Below, piece by piece: positions 1 through 64,000 of a DNA stretch of 64,000 bases. Positions within the stretch are counted from its first letter, which is position 1; each line of letters starts with the position of its first letter. The DNA comes from a virus, in the IMG/VR virus record IMGVR_UViG_3300010222_000171, positions 4,817-68,816 of that record. One strand, given 5' to 3'. The notes under the pieces were generated by a model. It was given only the letters and a program-made list of their open reading frames with translations. It had not been told where the DNA came from and did no database searches. A program made the translations under genes and the position numbers.

Positions 1-11
1 AGCAACCAAAG

Positions 12-311
12 GTGATCGTCCCGATCTACGATGCACCCTACGATGCTTCGCGCCGCTTGGTCTACGATCTCCCTGAAAGTCGAGACGACGAGCTATCCCA
101 GTTTAACATACTGCTCGACGTGCTCGGAGTCGAGTTCGAGAACATGGAAGACCTCGCAGGGGAGGACGTTCCAGTAGCGTTCATCGCCGGCAACGTGTTG
201 ATCGATTGGAATGAAGTCGAAGACGAACTCGATAAGGGTGGGGAGTCTGCTGTCAATGTCGAGGAGACAACGATCAGTGGCGGCGATACCGATGAAGAGA
301 ATGACAGCTAA
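12..311 (+). CDS. acidic hypothetical protein, probably 5'-truncated by the window edge
   Basis: Frame is open from position 3 and the product has a D/E-rich halophilic composition. Confidence 0.6.
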   Translation: MIVPIYDAPYDASRRLVYDLPESRDDELSQFNILLDVLGVEFENMEDLAGEDVPVAFIAGNVLIDWNEVEDELDKGGESAVNVEETTISGGDTDEENDS

Positions 312-417
312 GTGTCTCTGCGAACCCTGTGGTCCGAACTGCTCTTGTAAGTGCCATGACCAAAAGCGAGACATGCGCGGCACCTTATCGAGTTGGGAAA
401 CCGGAATAGACCAATGA
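301..417 (+). CDS. Cys-rich microprotein (38 aa, metallothionein-like)
   Basis: ATG at 301 overlaps the upstream stop. Product MTAKCLCEPCGPNCSCKCH. Confidence 0.55.
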   Translation: MTAKCLCEPCGPNCSCKCHDQKRDMRGTLSSWETGIDQ

Positions 418-537
418 AGGGTCCCAGCTACGACGAAAAGTGGCGTCTTCCACAGGTGCGGCTTCCGAGTCCGTCGCTTGAGCTTCCCGCGTGCACGGGC
501 GTCTGCGCGGAGTAACCATACGTCAGCGGTTGCAGTC

Positions 538-579
538 ACCGGAGATTGGTCCACGGTGGTTCGATTCCACACTTCGGCA
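538..579 (+). ncRNA. tRNA-half-like element (acceptor-like stem plus T arm)
   Basis: CCGGAG 539-544 pairs with CTTCGG 572-577. GTGG-TTCGATT-CCAC forms a T arm at 556-570. No canonical D or anticodon arm. Confidence 0.4.
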
Positions 580-704
580 TCGGGATAACGTTCGACTTTG
601 GAAACTTGAGTCTTATCGCAAGACTTTAGTTCCCGCATCCCGACTCTTTGAGTGTAGCACGTCGGCGCTCAGAGAGGTGGCGGACGGCGTGACACAACCC
701 AACT

Positions 705-1793
705 ATGAGCAGATATGACAACTCGAACGGCGGTAGTAACGGCAGCAGCAACTACGACGACCGGATGGAGATTAAACTTCAGGACTACTCTACGGTTTCG
801 ATGGAGCCAGAGTCGGTCAACTATACATATCACAAAAAGTACGGTGAGAGCTTCATCGCTAACTTTGAGAACCTAAACATTCTCGACGGCATCGTGTTCC
901 AGCGGGAAGACAAGCCGGGGACCTGGAAGGTCTTTTCTGCCGGGAAGTTCTTCCACCTCAACCCGGAGGATGGTCTGGTCTACGAGAACTTCGATGATGA
1001 AGAAGGGTACTCTGGCGAGATGTCGGCCCAGGACGTGTTCGACCATCCGAGGGTCGCCGGGTTCTCTGAGACGTTCGACAAGGACTACTTCTACAAGCCG
1101 GTAGGCGTCGTGATCGAGAGTGGTGGCGATATTGTCGTTAACGAGGATCTGCTGGAAGAGGGTGACATGAGTGTAGTTAACAACCAGAGTGTCATTCCGG
1201 TTGGTGACGCTTCGATGATGCTGAGTTCCAAACCATGGACTCGCACCTTCGCAAAGAAGCTCACCGAAGAAGGTGACTCTCTCGTTCAGGACAACGGCAA
1301 AGAGGGAGACAAACGGAGCTACGACAGCCACAACTGGCTGACCACCGATGATCCGACGCTCCGTACCGAACTTGAAGGTCGGGAGCTGGAGCTGTGGATC
1401 ACGGAGGAAACCAGCACCTTCGATGGCGAAGAAGTGACGTACCAGACCCCGAACCTCCTCGATGTGAAGACTGGGAACTTCGTCACCATCGACAACGGAG
1501 TATCCAATGAGGGCGACGGCGAGTCGGAGCAGGCCGCTGCTGACGGCGGTACTACCACTCAGTCCACGTCGGGCGCGACGGAAACCGAATCCACTGAGTC
1601 GCCGGATCAGCCGGGCGACGAAAACGGACTGCCGGAGGGTGTGCCTGACAAGCTCGATAACCTGATCGACTACATGGCCCGGAACGGCAAGACCGACCCA
1701 GACCAGATTCGAAGCTTCTCCGAAGATGAAGTGGAGGACCCGGACGAGATCGACTGGGAGGCCGCCGCGGAGGTCGCGGAGCGGCGTTCCTAA
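705..1793 (+). CDS. acidic 362-aa protein upstream of the replication genes, function unknown
   Basis: Long ORF with halophilic composition and a low-complexity acidic linker before a C-terminal helical domain. Confidence 0.85.
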   Translation: MSRYDNSNGGSNGSSNYDDRMEIKLQDYSTVSMEPESVNYTYHKKYGESFIANFENLNILDGIVFQREDKPGTWKVFSAGKFFHLNPEDGLVYENFDDEEGYSGEMSAQDVFDHPRVAGFSETFDKDYFYKPVGVVIESGGDIVVNEDLLEEGDMSVVNNQSVIPVGDASMMLSSKPWTRTFAKKLTEEGDSLVQDNGKEGDKRSYDSHNWLTTDDPTLRTELEGRELELWITEETSTFDGEEVTYQTPNLLDVKTGNFVTIDNGVSNEGDGESEQAAADGGTTTQSTSGATETESTESPDQPGDENGLPEGVPDKLDNLIDYMARNGKTDPDQIRSFSEDEVEDPDEIDWEAAAEVAERRS

Positions 1794-1799
1794 TTCGCC

Positions 1800-1973
1800 A
1801 TGAGTCTGAAAAGCGCACTGTCTGGCGGAATGGTGGCTGGCATTGGCCTGCTTGCCCTGCTCTTCATCCTACTGGAGATACTGTTCTACCTCGCGCTACT
1901 GGTGGTCGTCTTCGGTGGGGCGTACTTCCTCCTCGAACACTTCGGCGTTCTCATGGTAGGGGTTCCGCTGTGA
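1800..1973 (+). CDS. small membrane protein (57 aa)
   Basis: MSLKSALSGGMVAGIGLLALLFILLEILFYLALLVVV is hydrophobic. GTGA overlap with the next gene. Confidence 0.65.
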   Translation: MSLKSALSGGMVAGIGLLALLFILLEILFYLALLVVVFGGAYFLLEHFGVLMVGVPL

Positions 1974-2194
1974 CCCTCTTCTACGACGAAGAGAGAGACG
2001 CGATAATCGAGAACCACCCCGACTTCGCGGAGTTCGATGACGAGGGTCGCCTCGTCCTTGAGATGGGTGAAGTCTCCCATGACGAGAAACGTCGGTCGCT
2101 ACTCAACGCGGCGGCAAGTGCGTTAGAAGCGTCTGAGGTGTACCGTCTGGCACAGGAACCAGAGATAGAGTGGGTTCCAAAAGAAGGACGGTAA
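1970..2194 (+). CDS. hypothetical protein
   Basis: Acidic ORF coupled to the upstream stop. Confidence 0.7.
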   Translation: MTLFYDEERDAIIENHPDFAEFDDEGRLVLEMGEVSHDEKRRSLLNAAASALEASEVYRLAQEPEIEWVPKEGR

Positions 2195-2224
2195 CTAAGC
2201 CAACAGCGTTCATCCTAACCTAAA

Positions 2225-3010
2225 ATGGTAACTCGACAAGACTGCCTCGACGGGCTTCGTGAGGCCGCTGAGATGCTTGGACACCCACCAAGCCGACCCG
2301 AGTATCGCAGGCTCCGCGATGAAAAAGACGTTGGCCCGTCTGTAACAAGCCTCCAGAACTACCTCGGTGGTACCTGGAACGCCGCTAAGGAAGAGGCGGG
2401 CTTGTCGGTTCACGGCGTCGGCGGCGCTCTCGACTTGAACGAAGACTACTTCGCTGAGGTTGAAACGAACGAACAGGCATACTGGCTTGGTATGCTCTAC
2501 GGTGATGGCTCCTTGTGTGAACCTGAAAAGGGGAACCCAATGTTGTCATTGGGACTACAAGAGCGAAATCACGTTGAAGCCTTCGTAGATGCCCTCGATG
2601 CTGAACACTCCGTCACCGAGAGCGGTCCGATATTCAGCGTCAGCATGAGGTGCGAGATTCTGTCACAAGACCTCCGCGGTCACGGTCTTGGTCCTGATAA
2701 GACTCACTCGGGTTCCTTACCTGAGTTGACCAGTGACAGTCTCCGGGCGGCGTTCGTTCGTGGCCTGTTCGATGCTGATGGACACGTCGGGCAACATCAG
2801 AGATTCAACATCACTGGAGCAAGTCGAGGCCGCTTCTTCGCCCTTCTCGGTTGGCTTCCTGTTGAGGGGACAATCGTTGACCGGAAAGATGGGGCTTTCA
2901 CATTGCGAGTCGGTGGTGCTGAGAGATTAGAACAACTCTACGGGTGGCTGTATCCTGAAGGAGTTGAGACACAACCAAAACTCGATAGAAAGTACAACAA
3001 TGTCAGATAG
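2225..3010 (+). CDS. free-standing LAGLIDADG homing endonuclease with N-terminal homing-endonuclease-associated repeat
   Basis: Two LAGLIDADG motifs (WLGMLYGDGSL and FVRGLFDADG). N-terminal TRQDCLDGLREAAEMLG...WNAAKEEAGL repeat domain. Confidence 0.9.
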   Translation: MVTRQDCLDGLREAAEMLGHPPSRPEYRRLRDEKDVGPSVTSLQNYLGGTWNAAKEEAGLSVHGVGGALDLNEDYFAEVETNEQAYWLGMLYGDGSLCEPEKGNPMLSLGLQERNHVEAFVDALDAEHSVTESGPIFSVSMRCEILSQDLRGHGLGPDKTHSGSLPELTSDSLRAAFVRGLFDADGHVGQHQRFNITGASRGRFFALLGWLPVEGTIVDRKDGAFTLRVGGAERLEQLYGWLYPEGVETQPKLDRKYNNVR

Positions 3011-3242
3011 AGCGATTCCCGAGACAGTCGAAGTGACTGCAACTCGGAAGGTAATGTTAGACGACTATGAACCTGTCTCGGCCCACATTAGCCAGACCTA
3101 CGACGTTCCCGAAGGTCTGAGTCGAGAAGAGTTCGAGGAGTTCCGCGAGAAGTGTCAGGACGACGTGATGGCTGCCGCTGAACAGGCTGCTATGCGCAGG
3201 CATGAAGAATATATTCGGGAGGAGGCGTTCGGTGATGACTGA
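3000..3242 (+). CDS. hypothetical protein
   Basis: ATG at 3000 overlaps the end of the endonuclease gene; acidic product. Confidence 0.7.
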   Translation: MSDRAIPETVEVTATRKVMLDDYEPVSAHISQTYDVPEGLSREEFEEFREKCQDDVMAAAEQAAMRRHEEYIREEAFGDD

Positions 3243-3453
3243 AGCAATCACCGTCCGACACGTCCGATTCCCCGGGCGTTGGGAAGTCCTCTACGTTGAC
3301 GGTGAAGCGGTGAAACGCGGCCATACAGTCGATGTTGGTCGTGTCCTCTCTGAAGTGGAAGGACATCAAGTAGAAGAAACCAGTAGCGAGTGGCGGGATG
3401 TGGACATCGAAGGGTATGGCCCGGAACGATATGAAGACATTCCCAGCGAGTAG
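3235..3453 (+). CDS. hypothetical protein
   Basis: ATG at 3235 overlaps the upstream stop; acidic product. Confidence 0.7.
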   Translation: MTEAITVRHVRFPGRWEVLYVDGEAVKRGHTVDVGRVLSEVEGHQVEETSSEWRDVDIEGYGPERYEDIPSE

Positions 3454-3574
3454 CACAACGCAGTAACTAACCACGACTTCTGCCGCTTCGCGGGCCGGTT
3501 CAAGAGCAAGGTTCCCCATCTTAACACTCCAGCCTTGCTCTGCCGAATGCCCGTGAAGTGGCGCGACACAACCA

Positions 3575-5041
3575 ATGGACATAGACAACATTCGCAATCC
3601 AAACCTGTACGAAGTATCACAATTAAGAGAGGATTGGGGCCTTTCCGGTGAAGTCGAAACGCATCTTGTGGTATTCCTTAGCTTCTTCGGCGGAGGATCG
3701 GTTATCATGACGGGCCTTTCCTCCGGTGGGAAGGATGCCGTTGTGTACGCGGCGGAATACTGCGTGCCCGATGATTGGGTGTTCGAGATGCCCACATCCA
3801 TGACTGAATCCTCGTTCTTCGAGATGCACAACAAGATCAACTCCTGTCCGGTACATCGCCACAAGGACATTTCGAACATCAAGAAGGGTTACCTGGAAGA
3901 CACTTGGAAGGCGCACGGAGAGGGTGATCCCATCAGCCGGACGTTCACCAAAGTCACTGGTGAAGAGCGGCGAGAAATTCAGCAAACACTCCACCCCCCT
4001 CATTGCCTGGTGCTGTTCTTGGCGTCGGACAACAAGCAGGTTGATCTCAACGACTATCCCGAGGTCCGGAATCGGGCGCTCGTGGTCGGAATCGATGATT
4101 CGAAAGAACTCACTGAACAAGTGAATACAAGGCAGGCAAAGCAAGAGGCGGGCGTTATCGAGTACAACATTTCTGAGGAACGGACCCAGGAAATTAGGGA
4201 GTACGTCTCCACGATCCCGATGCACACCTACGGTGGATCAAATGGGGTGGGTGGCTTCTTGAACCCGATCATGCCCGCGCTGGACAGGCAGAATCCACTT
4301 CCACAGCACTTCACCGAGGCGCGCCGTGACTTTCCCCGGCTGTCGGACTTCATGAAGAGCGTAACGCTCTTCCACTACGATGATCGGATCGAAGTGCCAC
4401 AGAAAATGTGGGATGGCGATAACCGCATCGACAACGATGTGACGTTGCTGGTGACGCCAGCCGACTCATGGCTCGGGATGCGGATCTTCGGAGAGAAGAT
4501 GGTTCTGTCGGCGCTGAACTTGCAGGACAAAGACTTCCAACTCCTCGATCTGCTCCGGTCGAATTACGGTGAACAATTCGATAAGGGTACGCTCCAGCAG
4601 ATGATGCGGCAACGTGGCTGGAACATCACAAATAGCGACGTGCAATCGTCGTTGAAGAACATGAAGACGAAAGGATACGTTAGGGTGGACAAGTCGGTGA
4701 CACCCTATGAGTGGTCGGCTGCCGAGTTCGCAAAGCAGGTCAATCGGGAGGTGAGCATCGATTGGCCCACGATCATCGAAGATGCTCGTGAATTAGTCCA
4801 CGAACACTATCCAAAGCCGGTGGCGATGGACTACGAGCAGCAAGCTCTCCAGGGCGAGGGGTTGCTCGTGACGCACCCGTTCACTGGTCAGACGGTAAAC
4901 CTGGAGGAAGAAGAGGCAAATGAACTGGAGAAAAAGGTCGAACAGCAAACAGAGAAAGAGAAACAGGTGATGGATCAAGACATCTTCAGCGATGACGGGG
5001 ACGATGATGGGTCTGGTCCGTCCCAGGGCACGCTAACATGA
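3575..5041 (+). CDS. P-loop AAA+/MCM-like ATPase, putative replicative helicase
   Basis: Walker A-like GLSSGGKD, a predicted C-terminal winged-helix segment (KGTLQQMMRQRG...SLKNMKTKGYV), and adjacency to the primase. Confidence 0.65.
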   Translation: MDIDNIRNPNLYEVSQLREDWGLSGEVETHLVVFLSFFGGGSVIMTGLSSGGKDAVVYAAEYCVPDDWVFEMPTSMTESSFFEMHNKINSCPVHRHKDISNIKKGYLEDTWKAHGEGDPISRTFTKVTGEERREIQQTLHPPHCLVLFLASDNKQVDLNDYPEVRNRALVVGIDDSKELTEQVNTRQAKQEAGVIEYNISEERTQEIREYVSTIPMHTYGGSNGVGGFLNPIMPALDRQNPLPQHFTEARRDFPRLSDFMKSVTLFHYDDRIEVPQKMWDGDNRIDNDVTLLVTPADSWLGMRIFGEKMVLSALNLQDKDFQLLDLLRSNYGEQFDKGTLQQMMRQRGWNITNSDVQSSLKNMKTKGYVRVDKSVTPYEWSAAEFAKQVNREVSIDWPTIIEDARELVHEHYPKPVAMDYEQQALQGEGLLVTHPFTGQTVNLEEEEANELEKKVEQQTEKEKQVMDQDIFSDDGDDDGSGPSQGTLT

Positions 5042-5199
5042 GTGAGCGACACCCCTACGCCGGGCCAAATACGATGACGCCCGGTGAAACAGCGGAAAAC
5101 GATCCGATGAGCGAAAAGTCGTACTGCCCAAACTGTGAAGAACACGTCGAGACGTTCCCCGACTCCGATGAATGTGTGAACTGCATGGAACGTGTTTGA
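5038..5199 (+). CDS. zinc-finger microprotein (53 aa)
   Basis: CPNC...CVNC. ATGA overlap with the helicase stop. Confidence 0.7.
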   Translation: MSERHPYAGPNTMTPGETAENDPMSEKSYCPNCEEHVETFPDSDECVNCMERV

Positions 5200-5201
5200 A
5201 G

Positions 5202-6410
5202 ATGAAACTCGATGAGGGGGTGTGGAAGGCGAGCGCAGTGTTCGCACCCGACTTTCCACGGCAGTCTTCGGACAATCGGACGATCCAATCGTCTCGTAGC
5301 AACCGGGTTGTCTTCTGTGAGTCGCTGGAGGCGGCGACCAGGAGCGAAATGCCGGGGTACTATTCGGTGTATTCGTTCCCACGGGGCCACTCCCGAGACG
5401 GCAACATTCCAAAGGTTGATTGCATCTTCATCGATCTCGACGTTGAGGGTGACGGCTACGACCCGAAGAACGGCACAACCGGCTTCGAAGCGTGGCGTCG
5501 AGATATGAGTGCGTTGCTGGCGAGGGCAAGAATGATTGCCGACGCTATTCTCGAATCGGAACAAGAACAACACTTCCGCGTTGCGCTTTCAGGTCACAAA
5601 GGGCTACACTTGTACCTGGATTTCCCCGAGGTTGCGCCAGCCAACGGGTCGTTTGAACAGTTCAAGAACGGCTTGAAAGAGTACGGTGAACAGGTCATGT
5701 CGTGGCTTGAGTCCACGGCAGGTGGTGTGAACATTGACCCCTGGGTTGATGTTGACGCCTCGGATCTCGGGCGGTTGGCCCGATACCCCAACACGGTTCA
5801 TCATGGGGCTGTCTACGATGATAAGACACGGTGGTGCGTTCCGATCACCGTCGAAGAGTTAGCAGAGCTTCGCGTTGAAGACTACCTGGAGCTGACCCTG
5901 GAACCGCGCTGGTCTGACGAGTTCAACCGAACGCCGTCAAAATCAGCGGGGAACAAGGTCGTCCAGATGATTCGGAACGCTGCGAAGACAGACACCCCCC
6001 CTCATCGAGTCGGAACCTCAAAGCCAAACTACTCAGCTATTGAAGAGTACGAAAGCCGAGCAAATGGAGATATTGAAGTAGAAGACATTCCATTCTTGAC
6101 GGCGAATTTTCCGTGCATCGTTGAGTTCTTGGAACGTGATGATGCTTGGGATTACGGGAACGCTTCGCACTTGATGGAATTGAACGTAATCTCCTTGCTC
6201 GTGGAAAAAAACGTTCCTCGAAGGGTTATCCACGAGCTATTCGAGGAGATCCCCGGATACGATGAGGGGATGACAGATGAGGCAATTGACGACGCAGTGG
6301 CAAGGGAGTACAAATCGTTCAACTGTAGCAGTATCGCTGACCGAGCGCAGCAGTTCTGCTTGGCAGAAGCTTGTAGTGTCTACAAGAGAAACGACGACAT
6401 TCAGAAATAG
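5202..6410 (+). CDS. archaeo-eukaryotic primase, PriS catalytic domain fused to a PriL-like Fe-S C-terminal domain
   Basis: Motifs IFIDLDVE, SGHKGLHLY and RLARYPNTVH. C-terminal FPCI...NC...FCLAEAC cysteines. Confidence 0.85.
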   Translation: MKLDEGVWKASAVFAPDFPRQSSDNRTIQSSRSNRVVFCESLEAATRSEMPGYYSVYSFPRGHSRDGNIPKVDCIFIDLDVEGDGYDPKNGTTGFEAWRRDMSALLARARMIADAILESEQEQHFRVALSGHKGLHLYLDFPEVAPANGSFEQFKNGLKEYGEQVMSWLESTAGGVNIDPWVDVDASDLGRLARYPNTVHHGAVYDDKTRWCVPITVEELAELRVEDYLELTLEPRWSDEFNRTPSKSAGNKVVQMIRNAAKTDTPPHRVGTSKPNYSAIEEYESRANGDIEVEDIPFLTANFPCIVEFLERDDAWDYGNASHLMELNVISLLVEKNVPRRVIHELFEEIPGYDEGMTDEAIDDAVAREYKSFNCSSIADRAQQFCLAEACSVYKRNDDIQK

Positions 6411-6455
6411 CAGTAGCAGTTGCGGTATCCCCCACAATAGGGACCAAAATACAAC

Positions 6456-7718
6456 TTGACAAACGAAACTACAATCAGTTCGCAGAAACGTCAGCAAGTG
6501 TTCACTCTCGTCCGTGACGGGGGCGCAACATACGCCGAACTTGCCGAAGCTCTGGACATCAGTAAGTCCACAGCCCGTGACCACATCAACAACCTCCAGA
6601 ACATCGACGGTGTTTCCCTTGGTGTTCGGGAGGTAAATGGTGTGTCAGAGTTCTACTACCGGCCTGACGCGAAAGAGCACCCCATCAACCCGGACCAACC
6701 AACGGGCGAGCCCCGCTCCAAGGCCGCTGTCACGAGGGACGCAAAAGAGAAGGTACACGAGCTGATTCAGTACCTCGACCGGGACCTGAACGGTCGCGCA
6801 CCTGCTGCCCCCGACACGGGCTTATCGGTTCGAGAAAGCCATGAGGACATGGTGTGCCACCGCTCCGACGACCACATCGGGGCGAAATACCATGACGAGT
6901 TCGGCAACGCGACGTTCTCTGCCGAAATTGGCATCGACCGTGTTCGGACTGTCTCGGAAAAGGTGTTCGACCTAAAAGAGCGTCAGGAAGCGGCTGGCGT
7001 GGACTTCGACACAATCCACATCGTGATGGGCGGCGACCACCTCGACGGTATTGGAATTTATTCTGACCAGCCGTTTGAGCAGGAATTGTCGCTCCCAGAA
7101 CAACTGACAATCGCATCAGATGTTTATATGGAGTTCATTGATCGGGCGTCAAAAGAGTTCGAATCAGTCCAGGTTATCTGCCAGAATGGAAATCATGGAG
7201 AGCTTCGCGGAGACGGTATGGGTCCTGACGACAACGTGGATACGGCGTTCTTCATGACGCTCGACCGCCGTGTTCGTGATAGGAACTACGATAATGTAAG
7301 ATTTGTTCGTTCACAATCACAGAACTTTACTAACTTCCCCATTCGGGGTACCAGTCTAAACGATTGTGAACACCGCGGCCACCTCCGTCACGGTCAAAAC
7401 AGTCTCGAACATATTGGAACCAGTGCAGGAAAGAAGCGGTGGCTCCAGTGGTATAACCAGCATGACTTCGATATTGCATATCGGGGCCATTACCATGCCT
7501 TCAAGATAGAAGGCATTGCCGGAAGCAAAGTTATCCAGTCTGGCGCAATTGTACCACCGTCTGACTTTGAAGAGTCAATTGCAGAGTGGAGCGAACCAGC
7601 CGCAACCGTTCATGGAGCGTCTGACGATAGACCTTGTACTTGGCTTTACCCAATTGATTTCGAAGATCCGGTAGTTGAAGACGATAATGACGAAGAAAAA
7701 ATAAACATGGCGCTATAA
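6456..7718 (+). CDS. HTH plus calcineurin-like metallophosphoesterase
   Basis: N-terminal HTH (TYAELAEALDISKSTARDHI). Motifs SDDHIG, GGDHLDG, GNHG, HG and GHYH. Confidence 0.85.
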   Translation: MTNETTISSQKRQQVFTLVRDGGATYAELAEALDISKSTARDHINNLQNIDGVSLGVREVNGVSEFYYRPDAKEHPINPDQPTGEPRSKAAVTRDAKEKVHELIQYLDRDLNGRAPAAPDTGLSVRESHEDMVCHRSDDHIGAKYHDEFGNATFSAEIGIDRVRTVSEKVFDLKERQEAAGVDFDTIHIVMGGDHLDGIGIYSDQPFEQELSLPEQLTIASDVYMEFIDRASKEFESVQVICQNGNHGELRGDGMGPDDNVDTAFFMTLDRRVRDRNYDNVRFVRSQSQNFTNFPIRGTSLNDCEHRGHLRHGQNSLEHIGTSAGKKRWLQWYNQHDFDIAYRGHYHAFKIEGIAGSKVIQSGAIVPPSDFEESIAEWSEPAATVHGASDDRPCTWLYPIDFEDPVVEDDNDEEKINMAL

Positions 7719-7743
7719 GACTCCAAACCGATAAGATTAAGTC
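7719..7743 (+). promoter_or_regulatory. dyad promoter motif copy
   Basis: GACTCCA-N11-TTAAGTC in an intergenic position. Confidence 0.55.
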
Positions 7744-7785
7744 TTTCCGATCCCTTGTCTCTGGTAGACAATACTTAATCGGTCA

Positions 7786-8139
7786 ATGCCGGAAACACAC
7801 TCCCGAGACGGTAAACGAGTTGAACAGTTTGTTGTAACTGACAATCCACATGAAAGATACCGGACGAGGGACCCGTGGACTAACAAAAGGCTTGATAACG
7901 GCATCCCAATCCTTAAGAGCACTGACGTTGGAAATGTAGTCATCAAAGAAATCAAATATAGCATTGTTAATTGCCCCGAGTGTGGCATTCCAGCCCGTTA
8001 TACTGCTCAATCAGAGCCAGTTTGTCCCAACTGTGGGATGATTTGTACCGGAATGGATACCACACCCAAAGAGGATATTATCCGAGATGCAAAGGCTGCT
8101 GGACGGATCAATGGAAATAACAACGAAACTACAGCATGA
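7786..8139 (+). CDS. zinc-ribbon protein
   Basis: CPECG...CPNCG. Confidence 0.8.
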   Translation: MPETHSRDGKRVEQFVVTDNPHERYRTRDPWTNKRLDNGIPILKSTDVGNVVIKEIKYSIVNCPECGIPARYTAQSEPVCPNCGMICTGMDTTPKEDIIRDAKAAGRINGNNNETTA

Positions 8140-8191
8140 GTAACCGACGCACAAAAAAAAACAAACAGTTTCACATAGCGACACGCCGACC

Positions 8192-8875
8192 GTGCTCATC
8201 AACGAAGTGGGGGAATATGTTGAAGTAAACGATGCTGCGTTGGATTTGCACGGGTACGACAGAAAACAGTTTGAGGGGATGATGGTGACGGAGCTGGCTG
8301 ACACTGATCCACTTAAACATGGGAAATTCTTAGAGAAAGCACTTAACGGCGAAAAAGAACCGGAAGTGTTTATCACAAACCATGCTAACGGCCACCAGTT
8401 GAAAATCCGGGTAGAAACTGAAACAATAGAAATAGACGGTGACACGTACATTGTCTCTGAACACGAAATGGTGGAGGTCTTGGATGAAACTCCCCAAGGC
8501 TCCAAAGGAAATGGTGATGGGGGTAATCCAGACTATGATCTAAACCTTGCCCACATCCCTGATCGGGAGATCGCGGAGATCAGTAACAATATCCGAATTG
8601 ATTCCCCAAGCGGCGAAGTGACTCTCGGATCGATCATGCTTGATCTCGCTGTCATGCACAACGAAATCGAGCAAACGAAAACGGGGGCCTACCACCTCTA
8701 CCTTGCACTCGATGATCGGTTGGCTGAGGAAGAAAAGCGAGACGGCAACGAAGCGGCGTGCGAAATCATTCGAGAAGTCAAAGAAACGGCCTTTGGTTTG
8801 TTCCTTCGAATCGAACGCGGCGACGAAGAACTACACGGCGACAGACCTGGAAAATACTCAGGATACTTCAACTAA
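8192..8875 (+). CDS. PAS-domain protein; the true start may be ATG 8136 via -1 slippage on A9
   Basis: VLINEVGEYVEVNDAALDLHGYDRKQFEGMMVTEL matches the PAS signature. Confidence 0.75.
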   Translation: MLINEVGEYVEVNDAALDLHGYDRKQFEGMMVTELADTDPLKHGKFLEKALNGEKEPEVFITNHANGHQLKIRVETETIEIDGDTYIVSEHEMVEVLDETPQGSKGNGDGGNPDYDLNLAHIPDREIAEISNNIRIDSPSGEVTLGSIMLDLAVMHNEIEQTKTGAYHLYLALDDRLAEEEKRDGNEAACEIIREVKETAFGLFLRIERGDEELHGDRPGKYSGYFN

Positions 8876-8877
8876 CC

Positions 8878-9183
8878 ATGCTCCGAGAAGAAACACTAAC
8901 CGAGATCGGTAGACGTGAGTACGAGGAACCTGACGGTGAGTTCCTCGAAGTGATAAAGAATACCAGAAACAGCCTTATCGTGCTGACGAGGGTCGAACCC
9001 GATAAGGGGGGCGGAGAAGAAGTGGAACCGCCGATAGAACCAGCAGGGTACAGTGTATCGTCTCTCAAAGAAGAGCTTGAAGAGCGGGACCTGACTGAGG
9101 AAGAGTTGCAGGCCCTTATCGAGTCCGAAAAGGACGGCAAGGGCCGGACGACAGCGTTCTCCGCAATCGAAAGTCAACAATGA
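8878..9183 (+). CDS. hypothetical protein with a small C-terminal helical module
   Basis: Acidic ORF ending LIESEKDGKGRTTAFSAIE. Confidence 0.75.
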   Translation: MLREETLTEIGRREYEEPDGEFLEVIKNTRNSLIVLTRVEPDKGGGEEVEPPIEPAGYSVSSLKEELEERDLTEEELQALIESEKDGKGRTTAFSAIESQQ

Positions 9184-9302
9184 ACTGGAACTACTGGCTA
9201 CCGTGGAGAAGTAGTAGTACCGACAAAGAATCAGAATCGGAAAGAATAGTTATAGAGGGAGAGGGGCCGGAGCGGATTGTCGTAAACAAAAGCGAAGACT
9301 GA
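9180..9302 (+). CDS. 40-aa microprotein
   Basis: ATGA and TGATG overlaps with both neighbours. Confidence 0.5.
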   Translation: MNWNYWLPWRSSSTDKESESERIVIEGEGPERIVVNKSED

Positions 9303-9487
9303 TGTTCAAACTGTTCGTTGAACACGAACTTGTTGACGGCAAAGTGGTCGTAGAAGAGTTCGAAGGGGTAGAGTCGTTCAACAACCCACCAATGAGTAAC
9401 AAACTCCAGCTTTCTTTCAGTGACGATGATCGGGATGAAAAAATATTGGATTATGGAACAGTGGTCCGTGGAGAAGTCAACAAATGA
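9302..9487 (+). CDS. hypothetical protein
   Basis: Coupled acidic ORF. Confidence 0.65.
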   Translation: MFKLFVEHELVDGKVVVEEFEGVESFNNPPMSNKLQLSFSDDDRDEKILDYGTVVRGEVNK

Positions 9488-9798
9488 GTGAACAACCGCA
9501 CCCAACGAACCAAGTAGAAGAACCAGACTCGCCTGAAATACTCGATGAGGCGGCGAGTGCTGTCTACGAACGTTCCGACAAATACGGGGAGCCGGAGGAT
9601 TCCTTCGATACCATCGCAGAGCTATGGAATGGGTTCCTTCGGGGAGGAGGGGTCGCTGACCCGAACCTCGATGGAGCTGATGTTGCGAACATGATGGTTC
9701 TGTTGAAGGTGGCTCGGAACTCTCAAGGCCACTACCATGAGGACAACTGGGTCGATATAGCAGGCTACGCTGAGAGCGGGGCAAGAGTCGAAAAATGA
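9484..9798 (+). CDS. DUF6378 family protein (dNTP diphosphohydrolase-like helical domain)
   Basis: R..KYGEPEDSFDTIAELW...DVANMMVLLKVAR...HEDNWVDIAGYA signature. Confidence 0.85.
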   Translation: MSEQPHPTNQVEEPDSPEILDEAASAVYERSDKYGEPEDSFDTIAELWNGFLRGGGVADPNLDGADVANMMVLLKVARNSQGHYHEDNWVDIAGYAESGARVEK

Positions 9799-9801
9799 AA
9801 A

Positions 9802-9999
9802 ATGGAAAGCAGTAAGGCGCAACAGTGGGCCTTCATTTTCGAGACCTTCGGAAAGGAAAACTTGCGGCAGATGTTGTTCAAGGCTGCTGCAAATAAAGAC
9901 GAGGATGGCCGCGTTGTTATCGAGTTCGACGGAATGAAGGCAATGGACGTGTCCGAGCACTATGCTAAAATGGAAGAAAAGTTAGCTGATGAGACATGA
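9802..9999 (+). CDS. hypothetical protein
   Basis: Short coupled ORF. Confidence 0.6.
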   Translation: MESSKAQQWAFIFETFGKENLRQMLFKAAANKDEDGRVVIEFDGMKAMDVSEHYAKMEEKLADET

Positions 10000-10186
10000 T
10001 TATAATTTCCCCCCAGACTGGGAGGCAATGACAAACGAAGAAAAGAACGAATGGTTTCACCAGGAGCGGGCGCGGCGGCAAGCCACCTCCCAGGATACCA
10101 ACTTCAATCAGAATCACGAAAAAGGAAAAGAACGCAGGGATCGGCGGGTTGGGGCGCGAAACGAAACTCGGGATGTAAAAGAATGA
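9989..10186 (+). CDS. hypothetical protein
   Basis: Overlaps both neighbours by a few nucleotides. Confidence 0.65.
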   Translation: MRHDYNFPPDWEAMTNEEKNEWFHQERARRQATSQDTNFNQNHEKGKERRDRRVGARNETRDVKE

Positions 10187-11184
10187 GCGAAATCCACACC
10201 GACGAATCGATAGCAGGAATAGAACCCGGAACAGAACTGACTGTTTCCGACGAAAAGATGGAAAGGGGCTTGGAATACGTATCAAAGTCCAGAATTAAGC
10301 TATATCGTCAATGTCCATTCAAATTTGCGATGAAATATTGGATGGAAGAACGACCGCCTGGAACGATGGCAACAGAGCGCGGTTCTCGGGTCCACCTTGT
10401 CTTCGAGAGATTCCACGAGAACCTGAAGGAGTACATCGCTGAGAACGGCGATAAGCCCGAGAGGTTCACACCGCTGATGCCTAATACCGGAAACGAAACT
10501 CAGTGGTTGGACTACATCTCAAACTTCTGGAAATTTGAGATGAGGAGATTGCGGGAGACTGATAGAACGTATGACTTCGCTTCTTCGAGGATTCCATCTG
10601 AGCAATTCAGTATGGATGATAGAGCAGTGGTACAGGCATGGGAACCCCTCGAAGTCGAAGCAGAGTTCTGGATGGGAGAACCACCTGATGACTACGACGG
10701 AGATCCCGACTACGTAGACGAGTCCGGCCCACCTGTCGGGGACATCCCTTGGATGGGAAAGGCTGACGTGGTGCTGAACAGTGCCAGCGTTCCCGGTGTT
10801 ACTGGCTCCGGTGTTACCATCCTCGACTACAAAACTGGTGACTGTCCAACTATCAAATACGAGGGAGCGCCGTTCCTTGATGATGTGATGGAAGACGTGA
10901 TGCTCGAAACAGAGTTCTACTCGTGGCTTGCCAGATCAATCTACGACGTAGATGCAGTCGCAATCTATTATCCTCGTGATGACGAACTTGTTATTGGGGA
11001 ACAAGGCGTTCAGGAACGTCGGTTCAAGATTAAGGAAGCCGCTCTCGGGATGCAAGAACTTCCCGAAGAATTGAACGAAAACGGCGAGCCGAACAACTTC
11101 GAACGCGATGAGGGGAATCTCTGCCATTGGGGGAGCGGCAAGTGTTGGTTTTATGACATTTGTGAAAGTGAACAAGGTAAGTAG
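10183..11184 (+). CDS. Cas4/AddB-like PD-(D/E)xK nuclease with Fe-S staple
   Basis: SKSRIKLYRQCPFKF, GKAD, ILDYKTG and C-terminal LCHWGSGKCWFYDIC. Confidence 0.85.
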   Translation: MSEIHTDESIAGIEPGTELTVSDEKMERGLEYVSKSRIKLYRQCPFKFAMKYWMEERPPGTMATERGSRVHLVFERFHENLKEYIAENGDKPERFTPLMPNTGNETQWLDYISNFWKFEMRRLRETDRTYDFASSRIPSEQFSMDDRAVVQAWEPLEVEAEFWMGEPPDDYDGDPDYVDESGPPVGDIPWMGKADVVLNSASVPGVTGSGVTILDYKTGDCPTIKYEGAPFLDDVMEDVMLETEFYSWLARSIYDVDAVAIYYPRDDELVIGEQGVQERRFKIKEAALGMQELPEELNENGEPNNFERDEGNLCHWGSGKCWFYDICESEQGK

Positions 11185-11189
11185 TACCA

Positions 11190-11789
11190 ATGAGTTCAAT
11201 GTACGATGAAAAACACAAAACCGAAGAATGGCTCTGTGAACAGTTTCGGGAAAAAGATAGAGATGTAAATGATATAGCAAAAGAGGTAGGAGTTTCATCG
11301 ACTACTATCTCCCGTTGGATTGACAATCATGAACTAATCCGAAAAAGGCACGATGAAGAACTGCTCAAAGAAAAATATCTTAAAGAGAATGAAACGTTAG
11401 TAGAAATTGCAAATGAAATAGGATGTAGTCAAAGTCCTGTTAGAAAGACATTGAAAGAGGCTGGCGTAGAAATGAAAACGCGCTCTGATTACGCTTTACC
11501 ATCACTTCACGTTCGTCCCTCTGGTCACGTCTACATATCTGAAACACTGAATAGAGAAACTTCACAGGTCCAACTCCACCGACTAACAGCAATTGCTGAA
11601 TATGGATGGGAAGAAGTTACACAAGAAGATACAGTAGTTCACCATAAGAATTGCATCCCTTGGGATAATCGCCCATCAAACCTGGAAGTGATGCAACGAG
11701 ATGAACATACCAGACTTCACGATAACCCGCGAAGGTTGCGTAGCCTCGACCCTGAGTGGTCGCAATACGAACTTATCCGAACCGACTAA
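11190..11789 (+). CDS. HNH homing endonuclease with tandem N-terminal HTH repeats
   Basis: HRL...VVHHKNCIPWDNRPSNLEVM...H. More AT-rich than its flanks. Confidence 0.9.
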   Translation: MSSMYDEKHKTEEWLCEQFREKDRDVNDIAKEVGVSSTTISRWIDNHELIRKRHDEELLKEKYLKENETLVEIANEIGCSQSPVRKTLKEAGVEMKTRSDYALPSLHVRPSGHVYISETLNRETSQVQLHRLTAIAEYGWEEVTQEDTVVHHKNCIPWDNRPSNLEVMQRDEHTRLHDNPRRLRSLDPEWSQYELIRTD

Positions 11790-11965
11790 TGCCAAGACCA
11801 GAAACAGTAACACTTGAACTCCGTCGAGATTCAGCAGAAAAGCTTCTCGGACTAATCACCAATCCTGGTGATTTCAATTCTCACGAACCACCAATGGCCT
11901 ACGAACGCCGGATGGCCGTGGCGCAACGAATAGAACGGCAGATCGACCCGGTACCAAAACCGTAG
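11789..11965 (+). CDS. hypothetical protein
   Basis: TAATG overlap with the HNH stop. Confidence 0.6.
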   Translation: MPRPETVTLELRRDSAEKLLGLITNPGDFNSHEPPMAYERRMAVAQRIERQIDPVPKP

Positions 11966-12061
11966 ATGGTCATTGACTATCGGATTGTATTGCTGTGGCT
12001 GTTTTCGTTTTTCTTCTACGGTCTGTTGATGTACCTTGCCGCGTTCTATGTGAACCTTTGA
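11966..12061 (+). CDS. 31-aa single-pass membrane microprotein
   Basis: MVIDYRIVLLWLFSFFFYGLLMYLAAFYVNL, directly after the upstream stop. Confidence 0.5.
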   Translation: MVIDYRIVLLWLFSFFFYGLLMYLAAFYVNL

Positions 12062-12068
12062 TTCATAA

Positions 12069-12093
12069 GACTTAACCTTCCCCGACTCTATTC
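12069..12093 (+). promoter_or_regulatory. promoter motif copy with degenerate right half
   Basis: TAAGACTTAA followed by a GC-rich structured leader. Confidence 0.5.
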
Positions 12094-12172
12094 TTTAATC
12101 CAGGGACAAACCCTGGGTGTCCCGAAACCGCCCCCAGTCAGCGAGGCTGCGGCGGCGGGGCATAACCTACCT

Positions 12173-12337
12173 ATGACAGTGGAATTAGAACTCTCAGACG
12201 ACGAAGCGGAATGGTTGTTGACAGTGCTACAGAATAACGCGAATGCGGTCGAACCGGGACACGCTGCCCGGTGGACAAAAGCGGCAGCTTCTCGCATTGA
12301 TAGCATCAGAGAGACTGTCGAAGAGCAAATGGAATAA
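12173..12337 (+). CDS. 54-aa hypothetical protein
   Basis: Acidic ORF with TAATG overlap into the next gene. Confidence 0.6.
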   Translation: MTVELELSDDEAEWLLTVLQNNANAVEPGHAARWTKAAASRIDSIRETVEEQME

Positions 12338-12714
12338 TGTACCCACACATTGAGCCAAAACTCACGATCAAGAAGACGATCAGCCATCCAACGCAGCAGG
12401 ACAAGGTGTACGGGTTCGAAGCCAGGAACACCATGCTCGGACGGGCTGCTGTCGTGCTGAAAGAAGATGCAATCAGTAGAGCTGGTGTTCACGTTCCAGG
12501 GAAAGCCCACGACTTTATCCTGGAAAATGACGGAGAGCTTGTCGTGCTTGATGGGGAAGACGTGCTAACGATGGAGGCATCGGACTTCGAAGAAGAAAGC
12601 AAGTTGAATACACTCAAAGGAGGCGGTGGCACGGCTACGATGCACACTGTCCAACCAAGCAGTGGCAGCTTCAAATACTGGGATAAAGACATCGTGGAGA
12701 TAACCGGATGGTAG
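12337..12714 (+). CDS. hypothetical protein
   Basis: Coupled ORF. Confidence 0.75.
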   Translation: MYPHIEPKLTIKKTISHPTQQDKVYGFEARNTMLGRAAVVLKEDAISRAGVHVPGKAHDFILENDGELVVLDGEDVLTMEASDFEEESKLNTLKGGGGTATMHTVQPSSGSFKYWDKDIVEITGW

Positions 12715-12724
12715 TTCTCTAAAC

Positions 12725-12973
12725 ATGACTGACCACGACTTTGAGGCGACCGTCGAGACTGACCACGGGACGTTCACCTTCAGTGGTGACAACCCGAGGA
12801 CTGTCTCCGCACAGGCCGCTCGGATGCCGGTCGTGATGCACCGAAATCAAATCGAGACTCAGACTGACCTTGACAGTCCCATCCAGCGGTATCTGGAGGC
12901 AATAGCGGAAAAGGAGGAAAAAAATGAAAGAATTGGAGAGGAAGAAACGCAACGACCACACTTCACCCCATGA
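12725..12973 (+). CDS. hypothetical protein
   Basis: Acidic ORF. Confidence 0.7.
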   Translation: MTDHDFEATVETDHGTFTFSGDNPRTVSAQAARMPVVMHRNQIETQTDLDSPIQRYLEAIAEKEEKNERIGEEETQRPHFTP

Positions 12974-13170
12974 CCGAGACTGACAGCAGAACCAAAATAG
13001 ATAGAACGTTGGTAAAGTGCCCAAACAGATGTTTCCTGTTCAATGGCTTCGGGAAGGGCATTAGAGTCTCCCGCCAGTTTAGGTGGATTGACGAAGCCGA
13101 CGCCGATGTCGGCACGAGAAACTACTGTGAACAGTGTGGCGCTGAACTAATCAAGGCTCAAAATAACTGA
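12970..13170 (+). CDS. zinc-finger microprotein
   Basis: CPNRC...CEQCG; ATGA overlap. Confidence 0.65.
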   Translation: MTETDSRTKIDRTLVKCPNRCFLFNGFGKGIRVSRQFRWIDEADADVGTRNYCEQCGAELIKAQNN

Positions 13171-13195
13171 TGCAAGAAAACGAGGTGTTCAACTA

Positions 13196-15292
13196 ATGTC
13201 AGAAAGCTTGTACGTGGTGACTACCGAAACACTGTATCCGAATGACACTGAGTTCGAGAGTGTGATCGTCAGACTCTACGGGCGGAACCGAGATCAGGAA
13301 GCAATCACGGTGACAGTCACAGGGTTCGAGCCGTATTTCCTGGCTGAGAAGTCAGAAACCGATAAGGTGCCGCCGGCCAAGCACCAGGACCTTATCGGGT
13401 ACGAAGATGTGGATACGGACCCACTCTCTGAACGGTTCGACCACAACCCTACGGAGTTGGTGAAGGTGATCGCCAAGTACCCGCATTCGGTGCGGGATCT
13501 CCGGAACAGGTTCGACCGGACCTGGAGCGCCGATACGATTTTCACCGAACGCTTCAGGATCGATCACGAGATTAGGACCGGCGTCAGAGTCCCGACCGAT
13601 CAGCGCCGCGATAACCACATTATTGTAGAGAAAGATGATGTGGAGCCTGTCGAGATCAAAGACGTAGAACCGCGTGTTTTGACTCTCGACATTGAAACTG
13701 ACGACCGTGGCGCGGGCTTCCCGGACCCAGGCGATGCGCGGATATTGAGTATTGCAGCATATGATTCATACGACGACGAGTATACTGTGTTCCTCGATTT
13801 GGCCGGCGACGACCTTATCGAGTTCTTCGATGTAGATAATTTCCTCCAAACTCCAAGTGGGAACCTCAAAGAAGAGGTCACACTGGACGATCTCGGGATG
13901 ACCGAGCCTGACAGGTTGGAGTTCGCTGACACCGAGACTGGGATGCTCACACTGTTTGCGAACTACGTGAAGGACAGAGATCCGGATCTTATCACCGGCT
14001 GGAACAGCGGCGACTCATCGAATGATGGCTTCGACTTACCCCACATAATTGAACGCATGGGGAATGTCGGTGTGACGGTGACGAGGCTCAGTCGGGAACG
14101 TGAGGTAGAAGTAAAGGAACACGGCGACGACTACAAGCCGAGTATTAGGGGTCGTGCGCTCTACGACCTGATGGATGGGTGGGGTGACACTCAGCTATCT
14201 GAACCGCGCTCCTACGCTCTTGACGATGTTGCTGAAGGCTCGCTCGATAATACCAAGATAGAACACGAAGAACAGGACTACTACGAGATGTACCGGGACG
14301 ACCCTGTGAAGTTCGTGAATTACAACGCCCGCGACGTGGGGCTGACGGTCGGGATTAACGAAGAAGAAGGAGTCCTATCATTCAAGAAGCGACTCAAAGA
14401 CATTATTGGAGTCGATTGGCGTCGTACCCATGAAAACAACGAGTTCATCGAGATGGCAGTACGCCGGAAGTGCGCTGAACGCGGACTGTCAATGATTACT
14501 GCCTACGATAATCCCTACGTGGGTGGAGATACTGATGCAGTGAACTACGAAGGGGCGTACGTCTTCCCTTCGTTCTCGGGTTTGAAAGAGAACGTTGTCG
14601 GGATTGACCTCGAATCGCTCTATCCACGGACACAGCAGATGCTGAATGTGTCTCCTGATGCTCGAATCGAGAAGGCTGAAGCTCTTGTGGAAGACATTCC
14701 GTTTTTGGAAGGGGAGAACGGCCAAGCCTTCAGAAATGATGTTGACGGCATTATGAGAGAACTGATTACTGATTATATGAAACTGAAGGCGAATTTCAAA
14801 AAGGAACGAAATCAGGCAGACCCCGGAACAGAAAAAAGGGAAAAACTGGCTGAAGTGTATAGTGTCACAAAAACTATAGTAAATAGTTTCTATGGGTACG
14901 GGGGGTGGAATCGTTCTCCACTCTACAACCCCCACGATGCCGCCGCTGTCACCCTTACAGGGCAGGCTGTTATCAAAAGGACAGCCAAATATATCGATGA
15001 AGAAACCGAGGGAAGTGTGTCATACGGTGACACGGATAGCGTCTACTGTAAGTGGCCCGACACTTGGGGACAAGTCAAGACTCTCGAAACCGTTGAAGAA
15101 CATTGCGAACACCTGAACAATTCTATCTATCCGCTGTTGTGTAAAAAGTACGGAATCGGCCCCGAGAACAATCGCTGGCAGATGGAGTTGGAAAAGCTCG
15201 GAACTATGTTTATGTCAGGAAGTAAGAAAAGATATACGACCCTAACTCGCTGGTCTGAGGGGATGGACTTTAATGAGGTGTTAGTAGAATGA
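13196..15292 (+). CDS. polB: family B DNA polymerase, N-terminal part (3'-5' exonuclease, palm, fingers)
   Basis: DIETD, WNSGDSSNDGFD, YNARDV, DLESLYP, KTIVNSFYG, YGDTDS and KKRY motifs. Confidence 0.95.
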   Translation: MSESLYVVTTETLYPNDTEFESVIVRLYGRNRDQEAITVTVTGFEPYFLAEKSETDKVPPAKHQDLIGYEDVDTDPLSERFDHNPTELVKVIAKYPHSVRDLRNRFDRTWSADTIFTERFRIDHEIRTGVRVPTDQRRDNHIIVEKDDVEPVEIKDVEPRVLTLDIETDDRGAGFPDPGDARILSIAAYDSYDDEYTVFLDLAGDDLIEFFDVDNFLQTPSGNLKEEVTLDDLGMTEPDRLEFADTETGMLTLFANYVKDRDPDLITGWNSGDSSNDGFDLPHIIERMGNVGVTVTRLSREREVEVKEHGDDYKPSIRGRALYDLMDGWGDTQLSEPRSYALDDVAEGSLDNTKIEHEEQDYYEMYRDDPVKFVNYNARDVGLTVGINEEEGVLSFKKRLKDIIGVDWRRTHENNEFIEMAVRRKCAERGLSMITAYDNPYVGGDTDAVNYEGAYVFPSFSGLKENVVGIDLESLYPRTQQMLNVSPDARIEKAEALVEDIPFLEGENGQAFRNDVDGIMRELITDYMKLKANFKKERNQADPGTEKREKLAEVYSVTKTIVNSFYGYGGWNRSPLYNPHDAAAVTLTGQAVIKRTAKYIDEETEGSVSYGDTDSVYCKWPDTWGQVKTLETVEEHCEHLNNSIYPLLCKKYGIGPENNRWQMELEKLGTMFMSGSKKRYTTLTRWSEGMDFNEVLVE

Positions 15293-16032
15293 AAAACCAA
15301 CATGGTGGAAATAGACCGTGGACGGACAAAGAAACACTAAAAGAGGCGTACTATCGGTTAGGAAAACAAAAGTTAATAGCAGAAGAAATGGGCTGTTCAA
15401 AAGGAACAATAGAAAACTGGTTTGCTCGCCACGAGATAGAAACTTTCAACGGACACCCATCGAGAGATTTGTATAATGAAGAAAAACTACGTGAGCTATA
15501 CGAACAAGAAAATTCAATAATTAGAGTTCTTGAACGGTTGCCCAACACTACCAGTTGTAAGGCTGTTTGTGACTGGTTAGATAATTTTGGGATTGAGACA
15601 AACCCAAACCATGTTACTGAGGGAGAAAAAGAGACCTTTGAGTGTCCCATTTGTGAGGAAGAATTTGAGAGATTCCTATCGAAAGTCGAAGGTAAAGTAG
15701 AGAAACCGTGTTGCAGTAAGAAGTGTGCCGCTAAGTGGGTCTCGAAACGATACTCAGGTGAAAACAGCCCATCTTGGAAGGGTGGGTATCAGCAGAATTA
15801 TAGCGGAAAGTGGAGAAGAAAAAGGAAAAAAGTAAGAAATAGAGATGAAGTTTGCCAACGGTGTGGGAAAGAGTCTGACCGAGAGTTAGACGTTCATCAT
15901 ATTAAGCCAGTTCGGTCGTTCGAAGACCCGGACGATGCTCATTGTCTCGATAACCTTGTAGCGTTGTGTCGTGGTTGTCACGGAAAAATAGAACCTTTAC
16001 CCGAAAGCGAACAGAGAAAAATAGTCCAATGA
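15289..16032 (+). CDS. HNH homing endonuclease inserted within polB
   Basis: Tandem HTH repeats, CPIC...CCSKKC zinc finger, and CQRCG...DVHHIKP...NLVALCRGCH. ATGA overlaps at both ends. Confidence 0.92.
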   Translation: MKNQHGGNRPWTDKETLKEAYYRLGKQKLIAEEMGCSKGTIENWFARHEIETFNGHPSRDLYNEEKLRELYEQENSIIRVLERLPNTTSCKAVCDWLDNFGIETNPNHVTEGEKETFECPICEEEFERFLSKVEGKVEKPCCSKKCAAKWVSKRYSGENSPSWKGGYQQNYSGKWRRKRKKVRNRDEVCQRCGKESDRELDVHHIKPVRSFEDPDDAHCLDNLVALCRGCHGKIEPLPESEQRKIVQ

Positions 16033-16661
16033 GTCAAACGATGAAGATAACAGAGGCGAAAGGTCGGGAAGACGTAAATGTGGGTCATGTAGATATAGTC
16101 GGATATGACTGCTTAAAATCTAACACAGCCAAAATTTCATCTGAAGTACAGGAAGAGGTGTTGGAAAAAATCGTTCGCGGAGCTAACGAATCGGAGATCG
16201 TGGAGACGGTACATCAAGCTGCGGCGTCAATTGATGCCAAAGACCCCGACTGGGACTACATTGGTATCCCGCAAGGGCTCGGCCAGCGCATTGACCCTGA
16301 GAATCCCGGCGAAGAAAATACGTATTTGTGGTCTTTAAGGGGAGATCACCCCAAGGGGGAGGCGCCAAGGGCGGCATGGTTTGCTAATCATCTTCTTGAC
16401 GTGGAGCTTGCACAGGGCGATAAACCGAAACGGGCAGTACTCAAGCCTACTCACACCGTAAACGGAGACGAAGTAGACGTAATTGCTTACAATTCAAGCC
16501 GCGACCTTGACGGCGTTGATCTTACGATTGATCCTATCGAGATGCAGCGAAAGTGTCTCGAAAATCCCCTGGAGGATATTCTCGAATCAATCGGAATTGA
16601 ACTCGGCGCGGCGATGCAAGGAAAGGTACAGAGCCAAGAGTCGCTGGGAGCGTTCATGTAA
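16029..16661 (+). CDS. polB: family B DNA polymerase, C-terminal (thumb) part
   Basis: DIVGYDCLKSN corresponds to the GxExVRRD motif that normally follows KKRY. Also contains RAAWFAN and GDKPK. Confidence 0.85.
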   Translation: MSQTMKITEAKGREDVNVGHVDIVGYDCLKSNTAKISSEVQEEVLEKIVRGANESEIVETVHQAAASIDAKDPDWDYIGIPQGLGQRIDPENPGEENTYLWSLRGDHPKGEAPRAAWFANHLLDVELAQGDKPKRAVLKPTHTVNGDEVDVIAYNSSRDLDGVDLTIDPIEMQRKCLENPLEDILESIGIELGAAMQGKVQSQESLGAFM

Positions 16662-16663
16662 CA

Positions 16664-17080
16664 ATGATTCACGAAGCAAAAGATACCTTAGTGGAAAGAG
16701 GATTCGAGGAGGTCAAACAATTCGAAGACAGTCACGGGACTATCGGCTACGCTCTGACTTATCGAGGCGAGAACTATATCTTGGTTGCCAAAGAGTATGC
16801 CCACAACAGGTTGGCATCCTTTATCGCCGTACTGGTCCGGTGCTACTACGAAGATGCAGACTTCATCTTCTACAATAATAGCGAAGATTTGTACTATGTC
16901 TTCGATGGAAAGTACCTGGAAGGGCACGCCACCCCCTCATCGGGTCCCAGCAAGAAACGAGACTGTTCCTGGCGAGAAATCGGCCTCGATCATGGAGCAG
17001 AGCTTGATGCGTTTATCCGCAATGAGGAATCACCAGAAACTCTCGCCGGAAGTAACGCCGAACTGGGGGTGTTCACATGA
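16664..17080 (+). CDS. hypothetical protein
   Basis: 138-aa ORF coupled to polB-C. Confidence 0.75.
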   Translation: MIHEAKDTLVERGFEEVKQFEDSHGTIGYALTYRGENYILVAKEYAHNRLASFIAVLVRCYYEDADFIFYNNSEDLYYVFDGKYLEGHATPSSGPSKKRDCSWREIGLDHGAELDAFIRNEESPETLAGSNAELGVFT

Positions 17081-17087
17081 GAAATGA

Positions 17088-17213
17088 GTGAGTATTGCGT
17101 GTTCTGTGAAGACGGAAACCTGTCCTCACTGTGACGGCCCGCTCTACAAACGTCACTGCAAAATCTGCTGTGAACAGTGTGGTATAATTAGAGATTGTTC
17201 CGACCCATTCTAA
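17088..17213 (+). CDS. HVO_2523-like zinc-finger microprotein
   Basis: CPHCDGPLYKRHCKICCEQCGIIRDCSDPF matches the haloarchaeal small zinc-finger pattern. Start codon uncertain (GTG). Confidence 0.65.
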   Translation: MSIACSVKTETCPHCDGPLYKRHCKICCEQCGIIRDCSDPF

Positions 17214-17215
17214 TC

Positions 17216-18181
17216 ATGACAGAACTCAAAAAGTATCCCAGCATCAGCCGTATCGGTCACGAAGACAACAACGGAATCCTCGAAGACGGCCACATCGTCG
17301 TGAAAGAAAAATTAGATGGGGCTAACTTTAGACTGATGGGGGACCATCACCTCGACCCCGGTTATCGAGATGAGGAGCGGGAACTGGTCTTCGGTTCGCG
17401 CAACGTAGAATACAAGAACGAGAAAGACATAGACAAGAACTTCGACCACGCTGTTGAGTACGTCCGAGAAGAGGTAGACCTCGACGGTCTTCTGGAAGCA
17501 GAGACTAAATGGGGACCGCTTGTCGTCTTTGGTGAGGCGATGCATCCCCATACCCTTGAGTATCAATGGGATGATACGCCCCCCTTCATCGGATTTGATG
17601 TGTATGCAGTTCAGCCCGATGTGTTCTTGGACTGGGAAGAAGCGCGGAGCATTATCGGACAAATGTCCTTACCGACAACGCCGGTAGTGTATGAAGGTCC
17701 CGCTGACGGGTTCAAGAAGAAATATGGTCTGAACGAGTGGTCAAAACAAGTCTCGTCAGCGTACCGCAACGGTCTGCCAGAGGGGATTGTCATCAGGAAC
17801 GAAGATACAGGACAGACCGCGAAACTCCGAACACAGCAGTTCAAGGAAGCTCACGGAACGCAATCTGTTACGAACCCAGACGAGTACGAACCTTCGGACT
17901 CAGAGATTCTGGCGCGGAAATTTACGACCGAAGCTCGTGTTCTCAAGATGGTTCACAAATACGAAAATCGGAGTCTCACCATCGAAATGTCAATCATGGA
18001 AAGTTTGTGGGAAGACGTGTTCGAGGACATTATCGAAGAAGAGTTCTCAACGATCTTTCTTGGAAACTACGACCTCAACACCAAAGAGTTCCGCTCTGAG
18101 GTAGCAAGTATTACTGCTGATGTTCTTCAGTCGTACCTCGAACGGCCAGACGATTCGGTTCTCAACCAGGTGACTTCCTAA
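17216..18181 (+). CDS. ATP-dependent RNA ligase (Rnl2-like nucleotidyltransferase)
   Basis: YPSI N-terminus, KEKLDGANFR (motif I), FGEAM, FIGFDV, EGIVIR and AKLR. Confidence 0.85.
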   Translation: MTELKKYPSISRIGHEDNNGILEDGHIVVKEKLDGANFRLMGDHHLDPGYRDEERELVFGSRNVEYKNEKDIDKNFDHAVEYVREEVDLDGLLEAETKWGPLVVFGEAMHPHTLEYQWDDTPPFIGFDVYAVQPDVFLDWEEARSIIGQMSLPTTPVVYEGPADGFKKKYGLNEWSKQVSSAYRNGLPEGIVIRNEDTGQTAKLRTQQFKEAHGTQSVTNPDEYEPSDSEILARKFTTEARVLKMVHKYENRSLTIEMSIMESLWEDVFEDIIEEEFSTIFLGNYDLNTKEFRSEVASITADVLQSYLERPDDSVLNQVTS

Positions 18182-18618
18182 TGGATCGCCGCAGTTTCCT
18201 TAGTGGAATCATCTCGTCAGTAGCGGCTGCGGTGGCGGGATGTAGTGGCACAGAAAATGATTGTGAGACACCCCACGGCTCGACAGCAAACTGTGGTTCC
18301 TGCTCCGCCTGTAAAGAGTTAGAGAATTACTGTGCAGAGGTAATCGATACAGAATACACGAAAGATAAAGCGGCGGAAATGGGGGAGTTGTTGCGACCAG
18401 AAATCCACGAGTGGTCCGACGACTGCCACTTCCGTCGAGAAATTGATGAAGAACATCTTGGCGAGGTACAAAATTGGTTCGATGATCTAACCTATACGAT
18501 CAGTTCGTCATTCAATCGCGGCACGCTTACAGTCGATGTGAGTGTTTATCCACCGCTGCCGAAGCTGCCGAAAAATGCAGTAGATGTGACCGTTGAGGTG
18601 GACAAAACCAAAACATGA
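18181..18618 (+). CDS. Tat-exported lipoprotein
   Basis: MDRRSFL twin-arginine motif and AVAGC lipobox, followed by a Cys-rich segment. Confidence 0.8.
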   Translation: MDRRSFLSGIISSVAAAVAGCSGTENDCETPHGSTANCGSCSACKELENYCAEVIDTEYTKDKAAEMGELLRPEIHEWSDDCHFRREIDEEHLGEVQNWFDDLTYTISSSFNRGTLTVDVSVYPPLPKLPKNAVDVTVEVDKTKT

Positions 18619-18833
18619 TAGATAGAAACCCGTTCCTTGATGCGTTCCATATTGGAATTACCGGCAGCCTATTCCTTGCAGGAATTGCATTGCTGACCTT
18701 CTCGGCTACGGCCCTAATTATCATTGCTCTGTGGGGATTTATTTTCTCTGTGGTTATCCCGCCGATCCTCGCATGGTATTACGACCGGGGTTTTGAGATT
18801 CCAGGTTGGTTCTTACGGACCCCCAAAGAGTAA
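18615..18833 (+). CDS. small membrane protein (two TM segments)
   Basis: Two hydrophobic stretches; ATGA overlap. Confidence 0.7.
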   Translation: MIDRNPFLDAFHIGITGSLFLAGIALLTFSATALIIIALWGFIFSVVIPPILAWYYDRGFEIPGWFLRTPKE

Positions 18834-18849
18834 GATTGAAAAACTCGAT

Positions 18850-18861
18850 GGGGGGGGGGGG
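18850..18861 (+). repeat. G12 homopolymer
   Basis: Twelve consecutive G in intergenic DNA. Confidence 0.9.
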
Positions 18862-18891
18862 CGGTTCGGTCTATCTGTTCTATATAAAGAG

Positions 18892-18950
18892 AAAAATTCC
18901 CTCAACAGGGTATAGAGGATCAAATCTATACTCTGTTGAGGGGGATTTTT
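18892..18950. repeat. long inverted repeat
   Basis: CCCTCAACAGGGTATAGA 18899-18916 versus TCTATACTCTGTTGAGGG 18925-18942 (one mismatch), flanked by A and T tracts. Confidence 0.85.
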
Positions 18951-18974
18951 ATATTTGGAAGCCGAAAGAAAAGT

Positions 18975-19112
18975 ATGCAGCTAAGTCCACGTCAAGTGGC
19001 CTTCGTGAAGTCAGAAATGAAGCGTGTTATGAACGACGATGCGCGTCAGCCAACTGAAAAAGTTGAGGCTGAACGCATCAAAGAACAAGCAGATTCCGCA
19101 ATCACCGAGTAA
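18975..19112 (+). CDS. 45-aa microprotein, probably leaderless
   Basis: MQLSPRQVAFVKSEMKR..., with TTTTTATAT about 25 nt upstream. Confidence 0.55.
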   Translation: MQLSPRQVAFVKSEMKRVMNDDARQPTEKVEAERIKEQADSAITE

Positions 19113-19169
19113 CCAATATCGTCAGAATAGAAGAGTGCCCACCCGCTAACCCACTCAGTGAATGCAGTA

Positions 19170-19514
19170 TCAATATTCTATATCAAAGTTCTCGACAAGC
19201 TCGTCGTTTAGACAAGTACCGTTGTAATATACTTCAGCCAAATGTCTGCCAAACTTCCCTTTACCCCGGATTTCAAGCCGAAGTGGGTACTGTTCACTAT
19301 TTGTAGCCCGTAACCAGGACTGCACAAACTCTTTTTCTTTCACTCCCCTTTTATATTCCTCGGAATCATGAGGGGTGCCATACGTTTCGTGAGTGTCAAC
19401 GCCAACTAACCGAATTGTAGTGTCAAACGTGACCCCGAAACCAAGAAAACAAGTAACTTTGAGTGTATCGCCGTCTACAACTTGGGTGTGTTTGGCTCGA
19501 ACAGAAAAGGTCAT
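19170..19514 (-). CDS. thermonuclease (SNase-like) family protein
   Basis: VVDGDTL, IRLVGVDTHE and GKFGRHLAEV motifs. Confidence 0.9.
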   Translation of the reverse strand: MTFSVRAKHTQVVDGDTLKVTCFLGFGVTFDTTIRLVGVDTHETYGTPHDSEEYKRGVKEKEFVQSWLRATNSEQYPLRLEIRGKGKFGRHLAEVYYNGTCLNDELVENFDIEY

Positions 19515-20560
19515 GAATACTTTTCGTGCCAAGCGAGAATGCCGTGTTGTGGTGTATAAACGCGGACTGGCGAAGCGTTGGGGTCGCCGGGGTCGACAAG
19601 GTCTGCGGCAACTACTTCTTCGTTCACGTAGTATCGCAGCGAACTGTGTTCCAGGGCATCGTCGTTGGGATCGACCAATGGGAGATCGTAGGTGTTGCCG
19701 TTCACGTGAACGCGCTTGAAGTAGAGGGGAGTTGGGTCTGCGAATTCCCAGTCATATGTGTACTCGAAGTGGGCTTCTCCTGACCCAGAAATGTGGTGTT
19801 TGAACTTGTTAGTCCCCTCACTGAGTCCGTTGAGCGTAACCCACGGGGACCATTCATTATCGTCAAGTTTCTGATCGTAAGACGCCGAGACATCGCCACT
19901 GACAGATGGGTTTTTGGTCTTGATTTTCTCTGTGTGAGTTTTTACCCGTTCGAATGTTGTGCGCATCCATACTTCGACTGGTTCATCTGGGTAGTTTGTC
20001 CAGCCGAGCGTCCAGTCGACGTGTCCCGTCCCCTCAACATCCATCATGTTGTCCCCCCGGTCTTTTTGTCGGGACCACGCTGCTAAGTAGTGGCGCGAAT
20101 CATCGGGTGGTAGTGTTGTCCCCCAATAGGTATTGGCATACGGGTCGTCACGATTGAATTTATCGTCATCTGTCGAGCCACTGTCGAATAGTGATCCGTT
20201 TGGATCGTAGGCAGACCACGAAAATCCAAGGACCGGATCTTGATCGTTTGGTGGGTATTCGGGGACTGTGAAGTGATTAAAGAGCATGATATACCGATGC
20301 GGATACCACTCACTTCCTGGTGGGTCGTTGTCGAGATCTAAAGTTCCCGAGTCATCACGGTCGACACCAGTGACCTTGTTTGTGGTTTGACTGTATTCCT
20401 CTTCTTCCCACTCTCGTTCGTCGGTGTCTCCTTTCCATCGACACTTGGCGGATAAAATGTTGATATTTTTTTCGGTCGTGATTTCTGTCTCGTCGCTGGT
20501 CGTCCATTTGCTCCCGTCGTAGTCGCTGACGAAGAAAGTATCATTTTCTGTCTTAGCCAT
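19511..20560 (-). CDS. putative tail fibre / receptor-binding protein
   Basis: Last structural gene of the tail operon; T/D/W-rich beta-type composition. Confidence 0.55.
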   Translation of the reverse strand: MAKTENDTFFVSDYDGSKWTTSDETEITTEKNINILSAKCRWKGDTDEREWEEEEYSQTTNKVTGVDRDDSGTLDLDNDPPGSEWYPHRYIMLFNHFTVPEYPPNDQDPVLGFSWSAYDPNGSLFDSGSTDDDKFNRDDPYANTYWGTTLPPDDSRHYLAAWSRQKDRGDNMMDVEGTGHVDWTLGWTNYPDEPVEVWMRTTFERVKTHTEKIKTKNPSVSGDVSASYDQKLDDNEWSPWVTLNGLSEGTNKFKHHISGSGEAHFEYTYDWEFADPTPLYFKRVHVNGNTYDLPLVDPNDDALEHSSLRYYVNEEVVAADLVDPGDPNASPVRVYTPQHGILAWHEKYS

Positions 20561-20569
20561 ACTTACAAC

Positions 20570-21130
20570 TTATAGATCATCTCGAATCCACGTTTCACCC
20601 TCTGAGGGGTTAGACGGGTCAGAGCTACGGACCGGAATTGTCAACTTAGTTGAGACGTTCGCCTCATCGGGGTTGATCGTTGCGGGAGCGTCCGTTCCTG
20701 AGTGGTCGTGGTCCGCGAGTTCAGAATACTCGGCAAAATTTGGATTGTGGTCTTCGTTGCCGTGTGGCTCGTCAGCCGTGTTGTCATTTACCCAATCTTT
20801 GATGTCGCTCCAGTGGTAGCCGTCGACTTTATCTGCGTTATCGGCGTAATCTGCTGCGTTGACGACCCCATCGCCATCGGTGTCAATATCGTTCCCCTTG
20901 TAGGTTGAAGCGTCAGCGTCGTTCGCGGAATCGGCCTTGTCAACTACACCGTCACCATCAGAGTCGAGCCGGTCAAATTCGTCTGCATGATTGTTGATGG
21001 CCTGGATCACCGAATACCACCACCAATCAAAGTGCTCCGACTGCGGCCTCTCGTTTGACTCGAAATTGAGAGAAGTCGCTGGTTTGTTTCCTGTATCGCC
21101 GTGGCTGTAACTGAATCTATCTCTTGACAT
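20570..21130 (-). CDS. tail fibre protein with DxDxDG motifs
   Basis: DSDGDG and DTDGDG motifs plus an ADNADKVDGYH fibre motif shared with the 23058-25007 product. Confidence 0.6.
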   Translation of the reverse strand: MSRDRFSYSHGDTGNKPATSLNFESNERPQSEHFDWWWYSVIQAINNHADEFDRLDSDGDGVVDKADSANDADASTYKGNDIDTDGDGVVNAADYADNADKVDGYHWSDIKDWVNDNTADEPHGNEDHNPNFAEYSELADHDHSGTDAPATINPDEANVSTKLTIPVRSSDPSNPSEGETWIRDDL

Positions 21131-21149
21131 TACTAATTAGTATGAAATT

Positions 21150-21725
21150 TTACTCAACAACAGACGACCATGTGCCATCTTCCCACCCTTTTAGGCTGCT
21201 ATCATCGCCAGCGAAGGCGAACGTACCAACCTCGATGAGGTTCACTTTCGCGTCTGCTGAAACGCATTTGTCCAATAAATCTGCAATTTCCGACTTTGTA
21301 AGCGGGTTTCCAGAAAAAGTGGAACCATCCACTTTGAGCGTAATTACCTTCGAAGGGCTTTGGGGGGGAGTAATCATCTCCACACTACCAGCCCCCACTT
21401 TCAGGATTGAAAGAGCGGCAGATGCAAAATATTCGTATGTAGTATCGCTACCTTGAGCTAAAAATTCTCCCTGAATGCGCTTTCGCAGTTTACGATCACC
21501 CTCATCAGTTTTTCTTTTTACACCAACATATCTCCCCAACTTTTCAAGCTCTTTGCCCGTCGCTGTTGGGAGAAACCTGTTTTCGTATAGTTCTTCAATC
21601 TCAAGGTTTAGCCGACTATTTTCTTGGCTACTCACTAAGAGCAATTTGTAAAGGTCGGTTCCGGGTTTTACATCGATGGGATGGTCCCAGTTATCGACGA
21701 TGTCCGGCTCCTGTTTTGAGTGCAT
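21150..21725 (-). CDS. baseplate wedge-associated protein (gpI-like)
   Basis: ATGKELEKLGRYVGVKRKTDEGDRKLRKRI, typical of proteins that partner baseplate J. Confidence 0.6.
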   Translation of the reverse strand: MHSKQEPDIVDNWDHPIDVKPGTDLYKLLLVSSQENSRLNLEIEELYENRFLPTATGKELEKLGRYVGVKRKTDEGDRKLRKRIQGEFLAQGSDTTYEYFASAALSILKVGAGSVEMITPPQSPSKVITLKVDGSTFSGNPLTKSEIADLLDKCVSADAKVNLIEVGTFAFAGDDSSLKGWEDGTWSSVVE

Positions 21726-22402
21726 TAGTGGATCATCCCCATATCAAGGGAGTAGAGAGAGTTATAACCGCTATATTCGAAAATTCTCATACGATACCAA
21801 CCCCCCTCATCGAGTGGAACACCTGAAACTTCGTGGATTTGGTCCTCATTTGTGACTTGGATTATTTCAGATTTTTCATCTATTAATTCATTTCCACTTT
21901 TGTCGTATTCGATTTGTACCAGTGCGCATGGGTTTTTTGAATTATCAACAGAACTTCCGCGAACTACCATTGTATCCTCACTACCGAGAACTCTGAACTG
22001 TTTTACCCACGGGGTGTGCCAAGAGGCCGTTTCATCGCTCCAAGTGACATCATAATCGATTAAATCTAAAGAGGTTCTTTCATTGTACGTAAATGAAGAA
22101 ACCGCTTTGATGTGTGACGAAACGTTAGAGGGGGCGTGGTTAGCCGCAGACCTGGAACTGTTAGATGTGATTGGTTTAGAATGAGAGTTTGGGGACCGAT
22201 ACACAGAAATCAGACTTTTAACTGAACTATCGATAGTTCCGACATGAGAACTGGTAGTAGAAAATGTAGAGAAGACAGTAGAAGAATTAGATGTAACGGC
22301 GCTTGTGTGGCTGTTTACTGATCTGTAGATAGTATCATTGCCAATGATGAAATCTCCTATGGGGTTTTCACCAAGCCTGGAAAGGTTGTTTGTAGACTTC
22401 AT
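21725..22402 (-). CDS. virion structural protein, Ser-rich N-half
   Basis: Located in the tail operon; likely start ATG 22402. Confidence 0.6.
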   Translation of the reverse strand: MKSTNNLSRLGENPIGDFIIGNDTIYRSVNSHTSAVTSNSSTVFSTFSTTSSHVGTIDSSVKSLISVYRSPNSHSKPITSNSSRSAANHAPSNVSSHIKAVSSFTYNERTSLDLIDYDVTWSDETASWHTPWVKQFRVLGSEDTMVVRGSSVDNSKNPCALVQIEYDKSGNELIDEKSEIIQVTNEDQIHEVSGVPLDEGGWYRMRIFEYSGYNSLYSLDMGMIH

Positions 22403-22430
22403 CAAATGATTGGGTATGTCACGGGTCAGA

Positions 22431-22631
22431 TCATTCGTCGGGCAACAAGTCGTTCTCGTCCAGCACGGCGATGACGTACTCCTCAAATGGGCTTAGGTTG
22501 TTCCAGTCGATCTCGTTGGCGAGCTGCTTCAGTGGGTCGTCACCAACCGAGATCGTGCCGTCAGAAGTTCTCTCTGTGGCGCGGTTGAGGACCTCCTCGG
22601 GTGGACCGAAGAGATCTTCATTGACACTCAT
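22431..22631 (-). CDS. hypothetical protein
   Basis: Acidic coupled ORF. Confidence 0.65.
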   Translation of the reverse strand: MSVNEDLFGPPEEVLNRATERTSDGTISVGDDPLKQLANEIDWNNLSPFEEYVIAVLDENDLLPDE

Positions 22632-23056
22632 GGTGACACCACTTCAATTGACGCTGTATCAGATCCATTTTTACTTTCCACATCGATGGTGATGGTCTGA
22701 CTTGCTTCTTTTGTCGTTGTCAACGTTTCAGTGTGCTGTTCATTAGGATCGACTGCGATTGTCGTAACGAAATCTTCGTCGATTATTAGGTCAATGTCAG
22801 AAGTCGTTCTTGCGGTTGTCGTAATGGTAAGTGTGGCTTCGTCTTGCCCGCCGTTTTCGAGTTGAGATTTGTCGCTGTCTATCTGTGGGCTTGGCGTGAT
22901 GAAGTCACCACTCGCATCATCCAGGTAATCTCCTGGCTGGACGCTTTCACCGTCAGCGTTCACGGGGCTGTGTTCGGGGTGTTCAAAGTCCGAGTCAGCG
23001 ACGATAACGTTCTGTACGTCGTTGTTGTCGTCGACAACAGCATATTTTCCTGTCAT
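22628..23056 (-). CDS. putative tail fibre assembly protein
   Basis: Follows the fibre gene; KYAVVDDNNDVQNVIVAD N-terminus. Confidence 0.55.
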   Translation of the reverse strand: MTGKYAVVDDNNDVQNVIVADSDFEHPEHSPVNADGESVQPGDYLDDASGDFITPSPQIDSDKSQLENGGQDEATLTITTTARTTSDIDLIIDEDFVTTIAVDPNEQHTETLTTTKEASQTITIDVESKNGSDTASIEVVSP

Positions 23057-23057
23057 A

Positions 23058-25007
23058 TTACCACGACCGAACGACGACGAGCCCGTCAGCACCGTCGCCG
23101 CCTGATTTCCATCCGTTGGAGCTATAACCACCGCCACCGCCGCCGCCACCTGGGAAACCACCATTTTCTCCATCTGTATCGTCTTTGCCAGCACCACCTT
23201 CCATGTGTCCAGCAGATGTCCCAGGAGATGGACCGTCACCTACAACCCTGGTCCCAGTTGATCCGCCGTTCCCACCTCTGTCTTGACCGCCACCGCCACC
23301 GCCGCCAGCAGCGTACAGGGAACTGCCACCAGCTTTTCCACCCCGATCGGCCCCGCTGGCTCCACCCCAGTCGGCGCTGTTCCCACTACTGCTTGCTCCT
23401 TGTGACCCTACTGCGTCTGATGAGGTGCCGCCACCTTCTATGTGTCCTCCATTTCCACCATCACTGTATTCGCCACCTTTACCGCCGATTACTGTAATCA
23501 AATCTCCGAAGGAAGATGATCCACCGTCATATCCCGATTCGTTATCGCTTGATCCACCAGATCCACCAGATGCGACAGTGACAGAGACAGAATCGGGCAC
23601 GTTAGATGCTCGATAAAATCGTAGTGTGCGGCCACCACCGCCCCCGCCAGTGCCGTAGTACGGACTGCTATCGCTACCCGCACGCCCGCCACCGCCACCT
23701 GAGATCACGTCTACGGCAACGACGCTCACATTGTTGGGTTTGTTCCAGGTTCCCGAAGATGTGAACGTTTGGACATCAACACCGCCACTATCGTGTTCAC
23801 TCTCCAGCACGAAGTCAGCAGCGTGCTTGCCGTCAACCGTGTCAGCGTCGTCAGCAATGGGGACAGTCTCGGAAACTTGCTCAATTAGTAGGAGAGACTC
23901 ACTATCTCGAAGGGTAACCGCCCCGCCACTACCGTACAGGTGCGTCTCGACGCGCAGAGTATCGCCGCTGTTGACGGTGATCTGCTCCGTGAGATAGTTT
24001 GACGCCTCAGCGTGGCTTTCTCTACTCCGAACATAGCCGGACAACCCAAGGCGGTCACGCCTCGTTCCGTTGACAGAAAATTTGATGCCGGGATTTATTC
24101 GAGTATTTCCATTTGAGTCGTAGGACAGCATCGCATGAATCTTGTATGTCCCACCGTTGTCGAACGTAATCTGTCCAGGGCTGTTCGCGGGTTCGTGGCT
24201 GTACCCAGCGTCAACATCGAGTTGAACGTCCCACGGAATAACAGTCCACGAATTTTGATTAATGTTCGTAGAAGTGTCGGTGCTGCTGAAGCTGGCCGAG
24301 TTCTTTGGACGAGCGAGATCGTTCCCGTGGTAGCCATCGACCGTATCGGAGTCACCTGTAATATCAACGTTAGCGCCGTCTACAGCGGTTCGAGCCTCGT
24401 TGTCTGAATATCGGTTGTGAGTATCTTGCTCGGGCGTGTAACTTGCACTGTCGAGCTTGTCACTATCAATATTCGCCATCCAAGTGGCGAGCCACGTCCC
24501 GCTGTAGTCCATTACCTGCACATCCTCGTACACCCCTTCTGGGTTACTGTTTACTGAATTGGCAGTGTTGTTCGAAGTATCCACTTCGGCAACTTTCAGT
24601 GAGGGTTTTGTAGGAGCAGACCCCGTAGTGTTAACGACGTACCCAGCATCGTCACCAGATGTAGTCAGGTCAATATTAAGAAAAATATGATTTGTATCGT
24701 TATCAGTGAGGGCGAGCGTCGTTGCCGGAGCCTTAACCGAGAGGGTAGCTTCGGGCCATGAGGTCGCTGATCCGTCTTCATTGTGGTCCCGTTCGGTAAG
24801 GTCGGTTGCCCGAACCCGGAACTGGGCCTCGCCAAGAGCGACTTCCGGGACTGTATAATCCGGATTGAGAGATGGAGATTTGACAGAATACCCAACAGCG
24901 TTATCATTGTGGGCAAGCGCATTAAAATTGGCACCGTCGCCCCAATCGGCGTCGTCCTGGGTTTGTAGCCCCGTACCTGCATCCTCAGCAAAGACTTTCC
25001 ATGACAT
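23058..25007 (-). CDS. tail fibre / adhesin with Gly-rich C-terminal domain
   Basis: DxDTVDGxH motifs and a VQTFTSSGTWNKP...GGGGGG glycine-rich domain. Confidence 0.85.
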   Translation of the reverse strand: MSWKVFAEDAGTGLQTQDDADWGDGANFNALAHNDNAVGYSVKSPSLNPDYTVPEVALGEAQFRVRATDLTERDHNEDGSATSWPEATLSVKAPATTLALTDNDTNHIFLNIDLTTSGDDAGYVVNTTGSAPTKPSLKVAEVDTSNNTANSVNSNPEGVYEDVQVMDYSGTWLATWMANIDSDKLDSASYTPEQDTHNRYSDNEARTAVDGANVDITGDSDTVDGYHGNDLARPKNSASFSSTDTSTNINQNSWTVIPWDVQLDVDAGYSHEPANSPGQITFDNGGTYKIHAMLSYDSNGNTRINPGIKFSVNGTRRDRLGLSGYVRSRESHAEASNYLTEQITVNSGDTLRVETHLYGSGGAVTLRDSESLLLIEQVSETVPIADDADTVDGKHAADFVLESEHDSGGVDVQTFTSSGTWNKPNNVSVVAVDVISGGGGGRAGSDSSPYYGTGGGGGGRTLRFYRASNVPDSVSVTVASGGSGGSSDNESGYDGGSSSFGDLITVIGGKGGEYSDGGNGGHIEGGGTSSDAVGSQGASSSGNSADWGGASGADRGGKAGGSSLYAAGGGGGGGQDRGGNGGSTGTRVVGDGPSPGTSAGHMEGGAGKDDTDGENGGFPGGGGGGGGYSSNGWKSGGDGADGLVVVRSW

Positions 25008-25014
25008 AGAGTAA

Positions 25015-25392
25015 TTACTGCGGAAGGTTCACCGTATGCGTTAATACGGTGTTGTCCCCATCTTGGTTGAAAGTAACAGGCGCAAACCCTTCTTTTGGCG
25101 TAATCTGAGTACCGTTATTTGCCTGCGTATCGTTCCAAATGGCCGAGCTTTGAAGTGTCACAGGATGGTCAATGTCAGCGTCACTGCCAGTTACCTCAAA
25201 TTCGACTTTAAGAATTTTGTCGCCATCAATATCGAGCCACTGACAACGTGAATCGCCTGAAATCGAAACCCGAGTCTCTTCATTGTCAGAGTCGTCGTAA
25301 ACGGCAATGTAATCCCATTCGGGAGGGGTTGCTGTACTGCTAACTGCAAAGTCGCGCAGTGTTTGATAACCGCTTTCAAGAATTTCTGACAT
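25015..25392 (-). CDS. baseplate/tail structural protein
   Basis: Lies between baseplate J and the fibre gene. Confidence 0.6.
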   Translation of the reverse strand: MSEILESGYQTLRDFAVSSTATPPEWDYIAVYDDSDNEETRVSISGDSRCQWLDIDGDKILKVEFEVTGSDADIDHPVTLQSSAIWNDTQANNGTQITPKEGFAPVTFNQDGDNTVLTHTVNLPQ

Positions 25393-25394
25393 TA

Positions 25395-27215
25395 TTATTT
25401 CGTATTCGTGTTGACAGTAATAGAACTGTCGCGCGCGTTTGTTTGTGCAATTTCGCTACTCTGAACTTCAAGAACGTCGGCACCGCTTCCCAGAGACGTT
25501 GTATCGTCGGTGCCGTCTCCATCTTTGTCAATAGTCAAGGAATCGACTTCCCATATTCCATGTTCAGATGGATCAACAATTCGATTTTTCACTACCGCTT
25601 CGTAAACGTCTTCTCCGGGATTAGTACCGGGGATGAAACTACCATCAATATCGGTGCCACCGATATAGCCGATAATCAAAGACTTCACATCTTCGTCACC
25701 AATGTACGTATCATCAATGATGAGATCTACACTAATATTAAGGGTAAGCTCTGCCGGCGTAGACCAAGAATAGGTTTCGGTGGATGCTAACACGTCATCA
25801 GTAATTGTGTAGGTTACTTTATCTCCGTGAGCGCCACCATAATCCTGTGAATCTATTGCACTTGTATTGTGAAGAACTTTTGCGATTTCTTCTTTAGTCC
25901 CACCATGAATAACAGCCTCATACGAGTGGGAAGGAAGTCCGTCTTTTTCGTTCTCAGTTTTATTTTTAAACAGTTCGACAGATTGAACCCCATCTATTTT
26001 TTGAAGGGCAGACCCAATTGCTGTAGTGGTGGCAGAGCCGCCGATAACAGTATTATTGAGCGCCCGTTCGCGGAGATCTTCATCCCCTTCACGCTCTCGA
26101 CCGCTAATGAATTCGATTCGGTTTGTGTTAAGAAATTTCGGATTCCCCGTTGGGACAGGATTAGTTACAGAGTTAATACCAGACATGCCATTCGTTAAAA
26201 TGTCAATTGAATCTGCACTGACGTTGGTTTGGATTCCCGTCTCCACCGCTTCAATTGGGATAGTTGTAGCACTTGTCGCAATTTCGTCTACGTGTGTCGT
26301 AGCGGCGTCTCCTTTAGAGACAATACCAATATCTCCTTCAGTCAAATCTGGATACCCCTGATCTTCCAGATAAATAGTTTCTATCTCTGTCTGTTTTGAA
26401 GATGAAGCATAAAGTGTCGCTCTATCATCCCCATACAGCGACCATTCTACTTCGAGATGAACAGTATCATTAGCAGAGAGTGGAACATTTACTGTTTCCT
26501 GGCGCTCCTGTGAACCATCAGCGACTTCACGGATTCGAAGATCGTTGCTGCCTATATTAAGAACTACTTCTTTGTAGTTAGAGCCATTTTCTCGCTGGAA
26601 ACGGAACCCAATGACGCTATCGCCCTGGGGACGAAGGTCAATGTCAAAAATAGTACCAATCTTGAACGATTTAACACTATTAATGGCAACCCCGGAAGTG
26701 GCGGGCATTTCCAGTACGTAATTCCCAGTCATATCGTTACTGGAAACTACACTTGTGCTACCGGTATCCCCTTCCCAATTATTCAACGTCTGGTCTTCGA
26801 ACCCATCGATATGTTCTATCGAAGAGATCTCAGTTGTTTCAAAGACAATTGGATTAACGCCACCAGTCTGAACTAAAGTCCCTCTTGGGATTGTATAGTC
26901 ACTTGTGGGCGGATCAGCACGAGAAAAGCGAGAAACACCAGTAGCCCCCAACCCCCGTTTTCGAGTCAAACCAATAAGGTCTACTAATTTGTCAAGCTCT
27001 TCGCCGCTTGCATCATCGAGATACGCAGCTTCGTAGACTTTCTGGAGAGACTTTTCAATATTATCGGCAATGGTTTCTGCTTCTGACTGGAGCTGTGCAG
27101 TGACGAGATCTCCAGGCTCGGCTGTCATGCCGAGAATTCCTTCAAGGCTGTTTTCCATCATTTGCTGGATCTCGTCACCATCCAGCGTTTCGTATCCGTC
27201 TTGCGTGATTGGCAT
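25395..27215 (-). CDS. baseplate J-like wedge protein with an internal inserted domain
   Basis: ASGEELDKLVDLIGLTRK, IPRGTLVQT, GREREGDEDLRERA and GGSATTTAI motifs. Confidence 0.9.
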   Translation of the reverse strand: MPITQDGYETLDGDEIQQMMENSLEGILGMTAEPGDLVTAQLQSEAETIADNIEKSLQKVYEAAYLDDASGEELDKLVDLIGLTRKRGLGATGVSRFSRADPPTSDYTIPRGTLVQTGGVNPIVFETTEISSIEHIDGFEDQTLNNWEGDTGSTSVVSSNDMTGNYVLEMPATSGVAINSVKSFKIGTIFDIDLRPQGDSVIGFRFQRENGSNYKEVVLNIGSNDLRIREVADGSQERQETVNVPLSANDTVHLEVEWSLYGDDRATLYASSSKQTEIETIYLEDQGYPDLTEGDIGIVSKGDAATTHVDEIATSATTIPIEAVETGIQTNVSADSIDILTNGMSGINSVTNPVPTGNPKFLNTNRIEFISGREREGDEDLRERALNNTVIGGSATTTAIGSALQKIDGVQSVELFKNKTENEKDGLPSHSYEAVIHGGTKEEIAKVLHNTSAIDSQDYGGAHGDKVTYTITDDVLASTETYSWSTPAELTLNISVDLIIDDTYIGDEDVKSLIIGYIGGTDIDGSFIPGTNPGEDVYEAVVKNRIVDPSEHGIWEVDSLTIDKDGDGTDDTTSLGSGADVLEVQSSEIAQTNARDSSITVNTNTK

Positions 27216-27538
27216 TAAAAAGTTTCAGAGAACGCTTCAGAGGTGATGTACGTTATTTCAACTCTGTATTTGCTTTCGCCGTCGAAAATTCTACTTACCT
27301 GTACTGTTTTGATTTCATCCAAAATCGAGTATTCGGAGGCAACACGATAAACGACTGCGCGGATTTTTTCTCGATCCGTTTTAGCCCCGCTTGTGTCCTG
27401 CATTAACTGTCGCATCTTGAAGTGAATGTTTATTGCGACATCCTGCTCAAATTCATCAAGACCATCGACGGTTTCGAAATCATTCCACGCAGTGCGTTGC
27501 AGATCGAAGTCTTCACCAATCAAATAATCAACCATCAT
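27215..27538 (-). CDS. baseplate wedge subunit (gp25/gpW-like)
   Basis: Size and position between the spike and baseplate J. Confidence 0.7.
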   Translation of the reverse strand: MMVDYLIGEDFDLQRTAWNDFETVDGLDEFEQDVAINIHFKMRQLMQDTSGAKTDREKIRAVVYRVASEYSILDEIKTVQVSRIFDGESKYRVEITYITSEAFSETF

Positions 27539-28095
27539 TCTGGCGGTCCTGTATTTTCAGATGAAGACGAATAAGACCCGGAACCGTCGCCAGTATCGTT
27601 GATCGTTCCATCTTGGTACGGGTGGATGTGTTCATCAAAGTCAATTCCGTCTATAATAATATTCCCAGAAGCCCCCGTTTCGGCGTTGATGATTCCATTT
27701 TCGGCTTTCACGTCAATATCTCCATCAGCCGTTGCAGAGACTTCGATATCGTTAGAAGCCTGAATGTTGATGTTGTATTTTTCTTCGCTTTCGGTCTTCC
27801 GTAGCTCAACGATTGTTTCTTCATCTAACTGAATCCTGACTTCTTCGGGCTTCAATTTAAGATCTTCTGGGAGCGCCTTCTCGCTGTCAATGTTAATTAC
27901 ACCCACAATGACACGAGTCCCACGCTCTAACTTTTCCATTACAACGTTTTGACCGATAGCTGGGGTCCGATGAAACCCGCCGAACGGTTTGATGAATGGG
28001 ACTTCTTTGTATTCTTTCCGGTGTCTGATTGGTTGGACATTGCACCGTACCACACCGTCAACGTTTTTCAGATTTGTAACAATTCCTTGTTCCAT
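27535..28095 (-). CDS. baseplate spike protein (gpV/gp45-like)
   Basis: N-terminal OB-like part (FHRTPAIGQNVV) and a C-terminal HIHPY metal-binding tip. Confidence 0.75.
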   Translation of the reverse strand: MEQGIVTNLKNVDGVVRCNVQPIRHRKEYKEVPFIKPFGGFHRTPAIGQNVVMEKLERGTRVIVGVINIDSEKALPEDLKLKPEEVRIQLDEETIVELRKTESEEKYNINIQASNDIEVSATADGDIDVKAENGIINAETGASGNIIIDGIDFDEHIHPYQDGTINDTGDGSGSYSSSSENTGPPE

Positions 28096-28097
28096 GA

Positions 28098-29486
28098 TTA
28101 GTCTCTTTCGACTATTCCACCTTCGAAGAACCCGCTGTGTCCTTCTCCAAGTGTCAAAATTTTGTCTTCTTCGCTGTCGGGGTTCGGATTAAACAGAACC
28201 GTCTTCGTTTGAATCTGTGAGAAATCAATGTTGTCGCCCGGCAAGAGGCTTACATCGAGGTGAGTTTCCCACCGCCCAGTTTGATGAATTCTGTGTTGAA
28301 CAGAATCTATTTCGTACCGCTCATTTCGCGGCACAGAGCCACAAAAGGTGTCATCTATTTTTTCTGGTTTGTGCCCAATTTCTCCCGTCGATGCCGTATA
28401 TGGTTCTTCAAAGTATTTGTTATGAGGAATAATGTGAATAGCATCTCCGGGTTTTACCTTTTTAAGATCAGTATGACTTCCAGACTTGCTTGCGTTAATT
28501 TGAACGGCGCCTGAGTTCTGATTTGACGTTTCTTCAATCAAGATGTTCTGGGCTTCTTTTTGGATATTTCTCCGTTTGATGTTCTCGTTTTTCGCTTCCA
28601 TCATGACCCCACTATCAATATCCATCCGTTCAGCAACCCCAACCACTTGATAGTCCATCTTATTTTTGTCATTTAGTGGGTTTACGGCGTCAAAGGCTTC
28701 AGACCAAGAAGCAGGACGGGCACCATCTTCGTCCATCCAATTACCGCGGAGCGTTACTCCCTTTATTGGAGAGCCCGAATGTCTGATATTTACATCCTTA
28801 TATCGCCACACACGTTCATCATTCGGGGCTGCAATATGTTCTTGGGAGAGAACATCACGATGACCAACCCAGAGGTTAAGGTCATTATCAACCCAACTGT
28901 TGAGGCGGTATTTGTTGTTTAGTTTGTAGATTGCACGAAGAGGACTAATGTTATCGAAGTCTTGTGCTGTAAGGCCGGTTTCGGTGGCATCTATCGTATC
29001 TTGTCCTCTTTGCTGTCTTGTTTTTTCCAACAAGGCAGAAGAACTGGGGTATTGAATTTCTTCGGGAAATGAAAATTTAATCCCGTTAAGAAGATTACTT
29101 TCTCGAATATCAAAAACGCGCTTGTAAGTCTGTTCAAGGGTAGACCCTTGAAAGTGATAGTCCACAACGCCCGAATCCAGCGACTTCTGGGGATCGTATA
29201 GCTCTACGTGAAAATATCTTTCTCCAAATTCGAGTCCGTCCGGGCTTGACATTAGACGAGAAACCACGGACCCGTCAACCAGGACTTCTACAATTCTTCG
29301 GCCGTAGAGATCTCCCTGGCTATCGTGGCTGTGCTCTTTAATTTGCTCACCAACAACCCCGTCAAACTTCGCACGACAATAGTTGAGCTTTCTATTTTCC
29401 TTTTTGAGTGTTAACGTAGTGGGTCTGTACTCTCCCCCAATATCTGGGAAGCGAACAGTCCAGTCATGCGAAGCATAGCAAGTCAT
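28098..29486 (-). CDS. baseplate hub protein (gpD-like)
   Basis: Position after the tape measure and tube-initiator genes; 462 aa. Confidence 0.65.
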   Translation of the reverse strand: MTCYASHDWTVRFPDIGGEYRPTTLTLKKENRKLNYCRAKFDGVVGEQIKEHSHDSQGDLYGRRIVEVLVDGSVVSRLMSSPDGLEFGERYFHVELYDPQKSLDSGVVDYHFQGSTLEQTYKRVFDIRESNLLNGIKFSFPEEIQYPSSSALLEKTRQQRGQDTIDATETGLTAQDFDNISPLRAIYKLNNKYRLNSWVDNDLNLWVGHRDVLSQEHIAAPNDERVWRYKDVNIRHSGSPIKGVTLRGNWMDEDGARPASWSEAFDAVNPLNDKNKMDYQVVGVAERMDIDSGVMMEAKNENIKRRNIQKEAQNILIEETSNQNSGAVQINASKSGSHTDLKKVKPGDAIHIIPHNKYFEEPYTASTGEIGHKPEKIDDTFCGSVPRNERYEIDSVQHRIHQTGRWETHLDVSLLPGDNIDFSQIQTKTVLFNPNPDSEEDKILTLGEGHSGFFEGGIVERD

Positions 29487-29494
29487 ATATAAGG

Positions 29495-30049
29495 CTATTT
29501 TGCCTCGGTGACAATTGGGTTACGACTGTTACTCTCGTACTCGTCATCTCCGGTTGAGACGAGATCAATCATGTACTCATACAATCGCTGTTTTGCATGG
29601 GGATCGTATCCCTGTTCTTTCCCCAATTCTCCTTTTTTGACGATGCAGGTTATCGCCCCACGAGGAACCAGTGGTGAAATAATTTCTACTTTGCCTTCGT
29701 GGTCAACTAATTGATTGAACGATCCGATTTCGTACTCAAGAACAACACCTGAAAGGTGGAATTCTCGATTTTTAATTTTATCTACCGTAATGTTCTCGCC
29801 TTCACACTGCCGCCCATCTCTTTCCAGCTTTTTTTCTTTCGTTTGGCTGAACCGGTCTGGATAATAGTCGGGAATAAATACTGCATTTGCATCTTCTTCA
29901 ACGTAGTAATCCCGAGCACTCGCACCAGACCGCGACTCATCGAGTGAGCGAATCTCTAATCCTGGCTGTTCAGATGGATCATCTGGGAGATAAACATCAT
30001 ATTCAGATGGTCGTGGTGAAGGGGCTTTTGCTGAAATTGGATTAGTCAT
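29495..30049 (-). CDS. tail tube initiator-like protein
   Basis: Directly follows the tape measure gene. Confidence 0.5.
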   Translation of the reverse strand: MTNPISAKAPSPRPSEYDVYLPDDPSEQPGLEIRSLDESRSGASARDYYVEEDANAVFIPDYYPDRFSQTKEKKLERDGRQCEGENITVDKIKNREFHLSGVVLEYEIGSFNQLVDHEGKVEIISPLVPRGAITCIVKKGELGKEQGYDPHAKQRLYEYMIDLVSTGDDEYESNSRNPIVTEAK

Positions 30050-30051
30050 AT

Positions 30052-32733
30052 CTAATCACCTGTTCTGGAGCTAAAGTTATCTCCTGACGCATTCACTGGG
30101 TTCTGAGCGGTATTCTCGGCACTAACACGTTCGAGAGTAGTCCGGAGGTTCTGCCTCGAAGCGTTGTCCATTTCCCCCTGGCTATTGATTGTGTACTCGC
30201 GGTTATCGTGATAGATGTTTTTGGTGCCACCACCAGCAGCAGTTCCAACGCCCAACGAAGAACCGCCCCCCATTCCGGGTCCATCAAGCGAAGATATACC
30301 TCCAAAGGCACCAACGGCTCCAAGACCCATAGTTAGCGCACTAACGAGAGCAAGGGTAGCCATAGTTGCTTGCCATGCAGTTGCTTGGTAGCCTTGAAGG
30401 ACAGTAATCACTCCACCGATGATTGGAGCAATCCCCTTGAAGGCAAACCAAATTGCTCCGGTAATCTTCGATACTTTCGCAAGTGCATACATCCACCCCA
30501 CCAACTGAATAAGAACCAACAAAAGGTCGTTTCTCATCCACTTTGAAACCTGCTGAAGCAAGACAAAGAACGGTGAGAAGGCCGTCACAACTATCGAAAT
30601 CGCCATCGACAGTTGGTAAAGTGTACTAATGATTCGGAGAACGTCTCGACCGAGTGAAACCAAAAAGTCTTGATTCTTTTCTGCTTTGTTAAGCAGGTCC
30701 TCGAAGAAACCGAGAAGGCCGCCGCCGATCAGGCGACCAAACCGAATCGAAAGCTGACTAATCGTTCCACGATTTCGGTTAACGATGTTGAAGAACTCTT
30801 GAATGCCTTCTGAAAGGTCATTTCCCATCGTGCTAAGAGTACCTTCAAAGTGCTGTAGCCCTTCCATCGAATCAGCAATCTCTTGGATCTGACCCGGAAT
30901 GGCGTCAAATAGCCGAGACTGGGCCGGAGCGAAAAGCTGCATCGTTGGCTGTGCAGCCTCAAATGCATCTTCTTTGAGGGCCTGAAGCTGTTCTTTTGCC
31001 TGCTTGAAAGAGCCACTCATGCTCTCAGCGTGGCCCAAAAGACCAAGGCCGATTATTCCTGCACCCGCTGTGGCTACTGAACCCATTGCCGCTGCAACGC
31101 CAAGAAGTTGGGTTCCGAGAGCGAAGAGAACAGGAAGGACAGCCGCCATTGCATTGTGAACCTGGGACATCGACGGCTTCAGCTTTCTGACAACCGAGCC
31201 ACTAAGTGACTCTACTTGGTTTCTGGTTGTTTTGAGCCGACGTACCGTCCGGAGAGACTTGCCCAATCCCCCGCCACCGCTTCTACTTGGCCCTGGGCTG
31301 ATGTCGGCATCGGCGTCGAGGTCGCCGTAGTCTTCCATATTAACGCTGGTTTGGACACCCATGTCAGTTAGACCAGCTTCTCGGCGCTTCTCTCGGTTAA
31401 AGCGCATAGGGTCGTCGTCACCGAAAGTTGCCTCTGTTAGACTTCCCTCAATGTCGTCCCTTTTCTTTACCCGTTCTGGGTCAAGACCGGCGTTTTCGAA
31501 AAGTTCTTTTTGCTGTTTTTCAATATTCCTAATAGCAGCTCCCAGATTATTATCTCCAGTGAGAAAACTAAGTTTATCCCTGTAAGCAAGGCCCTCACCA
31601 GAGTCCCCAGTCTCCAGCACGGGATGATCTGCGGCCATCGCACCGCGATCATGCGTACCGTGTCGCCTGGCCTCTTTAGCCGAAATCATTCCCCGACCTT
31701 CGCTATCGTAAAGTTCGCCATCGAAGTCACCAAAGTACTGAGTGCGAAGTCTGTCTTTGACAGCTTTTTGGGTTGATTTAGTATTTTCTTTGACTTCCTG
31801 CCGGAGAATTTCTTCCAAGCCCATGTCAGATTTCTGGAATTTTTCAAGTCCAGCCCCCTTTAGAACCTTGTCGCGTAGACGTTTTGCAAGGGCCTCTTTG
31901 GTACTTTGCTCCTTTTTAGTCTCTATGTCTCCGACTTTTCCATCAAAAACACCAGCTTCAGAAGCCTTGCGTTGAAGTTTGTTCCAAGACATTTGGCTCG
32001 GCGGTTCATCTACAATGTCAGTGTTGAACCGCCGATCAGTAACTCCCGTTTCATGTGCTCTTCTTTCCAGAGACTCGAAACTGAGATCATCTGGATCGAA
32101 GTCGCGGCCAATGTTTTTCAGGCCGCCCTGGAGAACATTTGCTTCGGCTGCGTCTTTCTGGATCTTTTGCCAAGAGCGGCTGTCAAGATCAACGTCTTCT
32201 TGGAAAAAGTTTGTCCGAAGAGAGTTCTTTCCTGGAAGGCCGGAGTCGCCAGTCAACCTCTTGACGGTGTTCTCGAAGTCACCAAATGTATCCCCAAGCT
32301 TGTCGCTATCCAGTTCAGGAGAACGACCCATTCTTGCGGCGTTAAGCCCCACGAGATCTGCCGCTTTCTTTTGGAGACGTTGACGGGAAAGAGAGCCATC
32401 GCCACCGGGAGGATCTCCACCAGTGCTGTCTCCACTACCAGTCTTCCCGTCAGGCTGAAGATGTTCGACTTGTACCTTAGTCTCGATTTCTTTGTCAAGA
32501 GCGGTTTCAATATCAGAAATTTGACGTTCTAACTTGTCAGCATTGAGTTCCAAATCTTCGAGTTCCTGAAGCTGTTCGACTACCTTTCCAATCTCTCCAG
32601 TGATTTCACTGGCGTCGAAATTAATGTCGACGCGATTAGAAAGTTTGTCAAGAGCAGCAAGCTCAGTACCAATGGCCGCAATTTCGGCCTGGACATCTTC
32701 CGCCTGAAGATTAATGTCAATATTAACAGCCAT
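30052..32733 (-). CDS. tape measure protein
   Basis: 893 aa, helical, with a hydrophobic C-half; follows the tail chaperones. Confidence 0.85.
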   Translation of the reverse strand: MAVNIDINLQAEDVQAEIAAIGTELAALDKLSNRVDINFDASEITGEIGKVVEQLQELEDLELNADKLERQISDIETALDKEIETKVQVEHLQPDGKTGSGDSTGGDPPGGDGSLSRQRLQKKAADLVGLNAARMGRSPELDSDKLGDTFGDFENTVKRLTGDSGLPGKNSLRTNFFQEDVDLDSRSWQKIQKDAAEANVLQGGLKNIGRDFDPDDLSFESLERRAHETGVTDRRFNTDIVDEPPSQMSWNKLQRKASEAGVFDGKVGDIETKKEQSTKEALAKRLRDKVLKGAGLEKFQKSDMGLEEILRQEVKENTKSTQKAVKDRLRTQYFGDFDGELYDSEGRGMISAKEARRHGTHDRGAMAADHPVLETGDSGEGLAYRDKLSFLTGDNNLGAAIRNIEKQQKELFENAGLDPERVKKRDDIEGSLTEATFGDDDPMRFNREKRREAGLTDMGVQTSVNMEDYGDLDADADISPGPSRSGGGGLGKSLRTVRRLKTTRNQVESLSGSVVRKLKPSMSQVHNAMAAVLPVLFALGTQLLGVAAAMGSVATAGAGIIGLGLLGHAESMSGSFKQAKEQLQALKEDAFEAAQPTMQLFAPAQSRLFDAIPGQIQEIADSMEGLQHFEGTLSTMGNDLSEGIQEFFNIVNRNRGTISQLSIRFGRLIGGGLLGFFEDLLNKAEKNQDFLVSLGRDVLRIISTLYQLSMAISIVVTAFSPFFVLLQQVSKWMRNDLLLVLIQLVGWMYALAKVSKITGAIWFAFKGIAPIIGGVITVLQGYQATAWQATMATLALVSALTMGLGAVGAFGGISSLDGPGMGGGSSLGVGTAAGGGTKNIYHDNREYTINSQGEMDNASRQNLRTTLERVSAENTAQNPVNASGDNFSSRTGD

Positions 32734-33054
32734 TATGAAGATTCTTCGTGAATTTGGTGATCTGGATTTTCTTCTTTGTTTATGTAGCGAACAGTTTCTT
32801 CTCGCTCAAAACCCCCCTGCCCGGCTGGACCACTTGATTTGGGGTTCCGCTGTCTCCCACTTTTGCCGCCCTGATTTCTGGCTTCTTCTCGCTGCCGCTT
32901 CTTTTCTTCAGCTTCCTTCTTTTGTGCCGCATCGAGAACCTGATTCTGAAACGGAGTAAGGTCTCCCAGATGATCGACTCCGGGAAGGTCGGTGACACCG
33001 TTTGCGTGGTTTTCGATCCGGTTCTTGAAGCTACTCGCTGCCCCCGTCTCTGCG
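32733..33054 (-). CDS. tail assembly chaperone, frameshifted extension (GT-type)
   Basis: Open +1 frame after TTT-CGC with no good start codon of its own. Confidence 0.75.
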
Positions 33055-33519
33055 AAAGGTTTCTGCACTTTCGGCGTCGGACGATATTTCGAGGACGCGC
33101 TCCGCAATAATTAGAGACTTTCCACCTTGAAGCATCGAGACGATCTCCTCGACCCCTTCCCGGTCTTCACCTTCAGCGATGCCCTGTGTAGTATCGATAC
33201 CCAGGACAGCAGCAGAGTGCATGATCTCAACGAAATCCTCGTCGAACTGGCCGGGGTCAATGTAATCGTCTTCGTCTTTTCCTTCTTCAAGCTGCTCTTT
33301 GGCCTCTTCCGCATCGATGTCAAGACGGTTCTCAAGGAACGCCGCAATTGGAAGAAACTCTTCGTCTGTCAGAGGCCGAACGTAAAGCTCGCCCTCCATA
33401 TCGTAGTACGTGAAGTCGATTGTATCGCGGAACTGATCTCCGCGAATAGCCATCTCACGCAGACGGCTAAGGTTTGTATCACTATTCTCTGCTTGTTCAG
33501 ATTCGCTGTTATCGGACAT
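33031..33519 (-). CDS. tail assembly chaperone (G-type)
   Basis: Lies between the tube and tape measure genes and contains TTT CGC near its end. Confidence 0.8.
   Translation of the reverse strand: MSDNSESEQAENSDTNLSRLREMAIRGDQFRDTIDFTYYDMEGELYVRPLTDEEFLPIAAFLENRLDIDAEEAKEQLEEGKDEDDYIDPGQFDEDFVEIMHSAAVLGIDTTQGIAEGEDREGVEEIVSMLQGGKSLIIAERVLEISSDAESAETFRRDGGSE
33052..33057 (-). other. +1 programmed frameshift site TTT-CGC
   Basis: In-frame TTT CGC; a +1 shift reads TTC GCA into the downstream ORF. Confidence 0.8.
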
Positions 33520-33595
33520 GAATAAGTTTGAATCGGTGAAAATCCGAAAAGAAAATAAAAACGTTAAGACCCGATGAGGGGGTGGCTCCGTCTCG

Positions 33596-34111
33596 CTACT
33601 GAGCCTGATCGCTTGAACGATCCATCGCAACCCAGTCGAACGCAGTTTCCGTTTCCTGCTCTGACCGACTCTCGTAGGACTCAGACGTTGCAAGGACGTG
33701 GAGATAACGTTCGTTTTCGCCGTTAATGTCGTGGTTGATGTTAATGGTGTGCGGCATCGGAACGCCAGCATCATCATAGAGGAAATCTACGATGTCCACT
33801 TCTTGCTGATTTCCGCCCTCATCGACGTACGTCTTGGTGGCATTCGATCCTTTGAACATCATTGTACCGGAGTACGAAATAGAAGTGACCGAATAGCCAC
33901 TTGCTTTCAGCGAAGACTCGCGGATCTCGGAGACTTCAACCTCTTTGGTTGTGTCAAGCCGAGAAATGGGGATCTGGATGTACTCTGCATCCTGCGAACC
34001 GCCACCATAACTCCCCTCAACGTTGGTAACTTCAGACGATGCGCCCCGCGAAACAACCAGCGTAATGTTCGCGGCGGATTCAATACGGTCAACAGTGCCA
34101 TTTCTTGCCAT
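33596..34111 (-). CDS. tail tube protein
   Basis: 171 aa, directly after the sheath gene. Confidence 0.75.
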   Translation of the reverse strand: MARNGTVDRIESAANITLVVSRGASSEVTNVEGSYGGGSQDAEYIQIPISRLDTTKEVEVSEIRESSLKASGYSVTSISYSGTMMFKGSNATKTYVDEGGNQQEVDIVDFLYDDAGVPMPHTININHDINGENERYLHVLATSESYESRSEQETETAFDWVAMDRSSDQAQ

Positions 34112-34138
34112 AATAACTTAGAATGAAAGAATTAAATC

Positions 34139-35443
34139 TTATCCGCCGTTCTCGATGGTGACGGTGTTCTCGATGTAGCGCAGTGGCTCAACGAGGTCAA
34201 TGGACATTTCCACGCCAACCGATGTTGCGTCTTCCTTCAAGACGTTGACATCGTAGCTGATGACAACCTGGGATTCAGCAAGCTCGGAAAGCTGATCGTT
34301 AATCATCCCGTTCAGCGTGTTCCTGACAACCTGATTGTTTAGCTTGCCGATGAACGGTTTCTGATTGTCCCGAGTGGTGTTGATGATGTAGTCAGCAACC
34401 AGTCGGTTGAAGCCGTAAGCAAGGTTATTCTCGTCCGTATTAGAATCCGAGACGGTAGTCGGGTCGTCAACAATCCGGACACCACGGGATTCGTTCGCCA
34501 GTGGGACAACATCTTCCGAGATTAGCGAACCACGCTCGGCGCGGTTCAGCGTTTCCGAAAGGTCCTTGTTGGTGCTCAGGCGCTTGTTGATCGGCGTGAC
34601 GGCGAGGCCAAGGTTGGCCTTGAAGCCAGCGTAGGAAGCCAGAGCTGAGGTGTTGTCCTCGAACCGGGTCGGATAAACGACCTGAGTTCGGCTGTCGTCG
34701 TAGTTCTGCGTGAAAGTGGCCGGGTCGAGGTTGATGTCGGCACCGCCAACACAAAGAGAAAGATCGTAGTTCTGCTCCATGTTAGCAACTTCGACGTTTG
34801 CCTTGTCTACGACATCTGTATTCTCCGAAATGGGAGCCAAGAAGTCGATAACGTCAGCGACCTCATTGACTGCTGTGTTAATTGCGGTGTGGTAATCAAA
34901 CGAATCGTAATCTACAGTGTCGTTGCCATCGTCGCCGTCACTGGGAATCGAAGGCAGTTCCAGGGTTCCACGAACCGGGTTAAAGAAACACTCGTCAGCG
35001 GCAGGCGTGTACGTAGACACATCATCGTAGACTGGATTGGTCCTCAGATCAGTGCCGTCAACGGACACTGAAACGTCATCTCTCCCCTCTCGTATTGGGG
35101 CATTGTCCAGCTGAATAGTAGTACTTCCAGCACCACTAATATCGTCAATGTGCCCATTGGATTCTGCAACAACAGCGTAAACGGGGTATGCTCCCTCGTT
35201 CAGAGCGTCGATGGCCGCCTGGGTCAGAAGGCTCGACTCTTTGGGGCCGAACCATTCGACCGCCTTTGAAGCGCGAGTTACCTGATAAACTTTCGTGGTG
35301 TCAGCAGCGTTCTCAGCGTTTGCGAGATCTGCCTGACCAACAATACAAAGATCGTTCGGGGCCGGGCCAAACGTCGGCACAGCCGCCGACGAGGTAACGT
35401 CCGTAACGATTCCGGGTTCGTTCTTATTTCCGTAAGTAGTCAT
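34139..35443 (-). CDS. tail sheath protein
   Basis: PGIVTDV N-terminus and C-terminal NRLVADY...FIGKLN...EPLRYI sheath motifs. Confidence 0.9.
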   Translation of the reverse strand: MTTYGNKNEPGIVTDVTSSAAVPTFGPAPNDLCIVGQADLANAENAADTTKVYQVTRASKAVEWFGPKESSLLTQAAIDALNEGAYPVYAVVAESNGHIDDISGAGSTTIQLDNAPIREGRDDVSVSVDGTDLRTNPVYDDVSTYTPAADECFFNPVRGTLELPSIPSDGDDGNDTVDYDSFDYHTAINTAVNEVADVIDFLAPISENTDVVDKANVEVANMEQNYDLSLCVGGADINLDPATFTQNYDDSRTQVVYPTRFEDNTSALASYAGFKANLGLAVTPINKRLSTNKDLSETLNRAERGSLISEDVVPLANESRGVRIVDDPTTVSDSNTDENNLAYGFNRLVADYIINTTRDNQKPFIGKLNNQVVRNTLNGMINDQLSELAESQVVISYDVNVLKEDATSVGVEMSIDLVEPLRYIENTVTIENGG

Positions 35444-35458
35444 GTTAAATTATATAAA

Positions 35459-35977
35459 TTACTGATTGAACTTGAACTGTTCATTCAAGGCTTCAATCTG
35501 ATCGCCGCCAGTAACGGTGATTGTGTGATCGCCGTGGAACCTCGCAGCAAGCATCAACTCTGCTTCTTTGGGTTCCGTAAACCGATTAGTCGGATTCCCA
35601 CCCGAAGCAAGTGCAACTTCTTTCAGCCCTTCGTGGAACCCTTGTGGGTCGTCACGAATGAGCCGAAGTTTGTTTTTGACTTTATTTTTCAATCGGCTTA
35701 CTTCTACTTCATCGTAGTGTCGAACTGCGAATTCAACTCGGGTCTTGAAGTCAAAATTGAGGTATCTTTCATACTCTTTTTTCCCGTCATTGTTAATGTC
35801 TCCAACAAAATCTCCTGCATGGGGAGAATTATGGAAATTCTTATCTTGGGTGTCCCAGTCTTCAATAAGTACTACAGGGACCGGGCGCTCGTCGTCCAAT
35901 CCAGATGTCTTGACGGGAACATTTACGACAGAAGAAATCTCTGACTGGATAGTACTAATTAGCTCCGTTTCATCCAT
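35459..35977 (-). CDS. tail terminator-like protein
   Basis: Canonical position before the sheath gene. Confidence 0.6.
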   Translation of the reverse strand: MDETELISTIQSEISSVVNVPVKTSGLDDERPVPVVLIEDWDTQDKNFHNSPHAGDFVGDINNDGKKEYERYLNFDFKTRVEFAVRHYDEVEVSRLKNKVKNKLRLIRDDPQGFHEGLKEVALASGGNPTNRFTEPKEAELMLAARFHGDHTITVTGGDQIEALNEQFKFNQ

Positions 35978-35983
35978 TGTGAG

Positions 35984-36583
35984 TTAGATTCCAGCAGAGC
36001 GCAACTCTTTCTGCATATGTTTTTCGACTTTCTGCTTGATAATCATACGAGAAACTTGTTCCAGGTAGATCTCTGCTGCTTCCATGAAGTGAATCCCCTC
36101 AAACCCCTTCTTTTCAAGTCCACCTTTGACAGCGAACGCTGCCATGACTTTTTCTTTGGTGTACTGCACAGCAAGTGCCTGCAACTGCGGGTCCCAATTG
36201 CCGATGTGGGCCAGTTTCGCTTTTGCTCGGGCTTGGGCGTTTGGGACAACTTCATCATCGACCCAATCGATAATGGCCTGAATTGGTGGGGAATTTCCTG
36301 GCCTTACACCATACTCGTTGATTTCAGCACTCGGCGCGTCGTTCCTAATTTTGCCCTGCCAGTGATAGGTTCTACTAAACCGGTTCTCATTTGTGCTGAA
36401 ACCACGTCGTAGCTTCTTTCGCCAAACACGATCAGCAGAAAGAACGACATTCTTCGCAACTTCTTCACCACGTTCAAGCATCCAATTCCCGGATTCTTTT
36501 AGTCCTTCATCTAAACCCCGTAAGAGGGCTGGTGCGACCTCTTCGGCGTTCTCAACTTCAATGTCGAGATCTATCTTAGACAT
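35984..36583 (-). CDS. neck / tail-completion protein (HK97 gp10-like)
   Basis: NDAPSAEINEYGVRPG motif and position. Confidence 0.65.
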   Translation of the reverse strand: MSKIDLDIEVENAEEVAPALLRGLDEGLKESGNWMLERGEEVAKNVVLSADRVWRKKLRRGFSTNENRFSRTYHWQGKIRNDAPSAEINEYGVRPGNSPPIQAIIDWVDDEVVPNAQARAKAKLAHIGNWDPQLQALAVQYTKEKVMAAFAVKGGLEKKGFEGIHFMEAAEIYLEQVSRMIIKQKVEKHMQKELRSAGI

Positions 36584-36584
36584 A

Positions 36585-36947
36585 TTATGGCTCGTGAAGA
36601 ACTTGATCTCCGAAAAACTCAACGTGAGTTTCGTATTTGGTAAACGCCTTTACCTCATACTTGTCACCGTCATAGACGATGCGATCATCTTCGCCTGGGG
36701 GGTCTGGGAGATCGTCACCAATTGCGACAATGAAAACGGGTCTATCTTGTTCGTAATCTCCAACCCGACTTTCATGTTCTGTATTCCGGTTTGGGTACGT
36801 CTTGACAGCCATTACAGTATGGCTGAATGAGTGTGTTTCAGTGGTATTGCCAAACTCGTTTTTTCCATCTTCACTGCGCTCCAGAACTTTCGCATTTCGG
36901 CCCAAGCGGTGAAGTTGAGCAATAACTTTCTGGTTGATATATGTCAT
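36585..36947 (-). CDS. head closure protein
   Basis: Size, beta-rich composition and position. Confidence 0.65.
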   Translation of the reverse strand: MTYINQKVIAQLHRLGRNAKVLERSEDGKNEFGNTTETHSFSHTVMAVKTYPNRNTEHESRVGDYEQDRPVFIVAIGDDLPDPPGEDDRIVYDGDKYEVKAFTKYETHVEFFGDQVLHEP

Positions 36948-37411
36948 ATATCAAAGCCATCACCAGCACCGCCGCCTGAACTGTTTTCTTTATCAAAAGA
37001 ACCCGCAACATACTCTCTGTCAGAGCGAATCGGAGAAGCCGTTTGCATGATAGTATCTGGTTCAAGGGCCTCAAGAGACTTCTGTGCGCTCCGAAACCAC
37101 TGTGTGACAGAGTTATTGTCTTTCGCCAGCAGCGCGTTCATGTCGATAGCGCCAACTTGAACATCCTGAGAATCAAGCTCACCAGTCTGAACTTTGGCAA
37201 ACAGACAAGTCCACCAGAACAATGCCTGCCCCCGTTCCGGGTTTGAAGAATCGAACCATTCGTAGTCTGGGCCAAGTGATTTTTCGACCCGAATATGAAG
37301 TTGGGCGCGGCGATATGCCACGTCGAGGCCGTCGTCAGACAGAGCTTGGACTGACGTATAGCCAGTCATATCTCGCACGTCTTGCTTTAGTTCAGTTTCG
37401 TTTAGAACCAT
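36944..37411 (-). CDS. head-tail adaptor protein
   Basis: First gene after the major capsid gene. Confidence 0.6.
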   Translation of the reverse strand: MVLNETELKQDVRDMTGYTSVQALSDDGLDVAYRRAQLHIRVEKSLGPDYEWFDSSNPERGQALFWWTCLFAKVQTGELDSQDVQVGAIDMNALLAKDNNSVTQWFRSAQKSLEALEPDTIMQTASPIRSDREYVAGSFDKENSSGGGAGDGFDI

Positions 37412-37441
37412 AAATCACTCAGACGGCCTCAATGGGCCAGT

Positions 37442-38407
37442 TTACTTGACCTCGGTCGCAGTGACTTCAACAGCAGCGAGCGGGTCGGCCATGCGGCAGC
37501 CGTAGTCGGCCTCGGCGTTCGCACCGAGAAGGTCGCCCGGCGACCGGACAACTGCACCGTTTGGTCGCGTGGCCTGAACCGGGCGCTCTTCGAGGAACTT
37601 GATCGGGGAGTCGTTCGACGCCTGCGTGACGTAGAACTTGTCGCCCGCCATCCACGGCGATTCGATGAGGGAGACGCCATCGATGACGATGTCGAGATCC
37701 TGAACGTCCGAGGACCGCATACCGTTTGCCATTGGAACGTGGTACTGCGCGTCCCACGAGATCTCGTCACGAAGGCTGCGCTTGAAGCTGTTCGAGACAA
37801 GCCCCACAAATGGCCCCTCCATCCCGTGATGAGTAAGGTGGCGCTTGGCCTCCTCGATGTGCTCGTGAGCCTCGTATGCGGTGTCGTCCGTACCGTCGTC
37901 ATCGAAGAGCGAATCGGTGTCCTCGAAAACGTGATCGTGGTTGTTCGTGAACGAGTATTCGCCGTAGTCACGAATGTCGTACCAGGCACCCGAGCCGTCG
38001 ATGATGCCGTTCTGGAGCGTGTTGTAGATAAGCTGCTCCTCGGTGTTCTTCGCACCTTCAAGCAGGCGCGTGAACTTCTGAACGATCTCATCCGAAGGCG
38101 TGCGGCGCACGTACTTCTGGGTCATTCCCAGAGACTTCGAGTACGTGGTGCCGCGAATGGTCATCCACTTGCCGTCTTCCCCTTCGTGCCGCATTGCACG
38201 GGGCTGCTCGCCCTCCGAAAGCTCGTCCCAGTAAACATCGTCCTGTTCCGCTTCCTGGTAAAAGGTCTGCTCAGAAACGGAATCCGCGAACATCTCACGG
38301 AACGGCTTCTCAGCGTCGTTGTAGCGGTCAAAGAGGACGCGGGCCTTTTCCAGAAGGTCGTCAATAGGCACACCGTCAGCGGTGTGCAGTTCATGTCTGC
38401 GTGCCAT
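37442..38407 (-). CDS. major capsid protein (HK97 fold)
   Basis: 321 aa with high-GC biased codons, located after protease, scaffold and decoration genes. Confidence 0.85.
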   Translation of the reverse strand: MARRHELHTADGVPIDDLLEKARVLFDRYNDAEKPFREMFADSVSEQTFYQEAEQDDVYWDELSEGEQPRAMRHEGEDGKWMTIRGTTYSKSLGMTQKYVRRTPSDEIVQKFTRLLEGAKNTEEQLIYNTLQNGIIDGSGAWYDIRDYGEYSFTNNHDHVFEDTDSLFDDDGTDDTAYEAHEHIEEAKRHLTHHGMEGPFVGLVSNSFKRSLRDEISWDAQYHVPMANGMRSSDVQDLDIVIDGVSLIESPWMAGDKFYVTQASNDSPIKFLEERPVQATRPNGAVVRSPGDLLGANAEADYGCRMADPLAAVEVTATEVK

Positions 38408-38442
38408 TTGAAATTAAAAATTAAATTAGCTGTTTTGACTCT

Positions 38443-38994
38443 TTACGCCGTCTCGTAGTGAGCGTCGATCTCAAGGAACAGCCGATCCTTGCTCACGTCC
38501 TGCGGGTTAACGCCATCGTCCATCGTGGTACAGGCAACGCCGAGCGCCTGGACGGCCTGACCCGCATTCGAAGGCGCCGTCTGCGTGAAGCCACCGCCAA
38601 CGTCCAGATAGACCGGCTCGCCAGGATCAAAGCTGGTGTCGTCATCGTCGTTGACCATTTCGATCCCCGAGCGGACGACAGTAGCGCGGTCCCCTGTAAG
38701 GGTGCGGTCTTCCGTGTAGACCTGCTCTTCAACGTCACTCCACGGGTGGTCCGTGACGTTAGAGAGATCAGCAGGCATGACTTCGCGCGGGAACAGAACA
38801 CCAATAGCCTGAACCGGCTGCGAGCCGTCATCGCTTGCGTCAGCGGCGGCGTCGGCCTCGACAAGCTGCGGCGGGTCAACCGTATGGTCAATCCCGACCG
38901 GGACGCCCTGATTTTTTCCCGTCACCTGGACGTTATCGATACCAGTCCGGTTAAGGGGCTGTTCTTCACCAGTCGCAATGTTAAAATCCGTCAT
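38443..38994 (-). CDS. capsid decoration / minor capsid protein
   Basis: Precedes the MCP; GEPVYLDVGGGFTQTAP motif. Confidence 0.7.
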   Translation of the reverse strand: MTDFNIATGEEQPLNRTGIDNVQVTGKNQGVPVGIDHTVDPPQLVEADAAADASDDGSQPVQAIGVLFPREVMPADLSNVTDHPWSDVEEQVYTEDRTLTGDRATVVRSGIEMVNDDDDTSFDPGEPVYLDVGGGFTQTAPSNAGQAVQALGVACTTMDDGVNPQDVSKDRLFLEIDAHYETA

Positions 38995-39016
38995 TAATTA
39001 CTTAAAAATGGCAGTT

Positions 39017-39463
39017 TTAGATGTTAAGACCCTGAACGTGGCTCAGAGCCTCTTCAGCGAAGTCTGCCTCATCTTCGTCCGGGTTGACTGGGGACTTTTT
39101 CCCCATGTCATCGAAGTCGGCTTCATTGCTGCCGTCTTCCTCGTCAGCCTCGGACTGATCCTGAACGAAGTCCTGCCAATCGCGGAGATCGCTGAAATCT
39201 TCGTCAGCCAGGTTCTCCTCAGTTAGTGGAACTTCATCGAACGTTTCAGCTTCAACGATCTCGTCGATGAGGGCCTCGCGCGCCTCCTCGAACTCTTCGA
39301 TAGTGCTTTCGTCAACGTCGTCAATTGCCTCTGCCGCCTGTTCGAACTCAGCGACGTTGGACTCCTGTGCAGTTTCGAACTCGCTAATCAGTTCCCGAAG
39401 CTCTTCTTCGGAAAAGTCAGCAAGTTCGCCGTCGTAAGTAACTTTGTTAAATTCGAGATCCAT
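39017..39463 (-). CDS. scaffold-like acidic protein
   Basis: Very acidic and helical, between protease and capsid genes. Confidence 0.6.
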   Translation of the reverse strand: MDLEFNKVTYDGELADFSEEELRELISEFETAQESNVAEFEQAAEAIDDVDESTIEEFEEAREALIDEIVEAETFDEVPLTEENLADEDFSDLRDWQDFVQDQSEADEEDGSNEADFDDMGKKSPVNPDEDEADFAEEALSHVQGLNI

Positions 39464-39464
39464 A

Positions 39465-40178
39465 TCAGAATTTAATTGTTTCTGTCGCAACCGCAAAGCC
39501 TTCCGTCACCGAGTTCTCGCCGGGCTTATTTTCTTCTCCCGCCGGGTCATTGAACTCAGCTTGTGCTTCCTCAACGGCTTCTGCGAAAGCAGCGTTGACG
39601 CCACCCTCATCGTAGCCGCCAGGAAAGTTCGTAGTCGAAAACTCGCGGAACTTTCCATTAACCATTTCTGGTTCACCATCGTCGTTCCGCTTTACTTCGT
39701 AGTTTTTGCCAAACCCAAGTGATCCATCTCGGATTGCAGGCGGATCATGGGTGTAGCGCGCAACTGCCTCTTGGTGATTTGTTGACCCTTCGATGTTCGG
39801 CGTCCGGGTCATCAGCATAAGTTTTTCTAACCGCTCTGAAAACCACGCCTCCTGAACTTCACCAATGCGGGCAAACGTATCCTGGCCGTTGTGGTCCTTG
39901 AGGTGGGGCGGATTTGGTCTGTAATCCTTGGAAGCAACGTTATTCAAAAATTCAGGAGTAATACGGACGCCGTTACGATCTTTTGGCGGTCCCGGTTCCA
40001 TTGCTCCAAAAATAACATCAACACTTTCGAGATTTCCTTCTTCGTCGTAGTTTTCACGAACCCCATGTTTGTTGAATCCAGTGCCGACCCTGTTTTTAAA
40101 TTCTTGATGATAGAAATCGACCCCCTCATCGGGTGTCGAAGCACTGAACGCAAGGCGTTCGTTAATGTTGAGTTGCAT
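39465..40178 (-). CDS. prohead protease
   Basis: HLKDH and GSLGF motifs, and position after the portal. Confidence 0.7.
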   Translation of the reverse strand: MQLNINERLAFSASTPDEGVDFYHQEFKNRVGTGFNKHGVRENYDEEGNLESVDVIFGAMEPGPPKDRNGVRITPEFLNNVASKDYRPNPPHLKDHNGQDTFARIGEVQEAWFSERLEKLMLMTRTPNIEGSTNHQEAVARYTHDPPAIRDGSLGFGKNYEVKRNDDGEPEMVNGKFREFSTTNFPGGYDEGGVNAAFAEAVEEAQAEFNDPAGEENKPGENSVTEGFAVATETIKF

Positions 40179-40184
40179 AAATAA

Positions 40185-40454
40185 TTAGAATGGGTTTATT
40201 TTGGAAATCTTGTCTGCTGTCCACAGCACAACACCACTAAGGCCAACCGTCACAGCGTTAATTACTGTAGTATTGCGCTTCACAGAACTCTGGAGATCAT
40301 TAATGTCGTTTTCGTTTTCGCTGACATCGTTGGAAATTTCCGATAACTGCCGTTCTATGTTCCGTGTGCGCTCGTTGATTTTACCTAACTGAGCATGGGA
40401 CCCCTGAACTTCTCTATGTATGTCTGAAAGTTGTTCTTGTTCGTCTTCATTCAT
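40185..40454 (-). CDS. coiled-coil protein with C-terminal TM segment (XhlA/holin-like)
   Basis: Heptad coiled coil followed by VINAVTVGLSGVVLW. Confidence 0.55.
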   Translation of the reverse strand: MNEDEQEQLSDIHREVQGSHAQLGKINERTRNIERQLSEISNDVSENENDINDLQSSVKRNTTVINAVTVGLSGVVLWTADKISKINPF

Positions 40455-40460
40455 GTTACG

Positions 40461-41972
40461 TCACCGTTCTTCCTCCGTTATTGATTTCTTGTTCCGGCCA
40501 TTGCTCGAATCAGCGCCGGGGTCTTGGCGTGACGTAACTTCTCCACCAGCGGAATCTGCCCCACCTTCTGTATCGGTCGGACTTCCGCCATTGGGGTTCT
40601 GAATGTTATCACCAACACCCGAAAGGGTAAGCAACGTCTCCATGTGATCGCCACTATCCCAGATGTCCGGCACCTCATTGGGGTCAATTCCAGCCCGCTC
40701 TGCAAACGCATCAGGTGTAAGCAGCCCGTTGTTGAACAGGTTCAGCAGTTTGTCGATTTCCAGCCGCTTTTCTGCGGAGCTGTGTTCGCCAAACTGGAAT
40801 TCTGGAACCACACCGTCGAAGTCTTCCAGTTTTGCGCTTTCATTTAGTAGACTCCGGAGAATCTGCTGCTCGACCACAGACTTGATGCGGTTCTGAAGCC
40901 GACTGGTCCGGCGCTTGAACGAAGGCATTGCAGCCGTTGCTTCTCCCTGCCCCGAAATTTCCATGTTCATCAGCACACGAGGGACACCAAGACCAGTTAC
41001 GACCCGGTTCTCGAAGTGTTTGAACGTTTTTTCGAGCCGCATTGCTCCCGAAGTGCTTGACGTAGAAGTAGCACCAACAAGTTCAGTGTCCACGTCGTGC
41101 GGGGCCGCAAGCATCGAATCGGGCTCGATGCTCTGGACGTTATCCATCCAGGCAGTGATCTGGTCTTCAGTCCAATTACTGTCCTCATTCCCGAGTTTCC
41201 AAAGAATCGGCGGGTATGCCTTAGTTGCGATGAACCGGGCATAGTCGATCTCCATATCACGGAGCATATCAGCAGGCTCCGCAATCGGTTCGATCAGTGA
41301 TCGCCCAAAGTCTTCAGTTGGTTGTTTTGAAAAATAGAGTTCTGCGACTTCGTGCGGTTCGTATTTAATGTCATCATCCCCTTCGAGGCTACCGCCACCG
41401 CCACCCTCGGGGGTTTCGAGTTTGTAAAATTCTAAATTGCCAAACTTATCTTCCTTCCGCTGCATCTTCTTTGTCGGAAGCAGTTTCGGCTTGAAAGTTT
41501 CGTCCTCAACGACCAGTTCCATAAAAGCGTGGCCGTCGATCATTGCGTATCGGACCCAATCGTTGAACACCGGCCAAAACGTCGAGTTCTCCAGCAGACG
41601 ACTGAGCTTTGTCGCACGCGACCCATCACCCTCAGAAGAACTCTGTCCCTCTGCGGCAACCTCAGCGGCATCTCCTGCTACTCCAGATTCCATTGCCGAA
41701 TCAAAATTTTGCGGCGCGATGTTGAATCCGTCCCCAACGGTCCAATCGATGAGGGTCATGATGCCCTCTTTGACGTGGGGATCGGTGTAGGCTATATCCC
41801 GATGTTCCTGGATTTTCTCTTTGGGAGCTGAAGCGGCTCTATCGCCACCAACAGAAGTCCCAGCACCGCTGGAATCTTTACGAATAACACCCTTTGGAGA
41901 GTCGGCATAGAACTCTGCATTTTCCCCTTCGGGAATCTGCGGTTCGACAAAGTTAGATTTTTTAGTTGACAT
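40461..41972 (-). CDS. portal protein
   Basis: 503 aa directly after the large terminase; LFNNGLLTPDAF motif near the C-terminus. Confidence 0.85.
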   Translation of the reverse strand: MSTKKSNFVEPQIPEGENAEFYADSPKGVIRKDSSGAGTSVGGDRAASAPKEKIQEHRDIAYTDPHVKEGIMTLIDWTVGDGFNIAPQNFDSAMESGVAGDAAEVAAEGQSSSEGDGSRATKLSRLLENSTFWPVFNDWVRYAMIDGHAFMELVVEDETFKPKLLPTKKMQRKEDKFGNLEFYKLETPEGGGGGSLEGDDDIKYEPHEVAELYFSKQPTEDFGRSLIEPIAEPADMLRDMEIDYARFIATKAYPPILWKLGNEDSNWTEDQITAWMDNVQSIEPDSMLAAPHDVDTELVGATSTSSTSGAMRLEKTFKHFENRVVTGLGVPRVLMNMEISGQGEATAAMPSFKRRTSRLQNRIKSVVEQQILRSLLNESAKLEDFDGVVPEFQFGEHSSAEKRLEIDKLLNLFNNGLLTPDAFAERAGIDPNEVPDIWDSGDHMETLLTLSGVGDNIQNPNGGSPTDTEGGADSAGGEVTSRQDPGADSSNGRNKKSITEEER

Positions 41973-43741
41973 TATCTGGGGTGTCTTCTTTTGTATCGCT
42001 TCGATTTTCCTGCATCTGAGCTTATCCCAAACGCCGATTCTTGTACTTGATTGCTCGGCCTCGTGTCCTCACGAGATACGCTGCCACCGCTCAACATTTC
42101 TTTGAATCCAGTCGCTTCAGATCCTTCGACCGTTTCCGGCTCTTGGTTTTCATAGCCGGAAACGTTCTCTCGCTGGTGTGGTTCTATTTCGCGCTCTTCG
42201 TCGTAGTTTGGCGGATAAGCACCGAGAACAAGCGCCATTGCCAAGTCGTCTTTTCCGTCCGGAGCGTGATCCTTTCCGCTAAACCGTGGCTTCGACGTTT
42301 CGTGACGTTGTTCTTTGACAACTGCCTCAAGCTGGTCTGTAATTTTGTCGTTCTCGTCTGGAACCAACGTAATGAGATCGTTGTGGAGGGCGTAGTTGAA
42401 GTCGCCCATCATCCGCTTCACTTCGTCTTTGTCAGAGAAGTTGAACCCGAACGCTTTGCGTCCAAGGCGCTTTTCAACTTCTTTCTGGAAACCCTTACCG
42501 GGGCCGGTCTTATCGAGATAGACCCGATCAACCCCCATGTTGTTCACAACACGGTGGATGTAGCGAGCTACAGTAGAAGGATCATCGACTCTGTGCGTGT
42601 TGATCCCCACAGCGGCGAGATCCTGAATGCTTAGACAAGTATGGAAGCGGAGATAACGCCGACCATTGACGTGCTCAAACACCGCAATTGCCGTATCGTC
42701 TCGGTCAACCCCGATGTCCACGCCCATAATCATATCGCCACCGAGTCGAGCGTGCGTAGCAGGGTGCCAGTACGCCTTTTCTCCGGTGGCCTTGCCCACT
42801 GGGCCTCGGGCCGGATCAACGCGCGCTGCGCCGCGCTCAACAGCTTTTCTGATCCCATCAGAAGTAAAGAACCGATACTCGTCAGCTATCGGTCTGCACA
42901 GATACTCCTGTGCGAACCCTTGGGGGTCTTGAGCGCGCTCGACTTCGACCGAACGAACGTCCATGTCGGGCCGAACCGGCTCAACATCTTGTTCAAGAAG
43001 CGACCGTTCAATGTCGATCTCTTCTGGGTTCTTGAAACTCGGCTGTTTGATAGCAATAACACCGTCAGTTCCACGAGGACTACCTTTCTGGTTCGTAGAA
43101 ATGAACGTATCATTGCTTGCCCTCGGCGTTGACACCTGGAGCATCTGGCGGTGGCTACCCAGGTTGATGAAAGGCATATACGCCTGCATCGTGGCTTTTT
43201 GATCCTTCAGCCACGCCATTTCGTCCACAAAAACTGTCTTTGCGGAATCCATTCCACGAGCAGACTTAGGATCGCCTGAAAACGCTCTGATAGTTGCGCC
43301 GTTCGGAAAAATTAACTTGCCATTGTTGTCTTTTTCCAGCCAATCCTCGACCGGCTCCGTGACAAACTTTGAAGACTTCAGCAGCGCCCGAATATCGGAA
43401 ATTCGCTCTTCTGACTGTCCTTTGGTCCGCGAAACAATCGCAAAGTTCGCTTCTGGTGTCGTAAAAGCATCAATCGCTATTGCAACACAGAAAATAAACG
43501 AGACACCGATCCGTCGCCCCTTGTAGACGTTAATGATCGAGTCGTCGCCGTAGAAATACGCATGGAGCAGCTTAGGCTGATACGGGTAGAAAAGTTCCAG
43601 ATCTTCCATTTCCCCGGTTTCCATGTTTCGGGTCCGGAAGACATCTTGAGAAATTTTCTCAGGAGAGGCTTCCCACCGCCGAAGTAGGGCATTTTTGTCC
43701 TGATTGCTATTATCAGCAACCGCATCAGCGAGCTTATCCAT
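41972..43741 (-). CDS. terL: terminase large subunit
   Basis: KGRRIGVS (Walker A), VFVDEMAW (Walker B), GVDIG...D and DDLAMAL nuclease motifs. Confidence 0.95.
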   Translation of the reverse strand: MDKLADAVADNSNQDKNALLRRWEASPEKISQDVFRTRNMETGEMEDLELFYPYQPKLLHAYFYGDDSIINVYKGRRIGVSFIFCVAIAIDAFTTPEANFAIVSRTKGQSEERISDIRALLKSSKFVTEPVEDWLEKDNNGKLIFPNGATIRAFSGDPKSARGMDSAKTVFVDEMAWLKDQKATMQAYMPFINLGSHRQMLQVSTPRASNDTFISTNQKGSPRGTDGVIAIKQPSFKNPEEIDIERSLLEQDVEPVRPDMDVRSVEVERAQDPQGFAQEYLCRPIADEYRFFTSDGIRKAVERGAARVDPARGPVGKATGEKAYWHPATHARLGGDMIMGVDIGVDRDDTAIAVFEHVNGRRYLRFHTCLSIQDLAAVGINTHRVDDPSTVARYIHRVVNNMGVDRVYLDKTGPGKGFQKEVEKRLGRKAFGFNFSDKDEVKRMMGDFNYALHNDLITLVPDENDKITDQLEAVVKEQRHETSKPRFSGKDHAPDGKDDLAMALVLGAYPPNYDEEREIEPHQRENVSGYENQEPETVEGSEATGFKEMLSGGSVSREDTRPSNQVQESAFGISSDAGKSKRYKRRHPR

Positions 43742-43799
43742 TAAAAATTATCGTTATTATGATTAATTGCCTTATGGTAAAAACGAAGTTGGAAAGCCG

Positions 43800-44063
43800 C
43801 TACTGACCGCCACCGCTCTGACCGCTACTGTCCTCATCGCCACCGACGACAACCCGAACGTTGTCGTCCATCTGGTTGTCGATAGTGCGAAGGTTGTTCG
43901 TGCCGACGATGCCCTGAATACCAAGACTAAGCTGGTCATTCAGATTGCGCTGTGCAAGGTACGACAGACCAACCTGAGCGAGAACCGCCAGGATCATTAC
44001 AGTCAGAACGCCCCCAACACCGAGCAGCGCAAGCTGGTTAATATCAATTGCCATGAAGTTCAC
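43800..44063 (-). CDS. small membrane protein (holin candidate)
   Basis: N-terminal hydrophobic helix LALLGVGGVLTVMILAVLAQVGL. Confidence 0.5.
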   Translation of the reverse strand: MNFMAIDINQLALLGVGGVLTVMILAVLAQVGLSYLAQRNLNDQLSLGIQGIVGTNNLRTIDNQMDDNVRVVVGGDEDSSGQSGGGQ

Positions 44064-44124
44064 CTCCCTTTTGAGTTCCGTTTTACGCCCCTCGCCGTCA
44101 CCGGCTTATAGGCATTCTTATCCG

Positions 44125-44313
44125 CTATTGGTTGATTTCTCGAAGCGACTCCGCTTCAGCGTAAATCCACGCTTCGCTTTCCCACTTTTCTAAAACACCA
44201 GCAGCCGCTCCCTCCTGGTCCTTTACTACAATCGAAATAACGCTATCTGGTTTGTCTACAATGTCACCAGCTAACGAATAAGAAATGCCAACCGGCTGAT
44301 CCGGATGGTCCAC
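44125..44313 (-). CDS. hypothetical protein
   Basis: Acidic ORF in the late operon. Confidence 0.6.
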   Translation of the reverse strand: MDHPDQPVGISYSLAGDIVDKPDSVISIVVKDQEGAAAGVLEKWESEAWIYAEAESLREINQ

Positions 44314-44318
44314 ATCAC

Positions 44319-44501
44319 TCAGTCCCTTCGACCACAGTCGTCGTGGTCACAAGGGCCGGGACTGCCCGGCTCTTTTGGACAGTCTTCTACACCACAATCC
44401 CCGTACTTCTGGGCCGTGGCTGCCATGAAGCCTTGAAGGAATCCTTCTCGAAAACCATCAGTGTACTCCAGTTTCACTTTTAGTTGATTATTAACCATCA
44501 A
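44319..44501 (-). CDS. hypothetical protein with Cys-rich tail
   Basis: CGVEDC...CDHDDC. Confidence 0.55.
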   Translation of the reverse strand: MMVNNQLKVKLEYTDGFREGFLQGFMAATAQKYGDCGVEDCPKEPGSPGPCDHDDCGRRD

Positions 44502-44601
44502 AAGTTAGGTTTTCTTCAAAGTCAACCTCTTCATCTTCTCGCGGCACGAGTTTTCCATCTTCATTAATTTCAAAATCAGAATACTTGGTCACGGTTGTCA
44601 T
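44491..44601 (-). CDS. 36-aa acidic microprotein
   Basis: ATGA overlap with the upstream stop. Confidence 0.5.
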   Translation of the reverse strand: MTTVTKYSDFEINEDGKLVPREDEEVDFEENLTFDG

Positions 44602-44870
44602 AGTTGAATGAGAAGCGTTTTTGGATTATCATGGTTTCGACCCGGAACCGCAACGGTCCCTGCCGGAATCTGTGTTATCTTTTTCACTTGGTAATGTAGC
44701 CCGTCGACGAACGCGATAAGGGGGTCGGGAAAGCTCCGCGCCAACTTATCGTACATTTCGTAGTCCATCACGGCTTCATCTGCTTCGTGTGTGACTACTT
44801 CGGCGTTTTCTACCAGTGAATAACTGGCTGAAAAGCGGCTCGTGCGGGGGCAAAAGGACGAATCATTCAT
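44598..44870 (-). CDS. hypothetical protein
   Basis: ATGAATGA overlap with the terS stop. Confidence 0.55.
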   Translation of the reverse strand: MNDSSFCPRTSRFSASYSLVENAEVVTHEADEAVMDYEMYDKLARSFPDPLIAFVDGLHYQVKKITQIPAGTVAVPGRNHDNPKTLLIQL

Positions 44871-45654
44871 CGAACCGTTCCGGATCATATTCTCCGTCTT
44901 CGCTGTTCAGCGCGTTCTGGGCCACGTCAGAAAGCACATCAGCCTTGTCAGCCTCAGAAGAAAGCGTATCCATCTTCTGTCGCTCCTTCGGCGTTAGGCC
45001 AAGCTCACGCATCTGATTCGTGATCTCAGACATCAAAAGGCGATACTCTCGCGCCAACGGGTTCTCGACTTCTTCAGTCTGGACGCCGTTTTCGGTCGGA
45101 ATTTCTTTGATGTGAACTTCGTGGTCATCCAGGTAATCTTCTTGCCGGAGCGAACGAACTTCGTTTACAGCGACACGTCGGAGAATACGATACCGAGCCG
45201 GGTCCTCAGACTGATCGGGCCAATCATAGATCTCCGGCCACTTCTCCATAATCTTATCGTACAACTCCTGCTCTTGGTCATCAAAGTCCATAATTAAATG
45301 TTTATCTTCCGCATCAGTTCCGTGGGTAATGTTAACAGTTCTGGGGTTCTCCAGATTATCCTGATTTTGCCGCCCCTGTTTTTCTACATCGCCGCCGTGT
45401 ACTTTGCAACACGCCGCATAGGCCCCCTTATCGAATTCGCCACAGTCGTAATCTGCCTCGTCCTTCTTCGCAGCCCGACGCTTGCAGTACCGCTGCGGTC
45501 CATCGTACTCGTCTGGCTGCTTTCCAATTTTCTGAAGACAATAAGCAGTTTCGAAGGGGATTTCGTGCTCGTTATAAAGTGGAGTCTCTAAATGCGCCTC
45601 ACTTATATCCTCCACTTCTTCCGGGGACGCCCCTGTGATCTCACCTGCTGCCAT
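44863..45654 (-). CDS. terS: terminase small subunit
   Basis: CKVHGG motif and C-terminal ENPLAREY...ELGLTPKER (P27-like). First gene of the late operon. Confidence 0.8.
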   Translation of the reverse strand: MAAGEITGASPEEVEDISEAHLETPLYNEHEIPFETAYCLQKIGKQPDEYDGPQRYCKRRAAKKDEADYDCGEFDKGAYAACCKVHGGDVEKQGRQNQDNLENPRTVNITHGTDAEDKHLIMDFDDQEQELYDKIMEKWPEIYDWPDQSEDPARYRILRRVAVNEVRSLRQEDYLDDHEVHIKEIPTENGVQTEEVENPLAREYRLLMSEITNQMRELGLTPKERQKMDTLSSEADKADVLSDVAQNALNSEDGEYDPERFDE

Positions 45655-45680
45655 TATAGTATATATTATATTGTATATGG
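45655..45680 (-). promoter_or_regulatory. late promoter for the terminase operon
   Basis: Very AT-rich TATAATATATA directly upstream of the terS ATG. Confidence 0.55.
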
Positions 45681-45690
45681 CCTATTACGG

Positions 45691-45715
45691 CGACCATTGA
45701 CGACCATTGATGACC
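45691..45715. repeat. tandem 10-mer CGACCATTGA x2 plus a partial copy
   Basis: Read directly from the sequence. Confidence 0.8.
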
Positions 45716-46807
45716 GAAACGGTTCAGTTTCTACTCTAAATACGTATTCTAAGTAGATTTAAAAACTCGATAAGTCCGGCATAGTGGTTTAGATGTTCTG
45801 GTTCAGATATACTAACCCAACAACAAACTGAATAGAATAATGGAAAATACCCATCCTGAATTGCGAGATCAAAAAGACCCCCAATTAAAAGAAAACAGTT
45901 GGGGAAACAACAACCAGAACGGGCAAAACTAAACTGGGGCAGTCTAAGTGACCTCCCCGGCACTACAATGAAAGCACACGCACTTATATACACGCCCCGA
46001 CTATGTTACGGCATCTGATATATTAACCGGCAATATTTGCCATAATGCGGAGAATATTGCCGATAGTTTCGTAATTTTCGCTCTCAAATCGGCAATTATC
46101 GGATCAAAATTTCTCGCGCGCAGATTTGACCCGATAAGTCGGGGTGGCGGCCTTAAAAGTGGGGCAAAATCGAGAAATTTTAAAATTCAGGTGGAGCTGT
46201 AAGACACCCCCCGACCTCTATTTGGCGTTCGGGGCGCGAAAATCAGGCTGAGACGGCACTATCATGCGATGTGGGTTACTAATCAAATACTGAGAGCCGA
46301 TCTGACCATGTTCCAAGTGGAATCCTGGCACCCATGGGACTCCGACACACACTGACAATCCTCCCTGACCGCCCCCTCATCGGGTTTGTCCCCCGTTCTC
46401 CCCGTTACTGGCCCTTTCAGTACCCTCAACGGCCCAGTTTGGATCTGTGGCATCCCGATTTAGTGACAAAATCCCGAGTTCTGGAGATTTTACCGTTCTG
46501 AAGGCCCCTCTCGGTAAATTAAACTCGGCTAAAACGTCGTAAAAACACCTAAAATGGGCAAAAATGTCCGGTTTCGGCCCCTTCAGGTATCGTTCATGCT
46601 TTCCGTTCTCTGAAACGGGGTGTGCCCCCAGAAATTGGCGGTTTTGGTAACTCTACTGTACGTTTTACACACACCGCCGCAGCCACACATCTGTAGGTAC
46701 AGCCGCTATGACGGGTGTGTTCCCGTACTTTAGGCGTACCTAATCCGTACCCGTTTCACTACCCGGGCGTACAACGCAGTCATGTATGTCATGATTCTTC
46801 ATGTATA

Positions 46808-46829
46808 CACCCCCGTTTCACCCCCGTTT
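46808..46829. repeat. tandem 11-mer CACCCCCGTTT x2
   Basis: Read directly; lies within a CCCGT-rich tract. Confidence 0.8.
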
Positions 46830-46955
46830 GGCCCCGTCATTCGTGCGTGCAATCTGTATACGGGTCGCGGTTGCGAACCTGCGTAAACGTCCCTGATTGT
46901 ACCCGTATAGGGCCCCGCCAGGTTTATATGTGTGAATCCAGTTGGAAAGTATGCA

Positions 46956-47999
46956 ATGTCGGAAATCCCGAACGTTGCGACGGCGGCGGATAGTGCGGCA
47001 ACTACGCGGTTCGAGACTGTCGAAATCAGGGGAGTTGAAGCCTGTGACGACGGTTCGTACAACGTGACGCTAAACGTTGCAGGAATTAAGGACGCGCCCA
47101 CCTATCAGGAAACTGATGCGGACGAAACGGGGTCCCAGGATTGGGTCGATCACCCGGAACACCCGGACCCGAATCCCCGTGAAGACCCCGCAGGCGCGGA
47201 AGCGGACGACGACGACCACCACCCGGATGCGGGTGGCACTGACGGAATCCCCACCAGGACTGTTGAAGACAGGACTGAATGGCAGGTAGAGGGGCGCTAC
47301 CTCTCCTACAACGAACTTCAGAAGATGGTCGGCAATCTGGAGATTCCGTACCCCGACGACACTTCCGGGGAAAACCTCGCAGAAACCCTGAAAACGGCAG
47401 CCTCCGGCACTGAATCGGACGGCCAGGATTCCGAAGACGAACCCGATAAGGCCGGCGAGGCAGACACCCCCGCATCCGGGGGGTCCGGAAACGGCCAAAA
47501 GCGAACGACAGACGAGGGAAGGACGAAATGGAAGGTAGAAGGCCGCTGGATGGGCTACAACGGACTTCAGAAGGCAATCAGCAAGGAACAGCGGAAGAGC
47601 CTTCCCGACAGCAAGGGAGACACGCTGGCAGAGGCTCTCAGAGGCGACGAATCAGGCAGTACGGGGTCCGACGAGGACGACCCCGAATCCGGGGTCCCCT
47701 CTCAGGAGGAATTGATCGAACTGGGTGTCAAACCCGATGAGGCGGCCACCGTCCAGCGGTATCGGAAATACAATGGCTGCTGTGAAGTCGAAAACTGCCC
47801 CTACGGGGCAAACAAGGGGTCAGATCGCTGCTACGATCACGAGGACACCGACGTGGACCGGATCGATCCCCCGAAGAAATCGACGGCGGCAATCGAAGTG
47901 AGCTATGAGGATCTGACCGAAGGTCAGAAGCGGGCCGCACGCGACCTGGTGTCGGAGAACGAGGACATGGACCTCAAAGAAGCGGTCCAGAAGGTGTAA
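46956..47999 (+). CDS. first early protein, with two copies of a small helical domain and a C-terminal Cys/His finger
   Basis: WQVEGRYLSYNELQK and WKVEGRWMGYNGLQK repeats; CCEVENC...CYDH. TTTATATG promoter about 25 nt upstream. Confidence 0.8.
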   Translation: MSEIPNVATAADSAATTRFETVEIRGVEACDDGSYNVTLNVAGIKDAPTYQETDADETGSQDWVDHPEHPDPNPREDPAGAEADDDDHHPDAGGTDGIPTRTVEDRTEWQVEGRYLSYNELQKMVGNLEIPYPDDTSGENLAETLKTAASGTESDGQDSEDEPDKAGEADTPASGGSGNGQKRTTDEGRTKWKVEGRWMGYNGLQKAISKEQRKSLPDSKGDTLAEALRGDESGSTGSDEDDPESGVPSQEELIELGVKPDEAATVQRYRKYNGCCEVENCPYGANKGSDRCYDHEDTDVDRIDPPKKSTAAIEVSYEDLTEGQKRAARDLVSENEDMDLKEAVQKV

Positions 48000-48008
48000 G
48001 GTCGCAAA

Positions 48009-48033
48009 GACTCAACCCCTCTGGGGTTGAATC
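48009..48033 (+). promoter_or_regulatory. dyad promoter motif copy before a leaderless gene
   Basis: GACTCAA-N11-TTGAATC immediately followed by ATG 48034. Confidence 0.7.
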
Positions 48034-48495
48034 ATGAGGCATCTGCCGATGACCACCTTCGGTGGTGACGGTAAGGCACCGGACCGGAGCGGAATTACCC
48101 GAAGCGATGCAGGACGACACAACCTACCAATGTCCGACGAAACCAACGTCGAAGACGTTGCACAGTGCGAAACCACCAACAACGAAGCTGGCACCTCAAA
48201 AGGGTGGAAACAGAGGCTCGAAGAGCTTCCAGAGACGGAACCCGAGGGGCCGACGATCCGAGACGACGAAGCCGAACGGCTTCGGCAGAGCTTGCCGGAC
48301 CTGCCGACCAAAGATGAGGCAAAACTGGGAGAGCTGTTCAAGGTCCCCAAAGGCCAGTTTGAAGGCTGCTCCCTGATCGACAGCGAAACCCCCGCCCTTA
48401 TCGAGTTCCACAGTGAGGCTCGGAAAGGGCCGAAGGGTTCCACCGACCAGGAGGTTCGGGAGGCAATCGAAGCGGTCGAGGGGCGATGGCTATGA
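48034..48495 (+). CDS. hypothetical protein
   Basis: Acidic ORF starting at the promoter motif. Confidence 0.7.
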   Translation: MRHLPMTTFGGDGKAPDRSGITRSDAGRHNLPMSDETNVEDVAQCETTNNEAGTSKGWKQRLEELPETEPEGPTIRDDEAERLRQSLPDLPTKDEAKLGELFKVPKGQFEGCSLIDSETPALIEFHSEARKGPKGSTDQEVREAIEAVEGRWL

Positions 48496-48749
48496 CGGAT
48501 CTCGAAAAGGGCAAAGCGACCATCGAGGCGCTGGACAAGGAGCCCGAAGGGAACGGCCCCCATGACAACAGGGCCGAAGAACTCGAAGACTGGTACGAGC
48601 ACTACATGGCAATTTCGGTCGAAGAGCTGGCGCTGGACTTCATGCTACGGGAGGCTTGCGAAGACGGTGAACCCCCGTTAGCTATGAGGATTGCAGCAGA
48701 GGACCGCATCCAAGAGGCAAAGGGGGCCTTGATGGGAGGAGGCGAATGA
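48486..48749 (+). CDS. hypothetical protein
   Basis: Acidic helical ORF. Confidence 0.7.
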   Translation: MAMTDLEKGKATIEALDKEPEGNGPHDNRAEELEDWYEHYMAISVEELALDFMLREACEDGEPPLAMRIAAEDRIQEAKGALMGGGE

Positions 48750-49018
48750 CGGACCTCGAACAAACCTTCGACATATCAAGGAACCCTTCGGACTACAGAC
48801 CATCGAATCACGTCTTCCAGCGAAAGAAAGAGCGACGAATGATCGACTACGACATCATTGGTGAGGCTATCGAAGATGGTGACGTGGTCGAAGTAGACCA
48901 AAACGACAACGGGAAACATGATGCCGTGATCCATTACGATTGGCTAAACTCGACGTTTAGGGTCGTAGTGGGAATTGAAGAGTGCATAGTTGAATCGGCC
49001 TACGAGATCCGAACGTAG
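48746..49018 (+). CDS. DUF4258-like (RelE/BrnT-fold) protein
   Basis: SNHVFQRKKER..IDYDIIGEAIEDG...FRVVV...IVESAY pattern. Confidence 0.6.
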   Translation: MTDLEQTFDISRNPSDYRPSNHVFQRKKERRMIDYDIIGEAIEDGDVVEVDQNDNGKHDAVIHYDWLNSTFRVVVGIEECIVESAYEIRT

Positions 49019-49022
49019 CAAA

Positions 49023-49046
49023 GACTTAACCCGTAAGGATTGAGTC
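49023..49046 (+). promoter_or_regulatory. dyad promoter motif copy
   Basis: GACTTAA-N10-TTGAGTC. Confidence 0.7.
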
Positions 49047-49047
49047 G

Positions 49048-49096
49048 TAAGCCAACTTCGGTCCCCTAACGGGGATTGGGGTTGGCTTTTTTTTTT
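49048..49096 (+). ncRNA. about 50-nt single-hairpin small RNA ending in T10
   Basis: 17-bp stem 49050-49066/49071-49087 with four G-U pairs, between the promoter motif and a T10 tract. Confidence 0.55.
49087..49096 (+). terminator. oligo-T terminator
   Basis: T10 directly after the hairpin. Confidence 0.65.
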
Positions 49097-49443
49097 GGTT
49101 CAAGTAATACCCCCACCACCCTCGGGTCTACCCTATAAGGGTGCCCCCCGTTTTGGGTGGCTACCACTGAGTAATATAACAGAGTCATACCAAGAGAAAC
49201 CGGCAGCGTTTGCTTGGAGCGAAACCAGATCACATACGCGCAAGGTGTACCGCAAGGTTTGAGCAGTCTCAAGTCTTCTATTGCCAGTTTTCGATACTGA
49301 GAGTTTAAGTCAGATATTAGAGAAAATTACGAGTATAGTCAGAGAAAAATTAAATTACCTGTGGTTATCGTAGGAGAAAAATCGCAAGACGGCAGCCGGA
49401 TTTCTATATCGACAGATATAAGTGTTAGTGGAAAAAACTCAGA

Positions 49444-50600
49444 GACACCTCGCTCCCGCACGGGGAGCTTGACCTCCTCGGCCCCACGCGCGGTACTGTG
49501 TGGGACGCCGAGGTGGTCCCCCTTGCCCGTATAAAGGCAAAGGTGGGAGGTTTCAGGGCCTTTGGCCCTTGCACGATACGCCCTTCGGGGTGTTCGGGCT
49601 TCTACCCGTAGCCTCGAAGGATAAATGGACGTGCCTTCGGACCAAGGCTGGTCCCTTTGGGACCTCGCTAATGTTAAGAAGGACTCAAGCGGGACGGTGA
49701 CAATGTACATCCCCTTCCGGGGATGGCGTGCCAGTCGCCGCCGAATATCTAAAGACCCCTGGGGCTTCTCCCCCGAAGTGAGGGGGTCGAGTTCGACCCA
49801 AATCCCTTCGTGTTAAGCAAGTTCATGTCGCGGTCTTCGGAAGAAGGCCTTGAAGTGAATCCCAATCTCGGCCCGGAGAGGTGATCGGTAATCTCGAAAG
49901 GGTATGAAGGGACGAAAGCAGAGAAGCTTCAGGGAATCGCGGGAGCCATGAGCGGTAGCTCATAGACAGCCCCATTATGGACCTCAAGGAGTCGAAGACT
50001 CGAACTGCAAAGTAAGACTCTTTGGCCCCGTAAGGGGACCGCCAGCCTTCCCTCCACCGAAAGGGGAGGCGGTATAAACTTCGGAGGGATTTATTAGAAC
50101 CCCCGAAGGGACCAGATGGCATTCCGAGTGAAGCTGACTCTTCTTTACTACGGAATCAAGCCGACGAAGACCGAACGACTCAGAGAGTCGAAGATGGCAC
50201 CGTGACAGAGCCAAAAACAGCCACGGGAAACCGGACGCTGAAGCTTTGGGAGAAGGTTCCGAGAGGAGTTCCGGCCTAAAGTGGAGTTCGGGCAATGGTC
50301 GTAGGATCAAGAATCCTCCCGATGAAGGGAGTTAGCCACTGACACCAATACGACCTAAGACGACTGGCGGAACGGAGGCTATTTCACTACGGTTCCTTCC
50401 GAAGCAAAGGGAGGAATAGCGAACGAGAAGCCAAGAGATAGCTTCAGCCTCTTACGGCGATGAAGTCACGCAACTGGTCAAAGCCGAGAGACAGCTTTGC
50501 CGGTTAGGGTTCGGAGGGATCGACCCTTCGGCCCCCGGCCCCCGATCCCCTCCGGGGAACCCTATGAGGGGGGTGACGCTGCTCTACTTAGTGAGCAGCA
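49444..50600 (+). ncRNA. candidate large (about 1.15 kb) structured noncoding RNA
   Basis: No acidic ORF. About 20 hairpins with UUCG/GNRA loops and plus-strand G-U pairs. TATA-like GATATAAG at 49415-49422. Confidence 0.6.
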
Positions 50601-50611
50601 CCTTTGGACCA

Positions 50612-51760
50612 ATGGATCTGAGCCAGACCCTTGCCGCAGAGCAGAGTACCGAAACCGAAGCCACCGCCGACAGCAGCGGCGGCAGCGACACCTCGGAATC
50701 AGAGATTCCGTTCGAGCCGAACGAAGGAACAGAGGGATACTTCCTCTTCTCCGAAGGGGGATCGCTCTGTACCGGAGTCACCGAAGACATCTACGGTTAC
50801 GACAGAGTGACGCAGCACCTCTCCTGGGGTGACAGCCTCGAAGACCTCGAAGAAGCTGGAAGTATCGAAGACTTCTGTGACGGCGCGGAGCTTGCCAAGC
50901 AGCAGAAGCTCAACCTCCTGTGGCTTCTGACGAAAGGCACCTTCGGTGCCATCCAGGGAGAGAAGAACGAAGGCTACGGCATGGGGTGGAACTCCGACCA
51001 CACCCCCCCTTCGATCTACGACAACGACGCCGTAGACCACGTTCCCTACCTCGATGTCTACAGCGACCTCCCAGCCTTCGACCACGAAACCCTCTCCGAC
51101 GAAGAGATCGAGGAACTGGAAGACCCCAACATGGAGGGTAGCGAAGGACTCGACATGGACAACTACGGTTCTTTGGACCGGGGTCCTGTCCTGCCTCGAA
51201 TCAACGGGGAACGGCTTCCCATCGTTGTCGAAGATGGCAACGAGGTTCAGAAGTTCCTGAAAGCGATAGACAGTATCGACTTCGATGAAATCACCTACTG
51301 TCCAGAGGACGGCGACCTTCAGGGGACACCGAGCCTCGGTCCTTCTGACGAAACCGATGAGGCCGTCGATGCCGAAGACAACACCTCTTCTGAAACTGAC
51401 TACGCCGACTTCAACCTCGCAGCAAACCCGGAAAAGGTAACGGAAGTTAGGACGAAGGCCCTTCGGGGTGACAACGGTTCCCCGGAGCAGCTTCACGTTT
51501 CTAACATCGATTCGCTCCGGACCATTCAGACAATGCTTCGGGCCGAACAGGAAGGCCCCCACCGTAGCTCCGCCATCGAACGGATCGAACAGCGGCGGAA
51601 CGCTCTTCAGAGCGGAGAAGAGAGCGAAGCCACCGAAGACAGCGACGACAGTGAAGAGTCGGAGTGGACCGAAGCCGACAAAGAACTCATGACGACCCTC
51701 ATCGAGTCGGGCCGAGCCGAAGATCTCAACGATGCGAAGCAGCAGATCGCTGCTCTGTAG
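50612..51760 (+). CDS. very acidic hypothetical protein
   Basis: Long ORF; likely start ATG 50612 after the last hairpin of the RNA. Confidence 0.8.
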   Translation: MDLSQTLAAEQSTETEATADSSGGSDTSESEIPFEPNEGTEGYFLFSEGGSLCTGVTEDIYGYDRVTQHLSWGDSLEDLEEAGSIEDFCDGAELAKQQKLNLLWLLTKGTFGAIQGEKNEGYGMGWNSDHTPPSIYDNDAVDHVPYLDVYSDLPAFDHETLSDEEIEELEDPNMEGSEGLDMDNYGSLDRGPVLPRINGERLPIVVEDGNEVQKFLKAIDSIDFDEITYCPEDGDLQGTPSLGPSDETDEAVDAEDNTSSETDYADFNLAANPEKVTEVRTKALRGDNGSPEQLHVSNIDSLRTIQTMLRAEQEGPHRSSAIERIEQRRNALQSGEESEATEDSDDSEESEWTEADKELMTTLIESGRAEDLNDAKQQIAAL

Positions 51761-51789
51761 CGGCGAAGTCTGTAGTCGAAAAACATAAA

Positions 51790-51813
51790 GACTTGGAATA
51801 GCTATCTTGAGTC
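51790..51813 (+). promoter_or_regulatory. dyad promoter motif copy
   Basis: GACTTGG-N10-TTGAGTC. Confidence 0.65.
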
Positions 51814-51816
51814 ATA

Positions 51817-51892
51817 GGTCCGGCGGGGTAGTGCCCCCTTCGGTTCGAGACTGACCGGACTCTTGCGGTGCAGTGCAGTGCAGAACGGAGGA
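51817..51892 (+). ncRNA. structured 5' leader (tRNA-like or HDV-like fold)
   Basis: GGTCCGG/CCGGACT 7-bp stem enclosing a GGGG/CCCC hairpin and a TCGG-TTCGAGA-CTGA arm. Confidence 0.45.
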
Positions 51893-51899
51893 CGTACAA

Positions 51900-52097
51900 A
51901 TGCCAGGATACCACAGCAGCGAAGGATACCGAAACGAACCGCTTGACGACAGAGACAGCGACGATCCGGAGTTCGAGGTGATTCCCGAATTTTCCAGTAA
52001 CACCGACTTCGGTGGCGAAGACCCCGCCATTGCTGACTCTGATCCCTATTCAGAGATGGCCCCGGCTTGGGACCTCGTAGAGAGGAATGACGTATGA
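51900..52097 (+). CDS. acidic microprotein
   Basis: GGAGG ribosome-binding site upstream of ATG 51900. Confidence 0.65.
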   Translation: MPGYHSSEGYRNEPLDDRDSDDPEFEVIPEFSSNTDFGGEDPAIADSDPYSEMAPAWDLVERNDV

Positions 52098-52216
52098 ATC
52101 TGAGAGACCACCTGGACGAAGAAATGCTGGAAGAGATGCTGGAAGAGATCGAAGAGAAGAAAAAGAAATCGAAGCGGGACAAAACGAAGTACGGCTCAAT
52201 GCTCAACGATGAGTGA
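52094..52216 (+). CDS. 40-aa charged microprotein
   Basis: ATGA overlap with the upstream stop; end overlaps the next start. Confidence 0.55.
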   Translation: MNLRDHLDEEMLEEMLEEIEEKKKKSKRDKTKYGSMLNDE

Positions 52217-52400
52217 CAATTCAACGTGGCAGTACGAAGTCGATACAGTTCAACGGGGCGGAATAACGGCGACGACCTTATCGCGTCGACATGGCGAAGT
52301 GAGCTATCCTGATGCCAGTGATGGTGACGCTCCGAATGACCAACACGATGAGGGGGACGACAACTTCGATCACCTCGGAATCCCTACTGGAGACTTCTGA
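52209..52400 (+). CDS. hypothetical protein
   Basis: Coupled ORF. Confidence 0.55.
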   Translation: MSDNSTWQYEVDTVQRGGITATTLSRRHGEVSYPDASDGDAPNDQHDEGDDNFDHLGIPTGDF

Positions 52401-52667
52401 ATGACACATTCAGATTACTATAGCTCAAAGAACCGGAATCAAGAACAGGAAATGAAAGAAATGCGAAGGATCGCCGCCGTTCTCGATGATTTCGTAGTGA
52501 AGTTCGATTTCAGAGGACTAACAGTAGAGCGAAGCGGCGACTCAATCCGAGTTCGGTCGAAGGACGGTAATGTTCTCGGCGGTTCAATGCTTATGGAATC
52601 TGCCTCAGTCTTGGAAATTTTCGATTGGCTCGAAAACAAAGCAGAATACTACGGTGACAACCAATGA
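52401..52667 (+). CDS. hypothetical protein
   Basis: Coupled ORF. Confidence 0.65.
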   Translation: MTHSDYYSSKNRNQEQEMKEMRRIAAVLDDFVVKFDFRGLTVERSGDSIRVRSKDGNVLGGSMLMESASVLEIFDWLENKAEYYGDNQ

Positions 52668-53152
52668 CAGATTTCGACAACTTCGACAGCAGAATCGTGT
52701 ACGACATGGAAGGGTGGATGCAAGAAAAGGTCGACACCGACCAGTTCACCAGAGCTACCGAAGCGACAGTGAAAACGAAAGCTAATCTGGTATATGATGA
52801 AGTGCTTCGGACAAACATCATTAACCTGGACGGGTTCCTTCATGGAACCTGGAGTGAACGAATCACCAACGAAATTGATCTCGGTAATAGGAAAACATTC
52901 GTCATAGACTTCAGAGAAGTAACGGCTAACCTTGATCTCCGAACCGATGAGCTGGTCAAAGCGGCAGAATCGAGGGCTGCCGAAGATAATAGCAAAGCTG
53001 CCTACGTGTTAGGGAACTGGGTTTACATTGCAAGGAAAGCAGATCACATACCTTCGGCACTTGCTATCGAAACTGCCTTCGAGCGAGTCAGTCAGCAACC
53101 CGATCAGCCTGACGATGCGACTAACGAAGAGCTCGGTGGGGGAAAGTATTAG
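52664..53152 (+). CDS. hypothetical protein
   Basis: Acidic ORF with ATGA overlap. Confidence 0.75.
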   Translation: MTDFDNFDSRIVYDMEGWMQEKVDTDQFTRATEATVKTKANLVYDEVLRTNIINLDGFLHGTWSERITNEIDLGNRKTFVIDFREVTANLDLRTDELVKAAESRAAEDNSKAAYVLGNWVYIARKADHIPSALAIETAFERVSQQPDQPDDATNEELGGGKY

Positions 53153-53156
53153 AAAA

Positions 53157-53741
53157 ATGGGAATCGACCTAAGCGAAACCATCGAAGCCGAGTGTAACGA
53201 CACTGAAAACACATCAAACGAAGCCCCGACTTTCGGTGATGAAATGTCATCGAAAGAGCTACAAGAGGCTTGTAGAGAGTATGCAGAGTGGGCTGTCGAA
53301 GCCTACGACACATTCGATGAGGCGGAGTTAGAAACAGTGACGGTCCAAGTTTCAAAGAGGCTGAAGCGCGCTGCTGGAAAGGCTGGCAAATCACAAAACG
53401 CCCCGACGCAGTTCTTCATGCGATTTGCTTGGAAAGCATACCAAAAATGGGGATGGGGGCGGCAATTCGAGGAAACAATTCGGCACGAACTTATTCACAT
53501 CAAGCAATACCAACAAACGGGAAGTGGGGGTCACGGCCCCGATTTCCGTCTCATGGCTGACGAAGTTGATGCCCCACGGCATTGTAGTCAGTTCCATGTA
53601 CACAAATACGGGATTTTCTGCTCAGAGTGTGACGATATGGTCACTGGACGCTTTCAGGAATGTAAAATGACCCGAAACCCGGAAAAGACAAGTAAAATCT
53701 CGAAGTGCTGTGGCGCTGACCTCTACTCGAAGGAACTTTAG
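53157..53741 (+). CDS. SprT-like zinc metalloprotease with zinc ribbon
   Basis: TIRHELIH (HExxH), GHGPDF and CSECDD...KCCG. Confidence 0.85.
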   Translation: MGIDLSETIEAECNDTENTSNEAPTFGDEMSSKELQEACREYAEWAVEAYDTFDEAELETVTVQVSKRLKRAAGKAGKSQNAPTQFFMRFAWKAYQKWGWGRQFEETIRHELIHIKQYQQTGSGGHGPDFRLMADEVDAPRHCSQFHVHKYGIFCSECDDMVTGRFQECKMTRNPEKTSKISKCCGADLYSKEL

Positions 53742-53753
53742 AACGAAGGCAAA

Positions 53754-53778
53754 GACTTATTATTCCAGGGATTAAGTC
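53754..53778 (+). promoter_or_regulatory. dyad promoter motif copy upstream of hammerhead A
   Basis: GACTTAT-N11-TTAAGTC. Confidence 0.7.
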
Positions 53779-53784
53779 TTAGAA

Positions 53785-53879
53785 TGGGCGAAAGGCTCTT
53801 GCTTGGAGCCTCGGATCGAGCTGGCCGCCGATCCCGCGAAGGCCCCTTATCGGTTTGGGGTCGGATGATGCCCATGGCC
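53785..53879 (+). ncRNA. type II hammerhead ribozyme A, variant core with inserted hairpin
   Basis: Stem II TGGGC/GCCCA, GAAA, stem III GGCTC/GAGCC, UC site at 53811-12, stem I GGATCG/CGATCC, core C-[insert]-GATGA and a pseudoknot. Confidence 0.6.
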
Positions 53880-53913
53880 CCAGAATGGGACGCAACCTAA
53901 CGGGGAAACAAAA

Positions 53914-54150
53914 ATGAACCAAGAACTACCAGAGAATTTCGGAACTATCGAAAAATCAGATGGAGTGTCAGAGATTACACCCTACATGGGATCATACGCC
54001 GATTTCAGCATCATAATGCGTCGGCCCATGAAGACTGAGATCAGGGTGTACTATCTTCGGAACCTCCGAGAAGACTGGGAATGGGTCGAAGATAGGTACG
54101 ACAAAGAACACGAAGAGGGGTTCATCCTGTTGAAGCGGAAGGCGAACTAA
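53914..54150 (+). CDS. hypothetical protein
   Basis: First ORF after hammerhead A. Confidence 0.7.
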   Translation: MNQELPENFGTIEKSDGVSEITPYMGSYADFSIIMRRPMKTEIRVYYLRNLREDWEWVEDRYDKEHEEGFILLKRKAN

Positions 54151-54518
54151 TGAAAAGTGAAGACACCGCCGAAGAAACAAACCCGGATGACCCCCACTTC
54201 GGGGAGAGCACCCTCGATGGACCAAGGGCCAGCGTATCCTTCTACGTTCGGAGGCCCCTTAACGACTATACCGAACTCGAAGAGGTATTTGAGTTCTACG
54301 TGACTGAACCCTACTATGACCAGGCAGAGCGTAGCGGGGTTCCGGGAGTCCGGTACTATATTACTATGGAAGCAAGAACCGGACGGCCCGGAGTGGATAA
54401 CGAAAAGTTCAAAGACGGAGTAATGCCGATTCACAAAATCCCTGACGAAGTGAAGTACCGAGCGAAGAGGATTCTGGACTTTGTGGAGTTCCCACCTAAC
54501 GGAGAACAAGATGAGTGA
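54150..54518 (+). CDS. hypothetical protein
   Basis: TAATG overlap. Confidence 0.7.
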   Translation: MKSEDTAEETNPDDPHFGESTLDGPRASVSFYVRRPLNDYTELEEVFEFYVTEPYYDQAERSGVPGVRYYITMEARTGRPGVDNEKFKDGVMPIHKIPDEVKYRAKRILDFVEFPPNGEQDE

Positions 54519-54666
54519 CGCTGCTAATCCCATTGGAGACGGCGAAGCAGAGTTCTGTGACAATTGCGGCGAAGCGTATCGGCATAGATCTGTCCTCCCT
54601 GGCGGCATTTGGAACGATTACTGTCCAACCTGTCTTGAAGACTACATGAACCGTGATCCAAAATAG
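54511..54666 (+). CDS. zinc-finger microprotein
   Basis: CDNCG...CPTC. Confidence 0.7.
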   Translation: MSDAANPIGDGEAEFCDNCGEAYRHRSVLPGGIWNDYCPTCLEDYMNRDPK

Positions 54667-54674
54667 CATACACG

Positions 54675-54779
54675 ATGAGTGAATCCTGCAACCACTGTGA
54701 TGCTACATTCAGTGGAATGTTTGCCGAAGAGAAGCTACGAGAACACAATAATAGACACCATTCAACACAAGCACTATGA
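54675..54779 (+). CDS. C2H2-like microprotein (34 aa)
   Basis: CNHC...HNNRHH; ATGA overlap. Confidence 0.55.
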   Translation: MSESCNHCDATFSGMFAEEKLREHNNRHHSTQAL

Positions 54780-55021
54780 CAGATCTTCACCCAACCAGAT
54801 TCTTCGAGGCATCGAGTAATACAATCGAGTACCTCATCGAAGAATGGGCTGATGATGAAGAAGAAAAACTGCTTCGAGAGGCTGGTGAGTTAATCACTGA
54901 AGCTGAAGGAGATATATTTGAGCAAAGAAAATGTCCTGATTGCTCAAAAGTGGTTTTCGGGACAGATGTAAAGGATGCAAATACTCGATTCAAAGATCAC
55001 CAATCAGCAATTCACAAATGA
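54776..55021 (+). CDS. hypothetical protein with C2H2-like C-terminus
   Basis: CPDC...HQSAIH. Confidence 0.65.
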   Translation: MTDLHPTRFFEASSNTIEYLIEEWADDEEEKLLREAGELITEAEGDIFEQRKCPDCSKVVFGTDVKDANTRFKDHQSAIHK

Positions 55022-55221
55022 CAGAAACACCATACGACTTCATCGATACCGAAGCGAACAGTGACGATGAACAAACCGGCGAGGCGCACCCCATGAGTGG
55101 CCCGGCAGGGGGGCATTACCGGAAGAGAGAAGTACAGCGACGGATCGAAATGCTGGAGGAGGAGGAAGATAACCGAGGCTTCCTCGGTCGTGGATTCCAT
55201 GCATTAAAAAATATGCTGTGA
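55018..55221 (+). CDS. hypothetical protein
   Basis: ATGA overlap; acidic product. Confidence 0.6.
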   Translation: MTETPYDFIDTEANSDDEQTGEAHPMSGPAGGHYRKREVQRRIEMLEEEEDNRGFLGRGFHALKNML

Positions 55222-55222
55222 A

Positions 55223-55246
55223 GACTCATTAAAGCAATCCTGAGTC
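55223..55246 (+). promoter_or_regulatory. dyad promoter motif copy before a leaderless gene
   Basis: GACTCAT-N10-CTGAGTC followed by ATG 55247. Confidence 0.7.
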
Positions 55247-55372
55247 ATGAATGAACCAATTGATTACCTCACATTCGAGGAACGGCGCGAAGTTCGGAAC
55301 GCACAGCGCACCATTGCGGCAATGGTGAATCCAACGATGCAGGATGCGGTCAAACTCGTCAACAATGAGTGA
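55247..55372 (+). CDS. 41-aa microprotein
   Basis: Starts at the promoter motif and overlaps the GHKL gene start. Confidence 0.55.
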   Translation: MNEPIDYLTFEERREVRNAQRTIAAMVNPTMQDAVKLVNNE

Positions 55373-58193
55373 AAAAATACAGAAACTCGCAACGGTCGAA
55401 CAGGACTCAGATATTGTACAAGAAGATGATTGGAGCGAAGCCCCGGTTATCAATAACACTGGGAACGCAACTGTTCGTGACTTCGATGCAGCAAGCGAAG
55501 ATCATCCCCTGGTCCAGTATGCCGGAGAGAAGGCACGGAAGACGGACATCTCCGGTGGTGGAGAGTTCGTTTCCGAAGAAATCTACCAGGGCGACGAAGC
55601 GTTCCCAAGAGAGTGGCTACAGAATCACGAAACGGCCTGCATCCGGCGCTGTAAGATGGTCGTTTCACTAAGTGACGAGTATCCCGACGATTGGCTGACT
55701 CAGACCGTCCTCATGGACCCCGAAACGGGTGAGACGGTCGAAGACCCCGAAGATGTAGATGGCAATGCGGCAGCGATGGAAGTACCCCGCCCAATGAACG
55801 AGATCATCGAGGCTGCCCGAAGCCTCGGCTACGATCCGACGATCACTTGGGACGTGTATCTTGACGAGCGGAAAATCATTACCGAAGACAACGGGATCGG
55901 AATGACTCCCAGGGAATTTTGGGAAGTGTTCAAGTCCCCCTTCAGCTCCGGTTCTGGTGTGGATTCTGAAACTGGGGGGAACTTCGGAATCGGCTCTAAC
56001 TCCGTCGAGAAGGCTCATGGAGAAGACGGTGCTGCGAAGGTCACGACGAAAACCCCCCGGCCCGGAAACCACGAAGGTTATCAGGCATATTCATACCGGG
56101 GAGGGGCAACGGCAATTAATGGCGAAGTCCCTGATGGGTTCCACGGAACCCGTTTCGAGATTCCCGTTCGTGAAGGGTTCGACCTGTCCAAGATGCAGCA
56201 TTGGATAGAAAAGTACACCGACAAGCTCCGCGTTCCGGTGTTGTATCGAGAACACGATGCTGGTTCAACGCCGGTCGAAGAAGAATACGAAGAAACGGTT
56301 TTCGTTAAAGACTTCGATGATCCGCCTATTGTCATCGAACGGCCCGGCGAGTTCAGCTTAGTTGCCGGCCCTGATGTGTGTCCCCGAACCAGCTTCCGTG
56401 AACCGGACAATACTAATACCTATTTGGTGTCAATGGAGATTGACCGAAACACGAAGGCGTCCATCTCGACGATGTACGATGTCGTGATCCAGATTCACGA
56501 CGAACAAGGCCGGATCGTGGCAGGCCCTCATCGGGGCTACCATTCCCATAACGGCAAGGTCTACAAGACAGGACAGAACGAAAAACTACTCGACGATCTC
56601 CACGAAGATGACGTTGTATCGCCACAGCCTACTGGAGATCGTGACAGGCTGAAGAAAACCGACGAAAGCTACGACTTTTTCAATTATATTGAAAAGATCG
56701 TCAAGTCGGAAGAGATCAATCAGGTATCTCATGTTGCGGATCGTATGAAGGATGCTGACCACCCCGGCGATGCGATTCGGGGCGAAAAGGGTGACTGGGA
56801 CCTGTTCAGAAAGACCATTAGTGAGAATGGACCAAGACACGCCACTGACCAAAGGAATAGGTTTGGGAATTTTCTAAATGACAGAGATGAGTTCCCCGAC
56901 TTTACTGATAGTGAAATTGATAAAATGTTTTGCCTGTTCGATGAGTTCGAACACTGCTATCAGGGACCCGGTAGTTCCAATCGGAAACGGGGGAGAGAAG
57001 AAAGGACTATTGGTTATATCTTGTCAAGCCTCGATCCCGACGCGATTTACATGGCCGCTTCTACTGGTGGCAACTTTAGTGATAGGTTCCGGGTTATCGA
57101 AAACACATACGATAACCCCGAAGTGGTCGTCATTAACACCGCCAGCAACTACGACACTTACGCCGAAAACTTCGGCTTCAAAGTGCTAAAAGAAGTCCCA
57201 GTGACCCAACCCGATGAGGGCGAGGACCATGACTACAATGTTACAGATAATATTCACGAACGTCATGTGAATAAGGGAAGTAGCTACCAATCAAAGCCTG
57301 ACAGTGTTCTGGATCGGGCACTGAAAATTAGAAACAGTGCCGATAACACGAGTATCGACCTTCGACTTAGCATTGCTGATGCTCAGGAACGGCTGGAAAA
57401 TTATAGTAGCTTCAGCGGTGCTAATTCAAAGAAACTCGTCCTGTTCCCGAGAACTGCTGACGAGAACATCAGCGACCACTACGGAATGGCAAAGTACGCG
57501 GCCATCGCTTCGGTGAACAAGAAAGAGTACGACCAGTTGGCTCACTATGACAATGTAATGACGTACCAGGAGTTCAAAGAGTGGTCACGGTCGGCGCTGA
57601 TTGCCACTACTGACGGGGTAATGACGCCGAAAAAGCTTGTCGAGGATGATCGGATGGTAGTCCTTCTGTACCGGAGGCGTTGTCGGAGTGGCCCCATCGA
57701 GAAAGATGAAGCTCGGTTCCTAATGGACGAGAAAGAAGACCTTCGGAACCTTTACTTGGAAGATATTCGAGATCAAGTACACTGGGCTGATCATCTCGAC
57801 GGCTACGATGGTGGTTGGGACGGCGACGACCGAGGCAACGTTGACGATGCCGATAAGCCCGATATGTTGTTAGCTGTAGCTGGTCCGAAGGTGCTGCGCC
57901 GTGCACACTGGGCTATCCATCAGTTGGACATATCCCGCCGAAGTATCGAAGGTCTTCGGTTGGGGAGAAATCGTATAAAAGAATTACCGATCACGTGGGG
58001 CACTCTCGATGGGTCCCAAAGTAAGTACAAGCTCATGGTTGACACCCCGAACTGGGACAACGACAGTGAAATTTACGAGATGATCCCGACGAACCGCGAC
58101 AAGTTCAAGGCTCAGATGTATTTGGCATTCCATGACATGGGCATCGATCCATCGAACTACGAGAACGAAGAGCTTCGAGAGATGTGTTCCTAA
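55365..58193 (+). CDS. large GHKL (Hsp90/MORC-like) ATPase protein, rIIA-like
   Basis: REWLQN, EDNGIGM, GNFGIG and GTRF GHKL motifs in the N-terminal third. Confidence 0.85.
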   Translation: MSEKIQKLATVEQDSDIVQEDDWSEAPVINNTGNATVRDFDAASEDHPLVQYAGEKARKTDISGGGEFVSEEIYQGDEAFPREWLQNHETACIRRCKMVVSLSDEYPDDWLTQTVLMDPETGETVEDPEDVDGNAAAMEVPRPMNEIIEAARSLGYDPTITWDVYLDERKIITEDNGIGMTPREFWEVFKSPFSSGSGVDSETGGNFGIGSNSVEKAHGEDGAAKVTTKTPRPGNHEGYQAYSYRGGATAINGEVPDGFHGTRFEIPVREGFDLSKMQHWIEKYTDKLRVPVLYREHDAGSTPVEEEYEETVFVKDFDDPPIVIERPGEFSLVAGPDVCPRTSFREPDNTNTYLVSMEIDRNTKASISTMYDVVIQIHDEQGRIVAGPHRGYHSHNGKVYKTGQNEKLLDDLHEDDVVSPQPTGDRDRLKKTDESYDFFNYIEKIVKSEEINQVSHVADRMKDADHPGDAIRGEKGDWDLFRKTISENGPRHATDQRNRFGNFLNDRDEFPDFTDSEIDKMFCLFDEFEHCYQGPGSSNRKRGREERTIGYILSSLDPDAIYMAASTGGNFSDRFRVIENTYDNPEVVVINTASNYDTYAENFGFKVLKEVPVTQPDEGEDHDYNVTDNIHERHVNKGSSYQSKPDSVLDRALKIRNSADNTSIDLRLSIADAQERLENYSSFSGANSKKLVLFPRTADENISDHYGMAKYAAIASVNKKEYDQLAHYDNVMTYQEFKEWSRSALIATTDGVMTPKKLVEDDRMVVLLYRRRCRSGPIEKDEARFLMDEKEDLRNLYLEDIRDQVHWADHLDGYDGGWDGDDRGNVDDADKPDMLLAVAGPKVLRRAHWAIHQLDISRRSIEGLRLGRNRIKELPITWGTLDGSQSKYKLMVDTPNWDNDSEIYEMIPTNRDKFKAQMYLAFHDMGIDPSNYENEELREMCS

Positions 58194-58217
58194 TGTAACA
58201 GTTCGAAACAATGATCC

Positions 58218-58337
58218 ATGAAAATAGTCTCACTACCACCGGCAACTGATCGGGGACCGAACCCTCACGAACGAATCGATTCTGACAATTACATGGATCT
58301 CACAGAACTGGAGGAAACAGACAATGGAGATACTTGA
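58218..58337 (+). CDS. 39-aa microprotein
   Basis: Short acidic ORF between the GHKL gene and the next gene. Confidence 0.4.
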   Translation: MKIVSLPPATDRGPNPHERIDSDNYMDLTELEETDNGDT

Positions 58338-59007
58338 GGAAAATAACACCAATTTCCTGGTACTGACCGACGACGGAAGTACAACGACGAAAACGAAATC
58401 CAGCAATCTGAACCAGCTACTATTCGGCTATGGCTTGTTCGATCTGCTCCAAGAAGGGAGTGAAATCTGGACACAAGAAACCGATAAGGGGGTGTTGCGG
58501 GTTATCCCTGGTAACGATGCCAGGGAGTACACCATCGATCCACCAAGCGTCCCGAATTTAGTTCTCGGAGCGCACCGTAAGACCGATCTCGTAGATGCGC
58601 TGATGGAAGCCTACGAAGCTGAAGGACGGGTAGACCCACAACCGATCATGAACCTCTACGAAGAAGTTCGTGATGGGATGGTCCGTGAAGAAGTGCTGGA
58701 CCCTTTCCACCCCCTTATCGGTTCCAATGTTTCGGTTCGAGAAAATGGCTGGTTCATCAACGGCCATCTCCTACTGACATACGAAGGCGAGTTCTATCAC
58801 TCCGAACACAAAAGTCGGAATCGATCAGGGTCAGTGATCGGAACCGGAACGTCGAACAAGGCCTACGAACAGGCAGTCTCCGAACCAGATGGCGAAATTT
58901 CTCGGTCGATCACTATTGACGGAGAACAGCGACGGCTCACGAACAGTGAGGTTGAGTTCATCACGAAGGCGCTGTGGGCAGTTGAAAATACTCCAGATCG
59001 GCGGTAA
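58324..59007 (+). CDS. hypothetical protein, possible rIIB-like partner
   Basis: GGAGG ribosome-binding site; lies just downstream of the GHKL gene. Confidence 0.7.
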   Translation: MEILEENNTNFLVLTDDGSTTTKTKSSNLNQLLFGYGLFDLLQEGSEIWTQETDKGVLRVIPGNDAREYTIDPPSVPNLVLGAHRKTDLVDALMEAYEAEGRVDPQPIMNLYEEVRDGMVREEVLDPFHPLIGSNVSVRENGWFINGHLLLTYEGEFYHSEHKSRNRSGSVIGTGTSNKAYEQAVSEPDGEISRSITIDGEQRRLTNSEVEFITKALWAVENTPDRR

Positions 59008-59014
59008 GTCATAA

Positions 59015-59039
59015 GATTTAACTTCTCACATCCCGAGTC
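59015..59039 (+). promoter_or_regulatory. dyad promoter motif copy
   Basis: GATTTAA-N11-CCGAGTC. Confidence 0.65.
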
Positions 59040-59059
59040 TTAGGATGAAAAGGCGGTTT

Positions 59060-59100
59060 TGTCCAAGTCGGCGTAGAGGGTTCGATTCCCTCTTGGACAT
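59060..59100 (+). ncRNA. tRNA-like minihelix (7-bp acceptor-like stem plus 5-bp T arm)
   Basis: TGTCCAA-gtcggcgta-GAGGG-TTCGATT-CCCTC-TTGGACA with perfect pairing. Confidence 0.7.
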
Positions 59101-59146
59101 TTAAGCACCTCTCGCGGTGCAATGATACAAGTAGCGGGACACGACC

Positions 59147-60064
59147 ATGATCTACTACGTAGTAGTTGACCGACACGGGGATGAAATAGCCCGGTACGAA
59201 ACGGAATATGGGGCCGCGAACCACATCAAAGATGTTGGGTTTGGCTCCCATCACCTCCACGTCAAGGAGGTTGAACAGGACGACGAAACAGCCGACGATT
59301 CTCAGACCACCATGAGCAACTACGACTTCATCCAAACCGACGACGAAGAGGACGACAACCAAGACAGCGACAGCTTCCAGTCGCAGACCTTCGACTGGGG
59401 CTACGGCGAACACAGCACGGCATCGGGCGACGATCTCGATGTGTTGGGTGGGCAAATTCGGGCCACGATGGACGAACTCGATGAGGGGGTGGACGGGGAG
59501 ATGGTCGCCGTTCTCGAAGACGCCCAGGAGCTTGTCGGGTCCGTTTCGATCAACGACTTCGAGTGCTCCCACCCTGACTGTGGGCTGAGTCACGGTCACG
59601 GCCCCAACAAGCACGACATTCGGAACAGTGTGAACAGTTCGGGGATCGAGGGCTTCAACATCACTGACGAGTTCGCTGACCAAATGGAGTTCGTTGCGAA
59701 CTGCCACTGTGGAGCAAACGAAGCGGGGATGCTGGTTCAGTTCTTCCACTACTTCAACATCCCAATGTTCTCCGACCAAGAAGAGTTCGAAGGGGTGCTG
59801 GAGATGGACGCCGACGTAGTGACGGACATCTACCGGGAAGTCAACGAGAACGGCGTCTCGGTAGCTGCCGCTGTCGCTCGGGTCGCCGTGCAGCGCAGCG
59901 TAGCCGAATCAGAGATCGCTCCCGCTGGCCTTTGGGAAGACCTGGGGGCGTTCATCGAGCGCCGACAGCACGTTGAGGGAGGCGCAAACAGCGCCCCCAT
60001 CGGTCAGGAAACCCAGTCGGTGATCGATTCCCACCGGGAAGCCATCGAAGCTGTGATCCAGTAG
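59147..60064 (+). CDS. acidic hypothetical protein with Cys/His metal-binding motifs
   Basis: CSHPDCGLSHGH and CHCG. Confidence 0.8.
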   Translation: MIYYVVVDRHGDEIARYETEYGAANHIKDVGFGSHHLHVKEVEQDDETADDSQTTMSNYDFIQTDDEEDDNQDSDSFQSQTFDWGYGEHSTASGDDLDVLGGQIRATMDELDEGVDGEMVAVLEDAQELVGSVSINDFECSHPDCGLSHGHGPNKHDIRNSVNSSGIEGFNITDEFADQMEFVANCHCGANEAGMLVQFFHYFNIPMFSDQEEFEGVLEMDADVVTDIYREVNENGVSVAAAVARVAVQRSVAESEIAPAGLWEDLGAFIERRQHVEGGANSAPIGQETQSVIDSHREAIEAVIQ

Positions 60065-60075
60065 TCGGCGGTAAA

Positions 60076-60099
60076 GACTCGTATTCGTTAGGTTGCGTC
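60076..60099 (+). promoter_or_regulatory. dyad promoter motif copy upstream of hammerhead C
   Basis: GACTCGT-N10-TTGCGTC. Confidence 0.65.
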
Positions 60100-60108
60100 T
60101 TTTGAAGC

Positions 60109-60178
60109 GGGCGAAACGCCGGGGATTCCCGGCGTCGGGAGCGAGATGGTCGCCGTTCCCCTGATGCTGCCCATGACT
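60109..60178 (+). ncRNA. type II hammerhead ribozyme C
   Basis: GGGC GAAA CGCCGGG-gatt-CCCGGCG TC GGGAGCG-loop-CGTTCCC CTGATGC T GCCC. Pseudoknot GGTCG/TGACT. Confidence 0.75.
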
Positions 60179-60211
60179 GCGGTGCGGGCTTGGGATGCAA
60201 CCTAATCACAA

Positions 60212-60361
60212 ATGTGTGCTAACGACACCCCTACGACGGTCGAAACGGACGAAACGGTTGAAGGAAAAAGCTACCCAGAAAAAGTACGGGCACAATATAA
60301 TACGACAGACATGGGTGCTATCATGTCAAGATTCTATGAAGCTGTCAGTTGGAGAGAATAA
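60212..60361 (+). CDS. 49-aa microprotein
   Basis: First ORF after hammerhead C. Confidence 0.5.
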   Translation: MCANDTPTTVETDETVEGKSYPEKVRAQYNTTDMGAIMSRFYEAVSWRE

Positions 60362-60367
60362 ATAACT

Positions 60368-60622
60368 ATGACAGTCTCACATCTTGATATGTTCTACGAG
60401 ACACGGGCTTCGACCCATGTCTCACCATCCGCGCCCTCATCGAGTCCAAACACAGAACTAAATTCCACTCCAACTGCGGCGGAGATACGGTTTGCTGACG
60501 GACCGAACCGCTTCATCGATGCAGAAGGGTTCGAAGCTCCAGATGGAAGCGGATTCGAAGTGGCTCGGTTCTTGATTCAGAGGGCGATGATGGACCCAGA
60601 TGCAGTAGTGGTACCTACCTGA
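60368..60622 (+). CDS. hypothetical protein
   Basis: ORF in the early operon. Confidence 0.6.
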   Translation: MTVSHLDMFYETRASTHVSPSAPSSSPNTELNSTPTAAEIRFADGPNRFIDAEGFEAPDGSGFEVARFLIQRAMMDPDAVVVPT

Positions 60623-60672
60623 TCGGTTCGGTCTTGTCGAGAATAGCGGCTACCCCATTCTGAGGTGAACAA

Positions 60673-61356
60673 ATGACCCCCGAGTTACAACCCTGGATAC
60701 AGAATCACTATCCAGACTACGTTTCGGCGTTGCGTCGAGTGGAAAAGACACGAACATTGTTGCTCTCGGGGAGTCCCGAGAAAGCAGGTGAAATTCTGAG
60801 GAAGGCATACGTTTTCGCCGTTCTCAGTATCAGGACTGGCCTCGAACGCCACGAAAAAGGATTCACCCAGTGGTCTTCGGGTATGGACATCCGAGAAGCT
60901 GCGAAGGAAACGGTCTATCCTAACCAGAAAGCTGACTGGATGGAAGAAACGTTCCGATCAGTCGATTGGAATCAGTTCGGTGAGGCGGTCCAGTGTCACT
61001 TCGAGAAGGGGCGACACGAAACAGTCCTCGATCTCGTTGTTGACAAACTCAAAGGAACTTCTTACCGGAAGGGTGGCTTCGTACTCTCAATGTCCGGTGG
61101 CTACGAGTTCATGTGCATTGATTCGCACGTTGCTGACTTCGCCGGACTGGAGGACCGTACAGGAAATTCCCTCAGCTTCAACTCAGCGGGGGGTTATCTG
61201 AACCAGTGCAGCAAAGTAGTTGCGAAGCTCCCGAACCCGCTGAACCTTCCGCCGTTCCTACTGCAATGGGCAATCTATGATTGGCAGCGAAGCGAACACG
61301 CTCGCCACATGGCTTTCTACCGTGAGGTGCTTCCAGAAATTCTCTTTGAAGGATAA
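60673..61356 (+). CDS. HhH-GPD-like DNA glycosylase family protein
   Basis: GAGGTG ribosome-binding site. KLKGTSYRKGGF hairpin-like motif followed by CIDSHV. Confidence 0.55.
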   Translation: MTPELQPWIQNHYPDYVSALRRVEKTRTLLLSGSPEKAGEILRKAYVFAVLSIRTGLERHEKGFTQWSSGMDIREAAKETVYPNQKADWMEETFRSVDWNQFGEAVQCHFEKGRHETVLDLVVDKLKGTSYRKGGFVLSMSGGYEFMCIDSHVADFAGLEDRTGNSLSFNSAGGYLNQCSKVVAKLPNPLNLPPFLLQWAIYDWQRSEHARHMAFYREVLPEILFEG

Positions 61357-61381
61357 GATTTAAGTTTGCAGAATCCGAGTC
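61357..61381 (+). promoter_or_regulatory. dyad promoter motif copy upstream of hammerhead B
   Basis: GATTTAA-N11-CCGAGTC. Confidence 0.65.
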
Positions 61382-61388
61382 TTAGTAA

Positions 61389-61497
61389 TGGGCGAAAGGC
61401 TGTATCATAATCCTCAACTCTTATTTAAATGAGTTGTGTCCTGTGTTACAGTCTCAGTTCGGGAGTAGCCATCCGAATCCTGAAGATGCCCACGGCT
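61389..61497 (+). ncRNA. type II hammerhead ribozyme B with a 42-nt stem III insert
   Basis: TGGGC GAAA GGCTGTA...TACAGTC TC A-GTTCGG-loop-CCGAAT-C CTGAAGA T GCCCA. Pseudoknot AGCC/GGCT. Confidence 0.8.
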
Positions 61498-61519
61498 CCA
61501 CGGGAAATCAACAATAACT

Positions 61520-61810
61520 ATGACTCAGTACGAAACAACCATTGACGGAACATGGGCAAAAGGCAAGCTAACAATTCGTCCTGGTGAATCCATTCGATTC
61601 GTAGGTAGTGTAACCGGCTCTTTGTTGGACGACACCGAACTTGTGTTCCATGCTGACGGAGAAGGGGCGTACAGGTATGCTAAAGGACAGATGAGCGACC
61701 ATGCTCACGAACAGACACAGGCGCTTATCGTAAAACACGCCGAACAGGCTCTCATAGACCGGGGGTTTGACATCGATCCACGGGTCGCATCGGAGGACTA
61801 CGAGCCATGA
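61520..61810 (+). CDS. hypothetical protein
   Basis: First ORF after hammerhead B. Confidence 0.7.
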   Translation: MTQYETTIDGTWAKGKLTIRPGESIRFVGSVTGSLLDDTELVFHADGEGAYRYAKGQMSDHAHEQTQALIVKHAEQALIDRGFDIDPRVASEDYEP

Positions 61811-61989
61811 CTCAGGAAGGAACGCCCCTTGCATGGGCCTTTGAGTATCGCCCAAAGGTAGATGGCGCTGACTGGCACAAAACGGTCCAGTTCAGCGACC
61901 CAAGAGAAAGCTTCTGCACCATTAACACTATGGAAATTAAAAATCTTCAACCACTGTACGCGGCCAGTGATAAAACGGAGAATGAATAA
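61807..61989 (+). CDS. hypothetical protein
   Basis: ATGA overlap. Confidence 0.6.
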   Translation: MTQEGTPLAWAFEYRPKVDGADWHKTVQFSDPRESFCTINTMEIKNLQPLYAASDKTENE

Positions 61990-62207
61990 TGATGGCGTAC
62001 ATCGAAATTCCACCGATCATCGTAAGCGCCCTCGGTTGGGTTGCTTGGATGCTGTGGGGGTCGTTCCTGTTCCTATATAACATAGATGGTGAGACGGTAA
62101 GCAATGCTATGCTGGCTGCTGGCGGTATTGCTTGCCTGTTCATGGGCACAGTCTTTGCACTGTTCTGGATCAACTGGCGGTACGGTCTCGTGGCGGTGAA
62201 AGCATGA
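61989..62207 (+). CDS. small membrane protein (two TM segments)
   Basis: Two hydrophobic segments. Confidence 0.7.
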   Translation: MMAYIEIPPIIVSALGWVAWMLWGSFLFLYNIDGETVSNAMLAAGGIACLFMGTVFALFWINWRYGLVAVKA

Positions 62208-62401
62208 GTGATAACACGCTAAAGTGCCCTGATTGCGGGCGTCAACTCCACGCTGTAGCTGAAGATGGTGAGTATCAAGGACTCTATAAGTGTTTCAATG
62301 GGCCAAAATATTGGAGAGAGACTGATAAAGGAGAGTTAGAGGATGTCTCTGACGAAAAACGCTCAGTTAACTCGGGCAAGGAGCGTGGTCCCGATGAGTA
62401 A
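62204..62401 (+). CDS. zinc-finger microprotein
   Basis: CPDCG; ATGA overlap. Confidence 0.65.
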   Translation: MSDNTLKCPDCGRQLHAVAEDGEYQGLYKCFNGPKYWRETDKGELEDVSDEKRSVNSGKERGPDE

Positions 62402-62543
62402 CTCAGACGATACCAGCCAGTGTAACACCTGCCGTGGAACTGGAATAATGACGATTGGTGGTCAGTTTTCGTGCTGGTGTCCATCGTGTAAAAATCGGTC
62501 AGTGGGTGAGGACACTGACAACGAAGAGTACCACAAGCCATGA
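62394..62543 (+). CDS. zinc-finger microprotein
   Basis: CNTCRGTG...CWCPSC. Confidence 0.65.
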   Translation: MSNSDDTSQCNTCRGTGIMTIGGQFSCWCPSCKNRSVGEDTDNEEYHKP

Positions 62544-62884
62544 CTGACGACCCCCCGGTGTGCCCCAACTGTGGGACAACAGGAAATGACCTGATAAAAG
62601 ATGGAAGCGGAATGTACTGCACCATCGTAGATTGTCGGGTAATCAAATTCGCGGGAGAGCATGACGAAAGTCAGCAGCCCCGTGATGCCATTGAGGGAAA
62701 AGACAACCAACAGGGCCACCCTCAGCACGTCGTCGGATTCAATGTCAAGCGGTTCTACGAGGACGGCGATAGCGGAGTGGTGCTGGAGTGTCCAAACTTC
62801 CGAAATCACTACCTCACCGACGAGGAAGCCGTAGCCCTCGCAGAGTTTCTGTTGGACGGAGCCAAGGAAGACAATGACAAGTAA
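62540..62884 (+). CDS. zinc-finger-containing hypothetical protein
   Basis: CPNCG...CTIVDC. Confidence 0.7.
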   Translation: MTDDPPVCPNCGTTGNDLIKDGSGMYCTIVDCRVIKFAGEHDESQQPRDAIEGKDNQQGHPQHVVGFNVKRFYEDGDSGVVLECPNFRNHYLTDEEAVALAEFLLDGAKEDNDK

Positions 62885-63098
62885 CTTCGAAGAAGGGGAC
62901 CGCGTTCGACATCCAGAGTTCGGACACGGGACCGTCACGGAAGCTCGACCGGGTAAACTGGTTGTTAGCTTCGACACTGGCGGAAAAGGATCAGAAATAG
63001 TCTCCACCCACCGGCTTGAGAAGGTCAAGCAAGGGGAAAGTGGCTACGTTCCTTGGTACAACAGATCAGACGAAGAAATCGAACACGAAAAACAATGA
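62874..63098 (+). CDS. small SH3/KOW-like beta-barrel protein (CarD/UvrD C-terminal-like)
   Basis: FEEGDRVRHPEFGHGTV...LVVSFD pattern. Confidence 0.6.
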   Translation: MTSNFEEGDRVRHPEFGHGTVTEARPGKLVVSFDTGGKGSEIVSTHRLEKVKQGESGYVPWYNRSDEEIEHEKQ

Positions 63099-63337
63099 AA
63101 GAAACAAGAATCATCGAACCCACCGGCGGCCTTGTCGTGGTCACTACTGCTGACGCCGACTACGAGTGTTACCATGACGTTCATACTGGCGATTGGCAAG
63201 TGACCTCAACAGAAGATAAACTGGTACAGGGAGACTGGATGCTAACGAAAGACGGGGCCATCAAGTACGCACTGACACAGGCTGGCGTCGTTGAAAATGT
63301 AAACTATGAACGAGCCCCAGACAGAACATCTGCGTAA
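63095..63337 (+). CDS. hypothetical protein
   Basis: ATGA overlap. Confidence 0.6.
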   Translation: MKETRIIEPTGGLVVVTTADADYECYHDVHTGDWQVTSTEDKLVQGDWMLTKDGAIKYALTQAGVVENVNYERAPDRTSA

Positions 63338-63788
63338 TGTAGCAATGTCTAAGATTGATACGTGGTGCGCTGAATGTAATGATATGGACGAGATCACCTT
63401 CAAAGTCGAGAAGCACCTCAAGCTCGGGAAGACGACTGGCCCCGACATCTACGAAACTAAGCCAATCCTCAAGCAGGACTACGACAACCTAACGGAAGAC
63501 CAAAAAGACCTCTGTATGGAGGTCCGACTCTGCGGAGAGTTGCCCGACGACGCCGAAACGGGGGAAGTCTACACGGCCAGCGAGTTGCTTCCCGACGACC
63601 ATCAGATTCCCAAGAAACGCGACCAAGAGGCACTGAAAAAGGCTGCTAAGACTGGCGAAGATGTCATCATCAGCGAGAGCCAAACAGGGTGCAACGACGA
63701 CGACGACAAAAAGTGCAGTCTCGACCGCGTTACCCGTGTCGCAACCCCTGATGGCAAAATCGAAAAACAGCGGACACACACCTATTGA
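63306..63788 (+). CDS. hypothetical protein with Cys pairs
   Basis: Acidic ORF; start may be internal (63345). Confidence 0.7.
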   Translation: MNEPQTEHLRNVAMSKIDTWCAECNDMDEITFKVEKHLKLGKTTGPDIYETKPILKQDYDNLTEDQKDLCMEVRLCGELPDDAETGEVYTASELLPDDHQIPKKRDQEALKKAAKTGEDVIISESQTGCNDDDDKKCSLDRVTRVATPDGKIEKQRTHTY

Positions 63789-63803
63789 AAGTAAGAATAC
63801 GTA

Positions 63804-64000
63804 ATGTACGAATCTGAACTCCAGAGCAACGTCTCTGATGCAATCATCAACGGCAACGTAGACGAAGTAACGCTTGGAATCACAGATAATCACCGCGCCG
63901 TCATCATCAAAGCTGACGGTAAGGATGCGGCATACACAGCCGATGAGGCCCGCCAATTGGTGTCGAAGCTTGAATCAATGGACGAAGAGCCGTGGCAGCG
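63804..64000 (+). CDS. hypothetical protein, truncated by the window end
   Basis: Open frame from ATG 63804 to the end of the window. Confidence 0.6.
   Translation, partial: MYESELQSNVSDAIINGNVDEVTLGITDNHRAVIIKADGKDAAYTADEARQLVSKLESMDEEPWQ

Follow-up and report, generated by a model that had tools for sequence, protein, structure and literature searches.

A previously undescribed class of very large structured RNA predicted in Hafunaviridae-type haloarchaeal tailed viruses

Does a gene-free stretch of more than 1 kb in the genome of a haloarchaeal virus encode an RNA, and if so, of which kind and with what role? The stretch lies in a 64,000-nt piece of viral DNA (positions 4,817 to 68,816 of IMG/VR record IMGVR_UViG_3300010222_000171; hereafter, the window), for which an earlier note, made from the sequence alone, had suggested that it specifies a giant noncoding RNA with extensive structure, perhaps the first of a new class. 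The TerL protein of the window was 51% identical to those of Mincapvirus and Haloferacalesvirus, and from its sequence the source genome is that of a Hafunaviridae-like archaeal tailed virus.

The noncoding character of the stretch was borne out. On the plus strand between 49019 and 50563, no open reading frame was longer than 66 amino acids, and the three plus frames of the RNA contained 11, 16 and 13 stops. The 22 homologues carried 8 to 20 stops per plus frame, except for locus L009 (6 in one frame) and the insertion carrier L041 (21 to 31), and their longest open reading frames lay at nonhomologous places, with none conserved. The presence of stops in all plus frames of all homologues speaks against a reading in which there is no functional RNA here and the stretch is a DNA-level element, a GC-rich spacer with incidental hairpins, or decayed or hidden coding or intron sequence. 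IMG/VR labels the source record a provirus, which would leave room for such decay, but the element is also present in lytic cultured isolates.

The RNA was conserved in 22 related virus loci, including those of the cultured Mincapviruses HSTV-2, HRTV-7, HRTV-2, HCTV-6 and HRTV-11. In relatives whose flanking proteins were 21 to 35% identical or undetectable, its DNA was 70 to 82% identical. Two models were built, R2 for the core domain and R1 for the 3' domain. The window scored 133.4 bits with R2 and 113.8 bits with R1, although it was itself in the training alignments; locus L017, which took no part in model building, was matched by R1 and R2 at E values of 1e-9 and 1e-18, respectively. Independently, contigs were retrieved through the downstream acidic protein alone, and the RNA was present in 12 of 12, with R1/R2 matches at E values from 1e-14 to 1e-40. 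In the window, the core was followed by the 3' domain directly upstream of the acidic-protein gene, which is the order that defines the class, together with a BRE/TATA promoter located about 1.0 to 1.25 kb upstream of the ATG and no terminator in between. Among the relatives, the distance from start to ATG was 1008 to 1246 nt. Wider searches added little: a 17-mer pattern scan gave mostly chance matches (removed by blastn), a scan of genome contigs gave one chance match in an Acidobacteriota MAG, and a metagenome scan returned only a duplicate of locus L018 and two chance matches. No match was obtained by blastn of locus L031 or by tblastn of the window protein against phages, and the single downstream protein used as a query for related loci found no relatives.

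When folded separately, the two halves of the RNA gave z scores of -6.33 and -5.87 (100 dinucleotide shuffles each, none of them as good), compared with -2.33 for 579 nt of adjacent coding sequence. Similarly, alifold z scores against column shuffles ranged from -2.4 to -10.9 in 11 of 12 alignment windows. Covariation was measured throughout on structure-blind MAFFT alignments, and the counts are conservative because no structural information entered the alignments. In the first two, 20 of 37 and 17 of 33 pairs were compensatory; over five segments, the figure was 101 of 211, exceeding all 300 shuffles in four of the five. The 21-sequence alignment supported 201 consensus pairs, 126 of which showed compensatory double changes, with 89.6% of cells canonical. 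Slid controls of this alignment reached 37 to 48% canonical cells and 49 to 74 compensatory pairs, and the shuffle maximum was 77.1% and 90 pairs, respectively. Pairing was thus maintained by double substitutions between lineages only 50 to 63% identical, which argues against incidental hairpins. At the level of sequence comparison, these data confirmed the 1.16-kb gene-free stretch as a real, conserved and elaborately folded RNA.

Negative alifold z scores were obtained on both strands, as would be expected of any palindrome-rich DNA, a point in favor of the reading without a functional RNA. The energies were -290.9 for the plus strand versus -275.7 for the minus strand, and G-U pairs outnumbered A-C pairs by 316 to 148, with several helices showing 20 to 26 G-U against 0 to 5 A-C. 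Given this G-U excess and the orientation of the promoter (see below), the RNA is assigned to the plus strand, in agreement with the earlier note. The strand-specific excess, like the conserved and correctly oriented promoter, also weighs against the reading without a functional RNA, which we consider very improbable.

The features of the locus are listed in Table 1. In the 5' domain, where the alignment z score was -4.0, the conserved RNA 5' end read GAGACACCUCGCUC in the window and GAUACAGGUCGCUCGCAGGCAAG in the relatives. The first hairpin named in the earlier note (49476-49513) formed part of the long hairpin in the minimum-energy fold of the window, and relatives had a CACACAC...GUGUGUG hairpin at the same place; the hairpin proposed at 49555-49569 was backed by covariation (49554-58/49566-70). 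The longer-range pairing proposed there, of ACCUCC (49472-77) with GGAGGU (49546-51), found no support as a conserved feature, the consensus instead pairing 49518-22 with 49544-48. The alignment was poor in this domain and at about 49850-49940, and for this reason the structure of both regions is uncertain.

Table 1. Coordinates of the features predicted at the RNA locus of the window
Feature	Start	End	Strand	Description
Intrinsic-type terminator of upstream operon	49049	49098	+	18-pair hairpin followed by T10
Conserved archaeal promoter, CGACAGATATAAGT	49410	49423	+	BRE-like CGACA, then TATA box; about 30 nt upstream of the RNA
Structured RNA	49442	50603	+	About 1160 nt, multidomain, 201 consensus base pairs
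5' domain	49442	49630	+	Conserved 5' end, long hairpin 49471-49518, hairpin 49554-70, otherwise variable hairpins
Domain 2	49633	49813	+	Helices 49690-93/49797-800, 49695-701/49734-40, 49708-13/49720-25, 49754-60/49782-88
Domain 3	49827	50179	+	Closed by a 13-bp long-range helix
Domain 4	50201	50470	+	Closed by strongly covarying 50201-06/50465-70 plus 50210-12/50456-58
3' hairpin cluster	50499	50597	+	Hairpins 50499-539, 50541-57, 50580-97; immediately before the start codon
Linker	50604	50611	+	Short, unstructured, from last hairpin to ATG; no T-tract terminator
Conserved acidic protein	50612	51760	+	382 aa, always directly downstream of the RNA

In the segment covering domain 2, 23 of 55 pairs were compensatory. 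The hairpins proposed at 49650-49664 and 49708-49725 both covaried, with compensatory changes in 4 of 5 pairs (49650-54/49660-64) and 6 of 6 pairs (49708-13/49720-25), respectively. The helix 49695-701/49734-40 contained 23 G-U and no A-C pairs; further elements of the domain were GCCGCCGAAUAUCUAAA (49737-53), single-stranded and nearly invariant, and the T-loop-like GAGUUCGACCC, at about 49789-99. The closing helix of domain 3 joined GUCGCGGUCUUCG (49827-39) to CGAAGACCG-AA-CGAC (50165-79). All of its pairing was canonical (100%), and in L009, HRTV-11, L044 and L017 both partners of U-A pairs had changed to give C-G. Within it, covarying hairpins were observed at 49948-65, 49986-50030, 50039-76 and 50124-53. 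The local hairpins suggested at 49989-50001 and 50026-50037 did not emerge as conserved, the consensus pairing being 49986-97/50020-30. Domain 4 contained a conserved core (50231-91) with GGACGCUGAAGC, CCGAGAGG and GGAGUU, as well as the helix 50374-79/50447-52. At the 3' end, the hairpins anticipated earlier covaried in the relatives (50499-503/50535-39, 50507-15/50526-34, 50541-44/50554-57 and 50580-84/50593-97). Many GNRA and UUCG loops were present along the RNA.

The closing helices of domain 4 flank a 3+6 internal loop (AGA/GAUGAA) that, in most window-type sequences, fits a K-turn or box C/D-like consensus: a canonical stem (GGC/GCC) and a 3-nt bulge (GAU) are followed by G-A and A-G opposite AGA. 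The bulged-strand GAUGA was found in 18 of 21 sequences and the opposite-strand AGA in 14 of 21, and weak, subthreshold Rfam matches to C/D sRNAs were located close by. We regard this loop as a candidate K-turn, assigned by consensus. It resembles the archaeal L7Ae-bound K-turns and box C/D motifs in its internal-loop pattern beside a strongly covarying helix, but differs from them in being a local motif inside a 1.16-kb RNA with no guide-RNA architecture, and the Mincapvirus copies deviate, with AAA replacing AGA on the nonbulged strand.

A cmscan of the whole window and six related loci against Rfam 15 gave no family at the gathering score, and at E values up to 10 the region 49000-51000 had no GOLLD, ROOL, intron or ribozyme match, a further point against intron sequence. 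Rejected on unmatched Rfam models were RNase P RNA, SRP RNA, OLE, HEARO/omega RNAs and rRNA fragments; the earlier note had failed to recognize RNase P, SRP or introns by eye, as the scan did. Group I and II introns were discarded both for the missing model match and because what lies upstream is a terminator and a promoter rather than an exon. The literature searched made no mention of this RNA, and neither there nor in Rfam 15 was there a giant structured RNA from an archaeal virus. With abundant compensatory changes in the homologues and no Rfam 15 family, the predicted RNA is a member of a previously undescribed class, very large (1.0 to 1.25 kb) and multidomain, in Hafunaviridae-type haloarchaeal tailed viruses.

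GOLLD and ROOL are giant ornate structured RNAs, often found in bacteriophages and prophages, where they frequently lie beside tRNA genes. The comparison with them drawn in the earlier note holds as an analogy, but membership in either family is rejected, since no covariance model matched. The likeness consists in a very large, multidomain, virus-borne RNA with heavy covariation and many GNRA/UUCG-type loops, presumably expressed during infection. The window RNA differs in belonging to an archaeal virus, in its greater length, in having a promoter of its own, in heading the mRNA of a conserved protein, in its fixed place near the genome end, and in the lack of adjacent tRNA genes; ARAGORN found no tRNA in the 64-kb window.

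The genes of the upstream operon end at 49018, and the terminator that follows them sets the RNA apart as its own transcription unit. The TATA-like GATATAAG noticed earlier about 25 nt upstream proved to belong to a longer motif, CGAYASNTWTAWRT, with a single occurrence in the window where chance predicts 0.01. The relatives have this motif at the corresponding place: each of the first 11 loci had one copy of its strict form, and the element aligned in all 21 loci having sequence there. Its spacing agrees with mapped HF2 promoters, in which TATA starts at -26 and BRE lies at -33 to -37 (PMC8707807), and the predicted transcription start is at about 49442-49448. The transcript is here a prediction from sequence, and so are its ends, abundance and processing.

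Between the RNA and the downstream ATG, neither a terminator nor a conserved internal promoter was found. The linker is A/C-rich in most relatives (ACACAAC...), and the end of the RNA lies about 10 to 17 nt from the ATG. With the ATG only about 10 nt away and no terminator before it, the RNA would at least initially be the 5' leader of an mRNA; the proposal of a giant noncoding RNA therefore stands as regards structure, but has to be modified in that the RNA is continuous with the downstream gene. This raises the possibility, the main rival to the reading favored below and in our view less than even, that it is purely a giant cis-acting leader that controls only the translation, stability or timing of the acidic-protein gene. 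Such a leader could, for instance, load ribosomes in the manner of an IRES onto a leadered haloarchaeal mRNA that lacks a Shine-Dalgarno sequence, or it could act as a sensor. The invariable adjacency of RNA and gene, with the RNA in every contig found through the protein, agrees with such a leader, as do the missing terminator and the short unstructured linker. So does locus L041, in which two small open reading frames have been inserted and the 3' hairpin cluster is duplicated right before the conserved gene, suggesting that the start codon requires the 3' module in cis. However, that duplication covers only the last ~100 nt, so that start-codon context leaves the other 1 kb unexplained. Moreover, the RNA, with 1.0 to 1.25 kb and about 200 conserved pairs, shows stronger conservation than the protein under its supposed control, and we know of no prokaryotic leader that approaches this size with so many conserved pairs. 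Structured 5' leaders (T-box, ribosomal-protein) and the picornavirus and HCV IRESs are similarly folded, cotranscribed and placed just before the start codon, with a 3' module beside the ATG, but the window RNA is three to ten times larger and, again, more conserved than its protein. It showed no signature of ligand or tRNA binding, and no known leader family in Rfam matched.

The downstream protein had no Pfam family. Its structural model (pLDDT 73; two Mincapvirus rows were left out of the input alignment) had no PDB fold match, and in BFVD it matched only its Mincapvirus homologue.

A second genus of the family bears on whether the gene or the position is what has been kept. In the Haloferacalesviruses (HF1, HF2, HRTV-5, HRTV-8, HSTV-4 and VOLN27B), 1.4 kb of noncoding sequence runs from the terminal repeat to the first CDS. 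It was strongly structured, with alifold z scores of -4.9 to -9.5; compensatory changes supported 94 of its 438 consensus pairs, and there were 171 G-U against 43 A-C. The records leave this region unannotated, and the literature searched does not describe a structured RNA for it. Like the window class, it belongs to the same family, lies at the same genome end, has a BRE/TATA motif of the same type (CGACGGGTTTATAT) and ends in ..ACACCCAACGAACTATG directly at the first CDS; it differs in being about 250 nt longer and in beginning immediately after the terminal repeat. The HRTV-5 gap showed no homology to the window class (R1/R2 with filters off, blastn and motif searches), and hhalign of the acidic-protein family against HRTV-5 gp121 was negative. 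By these comparisons, the HF1/HF2 genus has at this position a structured analogue without detectable homology to the window class, and the predicted RNA occurs in two forms across the Hafunaviridae, being present in every member found. As both the RNA and the protein downstream of it are dissimilar in the HF1/HF2 genus, it is the position of the RNA, and not the gene, that is conserved, which again counts against a leader acting for the acidic-protein gene only.

Synteny with TerL and the Mincapvirus maps places the RNA at a distance of about 3 kb from the genome end. ColE1 RNA II and T7 early transcripts prime or activate DNA replication, and an RNA at this place might do likewise at a nearby origin or might serve in terminus recognition during packaging. 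Proximity to the terminus in Mincapviruses accords with this, and the HF2 analogue begins directly behind the 306-bp terminal repeat and an annotated "putative nick site in genome replication"; Hafunaviridae-type viruses have T7-like direct terminal repeats (PMC8707807). We nevertheless judge such a role improbable. A terminator and one to four genes lie between the RNA of the window class and the terminus, and no origin-like repeats or AT-rich unwinding element were seen inside it. What a primer RNA requires is local RNA-DNA hybrid features; it has no need of 200 conserved intramolecular pairs over five domains.

The reading that we favor, with modest confidence, joins the new giant RNA class to a folded RNA or RNP that would be made early and act in its own right, probably after cleavage from the mRNA. 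In HF2, the corresponding genome arm gives early and middle transcripts, and major transcripts come from that genome end (PMC8707807). Early-end placement is in line with this reading, as are the K-turn-like loop beside a covarying helix and the duplicated 3' cluster of L041. Counting against it are the missing terminator and internal promoter, which fit a plain cis-acting leader equally, the deviating loop of the Mincapviruses and the lack of a functional clue from the downstream protein. Once the genome has entered the cell, the host RNA polymerase would soon transcribe the RNA at the front of the acidic-protein transcript; the RNA would then fold into a compact tertiary architecture with a T-loop-like motif, many GNRA/UUCG loops and the candidate K-turn, which could bind host L7Ae. 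Cleavage in the unstructured A/C-rich linker would probably separate it from the mRNA, after which the 3' hairpin cluster would protect its end. The folded RNA or RNP might provide a scaffold or soak up a host or viral factor as a sponge, and the coconserved downstream protein may be its partner.

More speculatively, and with doubt outweighing confidence, the Hafunaviridae might encode the first giant (>1 kb) "ornate" RNAs of archaeal viruses, in at least two unrelated sequence classes at one and the same early-end position, released from mRNA as an autonomous RNA machine or RNP, e.g., a ROOL/GOLLD-like multimeric assembly, a decoy for host L7Ae or another factor, or a ribozyme. If true, viral RNA in Archaea would have a function of a categorically new kind. 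Very large structured RNAs besides rRNA are rare, and GOLLD, ROOL, OLE and raiA each opened new RNA structural biology; the window RNA is longer than these and has strong comparative support. Since HSTV-2, HRTV-7 and HF1/HF2 are cultured and their hosts and promoter biology are known, the role of a giant viral RNA is directly testable in Archaea.

The locus also bears on genome annotation. The true start of the acidic protein in the window is 50612; an in-frame ATG at 50564 falls within the RNA and is not the start. Small-ORF annotations across the RNA differ between the GenBank records of Mincapviruses, and the several small "hypothetical protein" CDSs placed on this stretch are probably spurious.

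No plus-strand ORF longer than 66 aa was found in 49019-50563, in a genome that is otherwise densely packed, which agrees with the earlier note's description of 1.15 kb with no acidic, halophile-type ORF amid dense genes. Nearly every homologue had 8 to 20 stops per plus-strand frame, with 6 in one frame of the IMG/VR contig L009 and more in L041, a locus carrying an insertion. The longest ORFs (46 to 128 aa) were located differently among lineages, and the indels across the RNA alignment were not multiples of three. In GenBank, the corresponding Mincapvirus gap has either nothing annotated or small ORFs that differ between records. The HSTV-2 and HRTV-7 records show none or one coding sequence (CDS) over the RNA, and those of HRTV-2 (L001; gp105-108), HCTV-6 (L005; gp102-106) and HRTV-11 (L006; gp105-109) show four or five CDSs for small hypothetical proteins. 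These ORFs are not conserved, and the CDSs are probably spurious.

By blastn, the window and the Mincapvirus gap showed collinear similarity (69-82%), and similar IMG/VR contigs were L009, L011, L015, L017, L018 (identical to GenBank LMAX01000004.1) and L031. The gap DNA was more conserved than the flanking proteins. When aligned, the downstream proteins shared only 23-34% identity; pairwise BLASTP of the window against HSTV-2 proteins gave only a 37-residue match, and tblastn detected none of the neighbouring HSTV-2 proteins in the window. Searching with a profile of the downstream protein family yielded 30 proteins, from which 12 contigs (L037-L048) were taken via exact protein identity, and all 12 had a gap of ∼1.1-2 kb, free of conserved genes, upstream of the conserved gene. 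Covariance models of the RNA 3' domain (R1) and core (R2), built on structure-blind alignments, recovered L017, which was outside the training set, at E values of 1e-9 and 1e-18. They also matched every protein-fetched locus directly upstream of the ATG, as expected (E values of 1e-14 to 1e-40), so the association of RNA and gene held in 12 of 12.

The two halves of the RNA (∼49442-50603) gave folding z scores of -6.33 and -5.87, with none of 100 dinucleotide shuffles as good, and the adjacent gene gave -2.33 over its first 579 nt (dinucleotide shuffles). Against column shuffles, the consensus folds of 11 of the 12 windows placed along the RNA had z scores of -2.4 to -10.9. Covariation was counted on plain, structure-blind MAFFT alignments only. 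With RNAalifold, double-sided compensatory changes were observed at 20 of 37 and 17 of 33 pairs in two segments, and when five segments were pooled, 101 of the 211 predicted pairs were compensatory. Canonical cells made up 77-91% in the five segments, versus 35-59% when the 3' partner was slid 1-3 columns, and four of the five exceeded all 300 shuffles. The earlier note had looked to covariation among homologues as a test of structure. In the enlarged 21-sequence alignment, 126 of 201 consensus pairs were compensatory, 89.6% of cells were canonical and the extra pair types numbered 310. These values were above both the slid controls (49-74, 37-48% and 157-215, respectively) and the shuffle maxima (90, 77.1% and 266).

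Strand and promoter were likewise as the earlier note had read them, with a plus-strand RNA and a TATA-like sequence upstream. The consensus structure contained 316 G-U pairs versus 148 A-C mismatches (20-26 versus 0-5 in several helices), and the alifold energy was lower for the plus strand (-290.9) than for the minus strand (-275.7); together, these results assign the RNA to the plus strand. Every locus with sequence there had exactly one BRE/TATA-like element, with aTCGMCAGRTWTAWRT as the consensus. About 27 nt further on, a start segment is conserved, which reads GAGACACCUCGCUC in the window and GAUACAGGUCGCUCGCAGGCAAG in the majority of relatives. The promoter motif occurs just once in the window (0.01 expected), and its geometry agrees with that of experimentally mapped HF2 promoters, with a TATA box from -26 onwards and a BRE at -33 to -37 (PMC8707807). 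A nonfunctional or DNA-only element is essentially excluded.

The architecture of the RNA is modular (see the table). All pairs (100%) in the helix closing domain 3 were canonical, and four lineages showed double changes from U-A to C-G. Domain 4 contains a conserved internal loop, AGA (50207-50209) opposite GAUGAA (50459-50464), beside a GCC/GGC stem, and the flanking helix covaries, with at least eight different sequence versions. From its fit to the consensus, this loop is a candidate K-turn or box C/D-like motif; by analogy with established K-turn biology, host L7Ae would be a candidate partner.

Promoter and structural domains of the RNA, in window coordinates
Feature	Position	Strand	Remarks
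Promoter motif	49410-49423	+	CGACAGATATAAGT; preceded by an AT-rich spacer
5' domain	49442-49630	+	Long hairpin 49471-49518
Domain 2	49633-49813	+	Near-invariant single strand GCCGCCGAAUAUCUAAA; T-loop-like GAGUUCGACCC
Domain 3	49827-39/50165-79	+	Closed by this 13-bp long-range helix
Domain 4	50201-06/50465-70 and 50210-12/50456-58	+	Closed by these helices; conserved core 50231-91
3' hairpin cluster	50499-50597	+	

We conclude that the RNA is a conserved, plus-strand, noncoding and highly structured element and that Rfam 15 lacks its class. The possibility of a new class, raised in the earlier note, is in line with the Rfam 15 scan, in which the whole window gave no match at a family's gathering score, and 49000-51000 gave none that was credible at E values up to 10. 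Nor was the RNA mentioned in the halovirus literature searched. Its proposed analogy to GOLLD and ROOL holds in kind, as the RNA is large, ornate, virus borne and of unknown function, although it is a member of neither family.

The predicted transcription start lies 1008-1246 nt from the ATG in 21 sequences and 1761 nt from it in L041, the locus with the insertion. A covarying hairpin forms the 3' end of the RNA. Between it and the ATG lies a short linker that is A/C-rich for the most part, and neither a T-tract terminator nor a conserved internal promoter was found there. By alignment with relatives, the gene starts in the window at the in-frame ATG at 50612, not at 50564; the latter, a mechanical ORF start that would add 50564-50611 to the gene, falls within the conserved RNA 3' domain. 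The product, an acidic protein of 382 aa, has no Pfam domain and matched only PHROGs of unknown function. Its AlphaFold2 model (32 sequences; mean pLDDT, 72.9) had no fold match in the PDB, and the sole match in a viral structure library was a 349-residue entry, which we take to be its Mincapvirus homologue. The protein offers no clue to the role of the RNA.

In L041, two small acidic ORFs, one of them from the ATG at 1983, lie in an insertion of ∼490 nt between RNA and conserved gene. The last ∼110 nt of the RNA, corresponding to the hairpin cluster, are duplicated, before the insertion and before the conserved gene (L041:1855-2500; R1 matches at 1855-2005 and 2387-2492). This duplication hints that the cluster either has a cis-acting role at the start codon or serves as a processing signal. 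We lean, with slightly better than even confidence, towards a folded RNA or RNP that is expressed early, cotranscribed with the acidic-protein mRNA and probably cleaved from it; its specific component of a trans-acting or processed RNA is put forward only tentatively. The main rival, that the whole RNA is a purely cis-acting giant leader of the same gene, appears less likely.

The window represents 64 kb of a 72,184-bp IMG/VR virus record from a rock or halite metagenome. Its TerL (41972-43741, minus strand) was 51% identical to Hafunaviridae large terminases, those of Mincapvirus and Haloferacalesvirus alike, and in the records of those viruses TerL lies 3.0-4.6 kb from the left end. From this synteny, the physical genome ends are expected near window 46-46.9 kb, which would place the RNA region ∼3 kb inside the other arm, with inward transcription. 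The segment at ∼45655-46931 is likely, on syntenic grounds, to be the site of the termini or a terminal repeat, and the IMG/VR record would then probably be a permuted or joined assembly. This segment is a 1.3-kb divergent region of lower GC (0.46-0.53) that separates the minus-strand morphogenesis block, on the TerL side, from the plus-strand block. Similarly, in the Mincapvirus isolates (HSTV-2, HRTV-7, HRTV-2, HCTV-6/15 and HRTV-11), the homologous stretch lies 2.2-3.4 kb from the right end and points inward. Northern and primer extension analyses of HF2 indicated that genome transcription runs inward from the termini, that early and middle transcripts come from the arm equivalent to the RNA-bearing one, and that the known repeat promoters fail to explain the major transcripts from that end (PMC8707807). 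A replication or packaging role for the RNA at the genome end seems quite improbable.

At the equivalent position, after the 306-bp terminal repeat and before the first CDS, Haloferacalesviruses have a stretch of 1408-1431 nt (HF2, L049, AF222060.2, nt ∼500-1970; HRTV-5, L036:6280-7714, minus strand; also loci L050, L051 and L052). It is 73-100% conserved in 41 phage records, and no gene is annotated in it in the curated HF1, HF2, Serpecor1 and Hardycor2 records. It opens with a promoter like that of the window class, CGACGGGTTTATAT, and its last nucleotides, ..ACACCCAACGAACTATG, reach the first CDS. In five diverse members, all windows had alifold z scores between -4.9 and -9.5, with 438 consensus pairs, 92.4% canonical cells, 94 compensatory pairs, and 171 G-U pairs versus 43 A-C mismatches. 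No sequence or covariance-model similarity to the window class was found, and the downstream proteins of the two showed no detectable relationship. A second giant-RNA class is therefore likely here; all the Hafunaviridae examined would thus have a giant structured RNA at this genome end, with two or more forms in the family.

Weak, sub-threshold Rfam matches to archaeal C/D sRNAs were noted at 50159-50211, near the K-turn-like loop. No tRNA gene was found in the window. Upstream of the RNA, an operon finishes at 49018, with an 18-pair hairpin plus T10 closing it at 49049-49098. Its last gene (48746-49018; 90 aa) had a borderline match to DUF4258 (24.6 bits; cutoff, 25), and the RNA gap of L039 likewise follows a DUF4258-like gene, making it a recurrent upstream neighbour. 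On the other side, an SprT-like (PF10263) gene recurs in L040, L042 and L043, a few genes (∼1.8-2.7 kb) beyond the conserved gene.

What the first reader, a model, noticed from the sequence alone, without database searches (positions are those of the whole stretch)
53754..61500. Candidate system: viral promoters coupled directly to self-cleaving hammerhead ribozymes
Seen: three intergenic elements (53785-53879, 60109-60178, 61389-61497) start 7-10 nt downstream of the same dyad promoter motif. All share the order GGGC-GAAA, stem III, UC, stem I with a 10-nt loop, a CUGANGA-like core, an extra U, GCCC and a tail. The stem sequences differ between copies but keep pairing. A loop I/3'-tail pseudoknot covaries (GGCCG/UGGCC, GGUCG/UGACU, AGCC/GGCU). 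Established: this is the type II hammerhead architecture, and an extra nucleotide between A9 and G10.1 occurs in some natural hammerheads. Type II hammerheads are known from environmental and phage DNA, so the class is not new. Inference: this virus systematically trims the 5' ends of several early mRNAs, giving 5'-OH ends that could evade 5'-phosphate-dependent exonucleases, and/or releases short 2',3'-cyclic-phosphate RNAs. I know of no description of such a promoter-ribozyme module in a halovirus.
Basis: partly seen in the sequence, partly recalled or inferred. Interest (0 to 1): 0.9.

Follow-up and report, generated by a model that had tools for sequence, protein, structure and literature searches.

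The report
Promoter-fused hammerhead ribozymes in a halovirus
Three operons of this uncultured haloarchaeal virus begin with a self-cleaving type II hammerhead ribozyme placed directly after the viral promoter; hammerheads are already known in haloviruses, but the repeated promoter fusion and a variant with a hairpin inside the catalytic core have not been described.

Summary
Across 17 family members from 8 viruses, 97% of the proposed pairs form, against 79% in shuffles. The loop I/3'-tail pseudoknot pairs in 100% of cells and covaries. About 18 of 24 family members start 28-39 nt after the promoter box AAGAYT, against 3.6% of random positions. This box is the intergenic-repeat promoter of haloviruses HF1 and HF2.

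The novelty claim is overstated. Perreault et al. 2011 described type II hammerheads, their pseudoknot and saltern variants, including one in HF1/HF2 whose cleavage site matches a mapped early-transcript 5' end. RefSeq annotates that ribozyme in HF2.

Three things appear new:
- There are 3-5 copies per genome at syntenic operon starts in an uncultured Hafunaviridae-like clade.
- The ribozymes are fused to the promoter.
- There are core variants. E1 carries a 28-nt hairpin insertion that is conserved and covarying in four viruses. E2 has A9 changed to C.

Self-cleavage and all downstream function remain untested, and no RNA data were available. My verdict is a new variant of a known kind, of moderate interest.

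The parts
53752..53780 (+). Dyad promoter P1 (AAGACTTA-N13-TAAGTCTT). The left arm is the putative BRE/TATA and starts 34 nt before the ribozyme.
   Evidence: It is the same motif as the annotated HF2 intergenic repeats that carry promoters.
53786..53879 (+). Hammerhead E1, a four-way-junction variant. Stem II is 53786-89/53870-73 and GAAA is 53790-93. Stem III runs to U 53811, and C17 is 53812 with cleavage predicted after it. Stem I is 53813-18/53829-34. The pseudoknot is 53823-26 with 53876-79.
   Evidence: 26 bits, E 7e-5; the minimum-free-energy fold is the four-way junction.
53836..53863 (+). Insertion inside the E1 core, between C 53835 and GAUGA 53864-68. It reads G-CG-AA, then a 6-bp hairpin GGCCCC/GGGGUC with a 10-nt loop, then G.
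   Evidence: The same insertion occurs at the syntenic site in L128:7227, L129:8360 and G001 (L273), and its hairpin pairs covary.
53887..53899 (+). Conserved leader motif GGGACGCAACCUA, lying between the ribozyme and the ATG at 53914.
60074..60101 (+). Dyad promoter P2 (AAGACTCG...GCGTCTT). Its left arm starts 35 nt before the ribozyme.
60109..60179 (+). Hammerhead E2. Stem II is 60109-12/60170-73. C17 is 60136, with cleavage predicted after it. Stem I is 60137-43/60155-61. The core CUGAUGC is 60162-68, with C instead of A9 at 60168, and the extra U is 60169. The pseudoknot is 60148-51 with 60176-79.
   Evidence: RF02276 at 31.1 bits; 68.2 bits.
61355..61383 (+). Dyad promoter P3 (AAGATTTAAG...GAGTCTT). 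It overlaps the stop codon of the upstream ORF.
61390..61497 (+). Hammerhead E3. It has a canonical CUGAAGA core (61480-86), an extra U at 61487 and stem II at 61390-93/61488-91. C17 is 61455, with cleavage predicted after it. Stem III carries a roughly 45-nt AU-rich insertion with its own hairpin. There is an A.C mismatch at the base of stem I. The pseudoknot is AGCC/GGCU, with its 3' strand at 61494-97.
   Evidence: 42.3 bits, E 2.3e-9; z-score -3.7.

Best explanation
E1, E2 and E3 belong to a halovirus subfamily of type II hammerhead ribozymes. Its features are a 4-bp stem II, a 7-bp stem I with a 10-nt loop, a 4-bp pseudoknot between loop I and the 3' tail, and usually an extra U between A9 and G10.1.

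In this uncultured Hafunaviridae-like clade the ribozyme is a cassette. It sits between the standard viral intergenic-repeat promoter and a conserved leader motif that precedes the first gene of an operon.

Shown here:
- family membership
- structure supported by covariation
- synteny
- fixed promoter spacing

Inferred:
- Transcription starts at or within a few nucleotides of the first G of the ribozyme.
- The nascent RNA folds and cuts itself after C17 (53812, 60136, 61455).
- The cut releases a 5' piece of about 27, 28 or 66 nt with a 2',3'-cyclic phosphate. It also severs any read-through RNA from the upstream operon.
- The mRNA is left with a uniform 5'-OH end capped by the stem I hairpin.

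The module would therefore work as a natural 5'-end-defining insulator, comparable to the synthetic RiboJ part. The core variants probably give each operon its own cleavage rate under the high Mg2+ and K+ of the host cytoplasm. These variants are the hairpin insertion in E1 and the C at position 9 in E2.
For: - Independent model R2 finds exactly these three sites in the genome.
- On 17 elements from 8 viruses, 97.0% of cells pair against 79.3% in shuffles, and against 40-57% when partners are slid. There are 65 double-sided changes against 16.7 expected. The pseudoknot pairs in 100% of cells with two covarying positions. GAAA and U16.1 are invariant.
- One relative (L133:7980) passes Rfam's own threshold for Hammerhead_II at 38.4 bits.
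- The elements occupy syntenic operon starts. The E2 site is present in all 8 genomes examined.
- About 18 of 24 elements have the AAGAYT box 28-39 nt upstream, mostly 34-35 nt, against 3.6% of random positions. That box matches the annotated HF2 intergenic repeats, which the literature says have promoter activity.
- Upstream ORFs end 0-10 nt before the promoters, and I saw no oligo-T terminator in those short gaps (only a T4 run, inside P2's right arm), so read-through is plausible.
- Precedent: the HF1/HF2 hammerhead lies at the start of an early operon, and the mapped 5' end is within 3 nt of its cleavage site. A saltern variant with a core insertion is active at 75 mM Mg2+ or more.
Against: - No cleavage or transcript data exist for this virus, and no RNA run was listed.
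- E2 is the only one of 17 aligned family members with C at position 9. Its positional homologue in G001 has also lost A9.
- E1's CUGA box is interrupted, and position 4 is G, U, C or U in the four insertion variants.
- E3 has an A.C mismatch at the base of stem I.
- Promoter spacing ranges from 28 to 39 nt. In some relatives the start site could fall inside stem II, in which case only read-through RNA would be cut.
- Six of 24 family members, and the HF2 copy, have no intergenic-repeat promoter in front. The fusion is therefore common but not obligatory.
- 5'-OH protection from decay in haloarchaea is an assumption.
Confidence: 0.68

Rival explanations
1. Some copies, E1 and E2 above all, are hammerhead-derived structured leaders that no longer cleave. 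They would be kept for another role, such as a 5' stabilising fold or a binding site for a viral or host protein. Only canonical copies such as E3 would still be ribozymes.
For: E2 has C at position 9. Its homologues at the same site are also damaged: CUGACG-U-GCCC in G001 and a degenerate core in L132:15020. In E1-type elements the core is interrupted and position 4 is not conserved, yet all helices and the pseudoknot are maintained in four viruses. HHmeta, which has only a 2-nt core insertion, is nearly inactive at 15 mM Mg2+.
Against: The invariant residues of these variants are exactly the catalytic ones: GAAA, U-C, GAUGA and the stem II closing pairs. The tertiary pseudoknot is kept, and its known role is to speed catalysis. 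A leader kept only for structure would not need them. High intracellular Mg2+ and K+ may compensate.
Confidence: 0.2
2. The ribozymes act only on read-through transcripts. The promoter's own transcripts would start inside stem II or further downstream and lack a complete ribozyme. Cleavage would then separate operons and give the upstream mRNA a hairpin plus cyclic-phosphate 3' end, rather than trimming promoter-initiated mRNAs.
For: Spacing from the promoter box to the ribozyme falls to 28-30 nt in five relatives. Promoters abut upstream stop codons with no evident terminator in between. Some family members, and the HF2 copy, lie directly behind a CDS with no intergenic-repeat promoter. Multiple hammerheads flanking genes in prophages are known.
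Against: In the window itself the spacing is 34-35 nt. This puts the expected start, roughly 25-28 nt from the TATA centre, at about the first G. Type II hammerheads work with stem II of only 1-2 bp, so losing one or two 5' nucleotides would not disable them.
Confidence: 0.15
3. Paired cleavage at consecutive ribozymes excises an RNA with 5'-OH and 2',3'-cyclic-phosphate ends, for example E2 to E3 (60137-61455, 1,319 nt, three ORFs). Host RtcB, or the ribozyme itself, would then ligate it into a circular mRNA.
For: E2 and E3 are in the same orientation and 1.3 kb apart, with no evident terminator between them. The ends produced are the RtcB substrate (general knowledge). Joining them would rebuild a complete type II hammerhead. 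Other viruses (G003, G005) carry 3-4 tandem copies 250-400 nt apart.
Against: This is purely inferential, with no RNA data. E3 has its own promoter, which makes a dedicated unit more likely. E1 has no partner within 6 kb.
Confidence: 0.06
4. The resemblance to hammerheads is a chance match of short motifs in GC-rich intergenic hairpins.
For: GGGCGAAA alone is not enriched in the window: 5 copies against 2.6 expected. Two of the three elements are invisible to Rfam.
Against: Independent model E-values range from 7e-5 to 1.5e-16 with no other hits. Covariation is strong and includes the pseudoknot. The positions are syntenic in 8 viruses.
Confidence: 0.01

Closest known systems
HHphage, the type II hammerhead of haloviruses HF1 and HF2 (Perreault et al. 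2011, PMC3088659; annotated as an ncRNA at 10292-10359 in NC_003345)
   Same: The virus family is the same (Hafunaviridae). Both have type II topology, a 10-nt loop I (AGUUGGUCAU), a GGUC/GACC pseudoknot and a position just upstream of the first gene of an early operon. Both also deviate from the consensus core near C3. My model R1 scores it at 29.3 bits.
   Different: HF2 has one copy, lying 2 nt after a CDS with no intergenic-repeat promoter annotated in front. The window virus has three copies and its relatives up to four or five in the stretch sampled, mostly fused to the promoter. Most copies here have an extra U before stem II and a 4-bp GGGC/GCCC stem II. E1 carries a 28-nt hairpin insertion where HHphage has a 2-3-nt one.
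Rfam RF02276 Hammerhead_II, the type II hammerhead with loop I/3'-tail pseudoknot
   Same: The core boxes are the same (GAAA, UH, CUGANGA). [quoted passage not shown]
   Different: Only E2 is detected, and below threshold (31.1 against 37 bits). E1 and E3 are not reported even at E up to 10. The subfamily differs in its loop I size, the extra U, and long insertions in stem III (E3) and in the core (E1).
HHmeta, the saltern metagenome hammerhead with the G2a/C2b core insertion (Perreault et al. 2011)
   Same: It comes from a hypersaline viral source and has an insertion in the C3 region of the core. It shows that such variants can be active at high Mg2+.
   Different: The HHmeta insertion is 2 nt. 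The E1-type insertion is 23-28 nt, forms its own conserved helix and creates a four-way junction. Its activity is unknown.
RiboJ, a synthetic ribozyme insulator placed between promoter and 5' UTR (recalled from Lou et al. 2012; not checked here)
   Same: The layout is the same: promoter, self-cleaving hammerhead, leader, then gene. In both, cleavage removes promoter-dependent 5' sequence and leaves a 5'-OH followed by a hairpin.
   Different: RiboJ is an engineered type III-derived part used in bacteria. This is a functional analogy only, with no homology implied and no natural counterpart found in the searched literature.

Membership tests
Type II hammerhead ribozyme (RF02276) | The conserved G12-A13-A14-A15.1 box (GAAA) immediately 3' of the stem II strand. 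| tested here: met
   GGGC-GAAA is present in E1, E2 and E3. GAAA is invariant in all 17 aligned family members.
Type II hammerhead ribozyme (RF02276) | Cleavage-site context: an A15.1-U16.1 pair followed by H17, which must not be G. | tested here: met
   All three elements have U-C. The A-U pair is present in 17 of 17 members, and H17 is C or U.
Type II hammerhead ribozyme (RF02276) | A contiguous C3-U4-G5-A6-N7-G8-A9 box between stems I and II. | tested here: inconclusive
   E3 has CUGAAGA and meets it. E2 has CUGAUGC, with C at position 9, so one position fails. E1 has C-G-[26 nt]-GAUGA, which is interrupted and lacks U4. Most relatives have CUGAYGA.
Type II hammerhead ribozyme (RF02276) | Three helices with stems I and III capped and stem II open, supported by covariation. 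| tested here: met
   97% of cells pair, and 12 pairs show double-sided changes. Stems I and III show 5 of 7 and 5 of 6 covarying pairs. The minimum-free-energy folds agree.
Type II hammerhead ribozyme (RF02276) | A pseudoknot of 4 or more bp between loop I and the tail 3' of stem II. | tested here: met
   Four pairs form in 100% of cells. Position 1 shows AU, GC, GU and CG, and position 3 shows UA, CG and AU. The same holds in the four E1-type elements.
Type II hammerhead ribozyme (RF02276) | A score at or above Rfam's gathering threshold of 37 bits. | tested here: not met
   E2 scores 31.1 bits, and E1 and E3 are not reported. A homologous element in a relative passes at 38.4 bits. Custom family models link all of them.
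Type II hammerhead ribozyme (RF02276) | Site-specific self-cleavage giving 2',3'-cyclic-phosphate and 5'-OH ends. | not testable with these tools
   No RNA run was listed. This needs an in vitro or in vivo assay.
Saltern or halovirus hammerhead variants (HHphage/HHmeta, Perreault 2011) | Hypersaline viral origin, and a position just upstream of the first gene of an early operon. | tested here: met
   The virus is Hafunaviridae-like: its HSP90-like protein is 37-38% identical to that of Mincapvirus isolates. The source is a rock metagenome. The predicted cleavage sites lie 64-101 nt upstream of the first ATG of gene clusters.
Saltern or halovirus hammerhead variants (HHphage/HHmeta, Perreault 2011) | A short (2-nt) insertion between stem I and C3. 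| tested here: inconclusive
   E2 and E3 have no such insertion. E1 has a 28-nt insertion in the same region, and L128:18091 has one extra U (CUUGAUGA). The register relative to positions 2a/2b could not be fixed without the published figure.

The most novel reading that the evidence does not exclude
An uncultured clade of haloarchaeal myoviruses has turned the hammerhead into a standard promoter-proximal part, so that several operons are born as ribozymes and mature to 5'-OH mRNAs. At one syntenic site the ribozyme has evolved a conserved four-way-junction form, with a helix inserted into the catalytic core between C3/N4 and G5. If that form still cleaves, or cleaves only when the extra helix is bound or refolded, it would be a new active hammerhead core architecture and a natural gated ribozyme.
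Probability: 0.3. Interest if true: 0.75.

Novelty: new variant of a known kind. Interest (0 to 1): 0.5.

Why it matters
Hammerheads are widespread in phage and prophage DNA, but their function there is still largely unknown. Here the context is unusually informative. The ribozyme is fixed at the transcription start of several syntenic operons, between a promoter type with reported activity and a conserved leader. That predicts a concrete, testable job: defining the 5' end and insulating operons.

The family also supplies natural experiments on the catalytic core. It includes a hairpin inserted in the uridine-turn region that has been kept in four viruses, loss of A9 at one site in two lineages, and an extra U at A9/G10.1. 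These variants bear on how much of the consensus is needed at molar salt.

If the elements are active, they would be ready-made insulator parts for haloarchaeal genetics.

Tried and rejected
- **Rfam at gathering threshold** found nothing in the window. In E-value mode it found only E2.
- **Nucleotide searches of the phage collection** were unproductive. Megablast found no relative. A blastn search with a relative's ribozyme matched only the leader motif in Mincapvirus isolates.
- **Protein-seeded scans of IMG/VR** with the 305-aa and 949-aa proteins found nothing. Relatives came instead from the protein database and contig look-ups. One look-up, for P0002, failed.
- **Loose DNA patterns** saturated with chance matches: GGGCGAAA..GATGCCCA and GAAG..CGGATGATGCC in IMG/VR, and the two-gap pattern in metagenomes. 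After screening, the metagenome scan only re-found the G001 copy.
- **Tighter patterns** found G001, G003, G004, G005 and the L130 and L131 viruses.
- **MAFFT** misaligned E3 and E1, so I used model-guided alignment and a hand parse.
- **E1 alternative pairing.** I considered an E1 fold in which stem II pairs with the first GCCC of the insertion, which is what the models align to. I rejected it because L128, L129 and G001 have ACACC or GCACC there.
- **Literature on A9 substitutions** gave nothing usable.
- **Sequencing runs.** One DNA run and no RNA run were listed.
- **Cultured isolates.** HSTV-2, HCTV-6, HRTV-11, HRTV-7, HRTV-25 and HGTV-1 show no member of this family at E up to 0.01.

Full report
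**What is there**

The window is bases 4817-68816 of a 72,184-bp IMG/VR virus record, classed as a provirus and estimated 96% complete. Its 949-aa HSP90-like protein is 37-38% identical to that of HSTV-2, HRTV-7 and other Mincapvirus isolates of the Hafunaviridae. The only public run listed as holding the DNA is a rock metagenome.

The order is GGGC-GAAA, a hairpin (stem III), U-C, a hairpin with a 10-nt loop (stem I), a CUGANGA-like stretch, a U, GCCC, and a tail complementary to four bases of loop I. Folded alone, E2 and E3 give the three-way junction and E1 gives a four-way junction as the minimum-free-energy structure.

**Is it more than chance?**

Rfam alone is weak here. There are no hits at gathering score. 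At E up to 10, only E2 is found, as RF02276 Hammerhead_II at 31.1 bits against a threshold of 37.

I therefore collected relatives through homologues of the HSP90-like protein and fetched their contigs. These contain many elements of the same design, most with a canonical CUGAYGA core. One of them passes Rfam's own threshold at 38.4 bits.

A first covariance model (R1) found 21 elements in the window plus seven relatives. A second model, R2, was built from 16 elements of relatives only. The scores are 68.2 bits (E 1.5e-16) for E2, 42.3 bits (E 2.3e-9) for E3 and 26 bits (E 7e-5) for E1. The next hit has E 0.85.

On the 17 best elements (A4):

| Measure | Observed | Control |
|---|---|---|
| Cells forming a standard pair | 97.0% | 79.3% in shuffles; 40-57% with partners slid |
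| Cells with double-sided changes | 65 | 16.7 expected |
| Pseudoknot (4 bp) cells paired | 100% | not computed separately |

Two pseudoknot positions covary: AU/GC/GU/CG at one and UA/CG/AU at the other. GAAA and the A15.1-U16.1 pair are invariant, and H17 is C or U. This is a genuine, structurally constrained type II hammerhead family, and the three window elements belong to it.

**Deviations in the three copies**

- **E3** has a canonical core (CUGAAGA). It also has an A.C mismatch at the base of stem I and a roughly 45-nt AU-rich insertion in stem III.
- **E2** is the only one of the 17 aligned members with C at position 9 (60168). Its positional homologue in the closest complete relative, G001 (65% HSP90 identity), reads CUGACG-U-GCCC, so A9 is also lost. 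In L130 the same site is canonical.
- **E1** has 28 nt (53836-53863) inserted between C 53835 and GAUGA.

The same E1 design occurs at the syntenic site in three other viruses: L128:7227, L129:8360 and G001 (L273). The design is C-N-YG-AA, a 6-bp helix, G-GAUGA-U-GCCC. The inserted helix covaries (GGCCCC/GGGGUC, GACACC/GGUGUC, GGCACC/GGUGUC). All other hammerhead parts, including the pseudoknot, are kept. Two further relatives, L130 and L131, have a canonical hammerhead at that site.

The register of the insertion is ambiguous. It could lie between position 4 and G5, at N7, or 5' of C3, and in no reading is U4 conserved. One relative element (L128:18091) has a single extra U in the same region (CUUGAUGA). 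The HF2 ribozyme also has extra nucleotides there.

**Promoter coupling**

The dyad in front of each element is AAGACTTA...TAAGTCTT. It has the same sequence as the intergenic repeats annotated in HF2 as carrying promoter motifs. Dyall-Smith et al. 2020 state that their promoter activity has been confirmed.

The window has about a dozen such dyads, all on the + strand and intergenic, and three are followed by a hammerhead. Across the family, about 18 of 24 hammerheads have the left-arm box AAGAYT starting 28-39 nt upstream, most often 34-35 nt. The figure for random positions is 3.6%. Two of the 18 (E3 and L128:7227) carry AAGATT, which the script's regex did not match, and I counted them by eye. 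Two regex hits lying in coding sequence were discounted.

If the left arm is the BRE/TATA, this spacing puts the expected start site at about the first G of the ribozyme. This is an inference from usual archaeal promoter geometry, not a measurement.

Upstream ORFs end 0-10 nt before the dyads. I saw no T-tract in those short gaps; the one T4 run lies inside P2's right arm. Read-through from upstream is therefore plausible.

The elements occupy four syntenic operon starts:

- Site A holds E1.
- Site B lies in front of the HSP90-like gene and is empty in this virus.
- Site C holds E2 and is occupied in all eight genomes.
- Site D is the E3-like site.

**Mechanism proposed**

The RNA starts at or near the ribozyme and folds co-transcriptionally. 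It cuts after C17 at 53812, 60136 and 61455. This removes the triphosphate 5' piece of about 27, 28 or 66 nt, along with any upstream read-through RNA. The mRNA is left with a 5'-OH followed by the stem I hairpin and a leader of 101, 75 or 64 nt.

The module would thus define a uniform 5' end and insulate operons from one another, as the synthetic RiboJ part does. The core variants would set site-specific rates at high intracellular Mg2+ and K+.

Shown here are family membership, structure, synteny and promoter spacing. Inferred are the start site, cleavage in vivo and every downstream consequence. No RNA run was listed.

**What is known already**

Perreault et al. 2011 (PMC3088659) described natural type II hammerheads, their loop I/3'-tail pseudoknot and multiple hammerheads flanking prophage genes. 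They also described 'hammerhead variants from high-salt environments':

- HHmeta has a 2-nt insertion near C3. It is almost inactive at 15 mM Mg2+ and reaches about 0.13 per min at 300 mM.
- HHphage occurs in HF1 and HF2, 13 nt upstream of the helicase start codon. The 5' end of the early polycistronic transcript was mapped within 3 nt of its cleavage site.

RefSeq annotates this ribozyme in HF2 at 10292-10359, 2 nt after a CDS and with no intergenic repeat in front. My model R1 scores it at 29.3 bits.

Hammerheads in haloviruses, at the 5' end of early transcripts and with unusual cores, are therefore not new. I did not find three things in the searched literature:

- several copies per genome fused to the standard viral promoter
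- the conserved helix insertion in the core
- the recurrent loss of A9 at one site

Cultured Mincapvirus isolates (HSTV-2, HCTV-6, HRTV-11, HRTV-7), Laminvirus HRTV-25 and HGTV-1 show no member of this family. The arrangement therefore belongs to an uncultured clade. That clade comprises at least nine genomes: the window, G001, L128-L134 and G004.

**Verdict**

These are new members of a known ribozyme class in a new arrangement, with one structurally new variant. Interest is moderate at 0.5. It would rise if the E1-type four-way junction proves active or gated.

Noticed in passing
window 59013-59105: Another dyad promoter (59013-59041) is followed by a tRNA-like top half: an acceptor-like stem GTCCAAG/TTGGACA and a T arm GAGGG-TTCGATT-CCCTC. 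ARAGORN calls no tRNA. In HF2, two intergenic-repeat promoters are followed by real tRNAs. Promoter-proximal RNA-processing signals, whether ribozyme, tRNA or tRNA mimic, may therefore be a general theme in this virus family. HF1-group papers describe a partial tRNA as attP.
   Followed up: partly
window 689-701, 12157-12169, 48110-48125, 53887-53899, 60192-60204; also L128-L131 and HSTV-2 (L003 about 5620): A conserved leader motif GGGAC(A/G)CAACCU(U/A)(C/A)C lies 5-25 nt before the first ATG of promoter-driven operons, with or without a hammerhead. It is also the only part that blastn matches in cultured Mincapvirus isolates. It is not complementary to the usual anti-Shine-Dalgarno sequence, and its function is unknown. 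In the window alone the degenerate pattern is not statistically enriched (5 copies against 2.7 expected).
   Followed up: partly
window 61398-61446: The stem III insertion of E3 is AU-rich and contains TTATTTAAAT within its own CAACTC/GAGTTG hairpin. This is a TATA-like sequence about 25-30 nt upstream of the cleavage site. An internal promoter there would give uncleavable transcripts starting near the same 5' end. This is speculative.
   Followed up: no
G003 (L267, L272, L276, L277) and G005 (L268, L271, L274): Two other IMG/VR virus fragments carry 3-4 type II hammerheads in tandem, 250-400 nt apart. They share the GGGCGAAA...CUGAUGA-U-GCCC design with the extra U. They have a short loop I and a different pseudoknot (CAUCAG tail), and each precedes a small ORF.
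   Followed up: partly
window 7717, 12067, 48009, 49023, 49995, 51790, 55223: Other copies of the dyad promoter are followed by different GC-rich structured leaders. At 12067 there is a CCAGGG/CCCTGG hairpin and then CCCGAAACCGCC..., which gives a weak Rfam hammerhead hit of 10 bits. None is a hammerhead by R1 or R2.
   Followed up: partly
L135 (HF2) 10250-10292: Upstream of the annotated HF2 hammerhead, inside the preceding CDS, is GAGATAATTGAC, about 30 nt before the ribozyme start. This may be a TATA-like box, so the HF2 copy could also be promoter-proximal although no intergenic repeat is annotated there.
   Followed up: no

Follow-up and report, generated by a model that had tools for sequence, protein, structure and literature searches.

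The window analysed here is a 64,000 nt stretch of a 72-kb IMG/VR record (IMGVR_UViG_3300010222_000171), which was assembled from a rock/halite metagenome and belongs to a virus known from metagenomes only. A gap of 172 nt separates two plus-strand genes of the window, a SprT-like ORF (Pfam PF10263) ending at 53741 and a 78-aa ORF starting at 53914. Within this gap, sequence reading of 53784–53881 showed all the parts of a type II hammerhead ribozyme, present and in order; this element is called copy A below, and two sibling hammerheads of the same window are called B and C. Copy A is preceded on the plus strand by a dyad, GACTTA...TAAGTC, with a TTATTA TATA-like core (53754–53780), which was recognised by sequence reading and is a putative promoter. 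It is followed by a conserved leader, GGGACGCAACCUAA..., that runs into the start codon of the 78-aa ORF (53885–53916, plus strand), and related leaders (GGGACACAACCUUCCGA) stand behind the hammerheads of related viruses. From the end of copy A to the ATG at 53914 there are 34 nt.

Further downstream, the window encodes a 949-aa protein (55344–58193) with 37–38% amino acid identity to the protein of HSTV-2, HRTV-7, HRTV-2, HRTV-11, and HCTV-6. According to the database records, these are haloarchaeal tailed viruses (Hafunaviridae, Mincapvirus), and the kinship of this HSP90-like protein indicates that the source of the window is a virus of extreme halophiles. The 949-aa protein itself gave no Pfam match at the default threshold, and the GenBank label in the cultured relatives is "HSP90 chaperone protein".

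The hammerhead is the best-studied small ribozyme, and its CUGA turn has been treated as fixed; motif searches, like permutation models, take the strand to be unbroken. Copy A lies entirely on the plus strand and opens with the 5′ strand of stem II, AUGGGC (53784–53789), which pairs with 53870–53875 at a pair probability of 0.78 and whose GGGC/GCCC portion is kept in the family. The core nucleotides G12-A13-A14 (53790–53792) follow and form, together with A15.1, the sequence GAAA (53790–53793), invariant in 15 of 15 hammerheads tabulated from six related genomes. Stem III is a hairpin of 7 bp with the 5-nt loop UGCUU (53793–53811), closed by the A15.1-U16.1 pair (A53793-U53811) and recognised from the RNAfold structure and from covariation. 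C17 is C53812, and by its position in the hammerhead consensus self-cleavage is predicted between C53812 and G53813. Stem I (53813–53834) consists of GGAUCG (53813–53818) and CGAUCC (53829–53834) around the 10-nt loop AGCUGGCCGC, in agreement with both the fold and the family comparison. The GGCC of this loop (53823–53826) is complementary to the GGCC of the 3′ tail (53876–53879), a pseudoknot that was read from the sequence and from family comparison.

The strand after stem I is where copy A departs from the usual layout. C3 (C53835) and position 4 (G53836), both assigned by comparison with the tabulated relatives, are followed by an inserted module (53837–53863) made of CGAA (53837–53840), a hairpin designated stem IV (GGCCCC, 53841–53846, with GGGGUC, 53857–53862, and the loop UUAUCGGUUU), and a single G (53863). 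The core then resumes with G5-A6-U7-G8-A9 (GAUGA, 53864–53868), followed by an extra U (53869) that is typical of this virus group, the 3′ strand of stem II, GCCCAU (53870–53875), and the pseudoknot tail (53876–53879). Thus C3, G5, A6, G8, and A9 are all there in order between stems I and II, with 28 nt between C3 (53835) and G5 (53864) that fold into a hairpin. The contiguous CUGANGA of a three-way junction is absent, the 27-nt module splitting the strand. A preliminary description of this DNA had read the core, the hairpin, the GAAA, the UC site, the stems, and the pseudoknot in the same way, and every one of these statements was correct.

The minimum-free-energy fold of copy A obtained with RNAfold was a four-way junction, in which the pairs of stem IV had probabilities of 0.90–0.94. 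The folding energy of copy A was ordinary for its G+C content (z = −0.43). Only the window copy contains GGCC(CC) three times, which allows competing helices; these showed up both in the centroid fold and when the copy was aligned to the covariance model. The near-isoenergetic competing pairings, again found in the window copy only, were between GGGC (53786–53789) and GCCC (53842–53845), between GGGGUC (53857–53862) and the tail GGCCCC (53876–53881), and between CCGAUCCC (53828–53835) and GGGGUCGG (53857–53864).

Homologues carrying the insert were searched for in IMG/VR with loose DNA patterns followed by stem filters. Among the matches listed, only the window element and one element each in two other genomes of haloarchaeal viruses, G001 and G002, survived, and stricter patterns on viral contigs returned the same three elements. 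G001 is 73 kb long with terminal repeats and is 100% complete; G002 is 63 kb long and 90% complete. Both carry a common interruption of the form C-N-CGAA-(hairpin)-G-GANGA. The window reads C-G-CGAA-GGCCCC-UUAUCGGUUU-GGGGUC-G-GAUGA-U-GCCC, G001 continues after stem I with C-U-CGAA-GACACCG-GUG-CGGUGUC-G-GAUGA-U-GCCC, and G002 continues after stem I with C-U-CGAA-GACGG-UUCACCA-CCGUC-G-GAAGA-U-GCCC. The module measures 22–27 nt and its stem IV 5–7 bp, and the loops (10, 3, and 7 nt in the window, G001, and G002, respectively) are unrelated in sequence. The CGAA and G flanks and the basal G-C pair were invariant in the window, G001, and G002.

Stem IV was compared pair by pair, counted from its base and given in the order window, G001, G002. 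The first pair is G-C in all three, the second is G.U, A-U, and A-U, and the third is C-G throughout; the fourth is C-G, A-U, and G-C, and the fifth C-G, C-G, and G-C. Two pairs had thus changed on both sides with pairing kept, in a set of three sequences that is too small for statistics. All three elements fold into a four-way junction, with stem IV probabilities of 0.9–1.0 over the pairs listed. C3, G5, A6, G8, A9, G12-A14, A15.1-U16.1, and C17 were invariant across the window, G001, and G002. The preliminary description had suggested a new four-way-junction variant and had called for homologues with the same insertion point and a different hairpin sequence. Two such homologues were found, G001 and G002, and the interruption they share, together with the four-way minimum-free-energy fold, bears the suggestion out. 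Because two related viruses keep the same layout, copy A is, judged by this sequence comparison, a conserved four-helix hammerhead and a selected variant, not a broken copy.

The exact position of the module can be read from the homologues. A U follows C3 in both G001 and G002, which places the module (27 nt in the window: CGAA, hairpin, and G, 53837–53863) between position 4 and G5. The window copy has G at position 4, where both insert-bearing homologues and 12 of 12 tabulated relatives without the insert have U. The earlier claim that the hairpin replaces U4 was therefore right in one part only: the U4 of the uridine turn is indeed absent from the window copy, where position 4 is G53836, but the homologues keep U4 and the insert follows position 4. 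An alternative register, which takes G5-A6 from the CGAA and places the hairpin at N7, was also considered. Relative to G003, a related virus with a plain core at the same locus, it needs two indels instead of one and leaves the conserved GANGA unexplained, and for these reasons the single-indel reading was preferred.

Two other readings of the module were rejected. A K-turn formed by the GAA bulge was dismissed on inspection, the opposite strand being without G-A pairs. A nested second hammerhead, in which CGAA and stem IV would act as a G block, would have G as its cleavage nucleotide, and no second CUGANGA is present.

The three insert-bearing hammerheads are syntenic, lying upstream of the HSP90-like gene in all three viruses. 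Homologues of the window genes at 52401–53152 precede the insert-bearing hammerhead where they are detectable; they were not detectable in G002. The HSP90-like proteins of G001 and G002 are 65% and 39% identical to that of the window, respectively, and in the tree of this protein both deep clades, to either side of the deepest split, include insert-bearing viruses. Two related viruses have a hammerhead without the insert at the same locus. In G003, stem I and its loop are identical to those of G001 over 24 nt and the core is a plain CUGACGA, and in G004 the hammerhead is canonical. The identity of the G003 and G001 stem I, combined with the plain core of G003, indicates that the module is a discrete unit whose precise absence leaves a normal core. 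As far as these sequences tell, the presence of the module is maintained through extensive sequence turnover.

To place copy A among its relatives, an alignment of the HSP90-like protein was used as search probe, and five related virus genomes were taken whole, making six with the window virus. A structural scan of the six genomes gave 15 clear type II hammerheads, 3 with the insert and 12 without. They share the frame (G)GGC-GAAA, stem III, U-H, stem I of 6–7 bp, C-U-GANGA, and a 3′ strand of stem II that is mostly GCCC. The stem I loop has 10 nt in all but one of the 15 copies, and the extra U after A9 was present in all of them except two in G004. In 15 of 15, a 4-nt tail pairs with positions 5–8 of loop I. 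Seven loop I/tail combinations occur among the 15, namely GGCC/GGCC, AGCC/GGCU, CGCC/GGCG, GGUC/GACC, GGUC/GACU, AGUC/GACU, and GGAC/GUCC.

A covariance model was then built from six canonical copies of the related viruses, with no window copy included. All three window copies were recovered with it, B scoring 59.6 bits, C 47.9 bits, and copy A, over 53784–53881, 21.7 bits with an E of about 7e-4. In the family alignment, which comprises 16 distinct sequences fitted to the model, 98.4% of cells were paired and 11 of 17 pairs had changed on both sides. The covariation score of this model-fitted alignment was reached by none of 500 shuffles, and slid registers dropped to about 50% paired. Changes on both sides were found, in the same model-fitted alignment, at 5 of 6 pairs of stem III and 6 of 7 pairs of stem I; stem II had changed on one side only. 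The copy A family thus has the type II architecture, with stem II open, together with helix covariation and the loop I/tail pseudoknot.

Standard annotation performed differently on this group. With the Rfam type II model RF02276, copy A was reported in the window neither at the gathering score nor at E<=10. Sibling B was the only match in the window at E<=10 (60109–60175, 31.1 bits vs the gathering score of 37), C being unreported as well, and the four matches in G003–G005 (28–33 bits) were all under the gathering score of 37. The hammerhead of halovirus HF2 reached 41.1 bits with the same model, above the gathering score. Since the family hammerheads are all under the Rfam gathering score or unreported, standard annotation would miss the whole group.

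That copy A is the product of simple decay or chance resemblance, a hammerhead copy that received a random insertion and is now drifting, would agree with the blindness of Rfam to it and with a folding energy that is ordinary for its composition. We consider this highly improbable, however, given that the module and its flanks occupy one locus in three viruses, with both deep clades represented, and show compensatory changes, and that the family model gives copy A an E of about 7e-4 despite the insert. The preliminary description had tied simple decay to inactivity under all conditions together with a lack of any homologue preserving the insertion; as to the latter, two homologues do preserve it, and the catalytic nucleotides are invariant save position 4.

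Several other members of the family deviate from the consensus. Sibling B (window 60106–60180) has perfect stems and pseudoknot and the core CUGAUGC, in which A9 is replaced by C. The presumed counterpart of B in G001 (G001:C1, near 31087, minus strand) reads CUGACG-U-GCCC, with A9 missing or replaced, and also has perfect stems and pseudoknot. Sibling C (window 61386–61499) keeps a canonical CUGAAGA; its stem III is about 45 nt longer and contains an inner hairpin, and stem I has an A-C mismatch at its base. Its loop I, GAGUAGCCAU, is also found in hammerheads of G001 (27206) and G003 (59850), there with a short stem III. In G005, a family member at L421:11027–11095 (22.8 bits, model R1) reads C-A-U-GAAGA, with one nucleotide inserted between C3 and U4, and its stem II is very weak.

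Insertions close to C3 have been described before in hypersaline viruses. Perreault et al. (2011) reported three saltern viral-DNA hammerheads, including that of haloviruses HF1/HF2, with 2-nt insertions next to C3 (PMC3088659). One of them, HHmeta, was nearly inactive at ordinary Mg2+, with orders of magnitude of activity lost, and needed 75 mM Mg2+ or more; its rate was about 0.13 per min at 300 mM Mg2+ (PMC3088659). In HF2, the early transcript has a 5′ end that was mapped within 3 nt of the predicted cut (PMC3088659). Like copy A, HHmeta and HHphage are type II hammerheads with a loop I/3′ tail pseudoknot, come from viruses of extreme halophiles, and sit in a 5′ leader with a start codon a short distance downstream. 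Their CUGANGA strand, too, is extended by nucleotides on the side of stem I, HF2 reading C-UGUU-GACGA after stem I. The insertions themselves differ: those of HHmeta and HHphage are 2 nt long (2a and 2b, before C3) and unstructured, whereas those of the copy A family are 22–27 nt long, form a helix with CGAA and G flanks, and come after position 4. Considered together, the L421 copy and HF2 (C-UGUU-GACGA) suggest that the C3-G5 segment may be an insertion hot spot in halovirus hammerheads.

Compared with canonical type II hammerheads (Rfam RF02276, clan CL00010), copy A has the same order of elements and all catalytic nucleotides except position 4; it differs in its split core strand, in the G at position 4, and in the additional U that follows A9 ahead of stem II. 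The copy A family clearly descends from type II hammerheads. A second kind of departure from the three-way junction is known from the non-circularly permuted hammerheads SGC, CSG, and GCS of Eckert et al. (2023), in which the core blocks, including CUGANGA, were assumed uninterruptible (PMC10085705). These share with copy A an altered connectivity relative to the three-way junction, the retention of core nucleotides, and an additional helix. However, they reorder whole blocks, whereas copy A has the classic type II order and it is the C block itself that is interrupted. A full-text search of the literature gave no description of a hairpin inside the hammerhead CUGANGA strand.

In a deep mutational scan, single and double mutants of the CUGA turn all had low activity except the C:G swap (C3:G8) (PMC9901934). 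The family could therefore also be viewed as a conserved leader structure that is dead or nearly so, a four-helix RNA kept for stability, protein binding, or translation control. The strongly deleterious effect of CUGA-turn insertions and substitutions in standard assays (PMC3088659, PMC9901934) and the G at position 4 of the window copy agree with such a role, as do the A9-to-C or A9-less copies at corresponding positions in two viruses, which suggest that a full core is not always required. Cores that are expected to be weak (window B and G001:31087) are tolerated in this virus group, so conservation need not mean fast cleavage. A role in structure alone, however, leaves unexplained why G5, A6, G8, A9, G12-A14, and C17 never vary among three viruses in which every stem has changed in sequence, and why the docking pseudoknot between stems I and II is kept up by compensatory changes. 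The invariant catalytic nucleotides and this pseudoknot would be difficult to account for if catalysis were no longer under selection, and we regard a dead or near-dead leader as unlikely. On balance, copy A is probably functional and belongs to a subfamily of type II hammerheads in Hafunaviridae-related haloarchaeal tailed viruses, with a conserved module between position 4 and G5.

The surroundings of the family hammerheads point to a common transcript context. A dyad of the form AAGACTYAAC...GTCTT, again promoter-like, precedes the hammerhead within about 10 nt in all 10 copies whose flanks were compared and in window copies B and C. In the window the promoter-like motifs are at 53754–53780, 60076–60100, and 61357–61381, and in the relatives they occur in L418–L421 and L425. 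The conserved leader GGGACACAACCUUCCGA followed by a start codon stands behind most family hammerheads. By their sequence context, the ribozymes appear to lie at the very 5′ end of transcripts.

Copy A would accordingly be transcribed from the adjoining promoter-like motif, whose TTATTA lies about 25 nt before 53784, and would come to stand at or near the 5′ end of a transcript for a block of small early-type genes. In the nascent RNA, stems I–IV and the loop I/tail pseudoknot may form co-transcriptionally, after which the RNA would be cut behind C53812. The predicted products are a 5′ piece of about 29 nt and a message with a 5′-OH end, 101 nt ahead of the ATG, whose first structures would be the hairpins of stems I and IV. 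The uridine turn is the point of backbone reversal in the hammerhead core. Stem IV is proposed to leave the core at this turn, which would geometrically be the least disruptive site for an insertion, the three-way junction becoming a four-way one through CGAA, a hairpin of 5–7 bp whose first pair is G-C, and G. With a helix leaving at the uridine turn, the core would depend less on which nucleotide occupies position 4, and this would fit G53836. If it behaves like HHmeta, copy A with its distorted core should require the very high Mg2+/K+ levels found in the haloarchaeal cytoplasm, so cutting would be slower than in the canonical siblings, or salt-dependent. There is perhaps an even chance that copy A is an active four-way junction with a helical exit in place of the uridine turn, the fourth arm with its conserved GAA bulge taking over or tuning the job of U4. 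It is possible that the invariant GAA bulge engages in a tertiary or protein contact.

The module could, on the other hand, gate the ribozyme, with stem IV or the GAA bulge sensing a ligand, a protein, or an RNA and switching cleavage in the manner of an aptazyme. Its place is one from which the formation of the active site could be controlled, its CGAA...G flanks are invariant, and the window copy has near-isoenergetic competing folds. However, these competing helices are absent in G001 and G002, the loops, of 10, 3, and 7 nt, are wholly different, and plain Watson–Crick pairing makes up the stems, which have no conserved internal loop except GAA. Moreover, when the duplexes between insert and leader were compared with those of shuffled inserts, the fractions of shuffles at least as stable were 0.10, 0.79, and 0.48. 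With unconserved loops and no shared alternative pairing, an arm that binds ligand or RNA is not supported, and we regard gating as quite improbable. The switchable arm put forward in the preliminary description lacks support on the same grounds: unrelated loops, a leader pairing no better than in shuffles, and competing helices that are not conserved. The working four-helix hammerhead remains the reading that we prefer.

Further carriers of the module were sought by several routes. Single neighbouring proteins used as search anchors led to one distant locus only, which was without a hammerhead, and the HSP90-like protein alignment searched against genome contigs gave nothing relevant. Loose patterns in viral, metagenome, and genome collections gave matches that, among those listed, were almost all due to chance; stricter patterns on genome contigs gave four matches, located in bacterial genomes and taken for chance. 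Among the matches listed for 401 haloarchaeal genomes, none was hammerhead-like by eye. A look for transcripts likewise gave nothing, as no RNA run was among those listed for this DNA, and the contigs of two other halite runs end before the insert. No convincing family member was seen in the cultured Mincapviruses HSTV-2, HRTV-7, HRTV-2, HRTV-11, and HCTV-6, and blastn against cultured phages returned none; with both searches empty, no cultured virus with the variant was found.

If the proposed reading of copy A is true, a CUGANGA strand thought of as uninterruptible can host a helix, and the 5′ end of a halovirus early transcript would carry a processing switch tuned by salt or Mg2+. A conserved helix at the turn would change the descriptors used in hammerhead searches, Rfam at present missing copy A and leaving those canonical relatives that it reports under the gathering threshold. 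The family would provide a natural four-way-junction hammerhead in which the contributions of U4 and of the turn can be probed, and would build on the finding of 2011 that the hammerhead core is relaxed in hypersaline viruses. For the engineering of ribozyme switches, it would provide a new point of attachment. With a ribozyme directly behind a promoter-like motif, the role of genomic hammerheads, a long-standing question, would become testable in a defined transcript.

The module was also compared with the GCGAAA-stem III-UCGGAU segment of its own ribozyme. In the window, the alignment of 53836–53866 with 53788–53816 scored 11, compared with −2.8 ± 2.4 for shuffles. The global alignment of module and own segment beat 500 of 500 shuffles in the window and 99% in G002; it did not do so in G001. 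This likeness of the module to the ribozyme's own C-GAAA-stem III-UC-G unit hints that the module may have arisen when part of the ribozyme was duplicated or when neighbouring hammerheads recombined.

Clustered hammerheads with similar ends were also seen in another IMG/VR record, L045 (IMGVR_UViG_3300046517_001446, minus strand). It contains three canonical type II hammerheads within 800 nt, at about 588, 909, and 1329 of the reverse complement. Their ends, GGGCGAAAC...CUGAUGAUGCCCAU, are as in the halovirus family, and their stem I loops are short.
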